Source: Candidatus Kapaibacterium sp. (lineage in GTDB: Bacteria > Bacteroidota > Ignavibacteria > Kapaibacteriales > UBA2268). Taken from it: a stretch of DNA of 64,000 bases. This document shows, piece after piece, positions 1 to 64,000 of this stretch. Within the stretch, counting starts at the first letter, position 1. Every line of letters starts with the position of its first letter. The DNA lies in the NCBI GenBank assembly GCA_963665665.1, contig OY762428.1, positions 3,008,001 through 3,072,000 of the forward strand, written 5' to 3'. Position numbers and translations under genes: made by a program. A model generated the notes under the pieces. That model did no database searches and was not told the DNA's origin. It was given only the letters and a program-made list of their open reading frames with translations.

Positions 1-239
1 TATGAATTATTGTAGATAGGGATATTTGCCGGGAGCTGCTATATTATTTGTTGGAAATATTCCTTAACATCAACGATTTATCTGATTAGTTCTCTTTAAA
101 GTAAAATTTTCATTAAGATTCTATCATAATAGTAATTATTTTTGAATTTTACTATTTAATCGTTGATTTGTTATTCTTTTTTTCATAAATTCAGGACTTA
201 AGTCCTTAATCAGTTTTTTTAATTAGGAGTTTATTTAAT

Positions 240-3185
240 ATGTTCAAAACAAGAATTTCTGTACTGCTTGCGATGGCAGTCCTGCTCGTTTTTACAGCCT
301 GCTCCAAGAAGGAAGCCGGCTACGCTGTGAAGCAGGAAACCGACAAGAACGGCTACAAGTACGAAGCTGTTGAAAACGACCCTTACGGGCTGAGAATCTA
401 CACACTCGAAAATGGCCTGAAAGTTTACCTTGCCGTGAACAAAGATGCTCCGCGCGTACAGACTTACATTGCAGTTAAAGCCGGTTCCACTTATGACCCA
501 TCCGAAACCACCGGCCTTGCTCACTATCTTGAACACATGATGTTCAAAGGATCCGATGAAATTGCCACCGTTAACTGGGAAGAAGAAAAAGTTCTGCTTG
601 AAACAATATCCGATCTCTACGAGCAGCACAAAGCAACAGACGATCCCGAAGAAAAGAAAGCTATCTACAGAAAAATTGACAGTGTTTCCAATGTAGCCGC
701 GCAGTTTGCTGCTGCCAATGAATACGACAAAATGGTATCTTCTATCGGTGCATCAGGTACAAATGCCTACACAACGCACGAGAGAACCGTTTATATGAAC
801 AATGTTCCTTCCAATGAACTTGACAAATGGATGCAGCTTGAAAGTGAACGCTTCAGCCAGCTGGTTCTCAGGTTGTTCCACACTGAACTTGAAACAGTTT
901 ATGAAGAATTCAATATGTACCAGGATTACGACTGGGCAAAAGCTGATGAAACCCTTCTTGAGAATCTTTTTCCCAAACATCCATACGGCCAGCAAACAAC
1001 TATCGGCAAGCCGGAACACCTTAAAAATCCGTCGATGGTTAATATTCATAATTACCACGACACATACTACGTGCCTAACAATATGGCAGTTTGTCTTTCC
1101 GGTGATTTTGATATGGAAGAAACTATCAAGATGATTGATAACCATTTTGGGAAACTGAAACCAAATGATAACCTGAAAAAGAACGAACTACCAAAAGAAG
1201 ATCCGATAACAGCGCCTGTTATTAAGGAAGTTCTCGGGCCGGATGAAGAGTCTCTTACATTTGCTTATCGCTTTGACGGTTATAATTCCACCGACCGCAA
1301 ATATGTAACAATGATTGATTATATGCTGAACAACAGCAAGGCAGGCCTTATAGATCTGGACCTGGTTCAGAGCCAGAAAGTTCTTTCGGCTGGTTGCAAT
1401 ACAACATTCCTGAAGGATTACGGGTATCATGAATTCATGGGACGTCCGAGGGAAGGCCAGACTCTTGAAGAAGTACGCGATCTTATCCTTAACGAAATTG
1501 AAAAGATCAAAAAAGGCGAATTCGAAGACTGGCTGCCCGAAGCAGTTGTTAATAATATGAAACTCAGCCGTATGAGGTCAGTTGAAAGTAATGGCCGTGC
1601 TCATACCTTCGCAGTTAACTTCACAAATGAATCTACCTGGAAAGCATATCTTGAATTTCTTGATGAGCTTTCAAAGATAACTAAAGAGGAAATCGTAAAA
1701 TTTGCCAAAGAACATTATAAAGACAACTATGTATGTGTATTTAAACGTACCGGCAAAGACGAAAACATCGTGAAAGTTGAAAAACCGGAAATGACACCGG
1801 TTGATATCAATCGTGAGCTGGAATCAGAATTTTTCAAGAATTTCAAAGAGATCAAAACAGAAGAAATTCAGCCTGTATTCGTGGATTTCAAGAAAGAAAT
1901 TTCTACAAAGAAACTTGGCGATATTCAGTATGATTATATCAAAAACAAAACTAATAAACTGTTCAGCCTTTATTATGTTTTTGACATGGGACGCGACAAC
2001 ATGAGGGAGCTTTCCCTGGCTTTCTCCTACCTGAAATATCTCGGTACAGACAAATATACCCCCGAGGATATACAGAAAGAATTCTACAAATTGGGCCTTA
2101 ACTTTGGTGTTTCTGCAGAAGATAATCGCTCCTACGTTTATTTTTCAGGTTTGGAAGACAATTTCGAAAAAGGTATTGAACTCTTCGAACACCTTCTGGC
2201 AAATTGTAAACCAGACCAGGCAAAATACGATGATAAAGTTAAAGATATCCTGAAGAATAGGGCTAATAACAAACTTGACAAAGGCTCTATTCTTTGGGGC
2301 GGACTTTACCATTATGGAAAATTTGGTAAGTTCTCTCCGTATACCAACAAATTTACTGAGGAAGAACTGATCAATTTCGATATTAATAAACTTACCGACC
2401 TGATACACGACGTATCTTCATATAAGCACAAAATGTTCCTTTATGCACAGATGGACCAGGATGCTGCCGGCAAGATTATTGAAAAATATCACAAGGTTCC
2501 CGAAACTCTTAAAGATTATCCCAAACCGATTGAATACCCTGAGCTGAATATTGATAAAAACCAGGTTTATTTCGTAGATTACGATATGGTTCAGACTAAT
2601 ATAGTTATGCTGACAAAGGATGTTCCCTTTGATATGACTCTTATGCCTCAGGCAAAGATATTCAACGAATACTTTGGCGGCGGTTTGTCTTCAATAGTAT
2701 TCCAGGAAATAAGGGAATCCAAAGCATTGGCATATTCTGCATTTGCAGTTTATTCTCAGCCGGTTGAAAAGGATAAATCATTTTATACTTACGGATTTGT
2801 TGGCACCCAGCCTGACAAAATGAAAATTGCCACGGATGCGCTGCTTGAATTAATGAACGATATGCCAAAGGCTGAAAAACAGTTCAATGCTGCTAAAGAA
2901 TCCATTATCAAAAAATACCAGACTTCCAGGCTTATTAAGTCCTCTGCTTACTGGACTTACCTGAGGAACCTTAAATTAGGAATTGATTACGACGTGCGCG
3001 AAAATATTTATAATTCGGTACAGAAAAGTACATTGGATGACCTCGGTAAATTCTTTGACGACCATATCAAAGGCAGGAAATATACATTCCTCGTAATTGG
3101 AAATAAGAAAGATATCGACTTCAATGTTCTTGGCAAATTAGGCCCTGTAACCGAGCTGACACTTGAAGAGATTTTCGGCTATTAA
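240..3185 (+). CDS. M16 family (insulinase/PqqL-like) zinc peptidase, probable lipoprotein
   Basis: Inverted zinc motif HYLEH in TGLAHYLEHMMFKGS; NAYT motif; second half has IRESKALAYS; lipobox-like FTAC after a hydrophobic N-terminus; AGGAG upstream. Confidence 0.92.
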   Translation: MFKTRISVLLAMAVLLVFTACSKKEAGYAVKQETDKNGYKYEAVENDPYGLRIYTLENGLKVYLAVNKDAPRVQTYIAVKAGSTYDPSETTGLAHYLEHMMFKGSDEIATVNWEEEKVLLETISDLYEQHKATDDPEEKKAIYRKIDSVSNVAAQFAAANEYDKMVSSIGASGTNAYTTHERTVYMNNVPSNELDKWMQLESERFSQLVLRLFHTELETVYEEFNMYQDYDWAKADETLLENLFPKHPYGQQTTIGKPEHLKNPSMVNIHNYHDTYYVPNNMAVCLSGDFDMEETIKMIDNHFGKLKPNDNLKKNELPKEDPITAPVIKEVLGPDEESLTFAYRFDGYNSTDRKYVTMIDYMLNNSKAGLIDLDLVQSQKVLSAGCNTTFLKDYGYHEFMGRPREGQTLEEVRDLILNEIEKIKKGEFEDWLPEAVVNNMKLSRMRSVESNGRAHTFAVNFTNESTWKAYLEFLDELSKITKEEIVKFAKEHYKDNYVCVFKRTGKDENIVKVEKPEMTPVDINRELESEFFKNFKEIKTEEIQPVFVDFKKEISTKKLGDIQYDYIKNKTNKLFSLYYVFDMGRDNMRELSLAFSYLKYLGTDKYTPEDIQKEFYKLGLNFGVSAEDNRSYVYFSGLEDNFEKGIELFEHLLANCKPDQAKYDDKVKDILKNRANNKLDKGSILWGGLYHYGKFGKFSPYTNKFTEEELINFDINKLTDLIHDVSSYKHKMFLYAQMDQDAAGKIIEKYHKVPETLKDYPKPIEYPELNIDKNQVYFVDYDMVQTNIVMLTKDVPFDMTLMPQAKIFNEYFGGGLSSIVFQEIRESKALAYSAFAVYSQPVEKDKSFYTYGFVGTQPDKMKIATDALLELMNDMPKAEKQFNAAKESIIKKYQTSRLIKSSAYWTYLRNLKLGIDYDVRENIYNSVQKSTLDDLGKFFDDHIKGRKYTFLVIGNKKDIDFNVLGKLGPVTELTLEEIFGY

Positions 3186-3218
3186 TAAATAACAATTAAA
3201 TAGTTGACATTGAATTAC

Positions 3219-3258
3219 ACTCATCCGATGGCTTTAAGCCATTGGATGAGTTTTTTTT
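3219..3258 (+). terminator. Rho-independent terminator
   Basis: Stem actcatccgatggc/gccattggatgagt followed by a T-run, just after the peptidase stop. Confidence 0.85.
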
Positions 3259-3396
3259 AAAATCCTGACAAGTAATATAGTTATAAAAATAGAAATACTT
3301 GTGAAAAATAATTAAGATTATTTGTTTTTTTTCTTGCTTTTTTATTTTCTTTTAATTAACTTTATTCAAATTCATATTTCGAATTGAAAACAGTGG

Positions 3397-3538
3397 AGCC
3401 AATGCTTTTATTAAGCCAATGCTTTTATTAAGCCAATGCTTTTATTAAGCCAATGCTTTTATTAAGCCAATGCTTTTATTAAGCCAATGCTTTTATTAAG
3501 CCAATGCTTTTATTAAGCCAATGCTTTTATTAAGCCAA
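3397..3538. repeat. Perfect 17-bp tandem repeat (agccaatgcttttatta) x8 plus 6 bp
   Basis: Identical units start at 3397, 3414, 3431, 3448, 3465, 3482, 3499 and 3516; a partial unit starts at 3533. Confidence 0.97.
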
Positions 3539-3771
3539 AATTATTGGAGGTTGAAATGAACAGAAGCCCGTAACAAAAATTATCCCCATAACAGCAATAA
3601 TAAAAAGGCCGGGGAAAGCCCCGACCCCACATTGACTCTACGTCCAAGCAAAGGAATATTATAGAGGACAATGTGCCTTGTTTTTCAGACGCTCTTACGT
3701 TTGCTGTATTGCTTTGCAGTAAATGCAATGAAATTTTCAAAAAATGTAAAAATAACAAAATAGTGTGATAT

Positions 3772-4365
3772 ATGAAAAAGACTATATTTTTAGTAATAGC
3801 AGTATTAGTATTTTCGTTTAGTTTAAGCCAAAATTTGAATGCTCAATGTGATCCTCCATGGGAAGTTTATTCTATTAACGGTAACTGGAAGGGTTGTGAT
3901 TATACAATATATTATTGCGTTTTGACCGATGCATCAGGTATTACTCATAGTAAAGTAGCGAAAATTAAAGCAGATATATTTTGTGCTGAAGATATTTTAA
4001 ATGACCAAGATTTTTGGGCTTCTCTATCTGATATTGTATTGTACCATATGCTTGATAACGCAGAATTTTCACCATGTCCTTTAAATTCATATAATCTCGT
4101 TATCAGCAGAGCTGAATGTTGGAAAGTTCATAATAAACCGCATGATACAATTTGTGAATTTTTGACTTGTGGTGAAATTGGTGAGTGCATTAAAGGCTAC
4201 AAAGTTTGTACTGATTATCTTCAAATCCCCCCTCAAAATATCTGGGAACTTGTTTTTACACAAGCAACTACTTCAGAAATGTGTTCCGAAACATGGCCTG
4301 ATTTTAGTCAATATGATTGGACACAAGAATGGGAAACATTTTGTTTCATAATTTCTTGTGATTGA
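3772..4365 (+). CDS. Secreted cysteine-rich hypothetical protein
   Basis: Signal peptide MKKTIFLVIAVLVFSFSLSQNLNA-Q; 13 Cys in the mature region. Confidence 0.8.
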   Translation: MKKTIFLVIAVLVFSFSLSQNLNAQCDPPWEVYSINGNWKGCDYTIYYCVLTDASGITHSKVAKIKADIFCAEDILNDQDFWASLSDIVLYHMLDNAEFSPCPLNSYNLVISRAECWKVHNKPHDTICEFLTCGEIGECIKGYKVCTDYLQIPPQNIWELVFTQATTSEMCSETWPDFSQYDWTQEWETFCFIISCD

Positions 4366-4375
4366 TAAATTGTTT

Positions 4376-4403
4376 TCACCCGATTAATTCAATAATCGGG
4401 TGA
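4376..4403. other. Intergenic hairpin (possible attenuator or mRNA-stability element)
   Basis: Perfect 11-bp inverted repeat tcacccgatta/taatcgggtga between the two secreted-protein genes; no strong T-tract. Confidence 0.55.
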
Positions 4404-4429
4404 TTATGTTAAATTATGTAGGTTTAACA

Positions 4430-6664
4430 ATGAAAAAGATATTACCGTTATTCTTACTGATTGTATATATTTCCAATGCCGGTTTGAAATTTGATTATCA
4501 GCGGCTGGATATGCATTACGACGGCTTGGTTTTTAATAATAATTACATATTTTTTTACGGGGCTAATAATTCTATTGCAAGAACTGATTTGAATAATGAA
4601 AACTGGGAATTGATAAAAATCATTAACGAGGAAACCGATATTATCAAAATCAGGAATGAAGATAGCGGTTTTTACGGTATATCCGAACAATCTGTTTTTA
4701 GGTTGAACAGTGAAGGTAAACCATTGAATACAAAATCTTTTGAAGCAGTTTCGGAATTTAAAGATGTAATCAAACTTGATAATAATTTCTTGATTCTTAA
4801 TGAGAACAGTATTGATATTCTTGATAATGATTTTGAAAAAATAAATTCCGTTTTTTTTAATGAAAATATTGTAACAACTAAAATGGAATTATTCAACGAT
4901 AATCTGATTGTCGGTACAACAAACGGTTCGCTTTATTCATTTGTTAATGGAATTGATAACCAGCCTGAAATATTTGATTTTGTAGAAAAGGGTTTGATTG
5001 ACAGCAGCAGTAATGTTTCAAATTTTAAGATTAACAACAATTATTTGTTTTTTTCTTTAAATAATAAAATATATAAAACCACGGATATGTCTTCGTTTGA
5101 AGAAATTATTAGTCATTCAAATAATTATAATGTAATCAAGGATACATTATTTTGTTTAAAATTTGATCAAAAAAATATCGGGGCAGTAAACGATCAAATA
5201 AAGTTTTACAGAAATATTGACAACAATATTGAACAGATTAGTAATCCTAATTTAAAGCGATATTTTGACTTGATAATTTCCACAGGTTTCGAATTTATTA
5301 CACCTGATATTATTTTTGCTTTTGGTTTTGACAATTTAATTTTAAAATCATCCGATGGTGGTATAAATTGGAATGTGGTATCATATTATAAACCCGGATT
5401 AGATATTCATTGGGTTAATAATCAAACAGCATATAATTCTAATATTTCGGGAGTTGTTTACAAAACTACAAATGGAGGTATTACCTGGAAGTCACAAAAA
5501 AAAATGGATTTTGATATTAAAAATTGGGCTTTTGATTATTGTTCATATTTTGATGATAGTGGTAAAGGTGTATTGTTTGGTTCCTTGACACAAAAAGGTT
5601 ATCCAAACGTGCTTTATACAAATGATAGCGGCAATACTTTCGATACTACATATATTGAAGAATTGGGGCACTATAGTTTCTCAAGTTATGAGGCGCCATT
5701 AATAAAACATGGTAGTGATTACAAATTATTCTATGCCGGAAATTACAATAATTGGAGTTATACTTTGCTGTTCACTATATCTGATGATTTCAAGTATGCA
5801 AAAAAAGAAAGAATTGATTCTTTGCATTTTTGGGTTATAAAAAAATACAATAACCATTATTATGCTCTTGTACGAGATATGAGACACGATGACGGACAAG
5901 AACCTGATACTTGCGTTTATCACATTCTAAAATCCATTGATCCTGGTATTAACTGGGATACTGTTGTAACAATGAGAACATTGGATACTATTATTCACTA
6001 TATGGATGTAATTGATGGCTACGCATATCTTGGCGGTATATATTGGACAGGACGTGAGGACACATCAAGTTATCATGTGCTATATTTAGTTAATATTGAT
6101 AATCGAAGTCATAAGTTATTGAAATTTGATAATATGGGAGCATATAATTCTTTTTTCAAATATAGAAATGATATTGTTACTGGTGCTAAAAATGGGATTA
6201 TGATCTGTTCAGATATTAAAAAGGATCCCTGGAATTGGGACTTAAAATCTATTCCGGGACAAACCATATGGTTTATTAAAGGTTTTTTTGACAATACAAT
6301 GTATGCTTATACCCTTGACAGACATTTCCTTAAATTCACATTCCACGAAGATACACCAGTAGAAGAATCAGGGGCAGAAGTAATAAAAATGTTCAACTAT
6401 CCTCCATATCCACAACCTGCAAACAACCATGTTAGTACGGAAATATACTGGGACAGCAGGTACGATATGCAAAACGCCACAATAACCGTGCACGACTACA
6501 CGGGCAAAACAATCAGAAAACCCGGAGAGATAAGCGTAAATAAAATGAATGTATATCACGGCGAAATAATCTGGGATTGTTCCTCAGTCTCATCAGGAGT
6601 GTATTTTATTAATATCCGTCTTGGCGGCACAACAAGGACTGTGCCGGTGGTTGTAGGGCGGTGA
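4430..6664 (+). CDS. T9SS type A sorting-domain protein with BNR/YCF48-like beta-propeller repeats
   Basis: Asp-box repeats SSDGGINW, TTNGGITW, TNDSGNTF, SIDPGINW; C-terminal YPQPA...SSGVYFI...VVV. The ATG at 4430 (MKKILPLF signal) is preferred over the GTG at 4400. Confidence 0.82.
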   Translation: MKKILPLFLLIVYISNAGLKFDYQRLDMHYDGLVFNNNYIFFYGANNSIARTDLNNENWELIKIINEETDIIKIRNEDSGFYGISEQSVFRLNSEGKPLNTKSFEAVSEFKDVIKLDNNFLILNENSIDILDNDFEKINSVFFNENIVTTKMELFNDNLIVGTTNGSLYSFVNGIDNQPEIFDFVEKGLIDSSSNVSNFKINNNYLFFSLNNKIYKTTDMSSFEEIISHSNNYNVIKDTLFCLKFDQKNIGAVNDQIKFYRNIDNNIEQISNPNLKRYFDLIISTGFEFITPDIIFAFGFDNLILKSSDGGINWNVVSYYKPGLDIHWVNNQTAYNSNISGVVYKTTNGGITWKSQKKMDFDIKNWAFDYCSYFDDSGKGVLFGSLTQKGYPNVLYTNDSGNTFDTTYIEELGHYSFSSYEAPLIKHGSDYKLFYAGNYNNWSYTLLFTISDDFKYAKKERIDSLHFWVIKKYNNHYYALVRDMRHDDGQEPDTCVYHILKSIDPGINWDTVVTMRTLDTIIHYMDVIDGYAYLGGIYWTGREDTSSYHVLYLVNIDNRSHKLLKFDNMGAYNSFFKYRNDIVTGAKNGIMICSDIKKDPWNWDLKSIPGQTIWFIKGFFDNTMYAYTLDRHFLKFTFHEDTPVEESGAEVIKMFNYPPYPQPANNHVSTEIYWDSRYDMQNATITVHDYTGKTIRKPGEISVNKMNVYHGEIIWDCSSVSSGVYFINIRLGGTTRTVPVVVGR

Positions 6665-6755
6665 TTATTTTCCGGGGATTGATAATTTTTTGGGGTAGTA
6701 TAGGTTTAAATTATTTGTTTGAGTAAGGAAGATAACTGAACCAAATAATTGGTTG

Positions 6756-6966
6756 CTACTCAGCTAAGATGATATTATTCTGTTTTGAAAAGAATAATTG
6801 AGAAATTGTAATTACCCGATTTGTCGGGGCAGGCTTTCAGAGCTTGCGATAGAAGAATACACTTGTATTTTGTATAAAAATATGAAGAACAGACTCTTCG
6901 TTGCTCTCAGAGTAACATTTCCTGGATTTTTAAACATCTGACATGTTTTCCTTTTATGCTGAGTTG
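6756..6966. mobile_element. MITE/REP-like dispersed element, copy 1 (degenerate)
   Basis: Ends ctactcagc...gctgagttg; left end nearly identical to the copy at 26566; internal degenerate gaagaat...actcttcg...ctcagagtaaca palindrome. Confidence 0.7.
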
Positions 6967-6992
6967 TTACTCTTTTCATTACGAATAAAAAC

Positions 6993-7020
6993 AAAAAAGC
7001 TCCGAAAATCGGAGCTTTTT
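6993..7020 (-). terminator. Rho-independent terminator (bidirectional form) downstream of secG
   Basis: aaaaaagctccga-aaa-tcggagcttttt. Confidence 0.85.
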
Positions 7021-7046
7021 AAAATATTTTATTCTAACCGGAATTC

Positions 7047-7421
7047 TTATTTATCAGAATCCTTCTTGTCCTTTGCCGGTGCTGGTTTGCTTTCCGGAGC
7101 AGCCTGTGGTACAGTCTGAAGCGGCATTTGCGGTGACTCTATAGGAGCTGCAACACCTTCAGTAACCGGTTTTTTAACTTCTGTTTCAGAACCAACAAAG
7201 AAGAGATTTGTGATCAGGGCAATTGCTGCGATAACGCCGGCAAGAACCATCGTGATTTTCTGAAGTGTATCCATCATCTGTTTAGCGCCAAAAACCGAAC
7301 TCATCTGGCCGGTAAGCCCGCTGAGGCCCGAAGCCATATCGCTCTTGCCCGGCTGTGCCAAAACAACAATTATCAGAAGTATAGATGCTATTATTGCCAA
7401 AATTGAAAAAACTACTATCAT
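7047..7421 (-). CDS. secG: Preprotein translocase subunit SecG
   Basis: Two TM segments flanking LIIVVLAQPGK...G...FG...LQKIT; low-complexity Pro/Lys C-tail. ATG at 7421 preferred. Confidence 0.88.
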   Translation of the reverse strand: MIVVFSILAIIASILLIIVVLAQPGKSDMASGLSGLTGQMSSVFGAKQMMDTLQKITMVLAGVIAAIALITNLFFVGSETEVKKPVTEGVAAPIESPQMPLQTVPQAAPESKPAPAKDKKDSDK

Positions 7422-7794
7422 TTTTCTATATCCAAACTTTTCAATAATCACTAAAAAACTGAATTACTAAAATATGGACAAAAGCTTAATTTTCAAAACA
7501 TTTTTTTTTATTTTTCAATTTGTACTATATTTTTTCATTCTTTCCTATCCGAAAATTCAAGTCGATGAAGTGTTGAAATTATTTTATTTTCTGTTTGGGA
7601 ATTGAATTTAATCAGCCTTGAACATTTATAATTGTTGCAATACCGGGTATCCGGGGGTGTAATGATGTTTTAAGATTTTTTTAGTAATTACTGCCAATGA
7701 GAAATTGCCAGTTTTGTTTCTTTTTTTGTAAATTTAAGAATAAATTGAAATTGACGAGAGAAATATTAATTTTAAATATATCGGGGCGCTCAAA

Positions 7795-10566
7795 ATGAAC
7801 AATAAAAGGAAACTTTTCCACACACTATTAGCATTTGCTATTATATTGAATATTATTCCGGGCTATGCCGCTGAAAAAAAGAAATTTAATTTTGAAGATG
7901 TCCTGAAATTCAGGGCTATTGAAAATGCGAAACTATCGGAGGACGGCGACTGGCTGATATATAATACCGCTCCCGACATTGGGAATAAGGAAATGGTTGT
8001 TAAGAAAATAATGGATTCCACCATTGATTTTCATGTTGAAAGAGCATCCAATCCAATAATATCAACAAATAATAAGTGGGTTGCAGCAAAATATAATCCT
8101 GATTTTATCAAGCTTGCCAACTCTGCAAAGGGCAAGGCACCCAAAAGCGGAATGCTGCTGTTGAACACTTCCACCGGGGAACAAATTATTAAAAAAGACA
8201 TAGCTTCATTTGAATTTTCCGGCAATTCTGAATGGCTTATCTACAGCCCCTATCCTGATAAAAACGACAAAGAGGAAGCCCCTGAAAAATATAAGATGAA
8301 GAAGATAGGATCTGAACTTGTTATGCATCACCTTGGAAGTGGTACGGAAATAATTATTCCAGGCGTAACAGAGTATTATGCAGACAGTTCATCAACTTTT
8401 ATTTTCTATGCAAGATCAGAAAGAAATGCTGATTCCGATGGTATTTATTACCGTAGCCTGAAAGAAGGATATTGCCCCGAAAGGCCGATACAAAAAATGG
8501 AAAATCATCTTTTTTCCAATCTAACATGGAATAACGCCACGGGCAGGCTGGCATATCTTTCGGCAGGGCTTCAGGATGACGGCAAACCATATAAAGCCTC
8601 GCTCTGGTTCTGGGATTCAAATGAAAAATCAATTATATCTGCAATTACTATGAGCGGCGTAGGGGAGGGCAATTATATTCCTTCAAAAAATAAACTGGCA
8701 TGGTCCGAGGACGGCGGAATTATTTTTGTTGGTACGAAACCGGATGCAGAAAGATACCAGGATGATGAAACCAAAATTATATTCAATAAAGAAAATATTC
8801 TTAATCCTGACAGCATTACTGCTTCGGCTGACCTTGATATCTGGCACAATAACGACCCGTTGATAAAAACAAATGAAAAGAAAACCTGGCCCGGGAAAAG
8901 GGACAGGTTCTATTATGGTGTTTATCATGTTGGTGATTCCCGGTTCGTTCAGCTTGCAGCGCCTGATATGTCGGAAATAATCACAACGGATAATCATAAT
9001 TATACTATTGGTTTTGCAGATGCTCCATACCTGAAGGAGATACAGTGGGACGGTTGGTACAGGGATTTATACCTTGTAAACCTGAAAACAGGAAACAGAA
9101 AATTATTAGAGAAAAGAATATATGACCACGCTTCAATTTCGCCGCTTGGAAAATTCGTGGCTTATTATAATGATAAACAATGGTTCCTTTACGATGTTGC
9201 AAAGGATTCACTCTTGAATATTACAGAATCCATTGGCCTTCCGTTTCATGATGTTGACTGGGACATTCCGGCACCCGCGCCATCTTATGGTTTTCTTGGG
9301 TGGTTCGAAAACGATGATGCTTTTTGTGTTTACGACAAATTTGACCCCTGGATGTTTCTCACCGGAGACGGGTATAGTAAATTTTGTATGACTTTGGGCG
9401 AAGGAAGAGATATTGGGGCTAAGTTCCGCGTTATCAAAACCAGGAAAAACAGGAAGTTTATTTCTTCAAAGGACAGCCTCTATCTTGAAGCATTTAGTGA
9501 AAAAAATAAATGGCAGGGGATTTATATTCATGAAACATGGATTCAGGGAATCAAGGAATATATTCGCGATCCGAATTATCAGTTTAACCTGCTGGAAAAG
9601 GTGGAAAACAGGGACAGATTTTTATATACTCGTGAATCTTACGATGAATTCCCTGACCTGTGGATAGGCGACGGTGAATTCGACCGCCTGACACGAGTAA
9701 GCAATTTGGATAAACAACTTGAACCTTTTTCCTGGGGGAAGGCTGAACTTACTTCGTGGAAAAACGGAAGAGGCCAGGACTTGCAGGGAGTTATTATCAA
9801 GCCGGACAATTTCGAAGAGGGAAAAAAATACCCGGTATTGATTTACTTCTATGAAAGATTTTCCGACAGGCTGCATCAGTTTGTTATGCCGAGGATAAAC
9901 CACAGGCCATGCTACCCGTTATATGTCAGCGATGATTATATAATGCTGTTGCCGGATATTAAGTATGTTTCCGGAGATCCGGGAACCGACGCAACCGATG
10001 CACTTGTCAGGGGAGCGCAGCATTTAATTGATATGGGAATCGCAGATCCGGACAAAATTGCCATACAGGGGCACTCATGGGGCGGATATGAATCTGCTTA
10101 CATTGTTACCAGAACCAATATGTTTGCGGCATGTTGCACGGGAGCTCCTGTTGGGAACATGACAAGCGCTTACAGCGGTATCAGGCTGGGGACAGGCTTG
10201 AGCAGGCAATTCCAGTACGAGAAATGGCAAAGCCGAATCGGGGGCAATCTCTGGGATTCACTTGATAATTATATTCGGAACTCACCTGTGTTCCAGGCCA
10301 GGACAATGAATACGCCAATGCTGATCATGTTTGGCGACAATGACGAAGCTGTGCCATGGGAACAGGGTATAGAACTTTATCTTGCTTTTCGCAGACTTGA
10401 TAAAAATGCCCTGATGCTGCAATATAGAAATGAGCCGCATCACCCGAAAAAGATGAGGAACAAACTTGATTATGCTATTAAAATGAAAGAATTTTTTGAT
10501 CATTACCTGAAAAATACAAAAATGCCTGAATGGATGGAAAAAGGGATTCCCTACAGGGGTGAATAA
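7795..10566 (+). CDS. S9 prolyl oligopeptidase / acylaminoacyl-peptidase family protein
   Basis: Nucleophile motif GHSWGG, catalytic Asp in DEAV and His in EPHH; N-terminal propeller and signal peptide. Confidence 0.92.
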   Translation: MNNKRKLFHTLLAFAIILNIIPGYAAEKKKFNFEDVLKFRAIENAKLSEDGDWLIYNTAPDIGNKEMVVKKIMDSTIDFHVERASNPIISTNNKWVAAKYNPDFIKLANSAKGKAPKSGMLLLNTSTGEQIIKKDIASFEFSGNSEWLIYSPYPDKNDKEEAPEKYKMKKIGSELVMHHLGSGTEIIIPGVTEYYADSSSTFIFYARSERNADSDGIYYRSLKEGYCPERPIQKMENHLFSNLTWNNATGRLAYLSAGLQDDGKPYKASLWFWDSNEKSIISAITMSGVGEGNYIPSKNKLAWSEDGGIIFVGTKPDAERYQDDETKIIFNKENILNPDSITASADLDIWHNNDPLIKTNEKKTWPGKRDRFYYGVYHVGDSRFVQLAAPDMSEIITTDNHNYTIGFADAPYLKEIQWDGWYRDLYLVNLKTGNRKLLEKRIYDHASISPLGKFVAYYNDKQWFLYDVAKDSLLNITESIGLPFHDVDWDIPAPAPSYGFLGWFENDDAFCVYDKFDPWMFLTGDGYSKFCMTLGEGRDIGAKFRVIKTRKNRKFISSKDSLYLEAFSEKNKWQGIYIHETWIQGIKEYIRDPNYQFNLLEKVENRDRFLYTRESYDEFPDLWIGDGEFDRLTRVSNLDKQLEPFSWGKAELTSWKNGRGQDLQGVIIKPDNFEEGKKYPVLIYFYERFSDRLHQFVMPRINHRPCYPLYVSDDYIMLLPDIKYVSGDPGTDATDALVRGAQHLIDMGIADPDKIAIQGHSWGGYESAYIVTRTNMFAACCTGAPVGNMTSAYSGIRLGTGLSRQFQYEKWQSRIGGNLWDSLDNYIRNSPVFQARTMNTPMLIMFGDNDEAVPWEQGIELYLAFRRLDKNALMLQYRNEPHHPKKMRNKLDYAIKMKEFFDHYLKNTKMPEWMEKGIPYRGE

Positions 10567-10670
10567 TTTCAGGTAACCGATATTTGTGCAAATTGCCAGG
10601 CAACATTAATTTTTTAAAAAAAGCAATGATAGCCGGATCTAAGAACAATTTGCCATGGGCATTTTTCAAA

Positions 10671-10710
10671 AAAAAACCTTCCGAAGTGTATAATTCTTCG
10701 GAAGGTTTTT
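10671..10710. terminator. Bidirectional terminator between convergent genes
   Basis: aaaaaaccttccgaag...cttcggaaggttttt. Confidence 0.85.
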
Positions 10711-10738
10711 AAATCTTAATAACTATTTCAGGCAGAAA

Positions 10739-11467
10739 TTATATCGAAGTTTCGTAACCGGCATCTTTCATTTTCTGGTCACGCGCTTCTTTAATAAGAA
10801 CTTCTGCAATGTGCCTGTCCATGGGTGTTGTAATTTTCAGGTTATTATCATCGCCGTCAATTACCTGTACTTTATAGCTCATGAATTCTACAAGTGATGC
10901 ACTGTCAGTACCGATAAATCCTGCTTTGGTTGCATTCACATAAGCATTGTAAATAAGTTCCTGCCAGAATCCCTGCGGAGTTTGTACCATTTTCAGGTAT
11001 TCGCGGCGCATTGTTTTTAGAACAGTACCCTGCTTTGTAACTTCCTTGATAGTTTCCTTTGGAGATAGTGCCGGAATAACGGCTCCGAATTCTTCTGTTT
11101 GTTCAATGATTTTCTTTACGAGTGCCGGAGTGGCAAGAGGCCTGACAGCATCGTGTATAAGAACGATATCGGATGATTCTGCCGAGGCTGTTTCCAGGCC
11201 GTTTAGTACTGAGTGCTGCCTTGTTTCGCCGCCTTCAATTATTTCCCTGACTTTTGTAAGCTTGTACTTAATTGCCATTTCCCGCATTTTATTAATGTAT
11301 TCCTCATGAACCGGCAAAACAACATGTTCCACTTCAGGGCACATTTCAAATATCCTGATAGTATGAACAATTACTGGAGCGCCGTCAATTTCGATGAACT
11401 GTTTGGGAATGTCTGCCCCAAACCTGCTGCCGACGCCTGCTGCCGGTATTATCACACTTGTTTTCAT
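10739..11467 (-). CDS. ispD: 2-C-methyl-D-erythritol 4-phosphate cytidylyltransferase
   Basis: PAAGVGSRFG..PKQF, GGETRQHSV, IHDAVRP, QTPQGF and NLKITTP motifs. Confidence 0.95.
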   Translation of the reverse strand: MKTSVIIPAAGVGSRFGADIPKQFIEIDGAPVIVHTIRIFEMCPEVEHVVLPVHEEYINKMREMAIKYKLTKVREIIEGGETRQHSVLNGLETASAESSDIVLIHDAVRPLATPALVKKIIEQTEEFGAVIPALSPKETIKEVTKQGTVLKTMRREYLKMVQTPQGFWQELIYNAYVNATKAGFIGTDSASLVEFMSYKVQVIDGDDNNLKITTPMDRHIAEVLIKEARDQKMKDAGYETSI

Positions 11468-11483
11468 TTTTCTCCTTTACAAA

Positions 11484-12794
11484 TCATGGTTGATATTTAT
11501 ATTTTTCCGTTACTGTCATTGGCCTTGCCAGCCTGAAATCCCCGAATCCGGTATTGTCCACGAAAATAAATTCCCTGTTTTGCTGGTAAATCCATTTTTC
11601 ATAAGTTCTTCCGTCTCCGTATCCTGAATATCTCTCGCTTTGCAATGGTTTTCCGAATATTACAAAAACCATTCCCTTATCTGTCATCCATCCTTCCGTG
11701 TAAGCTTTAAAGCTGTTATTAGCATATTCAATCCTGGAATAAAACTGCTCGAAAGCTTCGTTCTTTTCCGTACCGGGGCTTGGATCAAGTTTTTTCCAAA
11801 AAGATTCGAACCTGGATTGCTTTTCATCTATGTCAGCGGCTTCTTCAATAAAGTCAATATCATCGCTGTATGCAACATAGCGCAATTGTTTAATAGCTTT
11901 TTCCAGGTCGTTCATAACCATTAAGCCAACTGTTCTTATAACTTTAATCGACCGTCTGGCAACTGCCGCCGCAATTAGGGAGTCAGGGTTTAAAGTATCG
12001 CTTCTGCGATAAGCAGTCAGCTGCAGGGTATAAGCTCCCATTTTTAATTTATTTGTATTTTCAATCCTGACAAATTCCCTGTTTACCCCTTTTTCCAGAT
12101 TGAAAGGCTTGCTTTCTCCTTCCTGAATTATCATATCATCGGTGTTTAGTATCTGGTATTTTATTTCAATATTTTCTGCCTGCATGCGGTTATACACTTC
12201 AAAGAAGGCAAAGAATCCGCTTTCCAGGTCTCCAATATTATCATTGGGATGTGGGGTGATTACATATCTGTCATTTTTCTTTTCGATGGAACTTACAATC
12301 AGGATGCCGCTCATTGACAGATCATAAACATCAAAATCCAAAACAGAAATGGTGCGGGAACGGCTGTAGTCTTTTCCGGCACTAAGGTCGCTCATTTCAC
12401 ATTTTATTTTGTAAGTACCAACAGGCAGCTCAAAAATTGTTTGTGAATAATCAAACTCGGCATTTCCACCCTGGCTTTTGTCATAACTGTCGAGTTTCAT
12501 TCCTCCCTTAATATGCTTTGAATCAACAATGGAACCGTCATCATTGAAAACAGCAATGTTCATATCATATCTTGCACCGTATATATTGCCAGATTTGACA
12601 AAACGAAGTGATTTTGCGGGCACAATAGTATAAACGTCCACCCTGGCCTTGCCGGGTTCTTCCGAATCAAACACCACTGCATCGAAAAAAAATGCCCGGA
12701 CATCTTTTTGTTTAAGATTGTCCCGGGCAATTATATCGTTTGCCGTGGTAAAAAGTAATGCTATTATTAGTAATTTAACTTTCAGTTTATCCAT
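11484..12794 (-). CDS. GWxTD domain-containing protein
   Basis: FWKKLDPSPGTEKNE...RIEYAN...GWMTDKGMVFVIFGKP; signal peptide. Confidence 0.9.
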   Translation of the reverse strand: MDKLKVKLLIIALLFTTANDIIARDNLKQKDVRAFFFDAVVFDSEEPGKARVDVYTIVPAKSLRFVKSGNIYGARYDMNIAVFNDDGSIVDSKHIKGGMKLDSYDKSQGGNAEFDYSQTIFELPVGTYKIKCEMSDLSAGKDYSRSRTISVLDFDVYDLSMSGILIVSSIEKKNDRYVITPHPNDNIGDLESGFFAFFEVYNRMQAENIEIKYQILNTDDMIIQEGESKPFNLEKGVNREFVRIENTNKLKMGAYTLQLTAYRRSDTLNPDSLIAAAVARRSIKVIRTVGLMVMNDLEKAIKQLRYVAYSDDIDFIEEAADIDEKQSRFESFWKKLDPSPGTEKNEAFEQFYSRIEYANNSFKAYTEGWMTDKGMVFVIFGKPLQSERYSGYGDGRTYEKWIYQQNREFIFVDNTGFGDFRLARPMTVTEKYKYQP

Positions 12795-12889
12795 CTGTTT
12801 TCCGTTTTTGCATTTACGAAACCTGTAAAATTAACAATACTCTGTTAATTATCTGTTATTTTGACGCATTTTTTTTCAAATTGTTGAAA

Positions 12890-13618
12890 TTAATTTTTAA
12901 AAACAGAATAAATCACCAATCCGCTCATTAATTCTTTAATATCATCTCTAAGTTTTTTTATATCATTCTTTCTTGTGAAAACAGAAGCCTGAATTGTTCC
13001 GAAATATCCTGAAACATAATAATTGACATATACCATCGGCCCTGATTTTAAGGTGGCTTCCATTTCTACGGCAAGCATTTTTATTCCGTTTACCCATATT
13101 TCTTCTTCTTTGGTAAATTTGGTATCCGGGGCTGCCATTTTGTAATTTTCCAGAGCCTGGTTCTTCAGGCTGTCCAGGGATATTCTGTTTTTATTAAAAA
13201 TTGTCAGGCCGAAAGCTGATTTGGCTTTATTTAAAAATTTCAGGTCAACCTCGGGATTAGGGCTTTGCCCGTCATTTACATCCCATTTGTCAAGGTTTAT
13301 CCATAATCCGTAGGGGCCTTTTTTACTTTCCAGCAGGAAATCAGAACTTGCCGGTTTGGAAACAATAGTAGCAGTGCTGTCTGTCGGGGTAAAATATCCC
13401 CATGTGCTATCCGGATACAGGATAAGCATTTCTCCGGACTTCAGAAGAACAGTGTCGGCTTCAGGAATTACCGACCATGTGTTGTCGGTTCTTAAAAGTG
13501 CTTTTTTGCCGTTTTTAAGTGGTATTATTCTTTCCTGCGATATTGTTCCCGAAGTGATTAAGAAAAGGCTGAAAATCAAAACCAAGATTGTTTTATTCAA
13601 ATTTAAAGTTTGTATCAT
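12890..13618 (-). CDS. Secreted hypothetical protein (N-terminal G-K-x-x-L-L-x-x-D-x-T-W repeats, DUF3157-like)
   Basis: Hydrophobic signal; two NGKKALLRTDNTW / SGEMLILYPDSTW repeats. Start codon uncertain. Confidence 0.6.
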   Translation of the reverse strand: MIQTLNLNKTILVLIFSLFLITSGTISQERIIPLKNGKKALLRTDNTWSVIPEADTVLLKSGEMLILYPDSTWGYFTPTDSTATIVSKPASSDFLLESKKGPYGLWINLDKWDVNDGQSPNPEVDLKFLNKAKSAFGLTIFNKNRISLDSLKNQALENYKMAAPDTKFTKEEEIWVNGIKMLAVEMEATLKSGPMVYVNYYVSGYFGTIQASVFTRKNDIKKLRDDIKELMSGLVIYSVFKN

Positions 13619-13833
13619 AATGATTTCATGATGGAAATTTAACAACACGAATTTTGCAATTTAATTTATTTTTTTGGTTTTTCCTTTTCTTCTCTATATT
13701 TTATTGCATATTTGCATTTAAAGCCATATTTTTGGCTGGCAAAGTGAACAAACCGCTACGAACAAATATTATCGCTCGGCAATATAGATTTTAACTCTTT
13801 AACATATATTTTAATTATCCCCGAGGTGTAATT

Positions 13834-16101
13834 ATGATCTTTGATCTTGATATGATTAAAGCCCACTACGCGAATTTTGCCGACAAAGTGAATAAAGCAC
13901 GCGACGTGGTTGGCAGGCCGATGACGCTTGCCGAGAAAATTCTTTATGCTCATTTATTCGATCAGAATGAATTAAAAAGCTTCAAAAGAGGCGAAGACTA
14001 TGTTAACTTTCACCCGGACAGGGTAGCGATGCAGGATGCAACCGCGCAGATGGCGCTCCTGCAATTTATGCAGGCTGGCAGGCCCCGGGCTGCAGTACCT
14101 TCCACAGTGCATTGCGACCACCTGATACAGGCTAAGGTTGGAGCTGAAACCGACCTGGCAGTAGCAAAAGATACAAATAAGGAAGTATATGATTTCCTCT
14201 CATCAGTATCAAATAAATATGGTATCGGATTCTGGAAACCCGGCGCAGGTATTATCCACCAGGTAGTGCTCGAAAACTATGCTTTCCCCGGCGGAATGAT
14301 GATCGGCACAGATTCGCACACTGTTAATGCCGGCGGCCTGGGAATGGTGGCAATCGGCGTTGGCGGAGCAGATGCTGTTGACGTAATGGCAGGTATGCCC
14401 TGGGAATTGAAATTCCCCAAACTTATCGGCGTGAAACTTACCGGTAAGATGAGCGGCTGGACTTCTGCAAAGGACGTTATACTTAAAGTTGCAGGAATCC
14501 TAACCGTTAAAGGCGGTACCGGAGCAATTGTAGAATATTTCGGGCCGGGAGCTGAATCAATTTCCTGTACGGGCAAAGGTACAATATGCAATATGGGCGC
14601 CGAAATCGGAGCTACAACCTCTACATTTGGTTTTGATGACAAGATGTATGATTATCTTGCTGCAACAGGCCGAAAAGAAGTTGCCGATATGGCGAGGGAA
14701 ATCGGCTCGTATCTTACAGGCGACGATGAAGTTTATGCTCATCCGGATGATTATTTCGATGAATTGATCGAGATAAACCTTTCTGAACTTGAGCCTCATA
14801 TCAATGGGCCGTTTACACCCGACCTTGCTACTCCGATATCAAAATTTGCAGAAGCAGTAAAAGAAAATGACTGGCCGGAAAAACTTGAAGTAGGGCTAAT
14901 CGGTTCCTGTACTAACTCATCCTACGAGGATATTTCTCGTGCTGCCTCGCTTGCACAGCAGGCAGTAGATAAAAACCTGAAAGTAAAATCAGAATATACT
15001 ATCACTCCGGGTTCCGAACTGGTTCGCTACACAATCGAACGCGACGGATTTATAAATATATTTGAAAAAATTGGCGGAGTGGTTCTGGCAAATGCCTGCG
15101 GCCCCTGCATTGGACAATGGGCAAGGCATGGCGCCGATAAAAAAGAAAAAAATGCAATTATAACATCATTCAACAGGAACTTTGCCAAGAGAAATGACGG
15201 CAACCCGAATACACACGGATTCGTGGCTTCGCCCGAAATGGTTACTGCCATGGCAATAAGCGGTAGTATGCTGTTTAATCCCATGACTGATAAACTAATG
15301 AATGAAAACGGCGAAGAAGTTATGCTGGACGAGCCGACAGGCGAAGAACTCCCCGCAAAGGGATTCGATGTTGAAGATCCGGGATACCAGGCTCCTGCAG
15401 ATGACGGCAGTGGTATTGAAGTTGTTGTTAGTCCGGAATCCGAGCGTCTTCAGATTCTTACTCCGTTTGCCCCATGGGACGGAAAGGACTATACCGGCCT
15501 GAAACTATTGATTAAAGCTTTCGGAAAATGCACAACTGACCATATTTCAATGGCCGGCCCCTGGCTAAGGTTCCGCGGCCATCTGGATAATATTTCCAAT
15601 AATATGCTTACCGGTGCTGTTAATGCATTCAACAAGGAAACAAACAAGGTTAAAAACCAGCTTTCCGGCGGGTACGGTGGTGTTCCTGATGTACAGAGGG
15701 AATATAAAGCTGATGGTATTGCATCCATAGTTGTTGGCGATGAAAACTACGGCGAGGGTTCCTCACGTGAGCATGCCGCCATGGAACCAAGGCATCTTGG
15801 GGTGAAAGTTGTTCTGGTGAAATCATTTGCAAGAATTCACGAAACAAACCTTAAAAAACAGGGTATGCTTGGAATTACTTTCGAAAACAAGGACGATTAT
15901 GATAAAATCCTCGAAGACGATACTATTGATATTAAAGGCCTTGCAGAATTTGCTCCGGGTAAACAGTTAACTGTTGTGCTTCATCATAAGGATGGCAGCG
16001 TGGAGGAATTCCAGGTTAACCATACATATAACCAGTACCAGATAGAATGGTTTAAAGCAGGTTCGGCGCTGAATCTTATTCGTAAGCAATTCGGCGGCTG
16101 A
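13834..16101 (+). CDS. acnA: Aconitate hydratase (mitochondrial-type)
   Basis: [46 protein letters not shown] and GSSREHAA motifs. Confidence 0.96.
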
Positions 16102-16130
16102 TTCTCAAAACAGTTCTAATATATAATTAC

Positions 16131-16165
16131 ATCGTCCGGTGATCTTATTTCGCCGGACGATTTTT
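16131..16165 (+). terminator. Rho-independent terminator
   Basis: atcgtccggtga...tcgccggacgat followed by a T-run after aconitase. Confidence 0.8.
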
Positions 16166-16319
16166 GTTTGTTAATTTCTGTTGAAATTAAATGATGTTAC
16201 AGGAATAAGATATCATTACTCTGAAAAAACATTATGAGAATAATGGCGTAAATTAACATGTCGGATTTATTAATAATTGTTACTGTATCAATAAATCTGA
16301 ACAATAAAATATTATCATG

Positions 16320-17815
16320 CCTGACCTCCCCAAACCCCTCTCCTTCGGGGAAGTTGCCACACCTCGTGTGTTTGGGAGGTGTCAGAAGCTAAGCACCAAT
16401 GTTCGAAGATATTTCCGCCCTGGTCGGAAGCAAAGAAAGAAAACCACCCCTGTATTCCCCTCCTCCGCGAGGAGGGGATAAGAAGTTAAATATCATAGAA
16501 TTAACTCCTCATCCTTCCGAAGGAGGTGGCCGGGGGGAGGTAGGAAGGTTCGGAAGCAAAGCACCAATGTTCGAACCTATTGCAGCCTTATTCTTCTTCA
16601 AAGCCCGCCCCTTCGGGGAGGGTTTGGGAGGGGTCAGGAATATTGCAGCAATGTTTTGCTTTATTGCTGCCTTGTTCGGAGTCATTGCCGCCCTGGTCGG
16701 AAGCAAAGCAAGAAAACCACCCCTATATTCCCCTCCTACTTTAGGAGGGGATAAGAAGTTAAATATCATAGAATTAACTCCTCATCCTTCCGAAGGAGGT
16801 GGCCGGGGGGAGGTAGGAAGGTTCGGAAGCAAAGCACCAATGTTCGAACCTATTGCAGCCTTATTCTTCTTCAAAGCCCGCCCCTTCGGGGAGGGTTTGG
16901 GAGGGGTCAGGAATATTGCAGCAATGTTTTGCTTTATTGCTGCCTTGGTCGGAGTCATTGCCGCCTTGTTCCGAAGCAAAGCAAGAAAACCACCCCTATA
17001 TTCCCCTCCTACTTTAGGAGGGGATAAGAAGTTAAATATCATAGAATTAACTCCTCATCCTTCCGAAGGAGGTGGCCGGGGGGAGGTAGGAAGGTTCGGA
17101 AGCAAAGCACCAATGTTCGAACCTATTGCAGCCTTATTCTTCTTCAAAGCCCGCCCCTTCGGGGAGGGTTTGGGAGGGGTCAGGAATATTGCAGCAATGT
17201 TTTGCTTTATTGCTGCCTTGGTCGGAGTCATTTCCGCCTTGTTCCGAAGCAAAGCAAGAAAACCACCCCTGTATTCCCCTCCTCTGCGAGGAGGGGATAA
17301 GAAGTTAAATATCATAGAATTAACTCCCCCTTCTTCCGAAGGATGTGCCCGGGGGGAGGTAGGAAGGTTCGGAAGCAAAGCACCAAAGTTTGATGATATT
17401 GCCGCCCTGGTCGGAAGCAAAGCAAGAAAACCACCCCTGTATTCCCCTCCTCCGCGAGGAGAGGATAAGAAGTTAAATATCATAGAATTAACTCCCCCTC
17501 CTTCCGAAGGAGGGGGGCGGGGGGAGGTAGGAAGAGTCTATGGTAATGCACCGATGTTCGAACCCATTGCCTCCTTATTTTCCATCAAAGCCCTCTCCTT
17601 CGGGGAGGGTTTGGGAGGGGTCAGAGTCATTGACGCCTTGGTCGGAGTCATTGCCGCCTTGTTCCGAAGCAAAGCAAGAAAACCACCCCTATATTCCCCT
17701 CCTACTTTAGGAGGGGATAAGAAGTTAAATATCATAGAATTAACTCCCCCTCCTTCCGAAGGATGTGCCCGGGGTGAAGTAGGAAGGGTCGAAAGCAAAG
17801 AACAAATGTTCTAAG
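16320..17815. repeat. Higher-order tandem repeat of GC-rich palindromic (REP-like) modules; periods 273, 273, 273, 168 and 252 bp
   Basis: Marker gataagaagttaaatatcatagaattaactcc at 16477, 16750, 17023, 17296, 17464 and 17716; hairpins cccctcct..aggagggg, ccttccgaagg and cccttcgggg. Confidence 0.93.
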
Positions 17816-18176
17816 TCATTGCCGCCTTGTTTGAAGATAATGAACTCTTGGTCGACACTATTGCAGCAATGTTTTGCTTTATTGATGCCTTGTTCGAAGC
17901 TATTGCAGCAATGTTTTGCTTTATTGCTGCCTTGGTTGAAGATAATGAACTCTTGGTTGAAGCTATTGCAGCAATGTTTTGCTTTATTGCTGTCTTGGTC
18001 GGAGTCATTGACGCCTTGTTCGGAGTTATTGCTGCCTTGTTCAGAGTCATTGCTGCCTTGTTCAGAGTTATTGCTGCCTTGTTCGGAGTTATTGCTGCCT
18101 TGTTCAGAGTCATTGCTGCCTTGTTCAGAGTTATTGCTGCCTTGTTCGGAGTTATTGCTGCCTTGTTTGAAGATAA
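17815..18176. repeat. 21-bp tandem array A (consensus tgccttgttcrgagtyattgc)
   Basis: About 8 near-identical units at 17991-18158, preceded by variant 21-mers. Confidence 0.92.
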
Positions 18177-18183
18177 TGAGTAA

Positions 18184-18490
18184 CCTCAATAAGGTCAAAC
18201 AAGTCCTCAATAAGGCTAAACAAGTCCTCAGTAAGGCTAAACAAGTCCTCAGTAAAGTCAAACAAGTCCTCAGTAAAGTCAAACAAGTCCTCAGTAAAGT
18301 CAAACAAGTCCTCAATAAAGTCAAACAAGACCTCAGTAAGGCCAAACAAGACCTCAGTAAGGCCAAACAAGACCTCAATAAGGTCAAACAAGACCTCAGT
18401 AAGGCCAAACAAGACCTCAATAAGGTCAAACAAGACCTCAGTAAGGCCAAACAAGACCTCAATAAGGCTAAACAAGTCCTCAATGAAGCC
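18184..18490. repeat. 21-bp tandem array B (consensus cctcartaargycaaacaagw)
   Basis: 14 full units at 18184-18477 plus a degenerate tail. Confidence 0.95.
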
Positions 18491-18719
18491 AAATTTCACT
18501 ACATTAAGGCCAAACAGTAGTTCAATACCACCGGCCAGGGCAGTTTAAAGCTTTACCAATAAAGCAATTAGCCCAAACATTTGGATTCTGGTTCAAAACA
18601 GCGTTGAAGTAAGGGAATTATCCGGTTCATTGAAACCACAGGATAGGGAATTAAGTCCGGCGGCCTGTTCATTTGGGTGGAAGAACGGGTAAACTGAGCA
18701 AAAGAATGAGGTGTTATGT

Positions 18720-19585
18720 TGTCATTCCCCGACACGTCACCGAAAAATCGGTGCAGGCAGGGGCAGGCTTCCGGAGCTTGCGACTGAAGAATCCATCTTT
18801 CTTGCGGATAATTTATGAAGAATGGATCCTTCGCTTCGCTCAGGATGACATGCAGTTTTACCATCGTCAAGTTCAATAGCCACGTGCTTTAGCTCGTGGA
18901 TAAAGATGCAAGGTGCGGAGGCAAAGAAAAAGAATCCACCCCGACTCGCTGCGCTTGCCACCCCTCAACTGGAGGGGAATTATTTAAGAATCCACCCCGC
19001 CCTTCGGGGAACAGTGAGCTAATGTCCCCCTCAACGAGGGGGTGGCCGTTAGGCCGGGGGAGGATTCTTCGATTTGTAATTATTAGTTTATCAATTAGGA
19101 AGTCCACCCCCGTCCTTCGGACACCCCCGCCAGCGGGGGACATTCCCATCCGTCATTCTGAATGAGCTTGCGACTGAAGAATCCATCTTCGTTTGCAGAT
19201 AGTGTGTGAAGAATCCACCCCTGCCTGTCCCGACGTGTCGGGAACTCGCTGCACTCGCCACCCCTCAACGAGGGGAATTTTAAGAATCCACCCCCGCCCT
19301 TCGGGCACTCGTCCTAAATTAGGAGGGGATAAGAAATTAAATATCATAGAATTAACTCCTCATCCTTCCAAAGGAGGTGGCCGGGGGGAGGTAGGAAGGG
19401 TCGGAAGCAAAGCACCGATGTTCTAAGTCATTGCCGACTTATTCTTCTTCAAAGCCATCCCCTTCGGGGAGGGTTTGGGAGGGGTCGAAAGCAATGCACT
19501 GATGTTTTAAGCCATTGCCGCCTTATTCTTCTTCAAAGCCCTCTCCTTTGGGGAAGTTGCCACACCGCGTGTGTTTGGGAGGGGT
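18720..19585. repeat. Mosaic of REP-like palindromic modules
   Basis: tgtcatt...gcgactgaagaatccat...atggatccttcgcttcgctcaggatgaca; repeated aatccacccc and cccctcaac.gaggggg modules; a further copy of the 273-bp-unit modules at about 19320-19585. Confidence 0.75.
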
Positions 19586-19655
19586 CGTCAACTGAATTGT
19601 AATAATCAATAACTGCGACTTTACAAATTACGTGGATTCCGGTTTCAAAAATCAT

Positions 19656-19690
19656 AAAAAAAGCCCCTTCAATATCAAATCAAAGGGGCT
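19656..19690 (-). terminator. Terminator of the cyclophilin operon
   Basis: On the minus strand, agcccctt...aaggggct followed by a T-run. Confidence 0.7.
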
Positions 19691-19711
19691 GGCTCGTAAT
19701 TAAATTTCTAA

Positions 19712-20227
19712 TTAATCATTTAGCTTGACAACTTTCATTTCAATTTTATCAAGTGGTCCGTCCATGCGGTCGCGCGGGGAGTTTACGATTTTATCAGCAA
19801 CATCCATACCTTCGGTTACCTGGCCGAAAACTGTATATTGCCTGTCCAAGTGCGGAGAGTCCTGAACCATAATAAAGAACTGAGAAGTAGCGCTGTTAAT
19901 ATCATTTCCTTTTCTTGCAGTTGAAAGGATGCCGCGTTTATGGGAAATGTCGCTGAATTCAGCAGGAACGGTTTTCTGGCCCGGGGCGCCCATGCCCCAT
20001 GTATTCCTGGGTTTATCTTTAGAATTCGGGTCGCCGCCCTGGATCATGAATCCGGGTATTACCCTGTGAAATGCTGTTCCGTCGTAGGAGCCTTCTTTAA
20101 CCAGGTTCTCAAAATTCGCGCAATGCTTAGGAGCAACATCCGGCCAGAGTTCCAAAATTATCTTACCCATTTCCTCACCATTCTGGCTTGCTGTCATTTC
20201 GTATTTCGGTTTATTTGTATTTTCCAT
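19712..20227 (-). CDS. Cyclophilin-type peptidyl-prolyl cis-trans isomerase (cytoplasmic)
   Basis: FHRVIPGFMIQGGD, SQFFI and HLDRQYTVFGQV motifs; no signal peptide. Confidence 0.95.
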   Translation of the reverse strand: MENTNKPKYEMTASQNGEEMGKIILELWPDVAPKHCANFENLVKEGSYDGTAFHRVIPGFMIQGGDPNSKDKPRNTWGMGAPGQKTVPAEFSDISHKRGILSTARKGNDINSATSQFFIMVQDSPHLDRQYTVFGQVTEGMDVADKIVNSPRDRMDGPLDKIEMKVVKLND

Positions 20228-20237
20228 TTATCTTCCG

Positions 20238-20870
20238 TTAATCATTTAATTTAACAATTTTCATTTCAATTTTATCAAGAGGACCGTTTTTCTTATCAAC
20301 TCGTGAGTTAACTACTTTATCAGCAACGTCCATTCCACTCAGCACATGTCCGAAAACAGTATATTGTCTGTCTAAGTGCGGGGAATCTTCAACCATAATA
20401 AAGAACTGCGAAGTTGCACTGTTTATGTCTCCGCCTTTCCTTGCAGTTGAAAGAATACCGCGTTTATGGGAAATATCGCTGAACTCAGCCGGTACTGTTT
20501 TCTGGCTCGGGTCACCCATTCCCCAGGTATTTCTTGGTTTATTTTTAGAGTTGGGGTCGCCTCCCTGAATCATAAACCCCGGTATTACCCTGTGGAATGC
20601 CGTACCATCGTAAAATCCAGTTTTAACAAGATTATCAAAGTTTGCGCAATGCTTTGGAGCTACATTCGGCCACAATTCCAGTACAATCTTTCCAAGTTCT
20701 TTTCCCTTTTGGGTAACAGTAATCTCATATTTCGGGTTTGTAGATTTTTCTATTGATTTTTCTGCTACTTTCTTTTCTTCCTTCTTTGTTGCTGTTTCTG
20801 TTGATGAGCAGGAAATCATTGTTATTGCCAGCAGCATTGCAAGCGCACTACCCATAAATTTCTTTAACAT
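20238..20870 (-). CDS. Cyclophilin-type PPIase, lipoprotein
   Basis: Same motifs; lipobox MISC; GGAGG RBS before the ATG at 20870. Confidence 0.93.
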   Translation of the reverse strand: MLKKFMGSALAMLLAITMISCSSTETATKKEEKKVAEKSIEKSTNPKYEITVTQKGKELGKIVLELWPNVAPKHCANFDNLVKTGFYDGTAFHRVIPGFMIQGGDPNSKNKPRNTWGMGDPSQKTVPAEFSDISHKRGILSTARKGGDINSATSQFFIMVEDSPHLDRQYTVFGHVLSGMDVADKVVNSRVDKKNGPLDKIEMKIVKLND

Positions 20871-20892
20871 ATTTGCCTCCAATTCTAATAAA

Positions 20893-21597
20893 TTATTTAA
20901 CAAGTTCTTTCACTTCCACAGAAAATATTTTTATCGGTTCTTTCGGACAACCGTCGTCATCGCCTCGATCTGACGGTTCTACGTCAACGGCTCCGATAGC
21001 CTCGACAACATCCATCCCGGATATAACGTTTCCGAATATCGTATATTTTGGTTTAAGCCTTTTGGCTTCTTTCATGCAGATAAAAAACTGGCTTGTATTG
21101 GTATTCGGCCCTGCATTTGCCATCCCCACAATACCCTCGCGATAGCCGTAACGGTAAATTACATTCGTAGAATCAATTTCATCCTCGAATTCACCGTCGT
21201 AAATACTTTCGCCGCCTTCGCCCCATTCTGATTTCATACTTTTAAACCGGGTGTTACCGTCGCCTGACTGAATTACAAAACCATGCGCCACACGATGAAA
21301 AAGAATACCGTTGAAATACATTCTTTTCGAAAGTTGCACAAAATTTTCAACAGTTCGGGGAGCCTGGTTTCCGAATAACCCAATAACAATTGTTCCCATG
21401 CTTGTCTTAATTTCTGCCTTGTGGGTATATTCCGGCAAATCATTTTTCGAAATACTATCAGATTTAACTTCCTGAGCTAAATTATTGATGGCAGAAATAT
21501 TATCGGCTTCTTTTTTACCTTCGGCCTTTGAGCCTTCAAGGCATGAACTAAGCATGATAAAACTTAAAACGAATAAAATTGTAAGTAAAGATTTCAT
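20893..21597 (-). CDS. Cyclophilin-type PPIase, lipoprotein
   Basis: FHRVAHGFVIQSGD, MANAGPNTNTSQFFI and YTIFGNV motifs; lipobox LSSC. Confidence 0.93.
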   Translation of the reverse strand: MKSLLTILFVLSFIMLSSCLEGSKAEGKKEADNISAINNLAQEVKSDSISKNDLPEYTHKAEIKTSMGTIVIGLFGNQAPRTVENFVQLSKRMYFNGILFHRVAHGFVIQSGDGNTRFKSMKSEWGEGGESIYDGEFEDEIDSTNVIYRYGYREGIVGMANAGPNTNTSQFFICMKEAKRLKPKYTIFGNVISGMDVVEAIGAVDVEPSDRGDDDGCPKEPIKIFSVEVKELVK

Positions 21598-21716
21598 TCA
21601 AATCCAAAATTGATTAATTTTACAATTCAGACAAATTAAAAGAATATAGTTAAAATATCAATTTTCATTTTAAATTTTTAAGAAATTAAATTAAATATTC
21701 AGCATAAGGAGATAAA

Positions 21717-22493
21717 ATGAGAAAATTATTATTGCTTTTACTATTCGTTCTGTTCAATACTCCCAATCTTTCATGCGGAGAAATTCACTGCAAGCATTTT
21801 TTCATGGGAATGCCGGCAGGAGCCCCGGAGGAAAATGACCTGATTATTCGCGACACATACGCGATGAGCAACAGCCCGGAAACAAAATTTGCAGACTGGG
21901 TGGCATATCGAATTGATTCTCTATCCATAACAGGTCCGAAAAGAAAACGAAACTGGAAAGCAGACCCATTTCTTGATGATTCGGAAACACTCGAACCAAA
22001 AGATTATAAGGGGGCTGCTGCTGCATTGGGTACTGACCGGGGGCACCAGGCTCCATTAGCGTCTTTCAAAGGTTCCGATGAATGGTACACTACTAACTAT
22101 CTTTCCAATATTACCCCTCAGAAAGCTGAACTGAACCAGGGCCCCTGGAAAAGGATAGAAGATAAAGTCAGGCGTTATGTTGATACTTTTGAGTTTGTAT
22201 ATGTAATTACCGGGCCTCTTTACGAACGAGTCATGCCCTTGCTGCCCCAGGCTGACGAATCACATACTATTCCAAGCGGGTATTGGAAAATCGTTATTAT
22301 TCCGGAGGACAGGAAAAAATTCCGAACCGAAGCATATATTTTCGACCAGGAAACTCCAAGGAAAGACAATCCGAATGACCATATTGTCAGTATTGATGAA
22401 ATTGAAAAAAGAAGCGGGCTGGACTTCATGAGCAAATTACCCGATGATATTGAAGCAAAGGTAGAATATAGAAGATTAGGAAGAAATTATTAG
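21717..22493 (+). CDS. DNA/RNA non-specific endonuclease (Serratia NucA-like)
   Basis: DRGHQAP, NITPQ...LNQGPW...E, TGPLY and IPSGYWK motifs; signal peptide. Confidence 0.93.
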   Translation: MRKLLLLLLFVLFNTPNLSCGEIHCKHFFMGMPAGAPEENDLIIRDTYAMSNSPETKFADWVAYRIDSLSITGPKRKRNWKADPFLDDSETLEPKDYKGAAAALGTDRGHQAPLASFKGSDEWYTTNYLSNITPQKAELNQGPWKRIEDKVRRYVDTFEFVYVITGPLYERVMPLLPQADESHTIPSGYWKIVIIPEDRKKFRTEAYIFDQETPRKDNPNDHIVSIDEIEKRSGLDFMSKLPDDIEAKVEYRRLGRNY

Positions 22494-22614
22494 CTGGTTG
22501 ATTTGTGACTTATCTGATAATGTCTATCCCATAATTTCAGATATTTTATTCCACAAATAATTATTATCCGGAAGGGGATGATTTGGGTAGAACCGGATAA
22601 TTATCAGGAAGGCA

Positions 22615-24315
22615 TCAAATCCTGAAATTCCTGTGTTCCTCAAAATTCCTGTCTCTGTTTGTGATCAATTCGATAATGCAGGAACGCCCACTGCGGCCAG
22701 ACCTTGTATATTGCTCACGGAATTCAGCCCGGTTTGCAGGTTTATAATAATCCAGGCCGAACATGGCCGCTGCATTTTCAAAGCCGAGATTATGGGGGGT
22801 GGAGAAATATTCGCGAAAATGTTCCTCGCCGGAAACAGGAAGGAAATTGAATATACCGCCGCCATGATTATTGATAATTATTATTGTCAGCTTTTCCCTG
22901 ATTTTCGATGCAAGCTCCAGGCCGTTCAGGTCGTGCAGTGCCGACAGGTCTCCGCAAACGAGAGTGCAGTCGGCTCCGTTCCCTGCGGCAAAACCACATG
23001 CCGAGGAAATAACACCATCTATGCCGCTGGCGCCCCTGTTCGCGGCAACTTTCGTGTTTGCATCATTCCTAAGCGGGAACATGTCAAAGTCCCTTATGGG
23101 CATACTGCTTGCAAGAAATAATAACTCGTCACTGCTGATAATGTCAAGCAAATCCGCCGGCAGAGCAATCTCACTTAAATCATCGCCTGCCTGCAAGTGT
23201 GTATTCAAAGCTGATTGAGCCGCAATATTCAGTTCAGCCCAGGATTCGAGGTATTCACCACTTCCTGTTTTTAAATCAATTGAATCGCAGAAATACTCAA
23301 TATCTGCTACAATCCTGTTTTTGACAATATTTCCCTGATCAATCCTGACAGGATCGTTATTGACAAGGAAGTAATTTGGCGGATTGGTTCTTTCAAGATA
23401 TTGCTGCAATGCCTTGGATATAACAGGCCCCCCAAAATGAAGTATAAAATCAGGATTTTGCGGCTGAATTCCCTGGTTAATTATCCTGTCGTAATAATTA
23501 ATAACTTTATCTGATGAAGAAAATTTCAGTCTGCTGAGGATATCGGGAAACAATGGCAGGTTCAGGCTTTCGCTCAATTTCAGAACAGCTTCACTGTCGG
23601 CGGACTTTCTCATTCTTCCGGCAATTATAATTATATTATTGAAATTTTTGAGTTTAGCGGATATATTTTCAATTGTTTTCTCATCCGGAATGTTATTTCC
23701 GGCTGAATACTGAGTGAAAGCAATGCCGGATTTTTCCCATTTATTAATATTATCGCTAATATCATTAACTTCATCGTCGGATATAAGGGGCTCCCTGAAA
23801 CTGAAATTCAGGTGAACGGGCCCTGCCGGAGAATTTTTGGCCGTGAATACAGCGTAATCCACAGATGAAAGTAATGATTCGCGGGGATATCCGCTTTCGG
23901 CAGCAGGGAAATTAAAATTCCGACGCGTGTATTTTTCAAATATATTTACCTGGTCGATAGTCTGGTTGGCGCTGCATTCCCAGAGTTCCGGAGGCCTGTC
24001 GGCTGTAAGAATAATCAGGGGGAGGCGGTCGTAGGAAGCTTCGACGACTGCGGGAAGGTAGTTTGCCACTGCCGTACCTGAAGTGCAAATCAGCGCAGCC
24101 GGTTTCCCGGTACGGGCGTAACCAACAGCGGCATAAGCGGCTCCGCGTTCGTCGTAACAAATTGTTTTTATTGCATTGGGATTTTCAGCGGCGGCCAAAG
24201 TTAGCGGTGTTGAGCGCGAGCCTGGCGAAATATAAAATTGAACAACGCCGTTTCTGACCAGTTCCTCTATTACAAGCGAAGCGTTAAAGCTGTTGTCGCA
24301 TCTTCTATTTATCAT
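22615..24315 (-). CDS. menD: SEPHCHC synthase (menaquinone biosynthesis)
   Basis: SPGSRSTPL, DERGAAY, CTSGTA, TADRPPEL, NRGASGIDG, GDLSALHD and NNHGGGIF motifs. Confidence 0.96.
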   Translation of the reverse strand: MINRRCDNSFNASLVIEELVRNGVVQFYISPGSRSTPLTLAAAENPNAIKTICYDERGAAYAAVGYARTGKPAALICTSGTAVANYLPAVVEASYDRLPLIILTADRPPELWECSANQTIDQVNIFEKYTRRNFNFPAAESGYPRESLLSSVDYAVFTAKNSPAGPVHLNFSFREPLISDDEVNDISDNINKWEKSGIAFTQYSAGNNIPDEKTIENISAKLKNFNNIIIIAGRMRKSADSEAVLKLSESLNLPLFPDILSRLKFSSSDKVINYYDRIINQGIQPQNPDFILHFGGPVISKALQQYLERTNPPNYFLVNNDPVRIDQGNIVKNRIVADIEYFCDSIDLKTGSGEYLESWAELNIAAQSALNTHLQAGDDLSEIALPADLLDIISSDELLFLASSMPIRDFDMFPLRNDANTKVAANRGASGIDGVISSACGFAAGNGADCTLVCGDLSALHDLNGLELASKIREKLTIIIINNHGGGIFNFLPVSGEEHFREYFSTPHNLGFENAAAMFGLDYYKPANRAEFREQYTRSGRSGRSCIIELITNRDRNFEEHRNFRI

Positions 24316-25666
24316 TTTTGAATATCCCGATAAAATTCTTCATCTTGTTGTCAATTTCCGACCATTCCATATCAGCGTCGGAATCAGGTACAATTCCAGC
24401 GCCGGTATATAAAATCAATTCCCCGTTATAATATAGCCCTGATCTGATAGCCACGCAATAGTCCGCTTCGCCTTTTTTCTCCCAGCCGATGGGAGCCGCG
24501 TACAGCCCGCGGCAGAATCCTTCGATTTCACGTATTTTTTCAAGGGAAAGTTTCTGTGGAATACCACCGACAGCCGGGGTAGGGTGAAGTATATCAATAA
24601 TATTTTCATTACTGATATTCTGCTTCAGGATTCCCCGGAATTTTGTAAACAGGTGCTGAACAGTTGGAAGTTTCATAAGGGATTTGCTTTCCGGAAATGA
24701 AAATTCCGAGCAGGTTTCTTTATAGGATTCTTTCAGGAAAGAAATTACAATATCATGTTCGTAATTATCTTTCCCGCTTTCGAGCAGTTCCTTCCCAAGT
24801 AGTTCGTCTTCTTCGGCTGCCGCGCCGCGCCTTGTTGTTCCTGCAAGGGCGTCGGATTCAATATCCTGGCCATTTCTTTTAAACAATCGTTCAGGAGTTG
24901 CTCCCATAAAAGCCATTCCATTTTTTGTGCCAATAAAAAACCGGGTTGAGAACGGCCTTTTTTCCAACAACTTTATGAAAATATCTTCAGGGCTGATTTG
25001 GTTTTCGAATTTTATCCGGTTTTTCCTGCAAAGAACAATTTTTTCCATTCTTTCACTGCTGAATAGTTTGCCAGCATCGGACATCATCCTTTTCCAATCA
25101 TCCTTTCCAGTTATATTTTCTATCTCGCTGATAACCGGGCTTGTACTTATTTCAGTATTTTTACCATTTTCTGAAGTAAATATATTATCAATTATGGAAA
25201 TGAATTTTTCTGAGGATTCAACTGGTATATTGAAGTAAAGATATTCTTTGTCGTTATTTCTTTCGTAACCGAACAGGGGCAGGAAAGAATTTATTTTGTT
25301 GAATCTATCCCAGTAGCTATTTTGTAGTGAGTCTTTCTGTAAAGCGCTGAACATTCTCCATTTGAAAATTCTTACTTCATCAGATAAACCTGTTATATCA
25401 ACATTGGGAATTTGCAGGCTGTTGAGTTCCTCTTTATTCAATAGATTAATATAACCAGCAATTTCCAGTTTGTCTTCCCTGTCTAACCAATATATTTTGT
25501 TTACGGAATCTAAATTTTTAAAAAAGGAATATTTATTGAAAGAGCTGATATTATTAATAATAATTCTGCAAACCCATATATTGCCTTTGGATAATATTGG
25601 GTTTATATCAGCAAAATAGTTCGTGAGATAAGCTTTAAGGTTGTTGATATTAAATGTTTCTTTCAT
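24305..25666 (-). CDS. menF: Isochorismate synthase
   Basis: KIVLCR, GATPERL, ALAGT, LHPTPAVGG, AIRS and GAGIV motifs; overlaps the menD start. Confidence 0.9.
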   Translation of the reverse strand: MKETFNINNLKAYLTNYFADINPILSKGNIWVCRIIINNISSFNKYSFFKNLDSVNKIYWLDREDKLEIAGYINLLNKEELNSLQIPNVDITGLSDEVRIFKWRMFSALQKDSLQNSYWDRFNKINSFLPLFGYERNNDKEYLYFNIPVESSEKFISIIDNIFTSENGKNTEISTSPVISEIENITGKDDWKRMMSDAGKLFSSERMEKIVLCRKNRIKFENQISPEDIFIKLLEKRPFSTRFFIGTKNGMAFMGATPERLFKRNGQDIESDALAGTTRRGAAAEEDELLGKELLESGKDNYEHDIVISFLKESYKETCSEFSFPESKSLMKLPTVQHLFTKFRGILKQNISNENIIDILHPTPAVGGIPQKLSLEKIREIEGFCRGLYAAPIGWEKKGEADYCVAIRSGLYYNGELILYTGAGIVPDSDADMEWSEIDNKMKNFIGIFKNDK

Positions 25667-25798
25667 CAAATACAATAAAATTAGTGATAACAGGTTTAAT
25701 AATCACAGAATTCATTCAAAATAATAATTTTATTCTGTATAAAAAATTGATTATTTTGCAATATTGAAGTTTAAAGTAAAGCAGAACGGCAACTACAC

Positions 25799-26578
25799 TT
25801 GGAAAAAAGAAATCAGAGAATGGATTTTGGAATAGAAAAGCCCGGCAAACCGATAATTATCGCGGGGCCTTGTTCCGTAGAATCAGAAGATCAAATCTCC
25901 TCTGTCAGCAAGGTAATATCTTCCAAGGGAATACGATACCTTCGTGGCGGCGCTTTCAAGCCCCGCACTTCCCCGAACAGTTTCCAGGGACTCGGGGCTA
26001 AGGGTATTGAATACATAAGGAAAGCTGCTGATAATAATAATATGCTGGTTGTTTCCGAAGTTCTTGACGGTGATCAACTTGATGATCATTACGATGATAT
26101 TGATATTATTCAAGTTGGCAGCCGTAATATGTCTTCATCTGCTTTGCTGAAAAGAATAGGAAAAAAAACCTCTATTGATAAAAAGCCTGTATTGCTGAAA
26201 CGCGGATTTTCAGCTACAATCAGCGAATTCCTCTACGCGGCTGATTATATCAGGAATGAAGGGAACCCCAATGTATGGCTTTGCCTCAGGGGTATCAGGA
26301 CATTTGAACAGATAGATTCTATTTTCCGGTTTACGCCCGACCTTGGTTCAATCCTTGAATTGAAGCATAGAACGGATCTGCCTGTTATTTATGATCCCAG
26401 CCATGCAGCCGGCGATTCAGATTATGTTGTAAAAATAGCAAAAGCAGCACTGATGCTCGGCGCGGACGGACTCCTGATAGAAACACACCTTTCACCGGAA
26501 AATGCACTCACCGACGGCAAGCAAAGTATTCATCCCGATATGCTGGATGAAATTCTGAATTCATTACTACTCAGCTAA
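25799..26578 (+). CDS. aroF: DAHP synthase class I-beta (catalytic domain only)
   Basis: IAGPCSVES, LRGGAFKPRTSP.SFQG, LLKRG, RGIRTFE, DPSHA and DG.Q motifs; TTG start (alternative ATG at 25820). Confidence 0.85.
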   Translation: MEKRNQRMDFGIEKPGKPIIIAGPCSVESEDQISSVSKVISSKGIRYLRGGAFKPRTSPNSFQGLGAKGIEYIRKAADNNNMLVVSEVLDGDQLDDHYDDIDIIQVGSRNMSSSALLKRIGKKTSIDKKPVLLKRGFSATISEFLYAADYIRNEGNPNVWLCLRGIRTFEQIDSIFRFTPDLGSILELKHRTDLPVIYDPSHAAGDSDYVVKIAKAALMLGADGLLIETHLSPENALTDGKQSIHPDMLDEILNSLLLS

Positions 26579-26762
26579 GATGATATTATACTGTTTTGAA
26601 AAGAACAATTGTAAAATTGTCATTCTGATGGAGCGAAGCGACTGAAGAATCCACTTGTTTTAGGATAAAATTATGAAAAATGGACTCTTCGCTATTGTTC
26701 AGAGTGACATTTTCTGATATTATTAAAAAATATCTAACATATTTTACTTTATACAGAGTAGT
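26566..26762. mobile_element. MITE/REP-like dispersed element, copy 2
   Basis: Ends actactcagc...acagagtagt; internal palindrome gtcattctga..gagcgaagcgactgaagaatcc...ggactcttcg...tcagagtgac. Confidence 0.75.
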
Positions 26763-26771
26763 ATCCTGAAT

Positions 26772-27656
26772 TCAATCAAGTAAATTTCTCAACGCTTCTT
26801 TCAGGCCGGGATATTCAAATTCAAAGCCGTATTGATTCAGTTTTTCCGGTATGGCTTTTTGTCCTTCAATTACTATTGTAGCAGACTCCCCGAGTAATAA
26901 TTTTAAGACAAATTCCGGAACAGGGAAGAGGTTGGGCCTTCCTAAAACTTCAGCCAGCGTCCGGGAGAATATTTTCATATTTTCAGGGTTAGGGGAGCAG
27001 GCATTGTAAACACCTCTGAAATCCGAATTTTCAATTGCAAAGATCATACTTTTTATCAAATCGCTGATATGAATCCAGGAAATGAATTGCCTTCCGCTTC
27101 CAAGTGGCCCGCCTATAAAGAATTTATATGGCAAAAGCATTTTTTCCAAAGCGCCGCCTGTTTGGGAAAGAACCATTCCTATACGGGGCAGTATTACCCT
27201 GGTTGATTCTCTTGCCAGCAGTGCTGCTTTTTCCCATTCGGCAGTCAGTTCGGCAAGGAATCCACGGCCCGGAGCTGAAGATTCGTCTTTATTTTCAGTT
27301 GAATTTCCGTAATATCCCACAGCCGAGGCATTCAGAAAAAATTCAGGTTTGTTTTCGCATCTATTAATCGCTTCTGAAATTTCACCGGTGAAATCCACCC
27401 TGCTTGAAGTCAGAATTTTCTTATAACTATCAGTCCATTTGCTTCCTGCTATCGAGGCTCCGGCAAGATTAGCAATTCCGTGAACACCGGAATGAATTAA
27501 TTCCAGGGCAGCAGGTTTATCAATTGTTTCAGCACAGTTTTCTAATTTTTTTCCGGGGTTTCTACTTACCCCAATAATATCGTAGTTTTTATTCAACTCA
27601 TTTGTTAAGGCTGAACCTATCATCCCGCCGGCGCCAAATACTACAATTTTTTTCAT
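26772..27656 (-). CDS. TIGR01777-type NAD(P)-dependent epimerase-family oxidoreductase
   Basis: GAGGMIG, NLAGASIA..W, SAVGYYG, GFLA...WE, GGPLGSGRQFISWIH motifs. Confidence 0.92.
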   Translation of the reverse strand: MKKIVVFGAGGMIGSALTNELNKNYDIIGVSRNPGKKLENCAETIDKPAALELIHSGVHGIANLAGASIAGSKWTDSYKKILTSSRVDFTGEISEAINRCENKPEFFLNASAVGYYGNSTENKDESSAPGRGFLAELTAEWEKAALLARESTRVILPRIGMVLSQTGGALEKMLLPYKFFIGGPLGSGRQFISWIHISDLIKSMIFAIENSDFRGVYNACSPNPENMKIFSRTLAEVLGRPNLFPVPEFVLKLLLGESATIVIEGQKAIPEKLNQYGFEFEYPGLKEALRNLLD

Positions 27657-30600
27657 AAATCAAGAACCCTTTTGATTTCCTTTATAAACTGCTTCATGTT
27701 AAATGGTTTTTCAAGTCTTCCTTTGAATCCGAATTTTTTATAATTGGCTACTACCGGCTTGGTGGAATGACCACTGAATACAAGGGCTTTTACATCAGGA
27801 TCGTAGCTTCTTAATTCATTTAGTACGTCAAGTCCGTCTTTATCATAACCTTTCAGGGTCATATCAAGAATTACAAGTTCATAAGATTCACTGTTTAATG
27901 CATTTATATAATTGAACATAACTTTATCAGGGTTCGACAGGCAAGTCATATTAAGTTCCAGGTCCTCTGCAATTTCTTTCATATTTTCAATAATACTTTC
28001 ATCATCGTCAAGAAGTAGTATTTTTACCGGGCGGTCGAAACTCTCGAATTCAGCAGCCTTTTTAGTATCCGATTCCCCGGATACTACCATTGGAAGTAAT
28101 ATCGTAAATTTAGTTCCTTCGTCAATTTTCGATTCTACACTTATCCTTCCTCTATGTTTGCTGATAATATAAAATACTGATGCAAGCCCTAACCCGTGGC
28201 CTTTTTCCTTTGTTGTGAAAAACGGTGTGAATATTTCCTTTAGGTGTGATTTCGGAATTCCCATTCCCTCGTCGGATATTTCAATCCTGATATATTTTCC
28301 TTCTTTAAGCTTCGGGATTTCCGATTTGCCGAGTTGTATCATTGAAGTCCTGACAGACACTTTTCCGCCTCTTGGCATAGCCTGGTCGGCATTAATCAGC
28401 AGGTTTGTAAATACCTCGTTCAGTTGTTTTTCGTCCGCAAGAACAGGAGGTATCGAAATATCCAGATCATATTGTATATCAGACCTGGAACCGGACAAAG
28501 CCATTTCAGCGCTGTCTTTTATTGTTAAATTGATATTTGTTGTTGACAGTATAGGTTCGTCAGATTTAGAAAAGGTCTGGAACTTTGTTGCCAGGGCTGT
28601 AGCCTGTTCTATTGATTTTGCAATTTTATCTAAGTGTTTAATTACTCTTTCAGGTTTCATTTTCGCAAGTTCTACACTCATGGACATAGCCGTAAGCATA
28701 TTTTTAAAATTATGAGCAATTCCACCGGCCAGAATACCAAGGGATTCGAGCCGTGAAATTTTCTGAAGTTCAGCTTCGGATTTTTTCCTGTCGGTTACAT
28801 CAACAAACATAACGGCAACGTAATTTTGAGCTGTCTGGAAAGCATAAACTTCATAAAAACCTTTGATAATTTTATCATCATATTTAACATCTTCATAGTA
28901 CCATGGCTCGCCGGTTCTTGCCACATTTTTATAATGATCGGGCATATCTGTTTCAGCCAATGGCGGGAAGGCTTCGCCAATAGTTTTACCAATGAATTGT
29001 TTGCAATCAACCCCAAGTATTTTATTAGCAGTAGGGTTGTAATCAATAAAGTTCAGGCTGTCGTCCTGTTTTAACTCGTAGAGGAAAATACCCATTGGGG
29101 TATTATTTATTATGTTTTTAAGTTTCTGTTCACTTTCCCGCAATGCTTCCGCAGCATTCTTTTGGTCGGTAATATCTCTGAATTCAACTGCACGGGCTTT
29201 TATTCCTTTATATGGGATATTCCTGGCTTCAAGCCTGAGGGGATAAATTTCCCCGTCTTTTCTTATGCCTTCAACTTCATAAGGTTTCTCGTAACCGGAA
29301 AGAATTTTTTCCATAACATGATCACGCCAGTCGGGTGCTATCAGCAGCAGGCCATCCATTCCTGTCAGTTCATCAACAGAAAAGCCGCTCATTTCACTCA
29401 TTCCCATATTGCAGTCAAGAATTACACCTTTATCATGAATTGCAATTCCGCCGAAAGAAGCATTGTGCAGGGCTTTGAATCGGGTTTCGCTTTCCTCGGC
29501 TTTCTCTCGGGCATTTACAATTTCAGTTATATCTTCAAATGTTACGACTACTTCGTCAAGAGTCTTACCATCAGATGAGAATTTTGGCATTGAATTGATA
29601 TTAATCCACCGTATGGCATCCTGTTCCGGCAAATGTATCCCCATTTTCGAATCCCGGACAGCTTCAATTGTTTTCAAGGTTATCATTGCCGGATGAGTTT
29701 CGCCGGGATAAGGAGAACCATCTTCGTGGATTGAACGCCAACGGGGATCCATCGATGTTTTTCCGAAAAGCTGATCTTTTGTTAACCCCAGGATTTTGGA
29801 AGCAGAATTGTTGGCATAAATTATTTTTCCGGAAATGTCGTGATAAACAACTCCCTGTGTCATATTTTCGAACAGGAAGCGGTGTTTTTCTTCGCTTTGT
29901 ATCAGGGCTTCTTCGAATTGCTTTCTTTCCGACATATCAACATCAATACAAAATAATTCTTTGCCCTTACCCGGGATTTCCACAATAGCATGGCTTGAAT
30001 ATACATCAACATACGAGCCGTCTTTTCGTTTCAATGTCATTTCCGATGATGGAATGGGTTTTCCTGTTTCGTTCATTCCTTTAATAGCTGCTATGACTTC
30101 TTCCTGCATTTCTTCAGGAATAATCAGATCGAGCAGGTTTTTACCAATGGCTTCTTCCGGAGTATAGCCATATAATATTTCAGACGCCTTATTCCAGTAC
30201 ATGGTAGTTCCGTCAATCAGATAGCCCTGTACTGAAACATGATGTACATCCTGCAACAGGTTCCGGAAACGCATTTCACTTTGTTTTAATAATTCTTCTG
30301 CTTTTTTCCTTTCTGTTAAATCAATTCCAAGGCATGTAACATCAACAATTTCACCTTTGTTATCTTTTGTCAGAACATTTGCCCAAGAGATCATCCTTAA
30401 TTCACCGGATCTGGTAACTATCTCATTTTCGAAAGTTGAAAGTGCTGTAGTATCTTTCTGCTTTATAACAGTAAGAAAAACATCTTTAACCTTTTGAGAT
30501 ATTTCTTCCGGAATGAACATGTCAAACCAGTCACTGCCAATCACATCTTTTTCTTCCCACCCGGTAAGTTTCAGGAAGTGCCTGTTAGCAAAAGTAATTT

Positions 30601-33600
30601 TTGCCTGGCTGCTAAGGGCAATACCTATCTGAGGTGTATCCATAAGAATGTTACGCCATTTTCTTTCACTTTCCTGTAGTGCCTTTTCAGCTTTCTTTCT
30701 TTGCGAAATATCCCGGATAACTACCATTGTTCCTTTCGAGTCAGCAGATTCAAAAAGTGATCCGTTCAGCTCGCCGGCAAAAATTTCTCCGTTCTTCCTT
30801 TTCATATTTAATTCAATATTTCCGGTATTATTTCCGGATTCAAGGGATTTCCTGAAAGCTGAAACGGCATACTGAACAGAGGATTCTTCCAGAAATTCTG
30901 TGAAATGCCTGCCTATCATTTCATTCGGAGGACATTGAAACAGTTTAATCGAAGAGGGTGAGGCATAAGTTATTATTCCCTGGTTGTTGGTTAATGAGAT
31001 TAAATCTGAAGACTGTTCGGTGATAGACCGGAATTTTTTCTCGCTTTCAATTAGCGCATCTTCAGTTCTTCTTCGTTCGATAATTTCCCAGGCAAAATCA
31101 GCTAACTTCTGAATAGTATTAACGTCCCTGTTTGTATAATCTGAAATTTTATTGCCAACTCCGAGAATAGCTTTAACCTTGTTCTTCCTGATCACAGGAA
31201 CCAACAGTTCTCTTATAATATCCACATGCCCTTCCGGCATTCCTTTTTTATATTTCAGTGATTGATAATCATTGTGAACAACCGGCTTTTTTACTTTTAT
31301 GCAGTCCACCCAAACCCCGGCTTCGGATATGGGATAGTGTACCTTGTAATCAGAAATTTTGCAGTGATATTGTAATGTATTCCCTGACCAGGCCTGAATG
31401 GAAAGTGTTTCCTGATCGTCTTCCAAGAAATGATAGAATCCGATACTGCTGCCGGTAAGTTTTTCGGATTCTTCAAGAAATTTTTGCAGAAGTTCCTTTG
31501 TGGAATGGCCTGTTGCGTATTCTATCAGATTTAATTGTGCCAGCCTGATTCTCCTGTCATGCTTTTGCTCGCTGATATCAACAAATGACGCCATAATAGA
31601 AACAGGTTTGCCATCTTCATCATATATCATATTTGTGGATAGCTGGATGTCGAAAGTACTTCCATTCTGGTGTTTTGCAACCATTTCACCTGCCCATGAA
31701 CCACCCCTGAATAATTCCCTGACAATTTCTTCAGCTTTTTCCTGCTGCTCCCAGAACGACACTGAAGGTTTCCCGATAACCTCCTCCGATTCAGAATACC
31801 CCCACATTTTCAGGAAAGCTTCGTTAACATACACCAGGTTGGCGTTCAGGTCGCCAAACGCAATAGCATTATTCGAAGACGCAATAGCATTTTTATTTAT
31901 CTTCAAATCCCGTTCTGTCTGTTTTTGTTTTGTAATATCCTCACCGGAACTTAGGGTGCCAATAATAGTCCCGTTCCGGTCTTTTATTATTGTATTATGC
32001 CAGGCAATAAGTTTTATTTCGCCGTTTTTATCGAGGATTTCATTTTCACCATATTCAATATTTTTCTCTTTGCCGGTCAGAATATCTGAATATAAACTTT
32101 TTCTTATTGGCTTTATATCCGAGGGAATAAAATTATCGAACCAGTTTTTTCCAATTATTTCAATTTTTTCATATCCGAGTACCTCGCAGCCTTTTTTGTT
32201 TATCATAGTAACAGTGCCGCTGGTATTCAATGTCAGAATAATTACACCGGCAATATCAAGATAATTTTGCGCTCTGTCTCTTTCTTCAAGAATAGCATTT
32301 TGGGCGAGTTTTTCTTTTGTTATATCTCTGAGGAATGAGCTGAAAAATCCACCATTAATATCGTGATATTGAGTACTTACATAAATATTAATTGTTTTAC
32401 CGTCTTTTCGGCGGTGTAAGGTTTCAAATTTAGTTATTCCTGAATTTTTTAATTCCTCTATATGTTTTTTTGTTTCTTCGGGATTTTCTTTGGCCTCTAT
32501 TTCTGATAAATTCAATCCTGTCATTTCTTTAACAGAGTATCCGTATAAGCTTTCGCAGGATTTATTTGCTTCCTGGATTTTCATGTCATTACTAATAATA
32601 ATAAAGCCGTCAGAAGACGTTTCAATAATGGAACGATATTTCTCCTCGCTTTTTCTTAGTTCAAATTCTGCTTTTTTACTTTCGGTAATATCTGTCAGTG
32701 CCACAGCAAATTGCCCCTTTTTCGGACAATAAGCTTTTACCTCCCACCATTTATCTAAGTATTCGGAGTGATTTACAACAGATACGGATTCCCCGGTTAG
32801 TGCAACTTTGCCATATATGTTAAGCCAATAGTCTTCGAGGTTTGGGATAATATCGAGGCCTCTTTTGCCAAGGATATCTTCTTTTCTCAGCAGGGTGAAT
32901 TTTTCGTAAGCGGTATTAGCATCCAGCCATACAAAATCAACAACCTTGCCTTTATCGTCCAGAATTATCTTATGAAGAGCTACTCCAACGTTTATATTCT
33001 CGAAAAGGCTTCTGAATTTTTTTTCGCTTTCTTTCAGGCTGTGTTCATATTCTTTTTGTTTTGTAATATCTGTTGAAATTCCAACAAGAAGCGAAGGAGT
33101 TTCATCAGGACTTTTAACAAGTTTGGTTCTTGCGTAGAGTATAGATTCCGAGCCATCCGGCATAAGGTTAACTACTTCCCCTGCCCACTCACCGTTTTTC
33201 ATGGTACTGTCAACTATCTCTTTTTGGGTGGCTCCTTTTTCCGGATTTTCTCCAAAAGTTTGAACATTTTTACCAATTAAATCTGCACGTTTTTTACCCA
33301 TTGTTTTTTCAACGGACTTGTTAACATAAATTACGTTTCCATTCAGGTCAGTAGCTGTTATCCTGTCTTCAATCTGGTCAAGAAGATTGAAATAGAATTC
33401 TGATGAGTCATGGCCGGTATCCGGGCTTTTTATTGTAGTCAGTGACTCGAAAATCAGAACATAGTACTTAATTGCATTATTTCCATCAAAATTAGGCAGT
33501 ACATTTAATCTATAATAGATGTCTTTGTTTTTCAGAAAAGGAGCAAGTATTTTGTTTTCCCGTTCGGTTGAATTTTGTTCTGTAGCGGGTAAAAAAATAT

Positions 33601-33793
33601 TGTCAAAATTATTTTTGCCGATTAATTCACTGAGATAATTACTATCTTTTTTGCTTTCAGGCAGAAGAGACCTGAGTATTTCATTGAAATATTGAATCTT
33701 ATAGTCCATATCAACAATCAAAGCCGGAAAAGGATAATAATCCAGCATTTCTCTTAGAAATCTCATTTCAAATATCGGTATCTTGTTTGTCAT
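27653..33793 (-). CDS. Hybrid sensor histidine kinase: about 12 PAS, GAF, HisKA, HATPase, REC
   Basis: Repeated ...DITE/DISE + SE(E)KFR linkers; GAF (GVWVDC...HND...GMPEGH); LAGGIAHNFKN; N-box NADQA; G boxes DEGMGI, PFFTTK, GHGLGL; REC LLDDD...DMTL..SG..KPF. Confidence 0.93.
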   Translation of the reverse strand: MTNKIPIFEMRFLREMLDYYPFPALIVDMDYKIQYFNEILRSLLPESKKDSNYLSELIGKNNFDNIFLPATEQNSTERENKILAPFLKNKDIYYRLNVLPNFDGNNAIKYYVLIFESLTTIKSPDTGHDSSEFYFNLLDQIEDRITATDLNGNVIYVNKSVEKTMGKKRADLIGKNVQTFGENPEKGATQKEIVDSTMKNGEWAGEVVNLMPDGSESILYARTKLVKSPDETPSLLVGISTDITKQKEYEHSLKESEKKFRSLFENINVGVALHKIILDDKGKVVDFVWLDANTAYEKFTLLRKEDILGKRGLDIIPNLEDYWLNIYGKVALTGESVSVVNHSEYLDKWWEVKAYCPKKGQFAVALTDITESKKAEFELRKSEEKYRSIIETSSDGFIIISNDMKIQEANKSCESLYGYSVKEMTGLNLSEIEAKENPEETKKHIEELKNSGITKFETLHRRKDGKTINIYVSTQYHDINGGFFSSFLRDITKEKLAQNAILEERDRAQNYLDIAGVIILTLNTSGTVTMINKKGCEVLGYEKIEIIGKNWFDNFIPSDIKPIRKSLYSDILTGKEKNIEYGENEILDKNGEIKLIAWHNTIIKDRNGTIIGTLSSGEDITKQKQTERDLKINKNAIASSNNAIAFGDLNANLVYVNEAFLKMWGYSESEEVIGKPSVSFWEQQEKAEEIVRELFRGGSWAGEMVAKHQNGSTFDIQLSTNMIYDEDGKPVSIMASFVDISEQKHDRRIRLAQLNLIEYATGHSTKELLQKFLEESEKLTGSSIGFYHFLEDDQETLSIQAWSGNTLQYHCKISDYKVHYPISEAGVWVDCIKVKKPVVHNDYQSLKYKKGMPEGHVDIIRELLVPVIRKNKVKAILGVGNKISDYTNRDVNTIQKLADFAWEIIERRRTEDALIESEKKFRSITEQSSDLISLTNNQGIITYASPSSIKLFQCPPNEMIGRHFTEFLEESSVQYAVSAFRKSLESGNNTGNIELNMKRKNGEIFAGELNGSLFESADSKGTMVVIRDISQRKKAEKALQESERKWRNILMDTPQIGIALSSQAKITFANRHFLKLTGWEEKDVIGSDWFDMFIPEEISQKVKDVFLTVIKQKDTTALSTFENEIVTRSGELRMISWANVLTKDNKGEIVDVTCLGIDLTERKKAEELLKQSEMRFRNLLQDVHHVSVQGYLIDGTTMYWNKASEILYGYTPEEAIGKNLLDLIIPEEMQEEVIAAIKGMNETGKPIPSSEMTLKRKDGSYVDVYSSHAIVEIPGKGKELFCIDVDMSERKQFEEALIQSEEKHRFLFENMTQGVVYHDISGKIIYANNSASKILGLTKDQLFGKTSMDPRWRSIHEDGSPYPGETHPAMITLKTIEAVRDSKMGIHLPEQDAIRWININSMPKFSSDGKTLDEVVVTFEDITEIVNAREKAEESETRFKALHNASFGGIAIHDKGVILDCNMGMSEMSGFSVDELTGMDGLLLIAPDWRDHVMEKILSGYEKPYEVEGIRKDGEIYPLRLEARNIPYKGIKARAVEFRDITDQKNAAEALRESEQKLKNIINNTPMGIFLYELKQDDSLNFIDYNPTANKILGVDCKQFIGKTIGEAFPPLAETDMPDHYKNVARTGEPWYYEDVKYDDKIIKGFYEVYAFQTAQNYVAVMFVDVTDRKKSEAELQKISRLESLGILAGGIAHNFKNMLTAMSMSVELAKMKPERVIKHLDKIAKSIEQATALATKFQTFSKSDEPILSTTNINLTIKDSAEMALSGSRSDIQYDLDISIPPVLADEKQLNEVFTNLLINADQAMPRGGKVSVRTSMIQLGKSEIPKLKEGKYIRIEISDEGMGIPKSHLKEIFTPFFTTKEKGHGLGLASVFYIISKHRGRISVESKIDEGTKFTILLPMVVSGESDTKKAAEFESFDRPVKILLLDDDESIIENMKEIAEDLELNMTCLSNPDKVMFNYINALNSESYELVILDMTLKGYDKDGLDVLNELRSYDPDVKALVFSGHSTKPVVANYKKFGFKGRLEKPFNMKQFIKEIKRVLDL

Positions 33794-34162
33794 AACGGCA
33801 TCCTGTGATGGAAATACTTCTGACTAATGCAATCAAATTAATTGCTCTTTTATTCTCAGCAGGGTATATCAATAGCATTTAATGCTAAAATTTTATAACC
33901 TTTTTTGATGTAATACTCCGAGACTTGCAGCGGAGTAGTTTGTCTCCGAAAGAAGTTAATAAAATAACGGATATATTGCAAGTAATAATAATACTTAGTC
34001 TGAAATACTTAACAATTTTTTTCATGTCAAATTGATTTTTCGATTATTTTTGATTTCAGAAAAATAATGGCTGCTTGAATTAATGCAAAGCCAATGCAGA
34101 ATATCAGGTTATATTAGGAATTATGCTCCGGTGATAATTTTGGGATTTTCCCGGCAGAAATT

Positions 34163-34188
34163 AAAAAGGCTTCCGTACTGGAAGCCTT
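34163..34188 (-). terminator. Terminator after tRNA-His
   Basis: aaaaaggcttcc...ggaagcctt. Confidence 0.75.
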
Positions 34189-34195
34189 AATGCTT

Positions 34196-34272
34196 TGGGG
34201 CGAGCGACGCGATTTGAACGCGCGACCACCAGAGCCACAATCTGGTGCTCTACCGACTGAGCTACGCCCGCC
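34196..34272 (-). tRNA. tRNA-His (GUG)
   Basis: Reverse complement GGCGGGCGTAGCTCAGTCGGTAGAGCACCAGATTGTGGCTCTGGTGGTCGCGCGTTCAAATCGCGTCGCTCGCCCCA: anticodon GTG, G-1:C73 pair, encoded CCA. Confidence 0.97.
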
Positions 34273-34344
34273 ATAATAGAGACTACAAAATTATGTAATG
34301 TTTTTATAATTTGCAAGAAATATTTTGCACAAAACCTATTGAAA

Positions 34345-35208
34345 TTATCCTAACTCAAAACTTGTTACGCCAAAAACCTCGTTTATTCGAATATCAGGCT
34401 CGAAATGTGAATACATACGTGCGGTGCCAAATACTTTCTTCATATTATATTTTTTGGCCAAAGATACAGCCTGGTGATTTTTATCAGGTACATCTAAGAA
34501 AACCGGAGTATTAGCAGCATGAGTACACAAAGCCCTGAAAATTGTTTCCGCAGTTGTAGCATCATTGGCAAATAATGGCCCTATCTTGTTGCCGATACCG
34601 CAAGTTCTTATTGCCCCGTATCCCATGATATATCCATTGTCGATCATAGCATAGCCTCTAAGGTTGGGCATATTCAACCATTCCTGCAGAAAAGTCTCCC
34701 TTCTTGTGGGAAAATGTAAGGTATCATATTCAAGTATTTTGTAAAAATCAACTCTTTTCAGGTTTGTCAGATTTTCATTAACCTCAAAAGCATCAGAATT
34801 TGGAGTAAACTCATATCTGAGATTACTGTAAGCATATTTAAAACCCAGACGGGCATAGTTATCCTGTCTGTCGAAAACGCCATCCAGTCCGGTGTTTATC
34901 CCTTCAAGATATTTTAATGAAGCCATAGATACCATAACGCCGGCAGCGCTGCCCCTGTAGTCAGGCCTGACGATCAGAAATCCTGTAAATCCAAATTCCT
35001 CGTTATATTTAATCGCAGAAATACAAGCAACAAGTATTTCGTCGTGTTCAACTGCAAAATAACCATCCGGATCTGTTATCCAGAAAGGAGCTTCGTCGAA
35101 AAGTCCGGGATTCCAGCCTTCTTTTGCTGCCCATTCAATTGCTTGTGGAAACTCATCCCTTCTCATTTTTCTTACTTTGAAACCGTGTGTATTATCAATT
35201 TCCGGCAT
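34345..35208 (-). CDS. GNAT family N-acetyltransferase (two-domain, YitH-like)
   Basis: WAAKEGWNPG, FLIVRPDYRG, Y.RLGF, KIGPLFA and TARMY motifs. Confidence 0.88.
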   Translation of the reverse strand: MPEIDNTHGFKVRKMRRDEFPQAIEWAAKEGWNPGLFDEAPFWITDPDGYFAVEHDEILVACISAIKYNEEFGFTGFLIVRPDYRGSAAGVMVSMASLKYLEGINTGLDGVFDRQDNYARLGFKYAYSNLRYEFTPNSDAFEVNENLTNLKRVDFYKILEYDTLHFPTRRETFLQEWLNMPNLRGYAMIDNGYIMGYGAIRTCGIGNKIGPLFANDATTAETIFRALCTHAANTPVFLDVPDKNHQAVSLAKKYNMKKVFGTARMYSHFEPDIRINEVFGVTSFELG

Positions 35209-35238
35209 AAAAACTCCAATAATTTGAATTCAGATATA

Positions 35239-35496
35239 TTAAGTTGCCCCGTTTCCTAAAGAACAAGGAGTGTTAACTGATACTCCTGCAGAACATGCGG
35301 CAATAGTTGTATATTTTGCGTTTCCGTCATTAAAGATTTGATCAACATTTGTAACTCAGGAACCGAAGTTGCAATAAGCAGATGCATTATTTCCACCTGC
35401 ACATTTGTTTCCGATTTATGCTGCTTCGGACCCATTAACACATAATTGCCCGGAATTTTCATTAAGTACTCTGATCATTAATTTTCTGTACTTCAT
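35239..35496 (-). pseudogene. Degraded CxxG-repeat RiPP precursor homologue (two in-frame stops)
   Basis: AAGGAG RBS, then ATG at 35496. Translates MKYRKLMIRVLNENSGQLCVNGSEAA*IGNKCAGGNNASAYCNFGS*VTNVDQIFNDGNAKYTTIAACSAGVSVNTPCSLGNGAT*, the same architecture as the peptides at 48038, 50027 and 54756. Confidence 0.8.
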
Positions 35497-35885
35497 ATCT
35501 ATCTCCTTTCCGAGTAATAATATAATGAAAATTATTTTAATTTAATATGATATAATTGCTCTTTCAAATAATATTTTTCTGAAAAAAATGAATAATATTT
35601 GGTAACATAATCATGTGTATTTTGTTAGCTTACTTGTAATTATTACAACTACACCCTGTGTATTGATTCCGTGATAATATTTTCATGCTTTGTACTATTT
35701 TCTTTATGAATTAAAATCCGTTTTTTTGCAATGTAGTTTGTAGGGATTTAATTGGAAATAAGATGATGGCTTTTGTCGGAAGTCAGGTTTAATTGTACAG
35801 TTTTTACAACTTTCCATCTAAGCCTGAAATACTCCGATTAAGTTAAAAGCGAACACCAGCCGGCAAAGGTCGTCTGAATATTTCG

Positions 35886-35921
35886 AAGCCCGAAAGATTG
35901 TAAAATTTTTTGGGCTTTTTT
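35886..35921 (+). terminator. Terminator-like hairpin about 240 bp upstream of the large T9SS gene
   Basis: aagcccgaaagatt-gtaa-aattttttgggctt followed by a T-run. Confidence 0.6.
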
Positions 35922-36162
35922 AATTTCTTTATTCGTATTGGATTATACCGATCCTTCCATTCTATTGTAAAAAAAATTTTCTGCTAATTGTAACATTTGC
36001 AAATTCCTGTTGTTATTATAGCAGTCGCTTGGACAAAAAGCGTCAATCCCTATCAAACTCAAGATTGACAATTTTGGCGTAAATAATTATTTATATTTAT
36101 GAACATTTATTAATGTTAATATTATATACATTATTTTTTTTTACTTTATTGGGGTAAAATTA

Positions 36163-39100
36163 ATGGTTTCTACAAAATTTCTCAGAAGTTTAATGGCGAT
36201 AGCAATTTTTGCAGTTATTGCCATTAGCGGCGCAAAAGCACAGCTTTTAACCGATTATACGGTTAGTGAGTATGACGGTGTTTACACACCGATTTCCGGT
36301 ATCGGTGCCGGAAATGGTGATGACCGTTCTTATCGTATTGATCTACCATTTATTTTTAATTTTGATGAACAGGAAATAACCTGGGTACAGGTTGGTACTA
36401 ACGGGTGGATGTCCCTGAACAAAAGTTACGGTACATGGTATCCTGCTTCCCCTACAACATCAACCAATACAATTGGTTTCTATTCAGCTGACCTTTACAC
36501 AGTTGGCATGATAGAATATGAGGTACAGGGCTCAGCTCCGAATCGCGTAATGGTTATCCAGTGGAGAAATCAAAACAACTACTCTCCAAGGGTTCATTTG
36601 TGTGATTGGCAGATAAAACTCTACGAAACAACAGGCAGATTTGATATTATTTGGGGTAGTCCTTCAGCTGCTATGGGCGACAGGACTGGTGGCTTCTTTG
36701 TTACCGGCGGTTCAACAACGCGCTATATTAACATTCAGCCGGGAAATCCTTCAACATTCTATTATAGTAATGTTAATCCTAATACCACACAATGGATGAG
36801 GAATCCTTACGCTGATAATATCCATGTAGGTAAGACATATTCATTTACAACATATCCTGCACTGATGGGTGCTTTTCCTGCACAGGATGCTATCCTTCGC
36901 AGGGGAACAATCGTAAATGATGAAAACAAACCCGGCGTTGTTATGGAAAACAACGAGATGGACGGGGTTTATATCAATTATTCAATTGAAGGCCCTTTGC
37001 CTGCAAGCAACCCGCAGTACAGAACAGTTTATACAGCAACAGTTGAAGGCGATGATACTGACTTTGACGTACCTGTTTATAATAATGGCAGAACTAATTT
37101 CACGCATGCCACAGGTTTTGTAGCAAGAACAACACCTGACAATAACGGTGATCTTGATCTTCTGACAAATGAACTGAATATTCCAGGTGGTACTTATAAA
37201 GTAAGAGCACAGATGAGCATTCCTGAAGTTGGCTTTACACAGGAACTTGCAGACCAGACATTTATTATTGCTCTTGAAAATGACCTTGCAATCAACAGGA
37301 TAATTTCTCCAAAACCTAAAGACGAAAAGAAATATCCACTTTCAACAGGACGCATCCGCGTGCAGTGCAGAGTTCAGAATTACGGTATCAATGATGTTAC
37401 TGCATTCGGCGCTGTAGCAAGAATTTATAAAGATGACGAACAGGTTTATGAACAGGAAGTAGAATGGACATCAACAGACCCTATGAGCACAGGTGAATAT
37501 GTTGATGTAAACTTTCCCGATTACCGTCCGTTCGAAACAGGCGATTTCGATATAGTTTTTGAAGTAACAATGGTAGGCGTATTAGACAGAGAGCTTTCTA
37601 ATAACCGCTGGCCTAAAACAGGCGACCATTACTGGTTCGAAGTTGCTCACGAAATAGAAGCAGAAGCATTGGATATTATTGAACCTGCTGGTGAAGTATT
37701 CGTTGGCCGACCGGTTAAACCTCTGGCAAAATTCCAGAACAACGGTGTATCTGATATTTCTGACATCGACGCTGAAATGGTTATTACTAATTCAGACGGC
37801 GATGTTGTTTACAGAAGCCCGATTATCATTCAGGATATCCCCCAGGGAAGGTCAAACAAAGTAATAGCTGACTTTGATGATTTCGTTCCCCCGGCAGCAG
37901 GCGAATATACAGCATGTATTACAATTACATCTGACGACGACCCTGTAACAGACAACAATTCGATATGCGAAGATTTCTCGGTTGTTGAAGCCCTCAGCGG
38001 AATTTATACAATTGGTACTCTCAATGAAGGTAATGTCAGGAACTTCCTTACATTTGAAAGAGCACTTGATCAGCTCTATCGTCGCGGTATGACTGGCCCT
38101 GTAACATTCGAGCTTACAGATGCCGTTTATAATATCGGTTCACTTGATTATACTAATCAGCCCGCAATCGACATGAGCTCTACAATTGTCGGCCTCAGTG
38201 AAGACCAGCCGATCATGTTTAAACCTTCAAGGCAGCGTGCCGTTTACCGTGCAGGTGTTAAAATCAACATGGTATCCGCAAACGGTATTGGTATTTACAT
38301 GGGACAGAACATGGAACCCAGTAATCCAAACGCACCTGTGCATATAGTTAGATCAAGTAATAAGAAAAACTATTCCAACTTCCCGGGATTTGTAACATTT
38401 GACGGCGGTGCTAACAAAGCATTCCAGTTCTCTATCGACAGTGATGAAGATTTCAGGACTGTATTCTACCTGGCACAGGGTGCTTCAAACGTTACTATCA
38501 AGAACTGTATCATCAGGGGTGATTATAACACTACACCTTCATTTAATGCAGACCTTCCGAAGATGGTATTCAACTCTGCACAGAGCCAGTTCCTTTATGA
38601 AGATGATATTCGCTCTGCCGAAACATACAGTGCAGGTATCCTGCTCAGGAGTACTCCTCCGACAACAAAAGAAACAGCCAACCTGAACGCACTTGATTCA
38701 CTGTTCAACCAGAACAACGTAATCGAGAACAACGAGATCACAGGCTTTGGTTATGGTATAGCATCAATGGGTATGGGCGTACTGTTCAAACAGGAAGCCA
38801 ACAACTTCGTAAAATACTACAACATGAATAACGAGTATAAAGACAATGTTATCCATAATGTAAGCCGCGCAGCTATTTTCCTTGGTTCCGAGCAGAACTC
38901 AACGATCAAAAACAACAGGATATATGAAATCAACGGCGTAAGCGGCATGGACGCAGCCGGCATTATCCTTGGCGGCGACGCAGAACGCGACTGGTTCGGT
39001 TACAACGTAATCGACATCACAGTTGACGGCAACGAAATAAGCGAAATCGACGGCGACTACGAGATCCGCGGAATCAAAGTATCCCAGGATCCTATCGTAA

Positions 39101-41700
39101 TGCAGGCACCGGGCGGCGGACTTTCCTTCTATCCTGACAGGGCAGAAACAGTTGTAATCAAGAACAACGTTATCCGCAACTTAAATCCTGAAAATGCAGA
39201 CGTGAAACGCTGCGGTATCCAGCTTTCAACACAGCGTGCAGGCATTGCAGACGAATACATGAATATACTTACACCTGCAAGGAAAGATTATCTTTCACGC
39301 AACGACATAATAGCAAACAATACTATCATCATCACAGATGACGCTGTTGACAACGTAGGCGCAACAGCAGGTATCATGCTTCAGCAGGTAGACGGCGCAG
39401 TTCTCAAGAACAATGCAATCGCCTTTGAAGACGAAGAATTTGCAGACAATGCATACACAACAACAGCAATCCTGCTCCAGAGCGAATGGCCTGAATGGGG
39501 TGCAGTAACATCCGACAGGAACGCCTTCGACATGGGCAATGCCAATGCAGACCTGATCCGCTTCATCCACATGGACGAAGACCAGAACGTAATAGAATAC
39601 GGCCAGACAGGTGAATTTGCAAACATAGCACAGTGGCAGGTATGGACAAAACAGGATGAGAACTCCGTAGTAGGCGAGTTCATAGGCGACCTTGACTATA
39701 CAGGCAACTATCCCTACCAGCTTCGCGTTGTATCGGATCCTTATCCTCTTGGATGTATCCTTAACAACCGCGGCGGCGAAGTAACAGAAGTAGAATATGA
39801 CATCGACGGCAACCTTCGCGGAGCAGCAGGCCAGCGTTACGACATCGGCGCCTTTGAATTCTCAGGCCGCATGTATGTAAGTGACGTTGAAATGCTTAAC
39901 GTACCGACACCGGGCGCATACAGGGCCGGCATGGGTACATTCAGCGATGCAGAATACATAATGACAGAAGCCCCGACAAACATCGTGGCAAGCCTGAGGA
40001 ATAACGGAACACTTCAGCAGTCAAACATCAATGTATATGCAAAGATCTATCGCGAACAGCCTGACGGATCATTCTCTGATACAGTAGAAATAGAAACAAC
40101 AGTAAAAACAAGCATTCCAACAACAGAATCAGTTAACGTTGACTTCCTTCTTGATGACCAGGACGGCGTAGACTTCTATCCTCAGTCATATTCAGAACTT
40201 GGCTTCTACAATGTACCTGATCATTTTGCAGGTATGGAATCCAATGTAACACCACGCTACAGGATAGTAATCTCTGTAGAATCAGACCAGTATAACTCTA
40301 ATAATGTTATCGACAAAGTTGTACGTTTCTATGTTAAACGTTCATCACTCGGCCTTCTGGCATCAGCCAGGGATATTGCCACAGAAATCTACTGGGGCGA
40401 ACCGACAACAGACGAGATAGCCGGTAAGCTGAACCTTGACAGCCTTCGTGAAGGCCTCCGCAAAGTCGGCTGGGTATCAGACCTTGGCGAAGGACAGTAT
40501 GATATAGACCTGTTCAACAGGCTCGGCTGGGAACCCAGGTCAGTAAACTACACAATGTACAAAACACTTCTCTGGTCAGACGGTGATGAAAACACAATGA
40601 GCAGATACGAGAAGATGGACATTGAAAGCTTCCTTGAAGGCGGCATGCAGAATGATAAGAAAAACCTTGTAATCGGTTCACAGGAACTTGTACGCCAGCT
40701 TGGAGGCAACGCATCCTCACTTGATTATGATCCTGACTTCCTTGATGAAGTATTCAGGGCCGAATACGTAACACCGGGCAACCCGATGGGCGCCGGCGTT
40801 AGCAACAGCGGCAATACTGCAATCGGTATCTCGGTAGGAACAAACCTTGAAAATGCTATCGTGGCTACAAGCTATGAATTTGCAGAAGATGAAGATCCTT
40901 ACTGCTCACTGATGAAAGTAACACAAAACGGTGAAGGCCTTGCAAGGCCGGCATATTACTATACAACACATACAGCCACACCTTCGGACAGCACACTCGG
41001 CGTGGCAGTAACATCCCTAAGCAAGAACATCGTGACACTTGGCGTTGACTGGCGTCACTGGGCAGACATGGAAGACGTTCTTCGCCAGGTACTTGACTTC
41101 CTGGATCAGAACGGCGGCTCGGTAGTACCGGTAGAACTTACAAGCTTCGATGCCATAGCAGCAGGCCAGAGGGTTGACCTAAGCTGGGAAACAGCAAGTG
41201 AATACAAATCCTCACACTTCGAGATAGAAAAAGCAGAAGTAAGCCAGGCAGGCATGGGTTCATTCATGCAGATCGGACGTATGAAAGCAGCCGGAACAAG
41301 CAGCTATGCCACACAGTACGGCCCTGTAGTTGACTATGATGTAAACTATGGCAATACTTACGCATACCGCCTGAAAATGGTTGACATTGACGGAAGCTAC
41401 GACTACAGCGATGAAGAAGTAGTAACAATCGGTGGAAATGAAATGATCTCTCTCGGCCAGGCATATCCGAACCCGAGTAAAGAATCAGCTAAGTTCGAAC
41501 TTACAACCGGCAACGATGTAAATGTAAGCATCGATCTTTATGACATGAGCGGCAAGCTTGTACGCAACGTACTCAGCGAAACAACAAGCGGCACAGTAAC
41601 AGTTGAAGTGGATACCCGCGACCTTACAAGCGGCAGCTACACACTTGTTCTTCGCAGCGGCTCAACAATCATCAACAGGACAGTACGCGTTGTTAAGTAA
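36163..41700 (+). CDS. Large T9SS-secreted surface protein (Ig/CARDB-like domains, parallel beta-helix repeats, type A CTD)
   Basis: Signal peptide ending AKA-Q; VQNYG/FQNNG Ig-like modules; I.NN.I beta-helix repeats; DIDGN.R...DIGAFEF; VPVELTSF...YRLKMVDIDGS..YS and YPNP...SGSY C-terminal motifs. Confidence 0.88.
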   Translation: MVSTKFLRSLMAIAIFAVIAISGAKAQLLTDYTVSEYDGVYTPISGIGAGNGDDRSYRIDLPFIFNFDEQEITWVQVGTNGWMSLNKSYGTWYPASPTTSTNTIGFYSADLYTVGMIEYEVQGSAPNRVMVIQWRNQNNYSPRVHLCDWQIKLYETTGRFDIIWGSPSAAMGDRTGGFFVTGGSTTRYINIQPGNPSTFYYSNVNPNTTQWMRNPYADNIHVGKTYSFTTYPALMGAFPAQDAILRRGTIVNDENKPGVVMENNEMDGVYINYSIEGPLPASNPQYRTVYTATVEGDDTDFDVPVYNNGRTNFTHATGFVARTTPDNNGDLDLLTNELNIPGGTYKVRAQMSIPEVGFTQELADQTFIIALENDLAINRIISPKPKDEKKYPLSTGRIRVQCRVQNYGINDVTAFGAVARIYKDDEQVYEQEVEWTSTDPMSTGEYVDVNFPDYRPFETGDFDIVFEVTMVGVLDRELSNNRWPKTGDHYWFEVAHEIEAEALDIIEPAGEVFVGRPVKPLAKFQNNGVSDISDIDAEMVITNSDGDVVYRSPIIIQDIPQGRSNKVIADFDDFVPPAAGEYTACITITSDDDPVTDNNSICEDFSVVEALSGIYTIGTLNEGNVRNFLTFERALDQLYRRGMTGPVTFELTDAVYNIGSLDYTNQPAIDMSSTIVGLSEDQPIMFKPSRQRAVYRAGVKINMVSANGIGIYMGQNMEPSNPNAPVHIVRSSNKKNYSNFPGFVTFDGGANKAFQFSIDSDEDFRTVFYLAQGASNVTIKNCIIRGDYNTTPSFNADLPKMVFNSAQSQFLYEDDIRSAETYSAGILLRSTPPTTKETANLNALDSLFNQNNVIENNEITGFGYGIASMGMGVLFKQEANNFVKYYNMNNEYKDNVIHNVSRAAIFLGSEQNSTIKNNRIYEINGVSGMDAAGIILGGDAERDWFGYNVIDITVDGNEISEIDGDYEIRGIKVSQDPIVMQAPGGGLSFYPDRAETVVIKNNVIRNLNPENADVKRCGIQLSTQRAGIADEYMNILTPARKDYLSRNDIIANNTIIITDDAVDNVGATAGIMLQQVDGAVLKNNAIAFEDEEFADNAYTTTAILLQSEWPEWGAVTSDRNAFDMGNANADLIRFIHMDEDQNVIEYGQTGEFANIAQWQVWTKQDENSVVGEFIGDLDYTGNYPYQLRVVSDPYPLGCILNNRGGEVTEVEYDIDGNLRGAAGQRYDIGAFEFSGRMYVSDVEMLNVPTPGAYRAGMGTFSDAEYIMTEAPTNIVASLRNNGTLQQSNINVYAKIYREQPDGSFSDTVEIETTVKTSIPTTESVNVDFLLDDQDGVDFYPQSYSELGFYNVPDHFAGMESNVTPRYRIVISVESDQYNSNNVIDKVVRFYVKRSSLGLLASARDIATEIYWGEPTTDEIAGKLNLDSLREGLRKVGWVSDLGEGQYDIDLFNRLGWEPRSVNYTMYKTLLWSDGDENTMSRYEKMDIESFLEGGMQNDKKNLVIGSQELVRQLGGNASSLDYDPDFLDEVFRAEYVTPGNPMGAGVSNSGNTAIGISVGTNLENAIVATSYEFAEDEDPYCSLMKVTQNGEGLARPAYYYTTHTATPSDSTLGVAVTSLSKNIVTLGVDWRHWADMEDVLRQVLDFLDQNGGSVVPVELTSFDAIAAGQRVDLSWETASEYKSSHFEIEKAEVSQAGMGSFMQIGRMKAAGTSSYATQYGPVVDYDVNYGNTYAYRLKMVDIDGSYDYSDEEVVTIGGNEMISLGQAYPNPSKESAKFELTTGNDVNVSIDLYDMSGKLVRNVLSETTSGTVTVEVDTRDLTSGSYTLVLRSGSTIINRTVRVVK

Positions 41701-41742
41701 TCAACCTTAACAGCTGAATATAATTCTTATAATTAAGAAAAG

Positions 41743-41771
41743 AACCCCGGGGCAAAGCCCCGGGGTTTTTT
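41743..41771 (+). terminator. Rho-independent terminator
   Basis: aaccccggggc-aaa-gccccggggtt followed by a T-run. Confidence 0.9.
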
Positions 41772-41921
41772 AATTTGAATAAGGATAAATATTTATGAAT
41801 ATGCATTCTGATCTGTACACATCAACTTATATTGTGCAATATGCTGTATTCATTATCATCTTTAATTTTTATTACTGTTCAGCAAATATAATATTATTCT
41901 GTTTTTTTATAAATAAGGTTT

Positions 41922-42107
41922 CTACTCAGGTTGGTAAAATATATTGCTGTTATTGAAGAAAAATACAGAGAAATGTCATTCTGACCGAGCTAGCGAGGGA
42001 AGAATCCATCTTTTTCTTAAAGAATTATTGAAGAATGGATTCTTCGCTGGCGCTCAGAATGACCGCTTTATACAATTTTTCCAGATTTTCAAAGTTCAGC
42101 TGAATAG
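41922..42107. mobile_element. MITE/REP-like dispersed element, copy 3
   Basis: Ends ctactcag...ctgaatag; internal gtcattctga..gagctagcgagggaagaatccat...atggattcttcgctggcgctcagaatgac. Confidence 0.72.
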
Positions 42108-42190
42108 TAACAAAAAAGAATATGATTGCTGTGAAAGACTTAACTGTCTCTGGCTGTAAAAATAATTATTTTTGCAGGAAGGCGAATTTT

Positions 42191-42739
42191 CTATACTATC
42201 TGAATTTTATCCGAAAAAGGAAAATAATCGGAGACGGGCGGAGTGAAAGCATATAAACTCAGGCTGGTTATATCGAAATTCTGTGTTATAAAATCCAATA
42301 TGAAGTCTACTGTTTTATCCGGAGAAAATGAAGTGAAAATTTCTGAAACCTGTATAAGTATACAATTGTTTTTTTGGATAACTTCAAGTTTAGCGCCAAT
42401 CCTTTGAATCATATCAATTACATCTGCCGGACACAATGATGCACATAATCCGCAGCCTTCGCATGAGTATTCATCAACACAATAGCATAGGCCACGATTG
42501 TCGATTGCTGAATAATGACATTTTTCATAACATATATTGCAATGAAGGCATTCATCTCCGTTGATCATGGCAATTTCTTTACCCGGAATTTCATTGCTGC
42601 ATTTTTTACCTGAAAATTGGACGGGATTATAAAAATCCAGGTTGACAATTATACCCCCACCTGATAAACATTCGGCTTTTATGAAATTATCGACATTTTC
42701 AGATGCGATATGTTGGAATCTCATCATTGACTTATGCAT
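42191..42739 (-). CDS. 4Fe-4S dicluster domain protein
   Basis: CLHCNICYEKC and CEGCGLCASLCP ferredoxin motifs. Confidence 0.75.
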   Translation of the reverse strand: MHKSMMRFQHIASENVDNFIKAECLSGGGIIVNLDFYNPVQFSGKKCSNEIPGKEIAMINGDECLHCNICYEKCHYSAIDNRGLCYCVDEYSCEGCGLCASLCPADVIDMIQRIGAKLEVIQKNNCILIQVSEIFTSFSPDKTVDFILDFITQNFDITSLSLYAFTPPVSDYFPFSDKIQIV

Positions 42740-43509
42740 CCCGGGCCGGTAAAAATTTCAAAAATATTTTTTGCCAAAGTATCGGAAGGTTCATTTGCAC
42801 TTAGTAATTTTGAAAACGAATCGATATTGATGTCCCGGCTGTGTTCATTCGTGGAAGATATCAATATCGATAATTTCTCGAAGCTTCTGTTAATCCTGTT
42901 CAACTCTTTAAGTATTGGTGGTATAAGCTTGTTAATCAGAAAAATACTGCCAATTGTTTTTGATGAAAGAAGAGCATATAATTCAGGGTGGTAATTAAAA
43001 ACTATTATTGCATTTCCTTCAATGTTGTTTAAAATATTCCGGAGTTTATCTGACAATATTTTATAATTACTAATATTCTCGATTGTTTCGAATTCAAATA
43101 CATTCAATTTATTTGTATTACAATATTTCTTTATTATTGCTTTTTTTCTGAAATCAGAATGTAGTGCTCCTTCAGGACATTTCTCGATGCACAATCCACA
43201 TGATGTACATTTGTTGTAATCAATTGAATGAATGTTTTTATCTTTATCTGTCTTAATGGCTCCATATATGCAATCCTGCGAGCAGTTCCCGCACATAATA
43301 CAAAGGTCGTGGTACAATTCAGGAGTGGGATATCGAATTGGGATAAGCTCATCGTCAAATAAAACATCTTTGTCCGGATAAATTATATCCGTACCAATAT
43401 AAATAATTGAGGAAATATCAGCTATACCATGCAGGGATTTAATCAATTCTCTTGCAGGCCTGACGGCATCTCTGGTATAGTTCAACGAAAAAATCATATT
43501 ATGTAGCAA
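42724..43509 (-). CDS. 4Fe-4S dicluster domain protein
   Basis: CIMCGNCSQDC and CTSCGLCIEKCP motifs; start codon uncertain. Confidence 0.75.
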   Translation of the reverse strand: MLHNMIFSLNYTRDAVRPARELIKSLHGIADISSIIYIGTDIIYPDKDVLFDDELIPIRYPTPELYHDLCIMCGNCSQDCIYGAIKTDKDKNIHSIDYNKCTSCGLCIEKCPEGALHSDFRKKAIIKKYCNTNKLNVFEFETIENISNYKILSDKLRNILNNIEGNAIIVFNYHPELYALLSSKTIGSIFLINKLIPPILKELNRINRSFEKLSILISSTNEHSRDINIDSFSKLLSANEPSDTLAKNIFEIFTGPGCISQ

Positions 43510-43529
43510 CTATTTAATAAAATATAGGA

Positions 43530-43742
43530 TTATTGATACTTTAAAGAAGTATTATGAAGGTCAATATCCATTACTGATTTTTTAAGTATTGTGCAAATAT
43601 ACTTGCAATCACAATCTTTTGCCCGGTTATCCCGGCAAACACTTACTAAGGCATTCAGCACTTCCAATATTTTATCTTCAGTGATACCATCAAGCATCCT
43701 TTCGATATCAGAAAATTCCATTTCATTAATATTTGCTTTCAT
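43530..43742 (-). CDS. Small hypothetical protein with 4 Cys
   Basis: GAGGTG RBS upstream; C-x7-C-x-C-x3-C; co-directional with the ferredoxin pair. Confidence 0.55.
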   Translation of the reverse strand: MKANINEMEFSDIERMLDGITEDKILEVLNALVSVCRDNRAKDCDCKYICTILKKSVMDIDLHNTSLKYQ

Positions 43743-43848
43743 CGGACACCTCGAATATAGATTATAAAATCATCAATATATTGCAAAAGCAATGGTATTA
43801 ATATATAATAAAAAAAATGAAAATTATTACAAATTCTATTGCACTTTT

Positions 43849-43879
43849 AAAAAAAGCCTCCTTGTAACCGGAGGCTTTT
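43849..43879 (-). terminator. Terminator downstream of the LRR gene
   Basis: aaaaaaagcctcc...ggaggctttt. Confidence 0.8.
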
Positions 43880-43898
43880 AAAAATAATATGTTTAAGA

Positions 43899-45335
43899 TC
43901 AAAATGACAATTTAATGTTTGGCATTTTCTTGTGCAGCTTTTCCTTTTCTTCATCTGAAAAATCATTTTTCCTGAGTTTAAGAACTTTCAGTTGCGGCAA
44001 TGAAGTAATACCATCCGGAATTGTTTTCAACCTGTTGTTATCAAGATAAATAACAGATAAATTAGGAAGTTTACTTATTTCAGGGGCAACAGTTTCAATA
44101 ATATTTTGAGTCATTTTTAATGTTTTCAAATTTGGAAGGGTAGAAATAGCTGATGGCAGTTCTTTCAACTTGTTACCCGAAAGGTCCAGCATTTCCAAAT
44201 TTTTCAGGGAGGAAATTTTTGGGTTTATCTGTGAAATTTCATTAGTCCTGGCATTAAGCATATTAAGATTTTTTAGCAGAAATATTTCATCCGGGAGATT
44301 ACTTAAATTATTTTTTGATATGTTTATTCGTATCAGCGAACTTATTTTGGAAATTCCCTTTGGTATAATGCCGTCTTTCATATCAGCTACATCCATGTCT
44401 CTTAATGATTTGAGATTTCCAATGTTTTCAGGCAGGGTTTTAATCGATGTCTGGGAAATATTCAAGTTTTTCAGAGTTGAAATATTTCCGAATTCTTTCG
44501 GAAGTGTTTCAATAGGGTTCGAACTGATATCTATAATAGAAAGATTCTTGCATTTGGCAATATTACCGGAAATACTTTCGATTTCATTTTTGCTCAGATT
44601 CAGGTTTGCCAATCCCTGAATATCAGATATTTGATCAGGAACTTCATGGACATTATTTTTTTCCATGTCGAGTGTTCGCAGGCTGCTCATCTTGTAGCAT
44701 GCACCGGGAATACTGTCGAAATTGTTATTTTCAATTTTCAATGATGACAGATTCTGTAAAGATGCCATAGATTGGGGGATATCCGACAATTCATTTTTTG
44801 CAAGTTTAAGCTCTTTCAATGCAGTGATTTTTGAAATATCGGGATTAATATCTTTAATCGCATTTTTTTCAAAATCAATTTTTTCAAGCCACGGCATTTT
44901 GGTTAAAACTTCAGGAAATTCAGAAAAATTATTTGAAGAAAGATCCAATATTTTTAAATTTTTCATACTGGCAAAATTTGCAGGGATCTTTGAAATATTA
45001 TTTTTTCCAAGGTCAAGTCTTTCAAGCTTAACAAATTTATCAATGAAATCAGGTATAGCTTCAATTTTTTTTCCTTTTAATTTAAGCCTTGTCAGGGTGG
45101 CTGCATCCTTAAGAGCATCTTCAAAACTATTATAATTTTTGCGAGCCATAGGGCCGTCTTTGCGCTTACTCCTGATAAGCTTACGTTGTTTTTTTCTTTC
45201 TTCCCTGTTTTGTTTTACTTTTTCTTTATAGTTTTTCAAAGAAGTAGCTTTTTGTTCCTGTCCGGCAAAAACATTATTAGTAAAAGTTCCTGCAAGAAGG
45301 GATAAAGCTGTCAACAATAATATAAGGGATTTCAT
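43899..45335 (-). CDS. Secreted leucine-rich repeat protein
   Basis: About 16-17 23-residue LxxLxLxxNxLxxLP repeats; signal peptide from the ATG at 45335 (MKSLILLL...VFA). Confidence 0.9.
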   Translation of the reverse strand: MKSLILLLTALSLLAGTFTNNVFAGQEQKATSLKNYKEKVKQNREERKKQRKLIRSKRKDGPMARKNYNSFEDALKDAATLTRLKLKGKKIEAIPDFIDKFVKLERLDLGKNNISKIPANFASMKNLKILDLSSNNFSEFPEVLTKMPWLEKIDFEKNAIKDINPDISKITALKELKLAKNELSDIPQSMASLQNLSSLKIENNNFDSIPGACYKMSSLRTLDMEKNNVHEVPDQISDIQGLANLNLSKNEIESISGNIAKCKNLSIIDISSNPIETLPKEFGNISTLKNLNISQTSIKTLPENIGNLKSLRDMDVADMKDGIIPKGISKISSLIRINISKNNLSNLPDEIFLLKNLNMLNARTNEISQINPKISSLKNLEMLDLSGNKLKELPSAISTLPNLKTLKMTQNIIETVAPEISKLPNLSVIYLDNNRLKTIPDGITSLPQLKVLKLRKNDFSDEEKEKLHKKMPNIKLSF

Positions 45336-45396
45336 TTTAGTCCTCATCAAAATTAAAAGTAAGTTAAATAGATAACACATATTATACAATAATAAT

Positions 45397-46896
45397 TTAA
45401 TTTTTTCTTTTATCAATGGCAAAAACTTTTTCCGTAATTCTTGATAATCTTACGAAAGGCAGGCCAATTAATAAATACACCGCAGCTATCATTATTCCGA
45501 TACCGAAGTAATCGTAGTATGTGGCAGCAAGCCTGCTGTATAGTTTTGTCAATTCAACTAAAGTTATGACGGACACAAGGGAAGAATCTTTCAACAAAGA
45601 AATAAAATCATTTGTAATTGGTGGTATAACCAGCCTGACAGCCTGCGGAAGGATAATGTGCCTGAGGGATTGATATTTTGTCATTCCAAGGGAAATAGCC
45701 GCTTCGGTTTGCCCTCTTGGTACAGAATTCAGCCCTGCACGATAATTCTCAGCCTCGTAGGCTGCATAGTTCAGCCCAAGCCCGATAACTGCCGCCATAA
45801 ATGGAGATAATTTGATTCCTATTGTAGGGAGTGCGTAAAATATAAATATCAATTGAATCAGAAGCGGGGTTCCCCTGATAATTTCGATATAGCTAACAGC
45901 AAGCCAGGAGAAAGGAGCCGGGGCATATACACGGGTTAATGCAAGGAACAGTCCGAATAGTATAGCAAGGATCATGGCAAAAATCGAAATCCCGAGTGTC
46001 ATCAATGCAGCTTCCCCGATCAAAGGAAGAAAGCCAATGTATTGATGCAATTTTACACTGAAATTTACTTCGTTTCCCTGTGATGCAACAAACCTGTCAA
46101 ATTCTGTAGGTGAAATATCAACTTCATCATGATCGTTGAAAAATAATTTCATCTTATAATTCCACAGGTTCCATTTGCCGTAGATTTCCCTTAGCTGTCC
46201 GCTGGCTGCAAGTTCATATATGGCTTTGTTTACTTTGTTAAGTAGAACTGTGTCTTCCTTTCGAAGTGCAATCCCATATTCTACATCACCAACGGGCGGC
46301 CCTACAAGTTCAAATTCAGGATTCCAGGAGCAATAATAAAGTGCTATGGGAGCATCAACAAGAGCTATGTTTATTCTGCCGTTAATCATATCGGTGAAGG
46401 CATTCACTTCGCCTTCATAGGTAAGAACATCAATATCACCTTCATCAAGAAGTATTCTTTCGGCAAGTGAATTTTTTAGGCATCCCACGGTTTGGCCATT
46501 AAGGTCATCGAGGGAATTTATTCCCTGTGTCCCCCTGACAACAACGATTTGCTCGTATGTTTTGTAGTAGGGTATCGAAAAACTTACTACTTTTTCTCTG
46601 TCGCCCGTTATTTCCAATCCGTTCATGGCAGCATCGTAATTCCCGCTTTGCAATCCCGGAATTAGTCCGTCCCACTGATTTTGGATAAATACAGCTTTCA
46701 TACCCATTTGCGCGGCAATAGCATTAGCAATGTCAACTTCAAAACCAATATTCTTAGATAATATCGAAGGGTCCTGAAAAATATAAGGTGCGTTCCCTTC
46801 TGCGTCGGCAGCCCAGCGGAACTCAGGCAACTCTTGTGATTTTAATGAAGAAATTGCAAAAAGTGTCAGGAATAATATTTTCAGGATTGAATTCAT
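45397..46896 (-). CDS. Polar amino-acid ABC transporter, fused substrate-binding and permease protein
   Basis: SBP family 3 (GFEVDIA, WDGLIPGL, FSIPYY) fused to a HisM-type permease (RGTPLLIQL, EAA..LG, LKDSSL). Confidence 0.93.
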   Translation of the reverse strand: MNSILKILFLTLFAISSLKSQELPEFRWAADAEGNAPYIFQDPSILSKNIGFEVDIANAIAAQMGMKAVFIQNQWDGLIPGLQSGNYDAAMNGLEITGDREKVVSFSIPYYKTYEQIVVVRGTQGINSLDDLNGQTVGCLKNSLAERILLDEGDIDVLTYEGEVNAFTDMINGRINIALVDAPIALYYCSWNPEFELVGPPVGDVEYGIALRKEDTVLLNKVNKAIYELAASGQLREIYGKWNLWNYKMKLFFNDHDEVDISPTEFDRFVASQGNEVNFSVKLHQYIGFLPLIGEAALMTLGISIFAMILAILFGLFLALTRVYAPAPFSWLAVSYIEIIRGTPLLIQLIFIFYALPTIGIKLSPFMAAVIGLGLNYAAYEAENYRAGLNSVPRGQTEAAISLGMTKYQSLRHIILPQAVRLVIPPITNDFISLLKDSSLVSVITLVELTKLYSRLAATYYDYFGIGIMIAAVYLLIGLPFVRLSRITEKVFAIDKRKN

Positions 46897-46897
46897 A

Positions 46898-47755
46898 TTA
46901 AATGTCCACTCGTATGTTCAGATAATCCCTTGTTCTTTTGTCACGAGGATTCGAGAAAATGGTTTCGGCGCTTCCTGTTTCAATAATCTGTCCGCTTTCC
47001 ATATATGCTACTCTGTCCGATATGTTTTTTGCAAAATCAATAGCATGAGTTACGATCACTTGTGTCATTCCTTCTTCATGAAGGTTTTTCATTACTTCTG
47101 TAAGCTCTCCTATCAGTTCGGGGTCAAGGGCTGATGTTGGCTCATCGTAAAGCATTACCATGGGGTTCATTGCAAGTGCCCTTGCAATAGCAACTCTTTG
47201 TGCCTGTCCGCCTGATATCTCTGTGGGGTAACGGTCGGCAAAGCGTTCCATACCAACTTTTCTTAAAAGGTCGAAAGCATTATCGCTGGCATCCTTTTTA
47301 TTTTCTCCCTTCACAATAAGCGGCGCTACCCGTACATTTTCAAGAACTGACAAATGAGGAAAAAGATTTAATCCCTGGAACAGCATTCCCACCCGCGACC
47401 TAACCAAACATGCTTTCTCGTCGAGTTCAGAATGCCTTCTGCTGCTCAGCTTTTTGTCAGGAATAACATAAGCTATTTTATTCATTATTTCCCTGATCAT
47501 GTTATCCTGTTTCTTTTTTTCATCACATTTATCCCTGTCCAGTGTGATGCCGTCAATCTCTATACTTCCTTTGTCAGGTATTTCCAGGCAGTTCATGCAC
47601 CTGAGCAAAGTGGTTTTGCCGCAGCCGCTTCTTCCTATAATTGATAATAATTCGCCTTTTTTTATTTCCAGTTCAAGGCCTTTTAAAATATGATTATCAT
47701 TAAAATATTTATGAAGGCTGGTGATTTTTATTAAATTTTCTGAAATAAAAGCCAT
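46898..47755 (-). CDS. Polar amino-acid ABC transporter ATP-binding protein (GlnQ-like)
   Basis: GRSGCGKT, ISGGQAQRVAIARALAM and DEPTSALDPE motifs. Confidence 0.93.
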   Translation of the reverse strand: MAFISENLIKITSLHKYFNDNHILKGLELEIKKGELLSIIGRSGCGKTTLLRCMNCLEIPDKGSIEIDGITLDRDKCDEKKKQDNMIREIMNKIAYVIPDKKLSSRRHSELDEKACLVRSRVGMLFQGLNLFPHLSVLENVRVAPLIVKGENKKDASDNAFDLLRKVGMERFADRYPTEISGGQAQRVAIARALAMNPMVMLYDEPTSALDPELIGELTEVMKNLHEEGMTQVIVTHAIDFAKNISDRVAYMESGQIIETGSAETIFSNPRDKRTRDYLNIRVDI

Positions 47756-48037
47756 TTTTTTTACAGATTAAGATTTTATTAATATCGTATAGTTAAGTAT
47801 CAAATAATTCCCGTGATTTTTCCATACGGAATATATTAAATTTCTCCGTATAATTATAAAAAAAATATTTTGAAGTATAATTTTTGTAACAATATTGCGC
47901 AAAACAGTAGTATTCCTTTGGAAATTAAAATGGATAATACTAAATTATTTTTAGGGATAATAAGTATTTTTTGAAATATTACCAAATCTTCATATTTTTA
48001 TCAACATAATTGAATTGTTTTTCAAAAAGGGATTACA

Positions 48038-48271
48038 ATGAGTTTTAAATACAAAAAACCAGAATTGAAAGTATTAAATGATGATTCGATGTTATTTTGT
48101 AATAACGGAACATCGGCTCAAGCTGTCGGGCCGTCATATCAATGTATATCAGGAACTTCAGTCAATCCGGTACTTTGCACCGACGGTAGCACAAATGACG
48201 GGGTTTTTGTTCAGTGCGACAGCGGTGGATCTGCATTTGGTTTTGCCTGCGCAGTCGGCGGAACAGATTAA
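48038..48271 (+). CDS. Putative RiPP precursor peptide 1 (YxxP leader, 5 CxxG)
   Basis: MSFKYKKPELKVL leader; CNNG, CISG, CTDG, CDSG, CAVG; first gene of the radical SAM cluster. Confidence 0.82.
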   Translation: MSFKYKKPELKVLNDDSMLFCNNGTSAQAVGPSYQCISGTSVNPVLCTDGSTNDGVFVQCDSGGSAFGFACAVGGTD

Positions 48272-48368
48272 TCAGCTTTGATCATTGTAATAAATATTGA
48301 CCAATGTTATAAAATATTTTGTGTATAGATAATAAAACAGCGTGAAAAAAGTTTGAAATTAAGAATAA

Positions 48369-48403
48369 AGCCGTATTTGAATGTTACGGCTATTTTTTTT
48401 TTT
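48369..48403 (+). terminator. Terminator between precursor 1 and the maturase genes
   Basis: agccgta...tacggct followed by a long T-run. Confidence 0.65.
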
Positions 48404-48459
48404 ATTAAATTATATGTTTAAAAAGTAGTAATGTATTTACAACAATAAATGAGGCAGAA

Positions 48460-48744
48460 ATGGCAAACAACCCTATTGCAAACCCGATGATAGTTCACAG
48501 GGTGGAGGATGATGACTGGGCGGTTCTATTTGATCCCGACGCTAACGAAACTTACGCTCTCGATCCTGTTAGTTCTTTTGTGTGGCAATTATTGGACGGT
48601 AAGCACAGCAAGGAAGAAATTCTGGCAAAACTGGAAAAAGAATGTGAGGATGGAATTCCCGAAGAAGCTGCAACAGACCTGGATGAGTTTCTTACAGAAC
48701 TGGAAGCAAAAGCTCTTGTTGGATACGAGCAGGCAATTGGTTAA
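48460..48744 (+). CDS. scmD: PqqD-family RiPP recognition element (SynChlorMet ScmD)
   Basis: DDWAVLFDPD....YALDPVSSFVWQLLDGKHS.EEI...DLDEFL..L....L, the PqqD/RRE pattern; directly precedes a radical SAM gene. Confidence 0.88.
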   Translation: MANNPIANPMIVHRVEDDDWAVLFDPDANETYALDPVSSFVWQLLDGKHSKEEILAKLEKECEDGIPEEAATDLDEFLTELEAKALVGYEQAIG

Positions 48745-48746
48745 TT

Positions 48747-49880
48747 ATGAAAATTGAACGCACTCCTAAAAGCCTTGACCTTGAAATTACAAGCAAGTGC
48801 AACCTAAGGTGTTCTTATTGCTCTCACTTCAATAGCGAAGGTGATACCGATACCGATTTAAGCACTGATGAATGGCTGCAATTCTTCGAAGAGCTGAAAG
48901 AATGCAACGTTATGGATGTTACTCTTTCTGGTGGCGAACCATTCATGAGAAAAGATATCCGTATCCTGCTTGACGGGATAATAAAAAATAGAATGAGGTT
49001 CGGATTTCTTACGAATGGTATTCTTTTTAATGATGACCTGGCTGAATATATTAAAACAACAGGCCGATGCAACAGTATCCAGGTTTCAATCGACGGCCCC
49101 GGCCCTGAAATTCATGATGCTTCGCGTGGTAAGGGAAGCTTTGAAAAAGCAATCGCCGGGCTTAAAACGATAATGAGACACGGCCTTCCTGCCACGGTAC
49201 GTGTTACGATAAACAAGCACAACTATAAAAAACTTCCTGAAATAGCTGAAATGTTGCTTGAAGAAGTAGGGCTTCATTCATTTTCAACAAACGCAGCTTC
49301 TCATCTCGGGCTTTGCCGTACTAATAAAGACGATGTTCAGCTTGGTGTGGAAGAATATACTGAATCAATGCAGACGATATTTACACTTGTTGAAAAGTAT
49401 GGCAACAGGATAAATGCCCAGGCAGGCCCTCTTGCATCAGGCAAGCAATGGATGGAAATGGAAAAAGCCCGGCAGAATAATTTAGATAATCTTCCCGGAT
49501 GCGGATATCTTACAAGTTGTGGCGGGATTTTCGCAAAAATGGCAATTCAGGCTGACGGATCAATGGTACCGTGTTCGCAGTTGCCGCACATGAAACTTGG
49601 TAAGGTCAACGTGGACAGCCTTGCAGATGTATGGCTGAATCATCCTGAGCTTAAACGCCTGCGTGAAAGAAGAGATATTCCGCTTGGTACATTTGACTCA
49701 TGCAAGGGCTGTTCGTATATACCTTATTGCAGGGGCGGATGCCCGGCACTGGCATATACCCTGAACGGAGATGAGAATGTTCCTTCTCCGGAATCATGCT
49801 ACAGGAATTTTCTTGCTGCGGGTGGAAGATTGCCGGTTTTAGATGATAACGAGCCATTTTTTAGTCCGGGATGTTGCTGA
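48747..49880 (+). CDS. scmE: Radical SAM/SPASM peptide maturase (SynChlorMet ScmE)
   Basis: RTPKSLDLEITSKCNLRCSYCSHF (CxxxCxxC), GGEP; SPASM SCGG...VPC...CKGCSYIPYCRGGC...C. Confidence 0.88.
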   Translation: MKIERTPKSLDLEITSKCNLRCSYCSHFNSEGDTDTDLSTDEWLQFFEELKECNVMDVTLSGGEPFMRKDIRILLDGIIKNRMRFGFLTNGILFNDDLAEYIKTTGRCNSIQVSIDGPGPEIHDASRGKGSFEKAIAGLKTIMRHGLPATVRVTINKHNYKKLPEIAEMLLEEVGLHSFSTNAASHLGLCRTNKDDVQLGVEEYTESMQTIFTLVEKYGNRINAQAGPLASGKQWMEMEKARQNNLDNLPGCGYLTSCGGIFAKMAIQADGSMVPCSQLPHMKLGKVNVDSLADVWLNHPELKRLRERRDIPLGTFDSCKGCSYIPYCRGGCPALAYTLNGDENVPSPESCYRNFLAAGGRLPVLDDNEPFFSPGCC

Positions 49881-50026
49881 TGAAAATAAAATTTAGCATC
49901 ACTATCTTAAATATATACCAAACATAAAATACGTTTCCTGGATAGTTTGGTTTAACAGTGGATTAAATATAAATATTGTTTTTTGAATTTGTTCATTACA
50001 GTAAAAATTTTGAAAATTGGATTATT

Positions 50027-50302
50027 ATGAAAAAGAAATTTAGCTATACCAGACCATCGCTATCATCATTGTCAGATGAAATATCTCAATTCTGTAATGT
50101 AGGAACAGGAGCAACTTTAGCTGATACTCCTGCTATTCAGTGTACTGTTGGTGGGGATGCACAGCTGATTTGTGTTGCCGGTACCGGTTTTTCCAGTACG
50201 TATCCACATTGCGCTAATGGCCCTGCTGATTCAAAACTTGCATGTTCAACAGGATCAGGGGACACTAATCCCAGCTGTAATGTTGGCAATTCACCAGTTT
50301 AA
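50027..50302 (+). CDS. Putative RiPP precursor peptide 2 (YxxP leader, 6 CxxG)
   Basis: ATG at 50027: MKKKFSYTRPSL leader; CNVG, CTVG, CVAG, CANG, CSTG, CNVG; lies between the two radical SAM genes. Confidence 0.82.
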   Translation: MKKKFSYTRPSLSSLSDEISQFCNVGTGATLADTPAIQCTVGGDAQLICVAGTGFSSTYPHCANGPADSKLACSTGSGDTNPSCNVGNSPV

Positions 50303-50329
50303 TATATTAACAATAAATACTTAATAATT

Positions 50330-51460
50330 ATGAGCGAAGAAAAAAATACAGAATTTAAAGTACCGGAATGCGGTTATCCGCTGAGCCAGATATATTTTTA
50401 CATGACTGAAGGATGCAACCTGAAATGCCGTCACTGCTGGATAGAACCGAAATTCCAGGCTTCCGGCAATAGTAAATGGCCCTCTATTGAGTTTGACCTT
50501 TTCAAGGATATATGCTATCAGGGCAGGGAACTTGGAATGAACTCAGTTAAACTAACCGGCGGGGAGCCACTGATAAATCCTGATATTGACAAAATACTTG
50601 ATTTCATTTATGAGGAGAAGTTCAGGCTGACAATTGAAACTAACGGCATCGAACTGACACCTGAAATTTGTGAAAAGATTGCCCGGTGTGAAGGCACTTT
50701 TGTTTCAATCAGCCTTGATGGCTCAACAGCAGAAGAACACGAATGGGTTCGCGGTGTTCCGGGTTGTTTCGAAGCAGCATTGCAAGGCGCACGGAATCTT
50801 GTAGCCGTGGGAATAAGGCCGCAGTTTATAATGTCGATAATGAAAAGGAATGCACACCAGATAGAAGATATTATTGAACTTGCCCGGAAAGAAAACGCCG
50901 AGTCGGTTAAATACAACCTGGTAACACCTACTGCACGTGGGGAGCAAATGCACGAGGCTGGCGAAACTCTGTCGATTGAAGAATTGATCCGTATTGGTAA
51001 ATGGGTGGAAGATGAATTGCAGCCAAAGTACAAAGATGTCAGGCTTCACTATTCTCATCCGGTTGCTTTCAAGCCTTTTGGCAAAATGTTTGAAAGACCA
51101 TTGGGACGTTGCGGTATATTCGGTATTATCGGAGTGCTCGGAAATGGTAAATATGCTCTTTGCGGTATCGGTGAAACTGTCCCTGAACTTGTTTTCGGCG
51201 ACGCGAGAAAAGATAAACTCGCAGATGTTTGGAATAATAACCAGGTACTTAATGATATTCGTAAAGGCTTACCAAAAGATTTGAATGGTATTTGCGGGGA
51301 TTGTCTCGTTAAAAACAAATGCCTTGGTTCCTGTGTAGCCATGAATTATTATCGTCATCACGATCTGTTTGCTCCTTTCTGGTATTGCGAGGAAGCACTT
51401 AAAGCCGGACTTTTCCCCAAAACCAGGATCAAGCCGGGATCGCCATTTGAAAAGGTATAA
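50330..51460 (+). CDS. scmF: Radical SAM/SPASM peptide maturase (SynChlorMet ScmF)
   Basis: YPLSQIYFYMTEGCNLKCRHCWIEPKFQ, GGEP; SPASM CGIFG...ALCGIG...CGDC.....CLGSC...C. Confidence 0.88.
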   Translation: MSEEKNTEFKVPECGYPLSQIYFYMTEGCNLKCRHCWIEPKFQASGNSKWPSIEFDLFKDICYQGRELGMNSVKLTGGEPLINPDIDKILDFIYEEKFRLTIETNGIELTPEICEKIARCEGTFVSISLDGSTAEEHEWVRGVPGCFEAALQGARNLVAVGIRPQFIMSIMKRNAHQIEDIIELARKENAESVKYNLVTPTARGEQMHEAGETLSIEELIRIGKWVEDELQPKYKDVRLHYSHPVAFKPFGKMFERPLGRCGIFGIIGVLGNGKYALCGIGETVPELVFGDARKDKLADVWNNNQVLNDIRKGLPKDLNGICGDCLVKNKCLGSCVAMNYYRHHDLFAPFWYCEEALKAGLFPKTRIKPGSPFEKV

Positions 51461-51472
51461 AACAAATACTAA

Positions 51473-53281
51473 ATGCGTTTATGGTATAAATATCTGAAGC
51501 AGGGGCTTTCCCGTAAGCTGCCTGTCGATAAGTTCAATGAAGAATCGAACTACGGCAGGCTCAGGGATAATATTAAACTATTATTTCCTCCGATAAAAAA
51601 ACACTGGAAGGCCGGGCTGATATCAATGTTTGTTCTGGTTCTGTCATCAGTCCTGACTTATCCCCTGCCAATGATAAACAAATATTTTATCGATGACGTT
51701 TTGCTGAAAAAGAGGATTGACCTTGTTGTTCCGGTAGTATTACTATTAACGGGAATTGGCCTTGCTTCGTATCTGACGGGCGTGTTGAAAGGCTTTTATA
51801 ATCAGCGATTCACACAGGAAGTGATACTCGATCTGCAAAAGACAATGATCGATAAGGTTTTGTCACTCCCAAAATTCTTCTTTGATAAAAATCGATCCGG
51901 CTATCTTATGTCAAGGATATCCGGAGATGTTCACGGTGTAAACTGGTTTCTTTCCGGCCCTATGGTTCAAATGTTTCTCCAGGCTATGAAATTCATTGGT
52001 GGTGTTTATTTCCTGATATTCCTGGAATGGCGTCTGGCAATTCCGGTTATTCTTACCTTGCCGATACCATTTTTCGCAATGCGTTATTTTGCTAAGCGGT
52101 CTTATATTATGAGCCATTATACCAGCGAAATGAATGCAAAAACAAACGCCAGCCTGCATGAAACTGTTAATACTGTTTCTCTTATTAAATCTTTTGCCAA
52201 CGAGAAAAAAGCATCAAAGTCCCTATTCAGGATGTTGAGAAAAAAAGTTAACATCGGGTATGAACAAAACAGTATGAATTCTCTTAGCAGTTTGATCAAC
52301 CAGCTAATGCCACAGGTTGCCAAATTTGCTGTTATGCTTTTTGGCGCTTACTGGGTAATCAGCGGCGAGTGGCAATTGGGATCTCTTATCGCTTTCCAAT
52401 CATACTTATCCTACGTGTACGGGCCGGTAAATCAGCTTTCTTCCAGTATGAACCAATTGCAGACAGCCCGGGCAACAATGGACAGGGTTGCTACTATTCT
52501 CGGAATGGATTCCGAAGAGAATACTGACAGCGGAGATGAAATTACGAAACTGACCGGAAGCATAGAATTTGATAATGTAAGCTTCGGGTATGATAAGAAA
52601 AAACCTGTTTTATCTAATCTTTCCTTTAATATAAAAGCAGGGGAACAATGGGCTGTGATCGGCCCAAGCGGTATTGGTAAAACGACGCTTATCAGCCTGC
52701 TTTTAAAATTTTATTCCACTGATTCCGGAGATATTCTATTTGATGATAAGTCCTGTAAAGATATCAATGTGCGTTCTTTAAGAAGAAGGCTTGGCTATGT
52801 GGCACAATCAACGAGCCTGCAAACAGGAACAATTCTGAAAAATCTGAAATACGGAAATCCCGGAGCAAGTGTAGAAGATATAGTTAAAGCAGCAAAGATT
52901 GCCGGAATTCATGAATTTATTGAAGAACTGCCCGAAAAATATAATACCCATATAGAAGAAGGCGGCGCTAACCTTTCCGAAGGCCAGAAACAAAGGCTTT
53001 CTATTGCAAGAGCTCTTGTTCTGAATCCTGATATTTATATACTGGATGAACCAACTGCTTCAGTAGATAACCTGACTGAACAGTCAATTTACAAAGCTCT
53101 TCCTGAAACAATAAAAAATAAGACAACAATCACTATAGCACACAGGTTAAATACTATTAAATCAGCAGAAAAAATATTATTTTTGAGAAAGAATAAAATT
53201 CCTCTTATCGGTTCACATAATGAATTGAAAGGCGATGATGATTACATGGAATTTTTCGAAACTATAAATAATTGTAACTGA
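51473..53281 (+). CDS. ABC exporter (fused TMD and NBD), no C39 peptidase domain
   Basis: 6-TM region; Walker A GPSGIGKT, signature LSEGQKQR, Walker B ILDEPT, H-loop IAHRL. Confidence 0.92.
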   Translation: MRLWYKYLKQGLSRKLPVDKFNEESNYGRLRDNIKLLFPPIKKHWKAGLISMFVLVLSSVLTYPLPMINKYFIDDVLLKKRIDLVVPVVLLLTGIGLASYLTGVLKGFYNQRFTQEVILDLQKTMIDKVLSLPKFFFDKNRSGYLMSRISGDVHGVNWFLSGPMVQMFLQAMKFIGGVYFLIFLEWRLAIPVILTLPIPFFAMRYFAKRSYIMSHYTSEMNAKTNASLHETVNTVSLIKSFANEKKASKSLFRMLRKKVNIGYEQNSMNSLSSLINQLMPQVAKFAVMLFGAYWVISGEWQLGSLIAFQSYLSYVYGPVNQLSSSMNQLQTARATMDRVATILGMDSEENTDSGDEITKLTGSIEFDNVSFGYDKKKPVLSNLSFNIKAGEQWAVIGPSGIGKTTLISLLLKFYSTDSGDILFDDKSCKDINVRSLRRRLGYVAQSTSLQTGTILKNLKYGNPGASVEDIVKAAKIAGIHEFIEELPEKYNTHIEEGGANLSEGQKQRLSIARALVLNPDIYILDEPTASVDNLTEQSIYKALPETIKNKTTITIAHRLNTIKSAEKILFLRKNKIPLIGSHNELKGDDDYMEFFETINNCN

Positions 53282-53284
53282 CAG

Positions 53285-54160
53285 ATGCAGCAGGCAAAAC
53301 AAATAGAACAATTTTATCTGAAACTTTCGGATGGCAGCAAATGGGGATTCAATTCAGCTCCTGAATTGAAAGAATGGTTTAGCATATTTGCCAGAATAAT
53401 GTCTTTGAAAAAAGATAACTCTGATGTGGATTATTTGTTTAATATCCGGCCCAAAAACGGAAGGGAAATTCCTGCCGGAGTTGATGAAAGCTGGGATTCT
53501 TTCAGGCAAAGCGGGGCATATACTATATGGAGCAAAAAAGGGGAAAAACAGTTTTTAATTGAAATAAACAAAGAGTTTATCGACCACCCCGAGATTAGAG
53601 TGATAAATATGTGGTCAACATTGAAGGCTCTATATAAATTTTATGCTGAGAACGGTGGAGGCCCGGTTCATAGCGGAATGGCAGCCCTGAATGGCAAAGC
53701 TATACTGATAGCTGCCCCGGGGGGTACCGGGAAATCAACATCCATACGCAGGCTGCCGGATTATTGGAAAAAAATGTGCGATGACACAACCCTGATAGTA
53801 AAAAAAGATGATAATTTCTTTGTTCATCCCATGCCTACATGGAGTGACCATCTATGGGAGCATAATTTTACTACTTTCGATACTTCAAGGGGATTCCCAT
53901 TAGCAGCTGTTTTCTTTCTGAAGCAGTCCGGCACTGACAAAGTTACCCCGATTTCCAGGCCTGAAGGCATTCAGTTGCTTTTAAGTTCAGTTAAACAGGT
54001 TTTTCAAACTTATGTTGATAAGTTGAAGGATAATGAAAAGTCTGAAATGGCTATGAAACTGTTTGATAACACCTGTAATATTGTTGGAAAAACACCATGC
54101 TACAGGCTTGAAGCTACATTGAACGGGGATTTCTGGGAAGAAATTGAAAAGGTATTATAG
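53285..54160 (+). CDS. scmC: HPr-kinase-related P-loop protein (SynChlorMet ScmC)
   Basis: LKLSDGSKW N-terminus; VHSG, Walker A GGTGKST, DD motif, HPMPTWS, C-terminal FWEEIEK. Confidence 0.82.
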   Translation: MQQAKQIEQFYLKLSDGSKWGFNSAPELKEWFSIFARIMSLKKDNSDVDYLFNIRPKNGREIPAGVDESWDSFRQSGAYTIWSKKGEKQFLIEINKEFIDHPEIRVINMWSTLKALYKFYAENGGGPVHSGMAALNGKAILIAAPGGTGKSTSIRRLPDYWKKMCDDTTLIVKKDDNFFVHPMPTWSDHLWEHNFTTFDTSRGFPLAAVFFLKQSGTDKVTPISRPEGIQLLLSSVKQVFQTYVDKLKDNEKSEMAMKLFDNTCNIVGKTPCYRLEATLNGDFWEEIEKVL

Positions 54161-54759
54161 TGGAAAAGCACAAGCCGCAATATAATACAAGTGTCGGGCC
54201 AAGCATGTACCCGACAATGAAAAGCGGCGATGCATATATCCTTAAAGAAATATCTTCTATTGATGAAATATGCCGGGGAGATGTAATTGTTTTTCCCCAC
54301 CCTGACGAACCAATTAATGTTGTTCACAGAATTATTAGGATTTATCCCGAAGGTTTTCAAACCAGGGGAGATAATAATAACCGTAAAGATCCCTATATTG
54401 TGAAAAAGGATGATATTATCGGTGTGGTGGGCAAGGTTATCAGGAAAAATAAAAGATATACTATTCATGGCGGAAATGCGGGATTATTCATCCACAGGAT
54501 GGCTTGGGCCAGGAAATATTCCCGGCCCTATATTGTAAAGCCACTGAAGTTTTTATTGAATTTGCTGATCAGATCAAAAATATTCTTCATTTTCGGAAAT
54601 TTCTTTTCAACTTCAATCACAAAAATTAACCGAATGGGTTCCGAGCAATTTATCTTAAGTGTAAATAAAAAACCGGTTGGAAAAAAAGAATCAAAGGAAT
54701 CTGCGTGGATAATTAGTTTCCCTTATAGTTTGTTTATTAATCCGAAGAAATTACCATGA
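54160..54759 (+). CDS. S24/S26-family peptidase (Ser-His type), candidate leader peptidase
   Basis: GPSMYPTMKSGD, GDVIVF, VVHRII and TRGDNN...D motifs; no N-terminal TM; GTG start overlaps the scmC stop. Confidence 0.82.
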   Translation: MEKHKPQYNTSVGPSMYPTMKSGDAYILKEISSIDEICRGDVIVFPHPDEPINVVHRIIRIYPEGFQTRGDNNNRKDPYIVKKDDIIGVVGKVIRKNKRYTIHGGNAGLFIHRMAWARKYSRPYIVKPLKFLLNLLIRSKIFFIFGNFFSTSITKINRMGSEQFILSVNKKPVGKKESKESAWIISFPYSLFINPKKLP

Positions 54760-54980
54760 AATACCGAAAACCAAAAATATACAGACTTTTCCCATCGAAA
54801 ATAGACATAAGCGCCTGTATGGACGGTGAGCAGGCTTCGAGCATGGCCTGCGTATCCGGCCCGGAGGCATCCAGCGGGTGTAAAACCGGGGCTGCTGCCG
54901 GTACGGCATGTAAGGATGGTTCCGCTGCCGGATTCAGTTGCAACAGCGGTGCAGGATTCGAGGAATGGGAAAGGAAGTAA
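54756..54980 (+). CDS. Putative RiPP precursor peptide 3 (YxxP leader, 5 CxxG)
   Basis: MKYRKPKI leader; CMDG, CVSG, CKTG, CKDG, CNSG at 11/10/10/10 spacing; ATGA overlap with the peptidase stop. Confidence 0.82.
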   Translation: MKYRKPKIYRLFPSKIDISACMDGEQASSMACVSGPEASSGCKTGAAAGTACKDGSAAGFSCNSGAGFEEWERK

Positions 54981-55034
54981 ATTGTTTTATAATAATAACA
55001 TAGTGTATTATTAATCATATAAGGCATTAATAAA

Positions 55035-55814
55035 ATGAAAATATCAATATTAACCGAAAATACAGCAGCGCCTTATTTCCTTGCGGAATTTGGTTTTTCA
55101 TGCTTTATAGAAACAAACGGGAATAATTTTCTTTTTGATTTAGGCGCCACGGACATTTATCTGAAAAATGCCGAAAAACTTGGCATTGATATAGATAATT
55201 GCAATAATGTTATTCTCAGCCATGGCCACTGGGATCATGGAAACGGCCTTAAATACATTAAGGGAAAAAATCTATTATGTCATCCGGGGGCTTTTCGTAA
55301 AAGATACCACAAAGGTGATGATAATAATATCGGCCTTGAAATGACTAAAGAAGAAATTGAGACAAATTTCTGCCTGACAAGCTCGGCGAAACCATATTAT
55401 ATTGATGAAAATATAATTTTCCTTGGAGAAATTCCCAGGCTGAATGATTTTGAATCAAAGGAATCAGATTTTATACTCTCCGACGGAAGCGAGGATTTTG
55501 TAAGTGATGATACCGCCATGGCCATTGTTGAAGACGGCAGGCTAATCATCATTTCCGGGTGCGCCCATTCCGGAATTTGTAATATTATAGAATATGCGCG
55601 TAATATTTCCGGCATTTCGGACGTGAAAGCTGTGCTGGGCGGCTTCCATTTAAAAAATGAAAACCGTCAGTTGGATGAAACAATTAAATATTTTAAAAAA
55701 TTAAATGCAAAGCAGCTTTATCCCTGCCACTGTACTCAATTGCCTGCTATGGCAGCTTTTTATAACAATTTTAAAATTAACAGGATAATGGCAGGAAACA
55801 CATTGGAAATTTAG
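55035..55814 (+). CDS. MBL-fold metallo-hydrolase (COG1237-like)
   Basis: LFDLG, LSHGHWDHGNG, GCAHSGI, GGFHL and PCHCT motifs. Confidence 0.9.
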   Translation: MKISILTENTAAPYFLAEFGFSCFIETNGNNFLFDLGATDIYLKNAEKLGIDIDNCNNVILSHGHWDHGNGLKYIKGKNLLCHPGAFRKRYHKGDDNNIGLEMTKEEIETNFCLTSSAKPYYIDENIIFLGEIPRLNDFESKESDFILSDGSEDFVSDDTAMAIVEDGRLIIISGCAHSGICNIIEYARNISGISDVKAVLGGFHLKNENRQLDETIKYFKKLNAKQLYPCHCTQLPAMAAFYNNFKINRIMAGNTLEI

Positions 55815-55823
55815 GAAAATAAA

Positions 55824-56681
55824 ATGAAAACATATATTGATTGTATTCCATGCTTTATGAACCAGGCGCTAAGGGCCGGAAGAATATCCACAAGCGATGA
55901 TATAATACTTAAAAAAATAATGGATAACGTAGGCGGGAAGCTGAAAGATGTATCCCTTACCGAAGTACCGCCCCGTTCGGCAATGATCATATACGATGAA
56001 ATATTTCGCCAGACGGGAATAGAAGACCCTTACAAAAAAATCAAAAAGGAAAGTATAGACCTTGCTAAAAGTATTCTGGGGCAAATCAGAAATATGGTGG
56101 AATCTGCCCCCGACCCGTTACTTGCTGCCGTAAAAGCAGCAATTGCAGGTAATATTATTGATTTTGGTGCCTGCGAGGATTTTGATATTAAAAAGGATGT
56201 AAAGGCATCTATGGATATGGACTTATCTATAAACGATTATGAGGTTTTCAAAGAAAAAATAAATTATGCACGTACAGTCCTTTACCTTGGGGATAATGCC
56301 GGGGAAACTGTTTTTGACAGGTTGCTAATCGAGAATATTGACGCAAGGGTGGTTTATGCTGTCAGGGAGAAACCTATTATCAATGATGCAGTGATAGAAG
56401 ATGCAGTTGATTCCGGCCTGGCCGATATATGCGAGATAATTTCTTCAGGCAGTACTGCTCCTGCAACTATTCTTGAAGAATGTAATGAACGGTTTTTAGG
56501 TCTTTATCACGGCGGAGCTGATATTATCATCAGCAAAGGGCAGGGAAATTACGAGAGTTTATCTGATAGTAACGAAAATATTTTCTTCCTTCTTAAAACT
56601 AAATGCAGCGTTATTGCCCGCGACCTTGATACCGAAACAGGTGCACTTGTATTGAAAGCCGGTAAAAATTATGATTTGTAA
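55824..56681 (+). CDS. ARMT1-like/DUF89 damage-control phosphatase
   Basis: DCIPC, AGNIID, DNAGETVFD, INDA, KGQGNYESL and KTKC motifs. Confidence 0.9.
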   Translation: MKTYIDCIPCFMNQALRAGRISTSDDIILKKIMDNVGGKLKDVSLTEVPPRSAMIIYDEIFRQTGIEDPYKKIKKESIDLAKSILGQIRNMVESAPDPLLAAVKAAIAGNIIDFGACEDFDIKKDVKASMDMDLSINDYEVFKEKINYARTVLYLGDNAGETVFDRLLIENIDARVVYAVREKPIINDAVIEDAVDSGLADICEIISSGSTAPATILEECNERFLGLYHGGADIIISKGQGNYESLSDSNENIFFLLKTKCSVIARDLDTETGALVLKAGKNYDL

Positions 56682-56887
56682 ATATATTTTTCGGGTTCTG
56701 TTAAACAACCAATATTCAATGATATAGAGTTAATTGTTGTTATTATCGGCGAATATAGTAGTTCCCCGGAATATTATTTATGTCGGAAAGTTGAGCCTGT
56801 GATATGTAATATTTGAATTTACCCGGGCGATTTTGAACCTTGTGATTAATAATTGCTTTCAGTAAATTTGCCAGGAAATTTTATTTA

Positions 56888-58339
56888 ATGGGATACTCAA
56901 TGACAGGGAATAAGCCAGATAGAAATACTGCTGACAGTATAAAGGCAATGCTAAAAGGCGGGGCAATTTATTCATTTGGAAATATGCTGCAGCAATTCCT
57001 TAATTTTATTCTCATTCCGGTTTACACGGCATTTCTAACAACCGGGGACTATGGAATTATTGGTTTAATGACTATAACTGCCGGTTTGATACTGCCATTT
57101 ACTAAAACACCTGCGGCCAACGGATTTGTCCGCTTTTATTATTCTCCCGGATACGAAAATAAAAGAAAGACACTTTTTTTCAATTCAGTAATATTTTGCC
57201 TTGCACAGTCCTTTATAATCGGATTGATATTTTACCTGTTTTCTTCATTTTGGGCCGGACTGATACTATCGGATATTTCACTCGATAATATCGTAAAAAT
57301 ATATGCAATAATTATTTTCTTGCAGCCAATTGAAGACCTGTCCCAGGATTTGGTAAAAATTCAGAAAAAAGCCGGGCTTTTTGTTGTCATGCAATTATTA
57401 CGCCTGCTACTTGGTGCCGCACTTATACTTTATTTATTATTAATCGCTAATTCTGGCGTGATGGCTTTGGTTTGGGGGGCATTGTTCTCCTCCGCATGGC
57501 CTGTTCTATTCTTTATGCCATTGATAGCCAAAAATATTGAAATTAAATTTGACCTTAATTCGCTACGGCCCTTACTCAAATTTGGTTATCCCCTGATTCT
57601 GACAACGCTTTCTTTGTATCTTGCCGAATATGCAGATCAATATATTATTAAGTTTATGGCAGGAATATCCGATGCAGGGCTGTATTCTTTTGCCTACAAA
57701 TTCGGGGCATTAACCGGATTTATACTGGTGCTGCCTCTGCATAGCATAATCGACCCCCTTGTATACGAACTTGAAAGCAGAAAAGCGGAGTTAATTACTT
57801 TTATGAAAAGGGCTACAACATTATTTTATGCTGCGGTACTATATTTTTCCGTTATATTATCCCTTTTGTCCAAAGAAGTAATTCATATATTTGCAAGCAA
57901 ACCTGAATTTTACCCTGCCTGGGAGATAGTACCATTAATATCCTTTGCTTATTGCCATTATGGTTTGATGTACTTGTTTGGACGTGGATTAATTATGGCA
58001 AAAAAGAGCAAACTGACCGGGCTAATATATTTAATATCGGCAGTAATAAATATTTTTATGAATATAATTCTAATTCCTGTATGGGGCCTTACCGGTGCTG
58101 CCGTTTCCACAATCATTTCCTTTATTCTTATGGGATTGCTTTCAGCATTTTACTCGGCGAAATATTATAATTTCAAATATGATAGCAAAAAACTGATAAT
58201 ATTGACATTAGTATATTTTGCAGCAGTAACTCCTGCATACTTCAGTATTGCTGATATGATAACTGGCCTGTTGATTAAATCAGTAATAATAATTGTATTT
58301 ACGGTAGCAGCATATTATGTTATCAAAAAGGACTTGTAG
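56888..58339 (+). CDS. Oligosaccharide flippase (Wzx/RfbX-like)
   Basis: Multi-TM protein; FILIPVYT..L...DYG, D.YII, GLYS.AYK and LIP.WG..GAA motifs. Confidence 0.85.
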   Translation: MGYSMTGNKPDRNTADSIKAMLKGGAIYSFGNMLQQFLNFILIPVYTAFLTTGDYGIIGLMTITAGLILPFTKTPAANGFVRFYYSPGYENKRKTLFFNSVIFCLAQSFIIGLIFYLFSSFWAGLILSDISLDNIVKIYAIIIFLQPIEDLSQDLVKIQKKAGLFVVMQLLRLLLGAALILYLLLIANSGVMALVWGALFSSAWPVLFFMPLIAKNIEIKFDLNSLRPLLKFGYPLILTTLSLYLAEYADQYIIKFMAGISDAGLYSFAYKFGALTGFILVLPLHSIIDPLVYELESRKAELITFMKRATTLFYAAVLYFSVILSLLSKEVIHIFASKPEFYPAWEIVPLISFAYCHYGLMYLFGRGLIMAKKSKLTGLIYLISAVINIFMNIILIPVWGLTGAAVSTIISFILMGLLSAFYSAKYYNFKYDSKKLIILTLVYFAAVTPAYFSIADMITGLLIKSVIIIVFTVAAYYVIKKDL

Positions 58340-58340
58340 T

Positions 58341-61300
58341 TTAAATTTTTGGCAGAGTGAATGAGAACTCCGATCCTTTTCCGGGCTTGCTTTTTACAGA
58401 TATTGTTCCGCCGTTTTTCTCCACAAACTCTTTGCAAAGTATTAAACCTAAACCCGTTCCTTTTTCATTATTTGTTCCCGGAGTAGAGGAGTTTTTATCA
58501 ATCCTGAACAGATCATCGATTCTCTCTTCTTCAATACCAATTCCACTGTCGCAGATGATTATTTCAATGAATTTATCATTTTCTTTGTTAGCAATTTCAA
58601 TTGTACCGCCTTCGGGGGTAAATTTTATTGCATTTGACAGCAGGTTGCGGAAAACAGTATTGATCATTGCTTTATCGAAATAAGCAAAAAGATTCTTGTC
58701 TGATTTATCAATTATTTCAATTTTTTTATTATCAATATTGACTTGTAATAATTTACGAACATTTTCAATTGAAAATCTCATATCTGCTATCAGTGGATGG
58801 AATTCAAGCCTGCCGGTCTGGGAGCGGGACCATTGAAGTAAATTTTCCAAAAGGTTCAGCGTCTGCTTTGAAGAATCATACAGGATATTGATGAAATTTT
58901 TCCTTGCGTCACTTGTAATATCTTCATAATTCTGTAATAGTATCTCGGAAATATTCATAAGCCCGCCAAGGGGATTTTTCAGGTCATGAGCGATAATTGA
59001 AAAGAATTTGTCCTTCATTGCATTTGATTCCTGAAGGCCTGCTTCGGAATCGCTTATTATCCTGTTCAGTTCAGCAAGCCTTATTGCTTCTTCTTCAATT
59101 GTCTGGCGTGATATAAACAGTTCTTCGTTTAGTTTTTCCAACTCGTCCTGGGTACGTTTTCTTTCTTCATTTTCAAACCGCAGCTCTTCCATTGCATCCT
59201 GTAGCTGTGCAGTACGGTCCCTGACTTTTATTTCCAGGTCTTTATTCAATTCGTGCAGCTTATTCTCAATTTTTTTCTTATCGGAAATGTCAACAAATGA
59301 AGCAAGAAGTTTTATCGGTTTCCCTTTGCTGTCCCGCACAAAGTTAACTGAAACCATTACGTCAAAAGTGCTTCCGTCTTTCCGTATTGCCACGGATTCT
59401 ACTGTTCCGCCTCCCTGGTTCAAATGCCCAAGAACCCTGTCGGTTTCTCCTAATTGGCCAAAATATTTAATATTTTTGCCGATGATCTCCGCAATATCAT
59501 CATAACCCCAAAGATTGAGATATGCCTGGTTTACATATTCTATAGTGCCGTCCAGGCTGGCAATACCGAGGCCGAAAACGGCAGATTCGATAGCAGAGTT
59601 CTTTATATGCAATGATTCTTCTGCTTTTTTTAGTGGTGTAATATCCATTGTTACGCCTATAATGGATAATACTTTGCCATCTTTATTTTTTAATGGATAA
59701 GCCGATGTAACAGTATGAATTTTCTGGCCGTTTGAGTTCATCATGGTTACTTCAAAGGATTGGCCTGCTTTTGTCTGCAAAATTCTTGCAATGAAGTTTT
59801 CTACTTTGTTGTAATTCCCCCTGTGAAATTCTGATAATTTTTTATTAATAACGGCATTCTTCTTAAGCCCGAATATGTTTTCTGCCCCGGGCGAGAATTC
59901 ACTAATAACGGGGCCTCCATCTTTAAAATCAGCAATCAGGAATCCTACAGTATTAGCAGCTTCAAAAATTGAACGCAGTTTGGCTTCGTTGGCTTCCAGT
60001 GCATCGCGGGCAATTTTGGTTTCTGTAATGTCGTCTAGAATGGTTGCAAGCAGGTTATTGTGGAATTTGAAAATAGAAATTTTGAAGTATTTTACCGGGT
60101 TTTTCAAAGGAAATCCCATTACCAGTTTTATTCCGCCATCAGAACTATTTAATTTATTAACAATATCTGCAAATGGAAAAGTGCTTTTAGGATTTAATTC
60201 TGAAACTTTTCGCCCAACAAAATCTGTTCTTTTTATTCCATAAATAGATCTGAAACTTTCAATAAATAGTTTATTTGCATTACGGATAATTGTATCCACA
60301 ACTTCATCGTCTTCATTTTTAACAATTTCATGAATAGCACAGGCAGAATTCATATTATCAAAAAGCTGGATAAATCGCTCGTTACTTTTTTGCAGTTCCT
60401 TTTCAGATTCTATACGGGCTGTAATGTCTCTTGATGTTATTATGATACCATTTATCGGATCAACATCCAGCAGGTTGTTTGCAACAGCTTCATGCCAGGT
60501 ATAGGTGCCGTCCTTATGCATTAGCCTGAAAACAGTAGGAACCAGTTTATTTGTTCCGCTAAGAACTTCGTTAAATTCCCGGATAGAATGCTCTTTATCG
60601 TCAGGATGAACCAAATCCCACATATTGACTTCATTAAGTTCATTTTCTGAATAACCAAGAATCTGGCATGACGAAGGAGTTTCGAATTTTATATTTACAT
60701 TTTCATCAACAATCCATACAATATCGGACATATTCGCAAGGATAGACCTGAACTTTAACTCATTTTGCTCAAGAGCTTTCTCAACTTTTTTTACATCAGA
60801 AATATCGAATATAACTCCTCTGAATCCTACGGGTTTTGAATCCTTGATAATAACATCTGAATGAATTGCAACAGGAAAAGTCGATCCGTCCTTTCTTAGG
60901 GCAATGTATTCAGATGCCTTAGACCTTTGGCCCATAGCAATTTTCCGCATATTTTGAACCGCGCGTTCCCTGTGCTCGGGTATTATCATATCAATAGCGT
61001 TGATCGAATCTATATCAACTTCATCAGGCTTGTAGCCGAATTTATCACGGGCAGCTTTATTGCCGTAAGATAAATTTCCTTTCAAATCCGATTCATATAT
61101 TATCTGTGGCAGCAGGTCGGAAAGCTGGCGGAATCGTTCTTCGCTTTCTTTCAGTTTGTTTTTGGATTTTATTCTGGATATTGCAATTGCCAGCATATAA
61201 GCTATTGATTCCAGAAATTTCATTTTTTTATCAGTCAATGTGTCAGCATCGTTAGCGGCAACATTTAACGAACCATATATTTTGCCCGGACTTAGTTTTA

Positions 61301-62396
61301 TCGGGATTGTTCCAACAAAGTTTAACCCGTTTTCTGAAAATAATTCAGGTAACTCAACTTTGCTTTCAGAAATACTTCCGAATACTGATTTCCCCGACTT
61401 TACTAATTTAAAATTCAAAGATTCGGAATCGTAACTTTTTAATTTCTCAACAATTTCATCATCCAGGCCGGAGTAATGAACCAGCTCAAGATACTTTGAA
61501 TCGTTATCAAAAAGATATATGCCAGCGTTATTTATTCCTAATATCTTTTTGGTGTAGTTTACCGATAAGCTTGATATTTCTTTAATAGAGTCAGCTTTAC
61601 TGAGCTTTTGGGACAGCTCGTTTTGAAGAACTAAAAGTTTTTCATTCTCTTTTTTCACGGAGATATCTTTGATAGTACCAACAACAGCAATTTTTTCGTG
61701 GTTTTTGATAATACCGATATTTAAAATAATGTGAATATAGCCGGGTTTGTGTTTATGCTTTATATTGAATTCATACTCATTTGGTACAGGTTCGCCAGCC
61801 AGCCTTTTTGCATAATTTTCCGATACCATATCAACATCTTCCGGAGCAATTATCTCCCTGAAATCAATACCAATAATTTCATTTGCCGAAAAACCGGTGA
61901 TTTTTTCAAAGGAGCTGTTTACATAAAGGAATTTGGAATCCTGAAGAAAGAATGCTCCGTCGCCAATATTTTCCAGCAGCCTGATATAATCTTCGTTATC
62001 AAGAAATCCTCCCTGAACTTCAGTTTTATCAATATCTTTTATTAAAATACCGATATAATCCCTGTTTTCCTCCGAACTTGCCTGAATGATAAGCGAACAT
62101 TTAATTTTTTTGCCGTCTTTACGTCGGCATTCAGCATATAAAATATTTTTACCGGTCAGCCTGTCATCAGGAATAACTTCGGGAATTTCAAATCCGGGGA
62201 AGTAGTTCTCAAAAGGTTTGTTTTTAACATTTTTTACTTCCTCACCAATAAGATACAGGGCTGAACTATTCAAATTCAGAATTTTGTCGGTGTGACGCTC
62301 TACAATGAACAGGGGGTCAGATATATGGTGAAATAAGGGGAAATATTTAATATAATCCCGGGATAATTTATCAGTTGTTTGTTCAATGTTGTCCAT
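58341..62396 (-). CDS. Sensor histidine kinase: about 7 PAS, GAF, HisKA, HATPase
   Basis: PAS linkers; IIAHDLKNP, NLLSNAIKFT, DSGIG and GTGLGL motifs; no REC domain, no TM. Confidence 0.93.
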   Translation of the reverse strand: MDNIEQTTDKLSRDYIKYFPLFHHISDPLFIVERHTDKILNLNSSALYLIGEEVKNVKNKPFENYFPGFEIPEVIPDDRLTGKNILYAECRRKDGKKIKCSLIIQASSEENRDYIGILIKDIDKTEVQGGFLDNEDYIRLLENIGDGAFFLQDSKFLYVNSSFEKITGFSANEIIGIDFREIIAPEDVDMVSENYAKRLAGEPVPNEYEFNIKHKHKPGYIHIILNIGIIKNHEKIAVVGTIKDISVKKENEKLLVLQNELSQKLSKADSIKEISSLSVNYTKKILGINNAGIYLFDNDSKYLELVHYSGLDDEIVEKLKSYDSESLNFKLVKSGKSVFGSISESKVELPELFSENGLNFVGTIPIKLSPGKIYGSLNVAANDADTLTDKKMKFLESIAYMLAIAISRIKSKNKLKESEERFRQLSDLLPQIIYESDLKGNLSYGNKAARDKFGYKPDEVDIDSINAIDMIIPEHRERAVQNMRKIAMGQRSKASEYIALRKDGSTFPVAIHSDVIIKDSKPVGFRGVIFDISDVKKVEKALEQNELKFRSILANMSDIVWIVDENVNIKFETPSSCQILGYSENELNEVNMWDLVHPDDKEHSIREFNEVLSGTNKLVPTVFRLMHKDGTYTWHEAVANNLLDVDPINGIIITSRDITARIESEKELQKSNERFIQLFDNMNSACAIHEIVKNEDDEVVDTIIRNANKLFIESFRSIYGIKRTDFVGRKVSELNPKSTFPFADIVNKLNSSDGGIKLVMGFPLKNPVKYFKISIFKFHNNLLATILDDITETKIARDALEANEAKLRSIFEAANTVGFLIADFKDGGPVISEFSPGAENIFGLKKNAVINKKLSEFHRGNYNKVENFIARILQTKAGQSFEVTMMNSNGQKIHTVTSAYPLKNKDGKVLSIIGVTMDITPLKKAEESLHIKNSAIESAVFGLGIASLDGTIEYVNQAYLNLWGYDDIAEIIGKNIKYFGQLGETDRVLGHLNQGGGTVESVAIRKDGSTFDVMVSVNFVRDSKGKPIKLLASFVDISDKKKIENKLHELNKDLEIKVRDRTAQLQDAMEELRFENEERKRTQDELEKLNEELFISRQTIEEEAIRLAELNRIISDSEAGLQESNAMKDKFFSIIAHDLKNPLGGLMNISEILLQNYEDITSDARKNFINILYDSSKQTLNLLENLLQWSRSQTGRLEFHPLIADMRFSIENVRKLLQVNIDNKKIEIIDKSDKNLFAYFDKAMINTVFRNLLSNAIKFTPEGGTIEIANKENDKFIEIIICDSGIGIEEERIDDLFRIDKNSSTPGTNNEKGTGLGLILCKEFVEKNGGTISVKSKPGKGSEFSFTLPKI

Positions 62397-62519
62397 AAAT
62401 TCTTAGCCTAAAAAATCACTTGCCAAAATTTCCAGTACTCTGTATCCCTTATTCTTAAATAATCATTTTTTCTTATATATCAAAGGAAAAAAAATAAATG
62501 TTAAGAAAATAACGGATTA

Positions 62520-63371
62520 TCATATCATTAGCTCGACAGATTTAACATATTGTTCAACAGCTTCGGGTATCAGGTCCATATACAGGTCGGGTTCTATCAT
62601 TTCAACTTCCATCAGCTTAAATTTTCCTGAAGATAAAACGCCGTCAATCCTGGCATAAAGGCAGTTATTTATAAATTTTCCGGCAATTTCCCCGGACTTT
62701 GTTAAAACTTCCGGGGGAGGGTCTGCTAATTCGTATTTCCCGCCGTAATCCCGTTGTATCCGATAATCGCCGGAAGCCGGAATTTTATTGACTGTATAGT
62801 GAAACCCGTTATGGAAATATATTGTTGAAAATTCCCCGGATTTCATTATTTCCGGTTCGAAAGCCTGAACTAAAAGATCATGCCTGCCTGACAGATCATC
62901 AAGTAATAACTGAGTATCAGCGCTGACTGCGGAAATTTTGTAAGTATTATGCGATGCAGCAGATACAGCAGGTTTCAATATTAATTCTTTAGTTCCCAGT
63001 TTTTCTGATATTTTATTCAAATCCTGTTTGGAATTTTTTTCAAGGAAATAAGTCGGGATAATATCAATTCCCCGGGTCATCAAATCGCGCAGGTAAAATT
63101 TATGAATATTATTTTCGATAATGTTAGCAGGATTTAACACTCTTTTCTGACTCAATTTCAAATTTCGAATAAATTTACGAAATTCCTTTTCCTTGAAATG
63201 GTATCCCCATGTTGTCCGGAACAAATAAAAGTCAAAGTCATCAATATTCTGAACATGATCCCATATAACAGGAAGTGCATTAAAGCCTCGGCTGTTGAGT
63301 CTGTTCATTACCTGTTGGTCATATTCAAGCAGATTAGGTATGTTTTCGCATGTAAGAATCGCTGTTTTCAT
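62520..63371 (-). CDS. ATP-grasp fold protein (RimK/glutathione-synthetase-like)
   Basis: RTTWGY, N.HK.YL, KPAVSA, GE.S, DYRIQ..YGG, YARID and LMEVEMIEP motifs; ATG at 63371 preferred. Confidence 0.82.
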   Translation of the reverse strand: MKTAILTCENIPNLLEYDQQVMNRLNSRGFNALPVIWDHVQNIDDFDFYLFRTTWGYHFKEKEFRKFIRNLKLSQKRVLNPANIIENNIHKFYLRDLMTRGIDIIPTYFLEKNSKQDLNKISEKLGTKELILKPAVSAASHNTYKISAVSADTQLLLDDLSGRHDLLVQAFEPEIMKSGEFSTIYFHNGFHYTVNKIPASGDYRIQRDYGGKYELADPPPEVLTKSGEIAGKFINNCLYARIDGVLSSGKFKLMEVEMIEPDLYMDLIPEAVEQYVKSVELMI

Positions 63372-63656
63372 ATTGATAAAAATGAAATTTACAAAGATAA
63401 GGATTATTATGATAATTTTATCATTATGCTTATAGTTAATAAATAAAAATGAGGTATTCATGAATAAACAATTTGCATTTTGCACATAAGTTCACTATAT
63501 TGCTATCCGGAAATTTGAAATATGAACTAATTCGAATAGTAATTAATTGATATTATTATTGTTCGGGTATTGAAGCGGATATATTACTTAAAATAAAATG
63601 ATCAGGTATTATAATATTTTGATCATAGGATATTTCAAAAACTAACGAATGGCTTT

Positions 63657-64000
63657 ATGAAAACAGATGTTTTAGTGATTGGCAGCAGTGCCGCAGGACT
63701 GGTTGCAGCAACAACAGGAAAAAGGGTTAACCCGGACAAGAAATTCACAGTAATAACAAAAAACGAAAAAACCTTGATACCATGCGGTATCCCCTACATT
63801 TTTGGTTCGGTTGGTACAAGCGATAAGGATATTCTGCCGGCCGAAATGATGTTCGACAAAATGGGTGTTGAAGCCATCCACGATGAAGTTACCGAAATTA
63901 TTATCGCTGATAAAAAAGTAAAAACCCAAAACAACGGCGATATAGAATATGACAAACTTGTTATAGCCACCGGTTCCAAACCGCTAATCCCAAGCTGGCT
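63657..64000 (+). CDS. FAD-dependent pyridine nucleotide-disulfide oxidoreductase (NADH oxidase/CoA-disulfide reductase-like), truncated by the window end
   Basis: Not in the ORF track. Translates MKTDVLVIGSSAAG...PCGIPY...YDKLVIATGS. Confidence 0.88.
   Translation, partial: MKTDVLVIGSSAAGLVAATTGKRVNPDKKFTVITKNEKTLIPCGIPYIFGSVGTSDKDILPAEMMFDKMGVEAIHDEVTEIIIADKKVKTQNNGDIEYDKLVIATGSKPLIPSW

Follow-up and report, generated by a model that had tools for sequence, protein, structure and literature searches.

In the 64,000-nucleotide window analyzed here, three small peptide genes (A1–A3) lie within a locus that its protein matches assign to the SynChlorMet (SCM) cassette, a catalogued and computationally defined family, and in the encoded peptides every cysteine is followed by a glycine at the third position downstream. 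The reading that we favor, held with somewhat less than even confidence, is that A1–A3 are SCM-type RiPP precursors: their leaders would dock on the recognition protein ScmD, their cores would acquire a series of un-nested rings joining cysteine sulfur to the glycine α-carbon, and the peptides would be phosphorylated, relieved of their leaders and exported. The features of the window that bear on this reading are:

48038–48271, + strand: precursor A1, 77 amino acids; leader YKKPEL at residues 5–10; five cysteines, each in CxxG
48460–48744, + strand: ScmD, a discrete PqqD-family RiPP recognition element (RRE), 94 amino acids; TIGR04248, 85.8 bits; PF05402, E = 1e-15
48747–49880, + strand: ScmE, a radical SAM/SPASM enzyme, 377 amino acids; TIGR04250, 546.8 bits (cut-off 400); Radical_SAM and SPASM domains
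50027–50302, + strand: precursor A2, 91 amino acids from its ATG; leader YTRPSL; six cysteines, each in CxxG
50330–51460, + strand: ScmF, a second radical SAM/SPASM enzyme, 376 amino acids; TIGR04251, 519.5 bits (cut-off 400); Radical_SAM and SPASM domains
51473–53281, + strand: MsbA-like ABC exporter, 602 amino acids; Pfam ABC_membrane and ABC_tran above cut-off
53285–54160, + strand: ScmC, a P-loop protein of PEPCK/HPr-kinase fold; TIGR04249, 227 bits (cut-off 125)
54160–54759, + strand: archaeal/SipW-type signal peptidase I (S26); TIGR02228, 70.7 bits (cut-off 51.85); SipW model, E = 1.4e-9
54756–54980, + strand: precursor A3, 74 amino acids; leader YRKPKI; five cysteines, each in CxxG
35239–35496, − strand: a fourth precursor copy, disrupted by two in-frame stop codons (TAA, TGA); five of five cysteines still in CxxG

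The open reading frame listed for A2 begins at a TTG codon (49976), and the 91-residue length is counted from the ATG. Promoter-like sites (28, against 23.2 in shuffled sequence) and terminator-like sites (3, against 6.1) between 47700 and 55200 were in no excess over the shuffles.

The SCM cassette, reportedly first defined in Haft & Basu 2011, comprises the families TIGR04248–TIGR04252 (ScmD, ScmC, ScmE, ScmF and ScmA, respectively). ScmE, ScmF and ScmC of the window all score above their equivalog cut-offs. ScmD has TIGR04248 as its best match, over its full length, but lies below the cut-off of 100; it is above the cut-off of the Pfam PqqD model and also matches the lasso PqqD model (E = 7.8e-6). 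We mapped 47 loci, the window and 46 others, and the gene order ScmD-ScmE-ScmF-ScmC-S26(-ABC) is found in many of the 46, with precursors that carry the leader motif and Cys/Gly pairs. The MBL-fold and DUF89-like genes at 55035–56681 were left out of the cassette because none of the other 46 loci contains a counterpart. Where the window departs from the cassette as catalogued is in its precursors, none of which matches the ScmA model TIGR04252 at E ≤ 10 (A1 is without any NCBIfam or Pfam match); elsewhere that model scores 87.6 bits on a seed-like peptide in locus L094, 28.7 in L004, 21.8 in L100 and 15.2 in L093.

The association of cysteine with glycine in A1–A3 is far stronger than composition would give. 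Within-peptide shuffling (20,000 rounds) yielded a mean of 2.1 CxxG matches (s.d. 1.3, maximum 9) against the 16 observed for 16 cysteines, and because glycine makes up only 16.1% of the three cores, the chance of 16 out of 16 is about 2e-13 if positions are independent. In other respects the peptides differ, with 32–34% identity among them, and Gly, Ser, Thr and Ala together account for 47–54% of each core; all three leaders read Y-x-x-P-x-[L/I]. An earlier note on this DNA had described Y-x-x-P leaders, glycine at +3 after all 16 cysteines and dissimilar cores rich in Ser, Thr, Ala and Gly, and on each of these points it was right. A close homologue of A3 occurs in locus L156, where it is placed after the peptidase gene.

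That note had also called the CxxG repeat invariant, had taken it for the unit of recognition or modification, and had suggested a survey of small open reading frames near ScmE/ScmF homologues. Among 35 such frames, chosen by leader motif and cysteine count alone, 160 of 190 cysteines stand in CxxG, 25 in CxxxG only and five in neither, which places glycine at +3 for 84% of cysteines and at +4 only for a further 13%; 2,000 shuffles gave a mean of 34.9 CxxG matches and a maximum of 50. The pairing is thus kept, but invariance of the +3 spacing holds in the window and not across the family, for which C-x(2,3)-G, repeated in units 10–11 residues long, is the rule, successive cysteines being 10 or 11 residues apart in 121 of 155 intervals. 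When 40 peptides are aligned, no columns approach or reach invariance other than the leader proline and the Cys/Gly pairs, all of which A1–A3 also have. Cysteine and the glycine that follows are therefore the sole conserved feature of the core across orthologous loci, which bears out the conservation side of the claim that this pair is the functional unit. The two positions between them vary widely (no residue exceeds 16% at +1 or +2); Ser, Thr, Asn or Gly is common at +4 and +5, and +6 is semi-conserved (Ala 43%, Pro 23%). The DNA covered, in which some contigs are short or cut, contained no CxxG peptide in 14 of the 47 loci, namely the ScmE-only loci L152, L154, L158 and L161 and ten others.

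In the reading that we favor, the N-terminal leader, [Y/W]-x-x-P-x-[L/I/V/M], would dock on ScmD, a discrete PqqD-type RRE whose gene adjoins the peptide genes, and ScmD would present the core to both radical SAM/SPASM enzymes. The motif [Y/W]xxPx[L/V/I/F/A] is the leader element bound by discrete lasso-type RREs and has now also been demonstrated in the non-lasso LPP family (PMC13381572); the leaders of the window fit it, in keeping with the earlier proposal that their YxxP(xL) is an RRE-binding motif of the lasso type. Modeling of the ScmD–leader complex, also suggested earlier, scored 0.39 against 0.02 for the best control and lends weak support to binding. The likeness to lasso peptides consists in this leader and in a PqqD-type (B1-type) RRE, but neither a B2 cysteine protease nor an Asn-synthetase-like macrolactam cyclase was found among the ten proteins encoded from 48038 to 55814.

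The core may be written as a run of 10–11-residue units, C-x-x-G-[G/S/N/T]-x-[A/P]-x-G-x. In each unit the cysteine sulfur would most likely be bonded to the α-carbon of the glycine at +3 (+4 in some relatives), and the result would be a string of five or six small, un-nested sactionine rings. Because the shortest tail stops one residue past the glycine, a downstream acceptor must lie within five residues of the cysteine, and the sole conserved residue in that interval is glycine, which has only its α-carbon to offer. A nested hairpin was rejected because the cysteines are distributed evenly along the core, up to 5–16 residues from the C-terminus. Against glycine as the acceptor stands its variable offset (in the second SCM cassette of this genome, 15 of 26 cysteines are in CxxxG only), and therefore either ring size is flexible or glycine is not the acceptor.

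The latter possibility leads to an alternative that we consider unlikely, in which the thioethers go to a β- or γ-carbon, as in ranthipeptides, or to the α-carbon of a variable neighbor, and the glycine serves as a turn or gives steric clearance for fit into the active site. The alternation of glycine between +3 and +4 would suit such chemistry, as would the tolerance of classic sactisynthases for many acceptor residues, and the similarity of ScmE and ScmF to the ranthisynthase model PapB and the CteB structure is about equal to their similarity to sactisynthases. The variability of +1 and +2 argues the other way, as does the fixed acceptor residue that, to our knowledge, the ranthisynthases studied to date require, and few other acceptors exist in tails as short as glycine plus one residue. 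Freyrasin, the PapB product, likewise has a repeated short cysteine unit, Cys-x3-Asp, each forming a small thioether ring, but its linkage is to the Asp β-carbon. The non-hairpin sactisynthases GggB and QmpB are described as resembling ranthisynthases (PMC10288494), which again suits non-glycine acceptors.

Small i to i+3 rings arranged in a chain, as we propose, would not be a new topology, since streptosactin has un-nested sactionines joining Cys25 to Ser28 and Cys31 to Gly34 (PMC8172795). Likened by its description, this product of the “type II”, un-nested GggB system resembles the SCM proposal in its Cys-x-x-Ser and Cys-x-x-Gly units, its i to i+3 S–Cα bonds and its sequential small rings, but has two rings rather than 5–12, a single radical SAM enzyme and a streptococcal, quorum-regulated cluster (PMC8172795). 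The logic of one cysteine to one glycine is found in StsA, where conserved Cys and Gly led to the prediction of three Cys-to-Gly sactionines, and in BlaA, with two; these linkages are proven, and StsC is a discrete RRE, whereas the cores made by StsB and BlaB follow CxCxCx4GxGxG and form a nested hairpin (PMC10288494). With sactipeptides generally, the window has in common Radical_SAM and SPASM domains in both enzymes and a discrete PqqD RRE.

It is informative to examine the two radical SAM enzymes themselves. The solved sequence closest to ScmE is SkfB (6efn), a sactisynthase (E = 3.3e-22), and those closest to ScmF, itself no more than a distant relative of ScmE (it scores only 83.3 bits against the ScmE model), are BlsE, SkfB and CteB (E = 1e-12 to 3e-7). 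Outside its own family, ScmE finds its best NCBIfam matches in WgkB, the heme b synthase AhbD, GeoRSP and ACGX, with the sactisynthase models for StsB, an MftC-like enzyme (only 104.5 bits, cut-off 625), and SkfB (96.9 bits) ranked below these; outside SCM the best match of ScmF is AhbD. Residues in proximity to the catalytic site, read by hand from motif landmarks, are S,S,L,S,S,Q in ScmE and W,T,E,S,G,I in ScmF and differ from those of the two enzymes compared, CteB (F,F,T,S,H,Q) and StsB (Y,T,I,S,K,L) (PMC10288494).

A single thioether in each unit leaves unexplained the joint conservation of two such distantly related enzymes. In a second alternative, distinctly unlikely in our judgment, the cysteines are free thiols, disulfides or metal ligands, CxxG is a repeated structural element in a small peptide that is solenoid-like or binds metal, and the radical SAM enzymes carry out epimerization, C–C cross-linking or chemistry at the +6 Ala/Pro. 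Two different enzymes do suggest more than one reaction, their best matches outside SCM are not thioether synthases, and the regular 10–11-residue period with its semi-conserved +6 position resembles a structural repeat. Yet RRE-dependent radical SAM/SPASM pathways with Cys-rich cores are known to lead predominantly to thioethers, and the assignment of one Gly to each Cys is reminiscent of StsA and BlaA; a scoring tool has predicted 3,421 sacti- and ranthipeptide clusters (PMC10288494).

The remaining proteins would complete the proposed pathway to ring-bearing peptides. ScmC is without a Pfam match, but its AlphaFold2 model (pLDDT 89.7) aligns with PEPCK (Z = 13.4) and, over the C-terminal half (residues 123–291), with HprK/P chains (Z = 9.2–9.7), and the P-loop columns G-x-G-K-x-T are invariant. 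From this model, ScmC is probably a peptide kinase, HPr-kinase-like, that phosphorylates the precursor. In the linear polyphosphorylated peptides (LPP), the peptidase LppS cleaves the leader and a kinase phosphorylates a core serine (PMC13381572); with LppS as precedent, the SipW-type S26 enzyme is probably the leader peptidase. The product would then leave through the MsbA-like pump, which has TAP2-type and MsbA models among its best NCBIfam matches, all below cut-off, and which shows no peptidase family among the six Pfam matches listed. The locus in the window resembles an LPP cluster in its signal peptidase, discrete RRE and exporter and, by fold only, in its HprK-like kinase. LPP clusters as described, however, contain an NTP transferase, a family with no member in the window cluster, and no radical SAM enzyme; their leader is longer (YxxPxVLxHQxIxFETxxS, which the leaders of the window share only as far as YxxPx[L/I]); and LPP clusters belong to Bacillota, with cores that are not Cys/Gly repeats (PMC13381572).

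A conserved HprK-like P-loop protein in the cassette, taken with the frequency of Ser, Thr, Asn and Gly at +4 and +5, also invites a lanthionine-like route: ScmC would phosphorylate a Ser or Thr after the glycine, the phosphate would be eliminated, and cysteine would add to the dehydro residue. We regard this as very improbable. Ser/Thr at +4/+5 is not universal (neither occurs in CTVGGD, CANGPA, CVSGPE or CKTGAA), the scan of ten proteins turned up no lyase or cyclase family, and both radical SAM enzymes would be left without a role.

The number of candidate substrates in this genome sets it apart further from the SCM cassette as catalogued. There are two SCM cassettes and 22 matches to the precursor profile, as against one to three matches in four comparison genomes, and about 21 precursor genes. 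Fifteen intact genes have the leader type of the window, 12 of them outside the cassette, and in the other peptides of this type 70 of 73 cysteines are in CxxG. Leaders fall into two classes, MKYxK[P/L]xL and Y-x-x-PEV-x-x-F-x-WM. The earlier suggestion of a natural combinatorial library is supported and extended by the 22 matches, and one enzyme set may serve many cores. The prochlorosins provide a parallel, in that the single enzyme ProcM acts on dispersed precursors, tens in number, whose leader is conserved and whose cores are hypervariable, but these are lanthipeptides made by a LanM.

A bolder version of the ring proposal, which we put forward as doubtful, sees SCM peptides as poly-sactionines resembling “beads on a string”, with 5–12 tandem Cys-S-Gly-Cα rings of four or five residues recurring every 10–11 residues. 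ScmF would introduce a second radical modification in each unit, perhaps at the +6 Ala/Pro, and phosphorylation by ScmC would gate SipW-type cleavage. In this genome, the system would amount to a leader-addressed library of about 21 cores, with two leader classes kept apart by two cognate RREs and two ring-size grammars (CxxG and Cx2-3G).

Annotation databases have listed the SCM cassette by name for more than 10 years, yet the literature searched contained no described SCM product and neither the cassette name nor the TIGR numbers, and searches joining CxxG, SipW or HPr kinase with radical-SAM or sacti-/ranthipeptide topics returned no paper. What the present analysis provides is a concrete, testable substrate rule, a [Y/W]xxPx[L/I/V/M] leader and C-x(2,3)-G units every 10–11 residues, that recovers precursors missed by the curated ScmA model. 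The analysis also links the cassette with two systems that were characterized recently, the un-nested Cys-Gly sactionines and the chassis of the LPP clusters, which consists of peptidase, RRE, kinase and pump. The genome, in which two cassettes occur together with two classes of leader, two variants of the motif and about 21 cores, is a natural experiment and therefore a good starting point for the study of tandem-ring thioether chemistry and substrate tolerance.

Judged by its predicted genes, the window locus is a SynChlorMet (SCM) cassette, a member of the kind catalogued by NCBIfam as TIGR04248-TIGR04252 (ScmD, ScmC, ScmE, ScmF and ScmA). Three small peptide genes are interspersed with genes that NCBIfam and Pfam models identify as PqqD, two radical SAM/SPASM enzymes, an ABC exporter, ScmC and a signal peptidase. 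Three of the five component models score above their cut-offs: the radical SAM/SPASM proteins ScmE (546.8 bits against 400) and ScmF (519.5 bits against 400), and ScmC (227 bits against 125). The PqqD-family protein (Pfam PqqD, E 1e-15) has ScmD as its top match at 85.8 bits, slightly under the cut-off of 100, and the ScmA model is not matched. The signal peptidase I is of the archaeal/SipW type (TIGR02228, 70.7 bits against 51.85), and the MsbA-like ABC exporter has no peptidase family among the Pfam matches listed. Forty-six further loci were gathered for comparison, among which the gene order ScmD-ScmE-ScmF-ScmC-S26(-ABC) is widespread; immediately 3′ of the cassette (window 55035-56681) lie genes for an MBL-fold hydrolase and a DUF89-like protein, which have no counterpart beside these 46. 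The precursor genes of the window are as follows.

48038-48271, + strand: precursor A1, small ORF of 77 aa, N-terminus YKKPEL, 5 Cys
49976/50027-50302, + strand: precursor A2, small ORF of 91 aa counted from ATG, N-terminus YTRPSL, 6 Cys
54756-54980, + strand: precursor A3, small ORF of 74 aa, N-terminus YRKPKI, 5 Cys

An earlier note had described these three leaders, a Gly three residues after all 16 Cys (CxxG), and peptides that are rich in Ser, Thr, Ala and Gly and otherwise differ; each of these observations is borne out. As 16.1% of core residues (those after the leader) are Gly, 16 of 16 would have a probability of ~2e-13 under independence, and within-peptide shuffles (n=20,000) gave a mean of 2.1 CxxG (sd 1.3, max 9). 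G+S+T+A account for 47-54% of each core, and pairwise identity is only 32-34%. The NCBIfam ScmA precursor model, TIGR04252, spans 49 positions and scores 87.6 bits on a peptide from another SCM locus (L094), while A1, A2 and A3 have no match to it at E <= 10. The window peptides are divergent members, recognised by their sequence grammar and not by the curated model.

It is informative to examine this grammar across the other loci. Of 401 genomes sampled in the window's phylum, 8 have a ScmE score above cut-off, seven of them in one family; in a second phylum, that of locus L004, 21 of 401 sampled genomes do. To avoid circularity, ORFs were picked on just two criteria, the leader motif and the number of Cys, blind to Gly: 130 small ORFs carry the loose leader motif, and 35 of these have the extended leader and at least three Cys. 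Among their 190 Cys, 160 are followed by Gly at +3, 25 only at +4 (CxxxG) and 5 at neither position, four of these five falling in one opposite-strand ORF taken as spurious. Shuffling the set (n=2,000) gave a mean of 34.9 CxxG (sd 5.1, max 50). Gly occupies 84% of +3 positions; constraint is next strongest at +6 (Ala 43%, Pro 23%), and Cys-Cys spacing is 10 or 11 residues in 121 of 155 intervals. Ten other ORFs with at least three Cys lack the extended leader and were left out: one (L156 12933-13148) is plainly homologous to A3, with 5/5 CxxG, one in L002 resembles a broken precursor, and the remaining eight have 0 or 1 CxxG each. A scan without the leader criterion gained peptides in six more loci, so that 33 of the 47 loci have such a peptide, two 2-Cys peptides included; none was found in 14, of which four have ScmE only and several are on short contigs. 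In an alignment of 40 peptides, the leader Pro and the Cys/Gly pairs are the only invariant or near-invariant columns. Hence the motif is conserved in orthologous loci, as the earlier proposal required, but not as a fixed CxxG, since some Cys are CxxxG only; the family rule is C-x(2,3)-G.

Several loci show features of their own. Every precursor of seven genomes in one family (L094-L100) uses a Trp leader (WxxP), whereas Tyr (YxxP) is found in the window's own genome and in the second phylum. In two precursor-like ORFs of locus L163, 10705-11193 (-) and 2057-2581 (-), the CxxG units are preceded by a long stretch of Thr-Gly dipeptides, which in the former ORF lies between these units and a YESPTV leader. 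In L002 (8001-10265), ScmE and ScmF are each in two pieces near a leader-bearing ORF that has lost its Cys/Gly core, reflecting cassette decay or else misassembly.

Within the window's own genome the family is expanded. A profile from 40 peptides finds 22 places there versus 1, 3, 3 and 2 in four comparison genomes, a count somewhat favoured by the 15 own-genome peptides that the profile includes. One of the 22 is a broken copy (window 35239-35496, -) with an in-frame TAA and TGA, an MKYRKL leader and 5/5 Cys in CxxG. Outside the window lie 18 precursor-like genes, four in a second SCM cassette at 1.44 Mb (L093, G000:C1:1431000-1450000) and 14 orphans scattered singly or in small groups (G000:C1, e.g. 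1483260-1491329, 1862387, 2398884, 3327265, 3824542, 4952715, 5279456-5279959, 5344156). The second cassette additionally encodes another HprK-like protein, a sulfotransferase and a third radical SAM protein, and its four precursors have a distinct leader class and Cys mostly in CxxxG, often C-x-x-N-G. Class 1 leaders (MKYxK[P/L]xL) occur in 15 intact peptides: three in the window cassette, six elsewhere, and six orphans at 1.483-1.491 Mb between housekeeping genes, those for pyruvate:ferredoxin oxidoreductase (PFOR), rubrerythrin, ferritin and Nuo subunits; in the 13 counted, 70 of 73 Cys are CxxG. Class 2 leaders (Y-x-x-PEV-x-x-F-x-WM) occur in six, four in the second cassette and two at 5.279 Mb, with 11 of 26 Cys in CxxG and the other 15 in CxxxG only. 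From this distribution and these counts, each cassette appears to have a leader class and a motif variant of its own. A control over the whole genome took 243 ATG-started small ORFs with the loose leader motif; the 66 that have at least three Cys part cleanly into 15 whose Cys all or mostly fall in the motif and 51 in which few do.

The likeness to lasso leaders drawn in the earlier note holds, in that the window leaders equal [Y/W]xxPx[L/V/I/F/A], the motif bound by discrete lasso RiPP recognition elements (RREs) (PMC13381572). In linear polyphosphorylated peptides (LPPs), YxxP is essential for RRE binding, and Tyr versus Trp helps RREs distinguish cognate leaders (PMC13381572). The suggested modelling of ScmD with a leader, done for A1 residues 1-36 with an alignment supplied for each partner, gave a score of 0.39 in three runs that agreed, against 0.02 for the best of three controls; with a partner pLDDT of 53, this lends weak support to docking.

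What chemistry might act on the cores? The Cys are evenly spaced and the last lies 5-16 residues from the C-terminus, the shortest tail being Gly plus one residue. This even spread and these short tails make the nested hairpin topology unlikely and imply that any downstream acceptor must be near. The only conserved candidate near Cys is Gly, which as an acceptor offers its alpha-carbon alone. There is precedent in StsA, with three Cys-to-Gly sactionines (Cys-S to alpha-carbon thioethers) predicted from conserved Cys and Gly, and in BlaA, with two (PMC10288494). Given these considerations, the best reading is that core Cys would be joined to downstream Gly alpha-carbons, giving a string of small sactionine rings. 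The un-nested topology of the earlier proposal is already present in streptosactin, a third precedent, whose Cys31-Gly34 and Cys25-Ser28 rings are i to i+3 (PMC8172795). Several weak points attach to the string-of-rings reading. The Gly offset is flexible, and the second radical SAM enzyme is without an assigned role. Furthermore, family similarities point in no particular direction: beyond their own families, ScmE best matches WgkB, AhbD, GeoRSP and ACGX, and ScmF AhbD. The solved structure nearest to ScmE is SkfB (E 3.3e-22), and those nearest to ScmF are BlsE, then SkfB and CteB. Six hand-read proximity positions of both are unlike CteB and unlike StsB (profiles from PMC10288494).

Later maturation steps are suggested by comparison with the LPPs, for which a peptidase-RRE-kinase-pump chassis was characterised in 2026. 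In that study the SipW-type peptidase LppS cuts the leader, a Ser of the core is polyphosphorylated by LppK, an HprK-like kinase, and peptide that lacks the phosphorylation is cut poorly (PMC13381572). The AlphaFold model of ScmC (pLDDT 89.7) matches PEP carboxykinases across its full length (Z 13.4 and 11.8) and, over residues 123-291, four HPr kinase/phosphatase chains (Z 9.2-9.7), which places it in the P-loop kinase fold. By analogy with LppK and LppS, ScmC may phosphorylate the SCM peptide and the S26 peptidase may take off its leader.

New relative to the literature searched are the explicit substrate grammar, period included, and the two variants of that grammar, together with the link of SCM to the LPP chassis and the 22-copy expansion in one genome.
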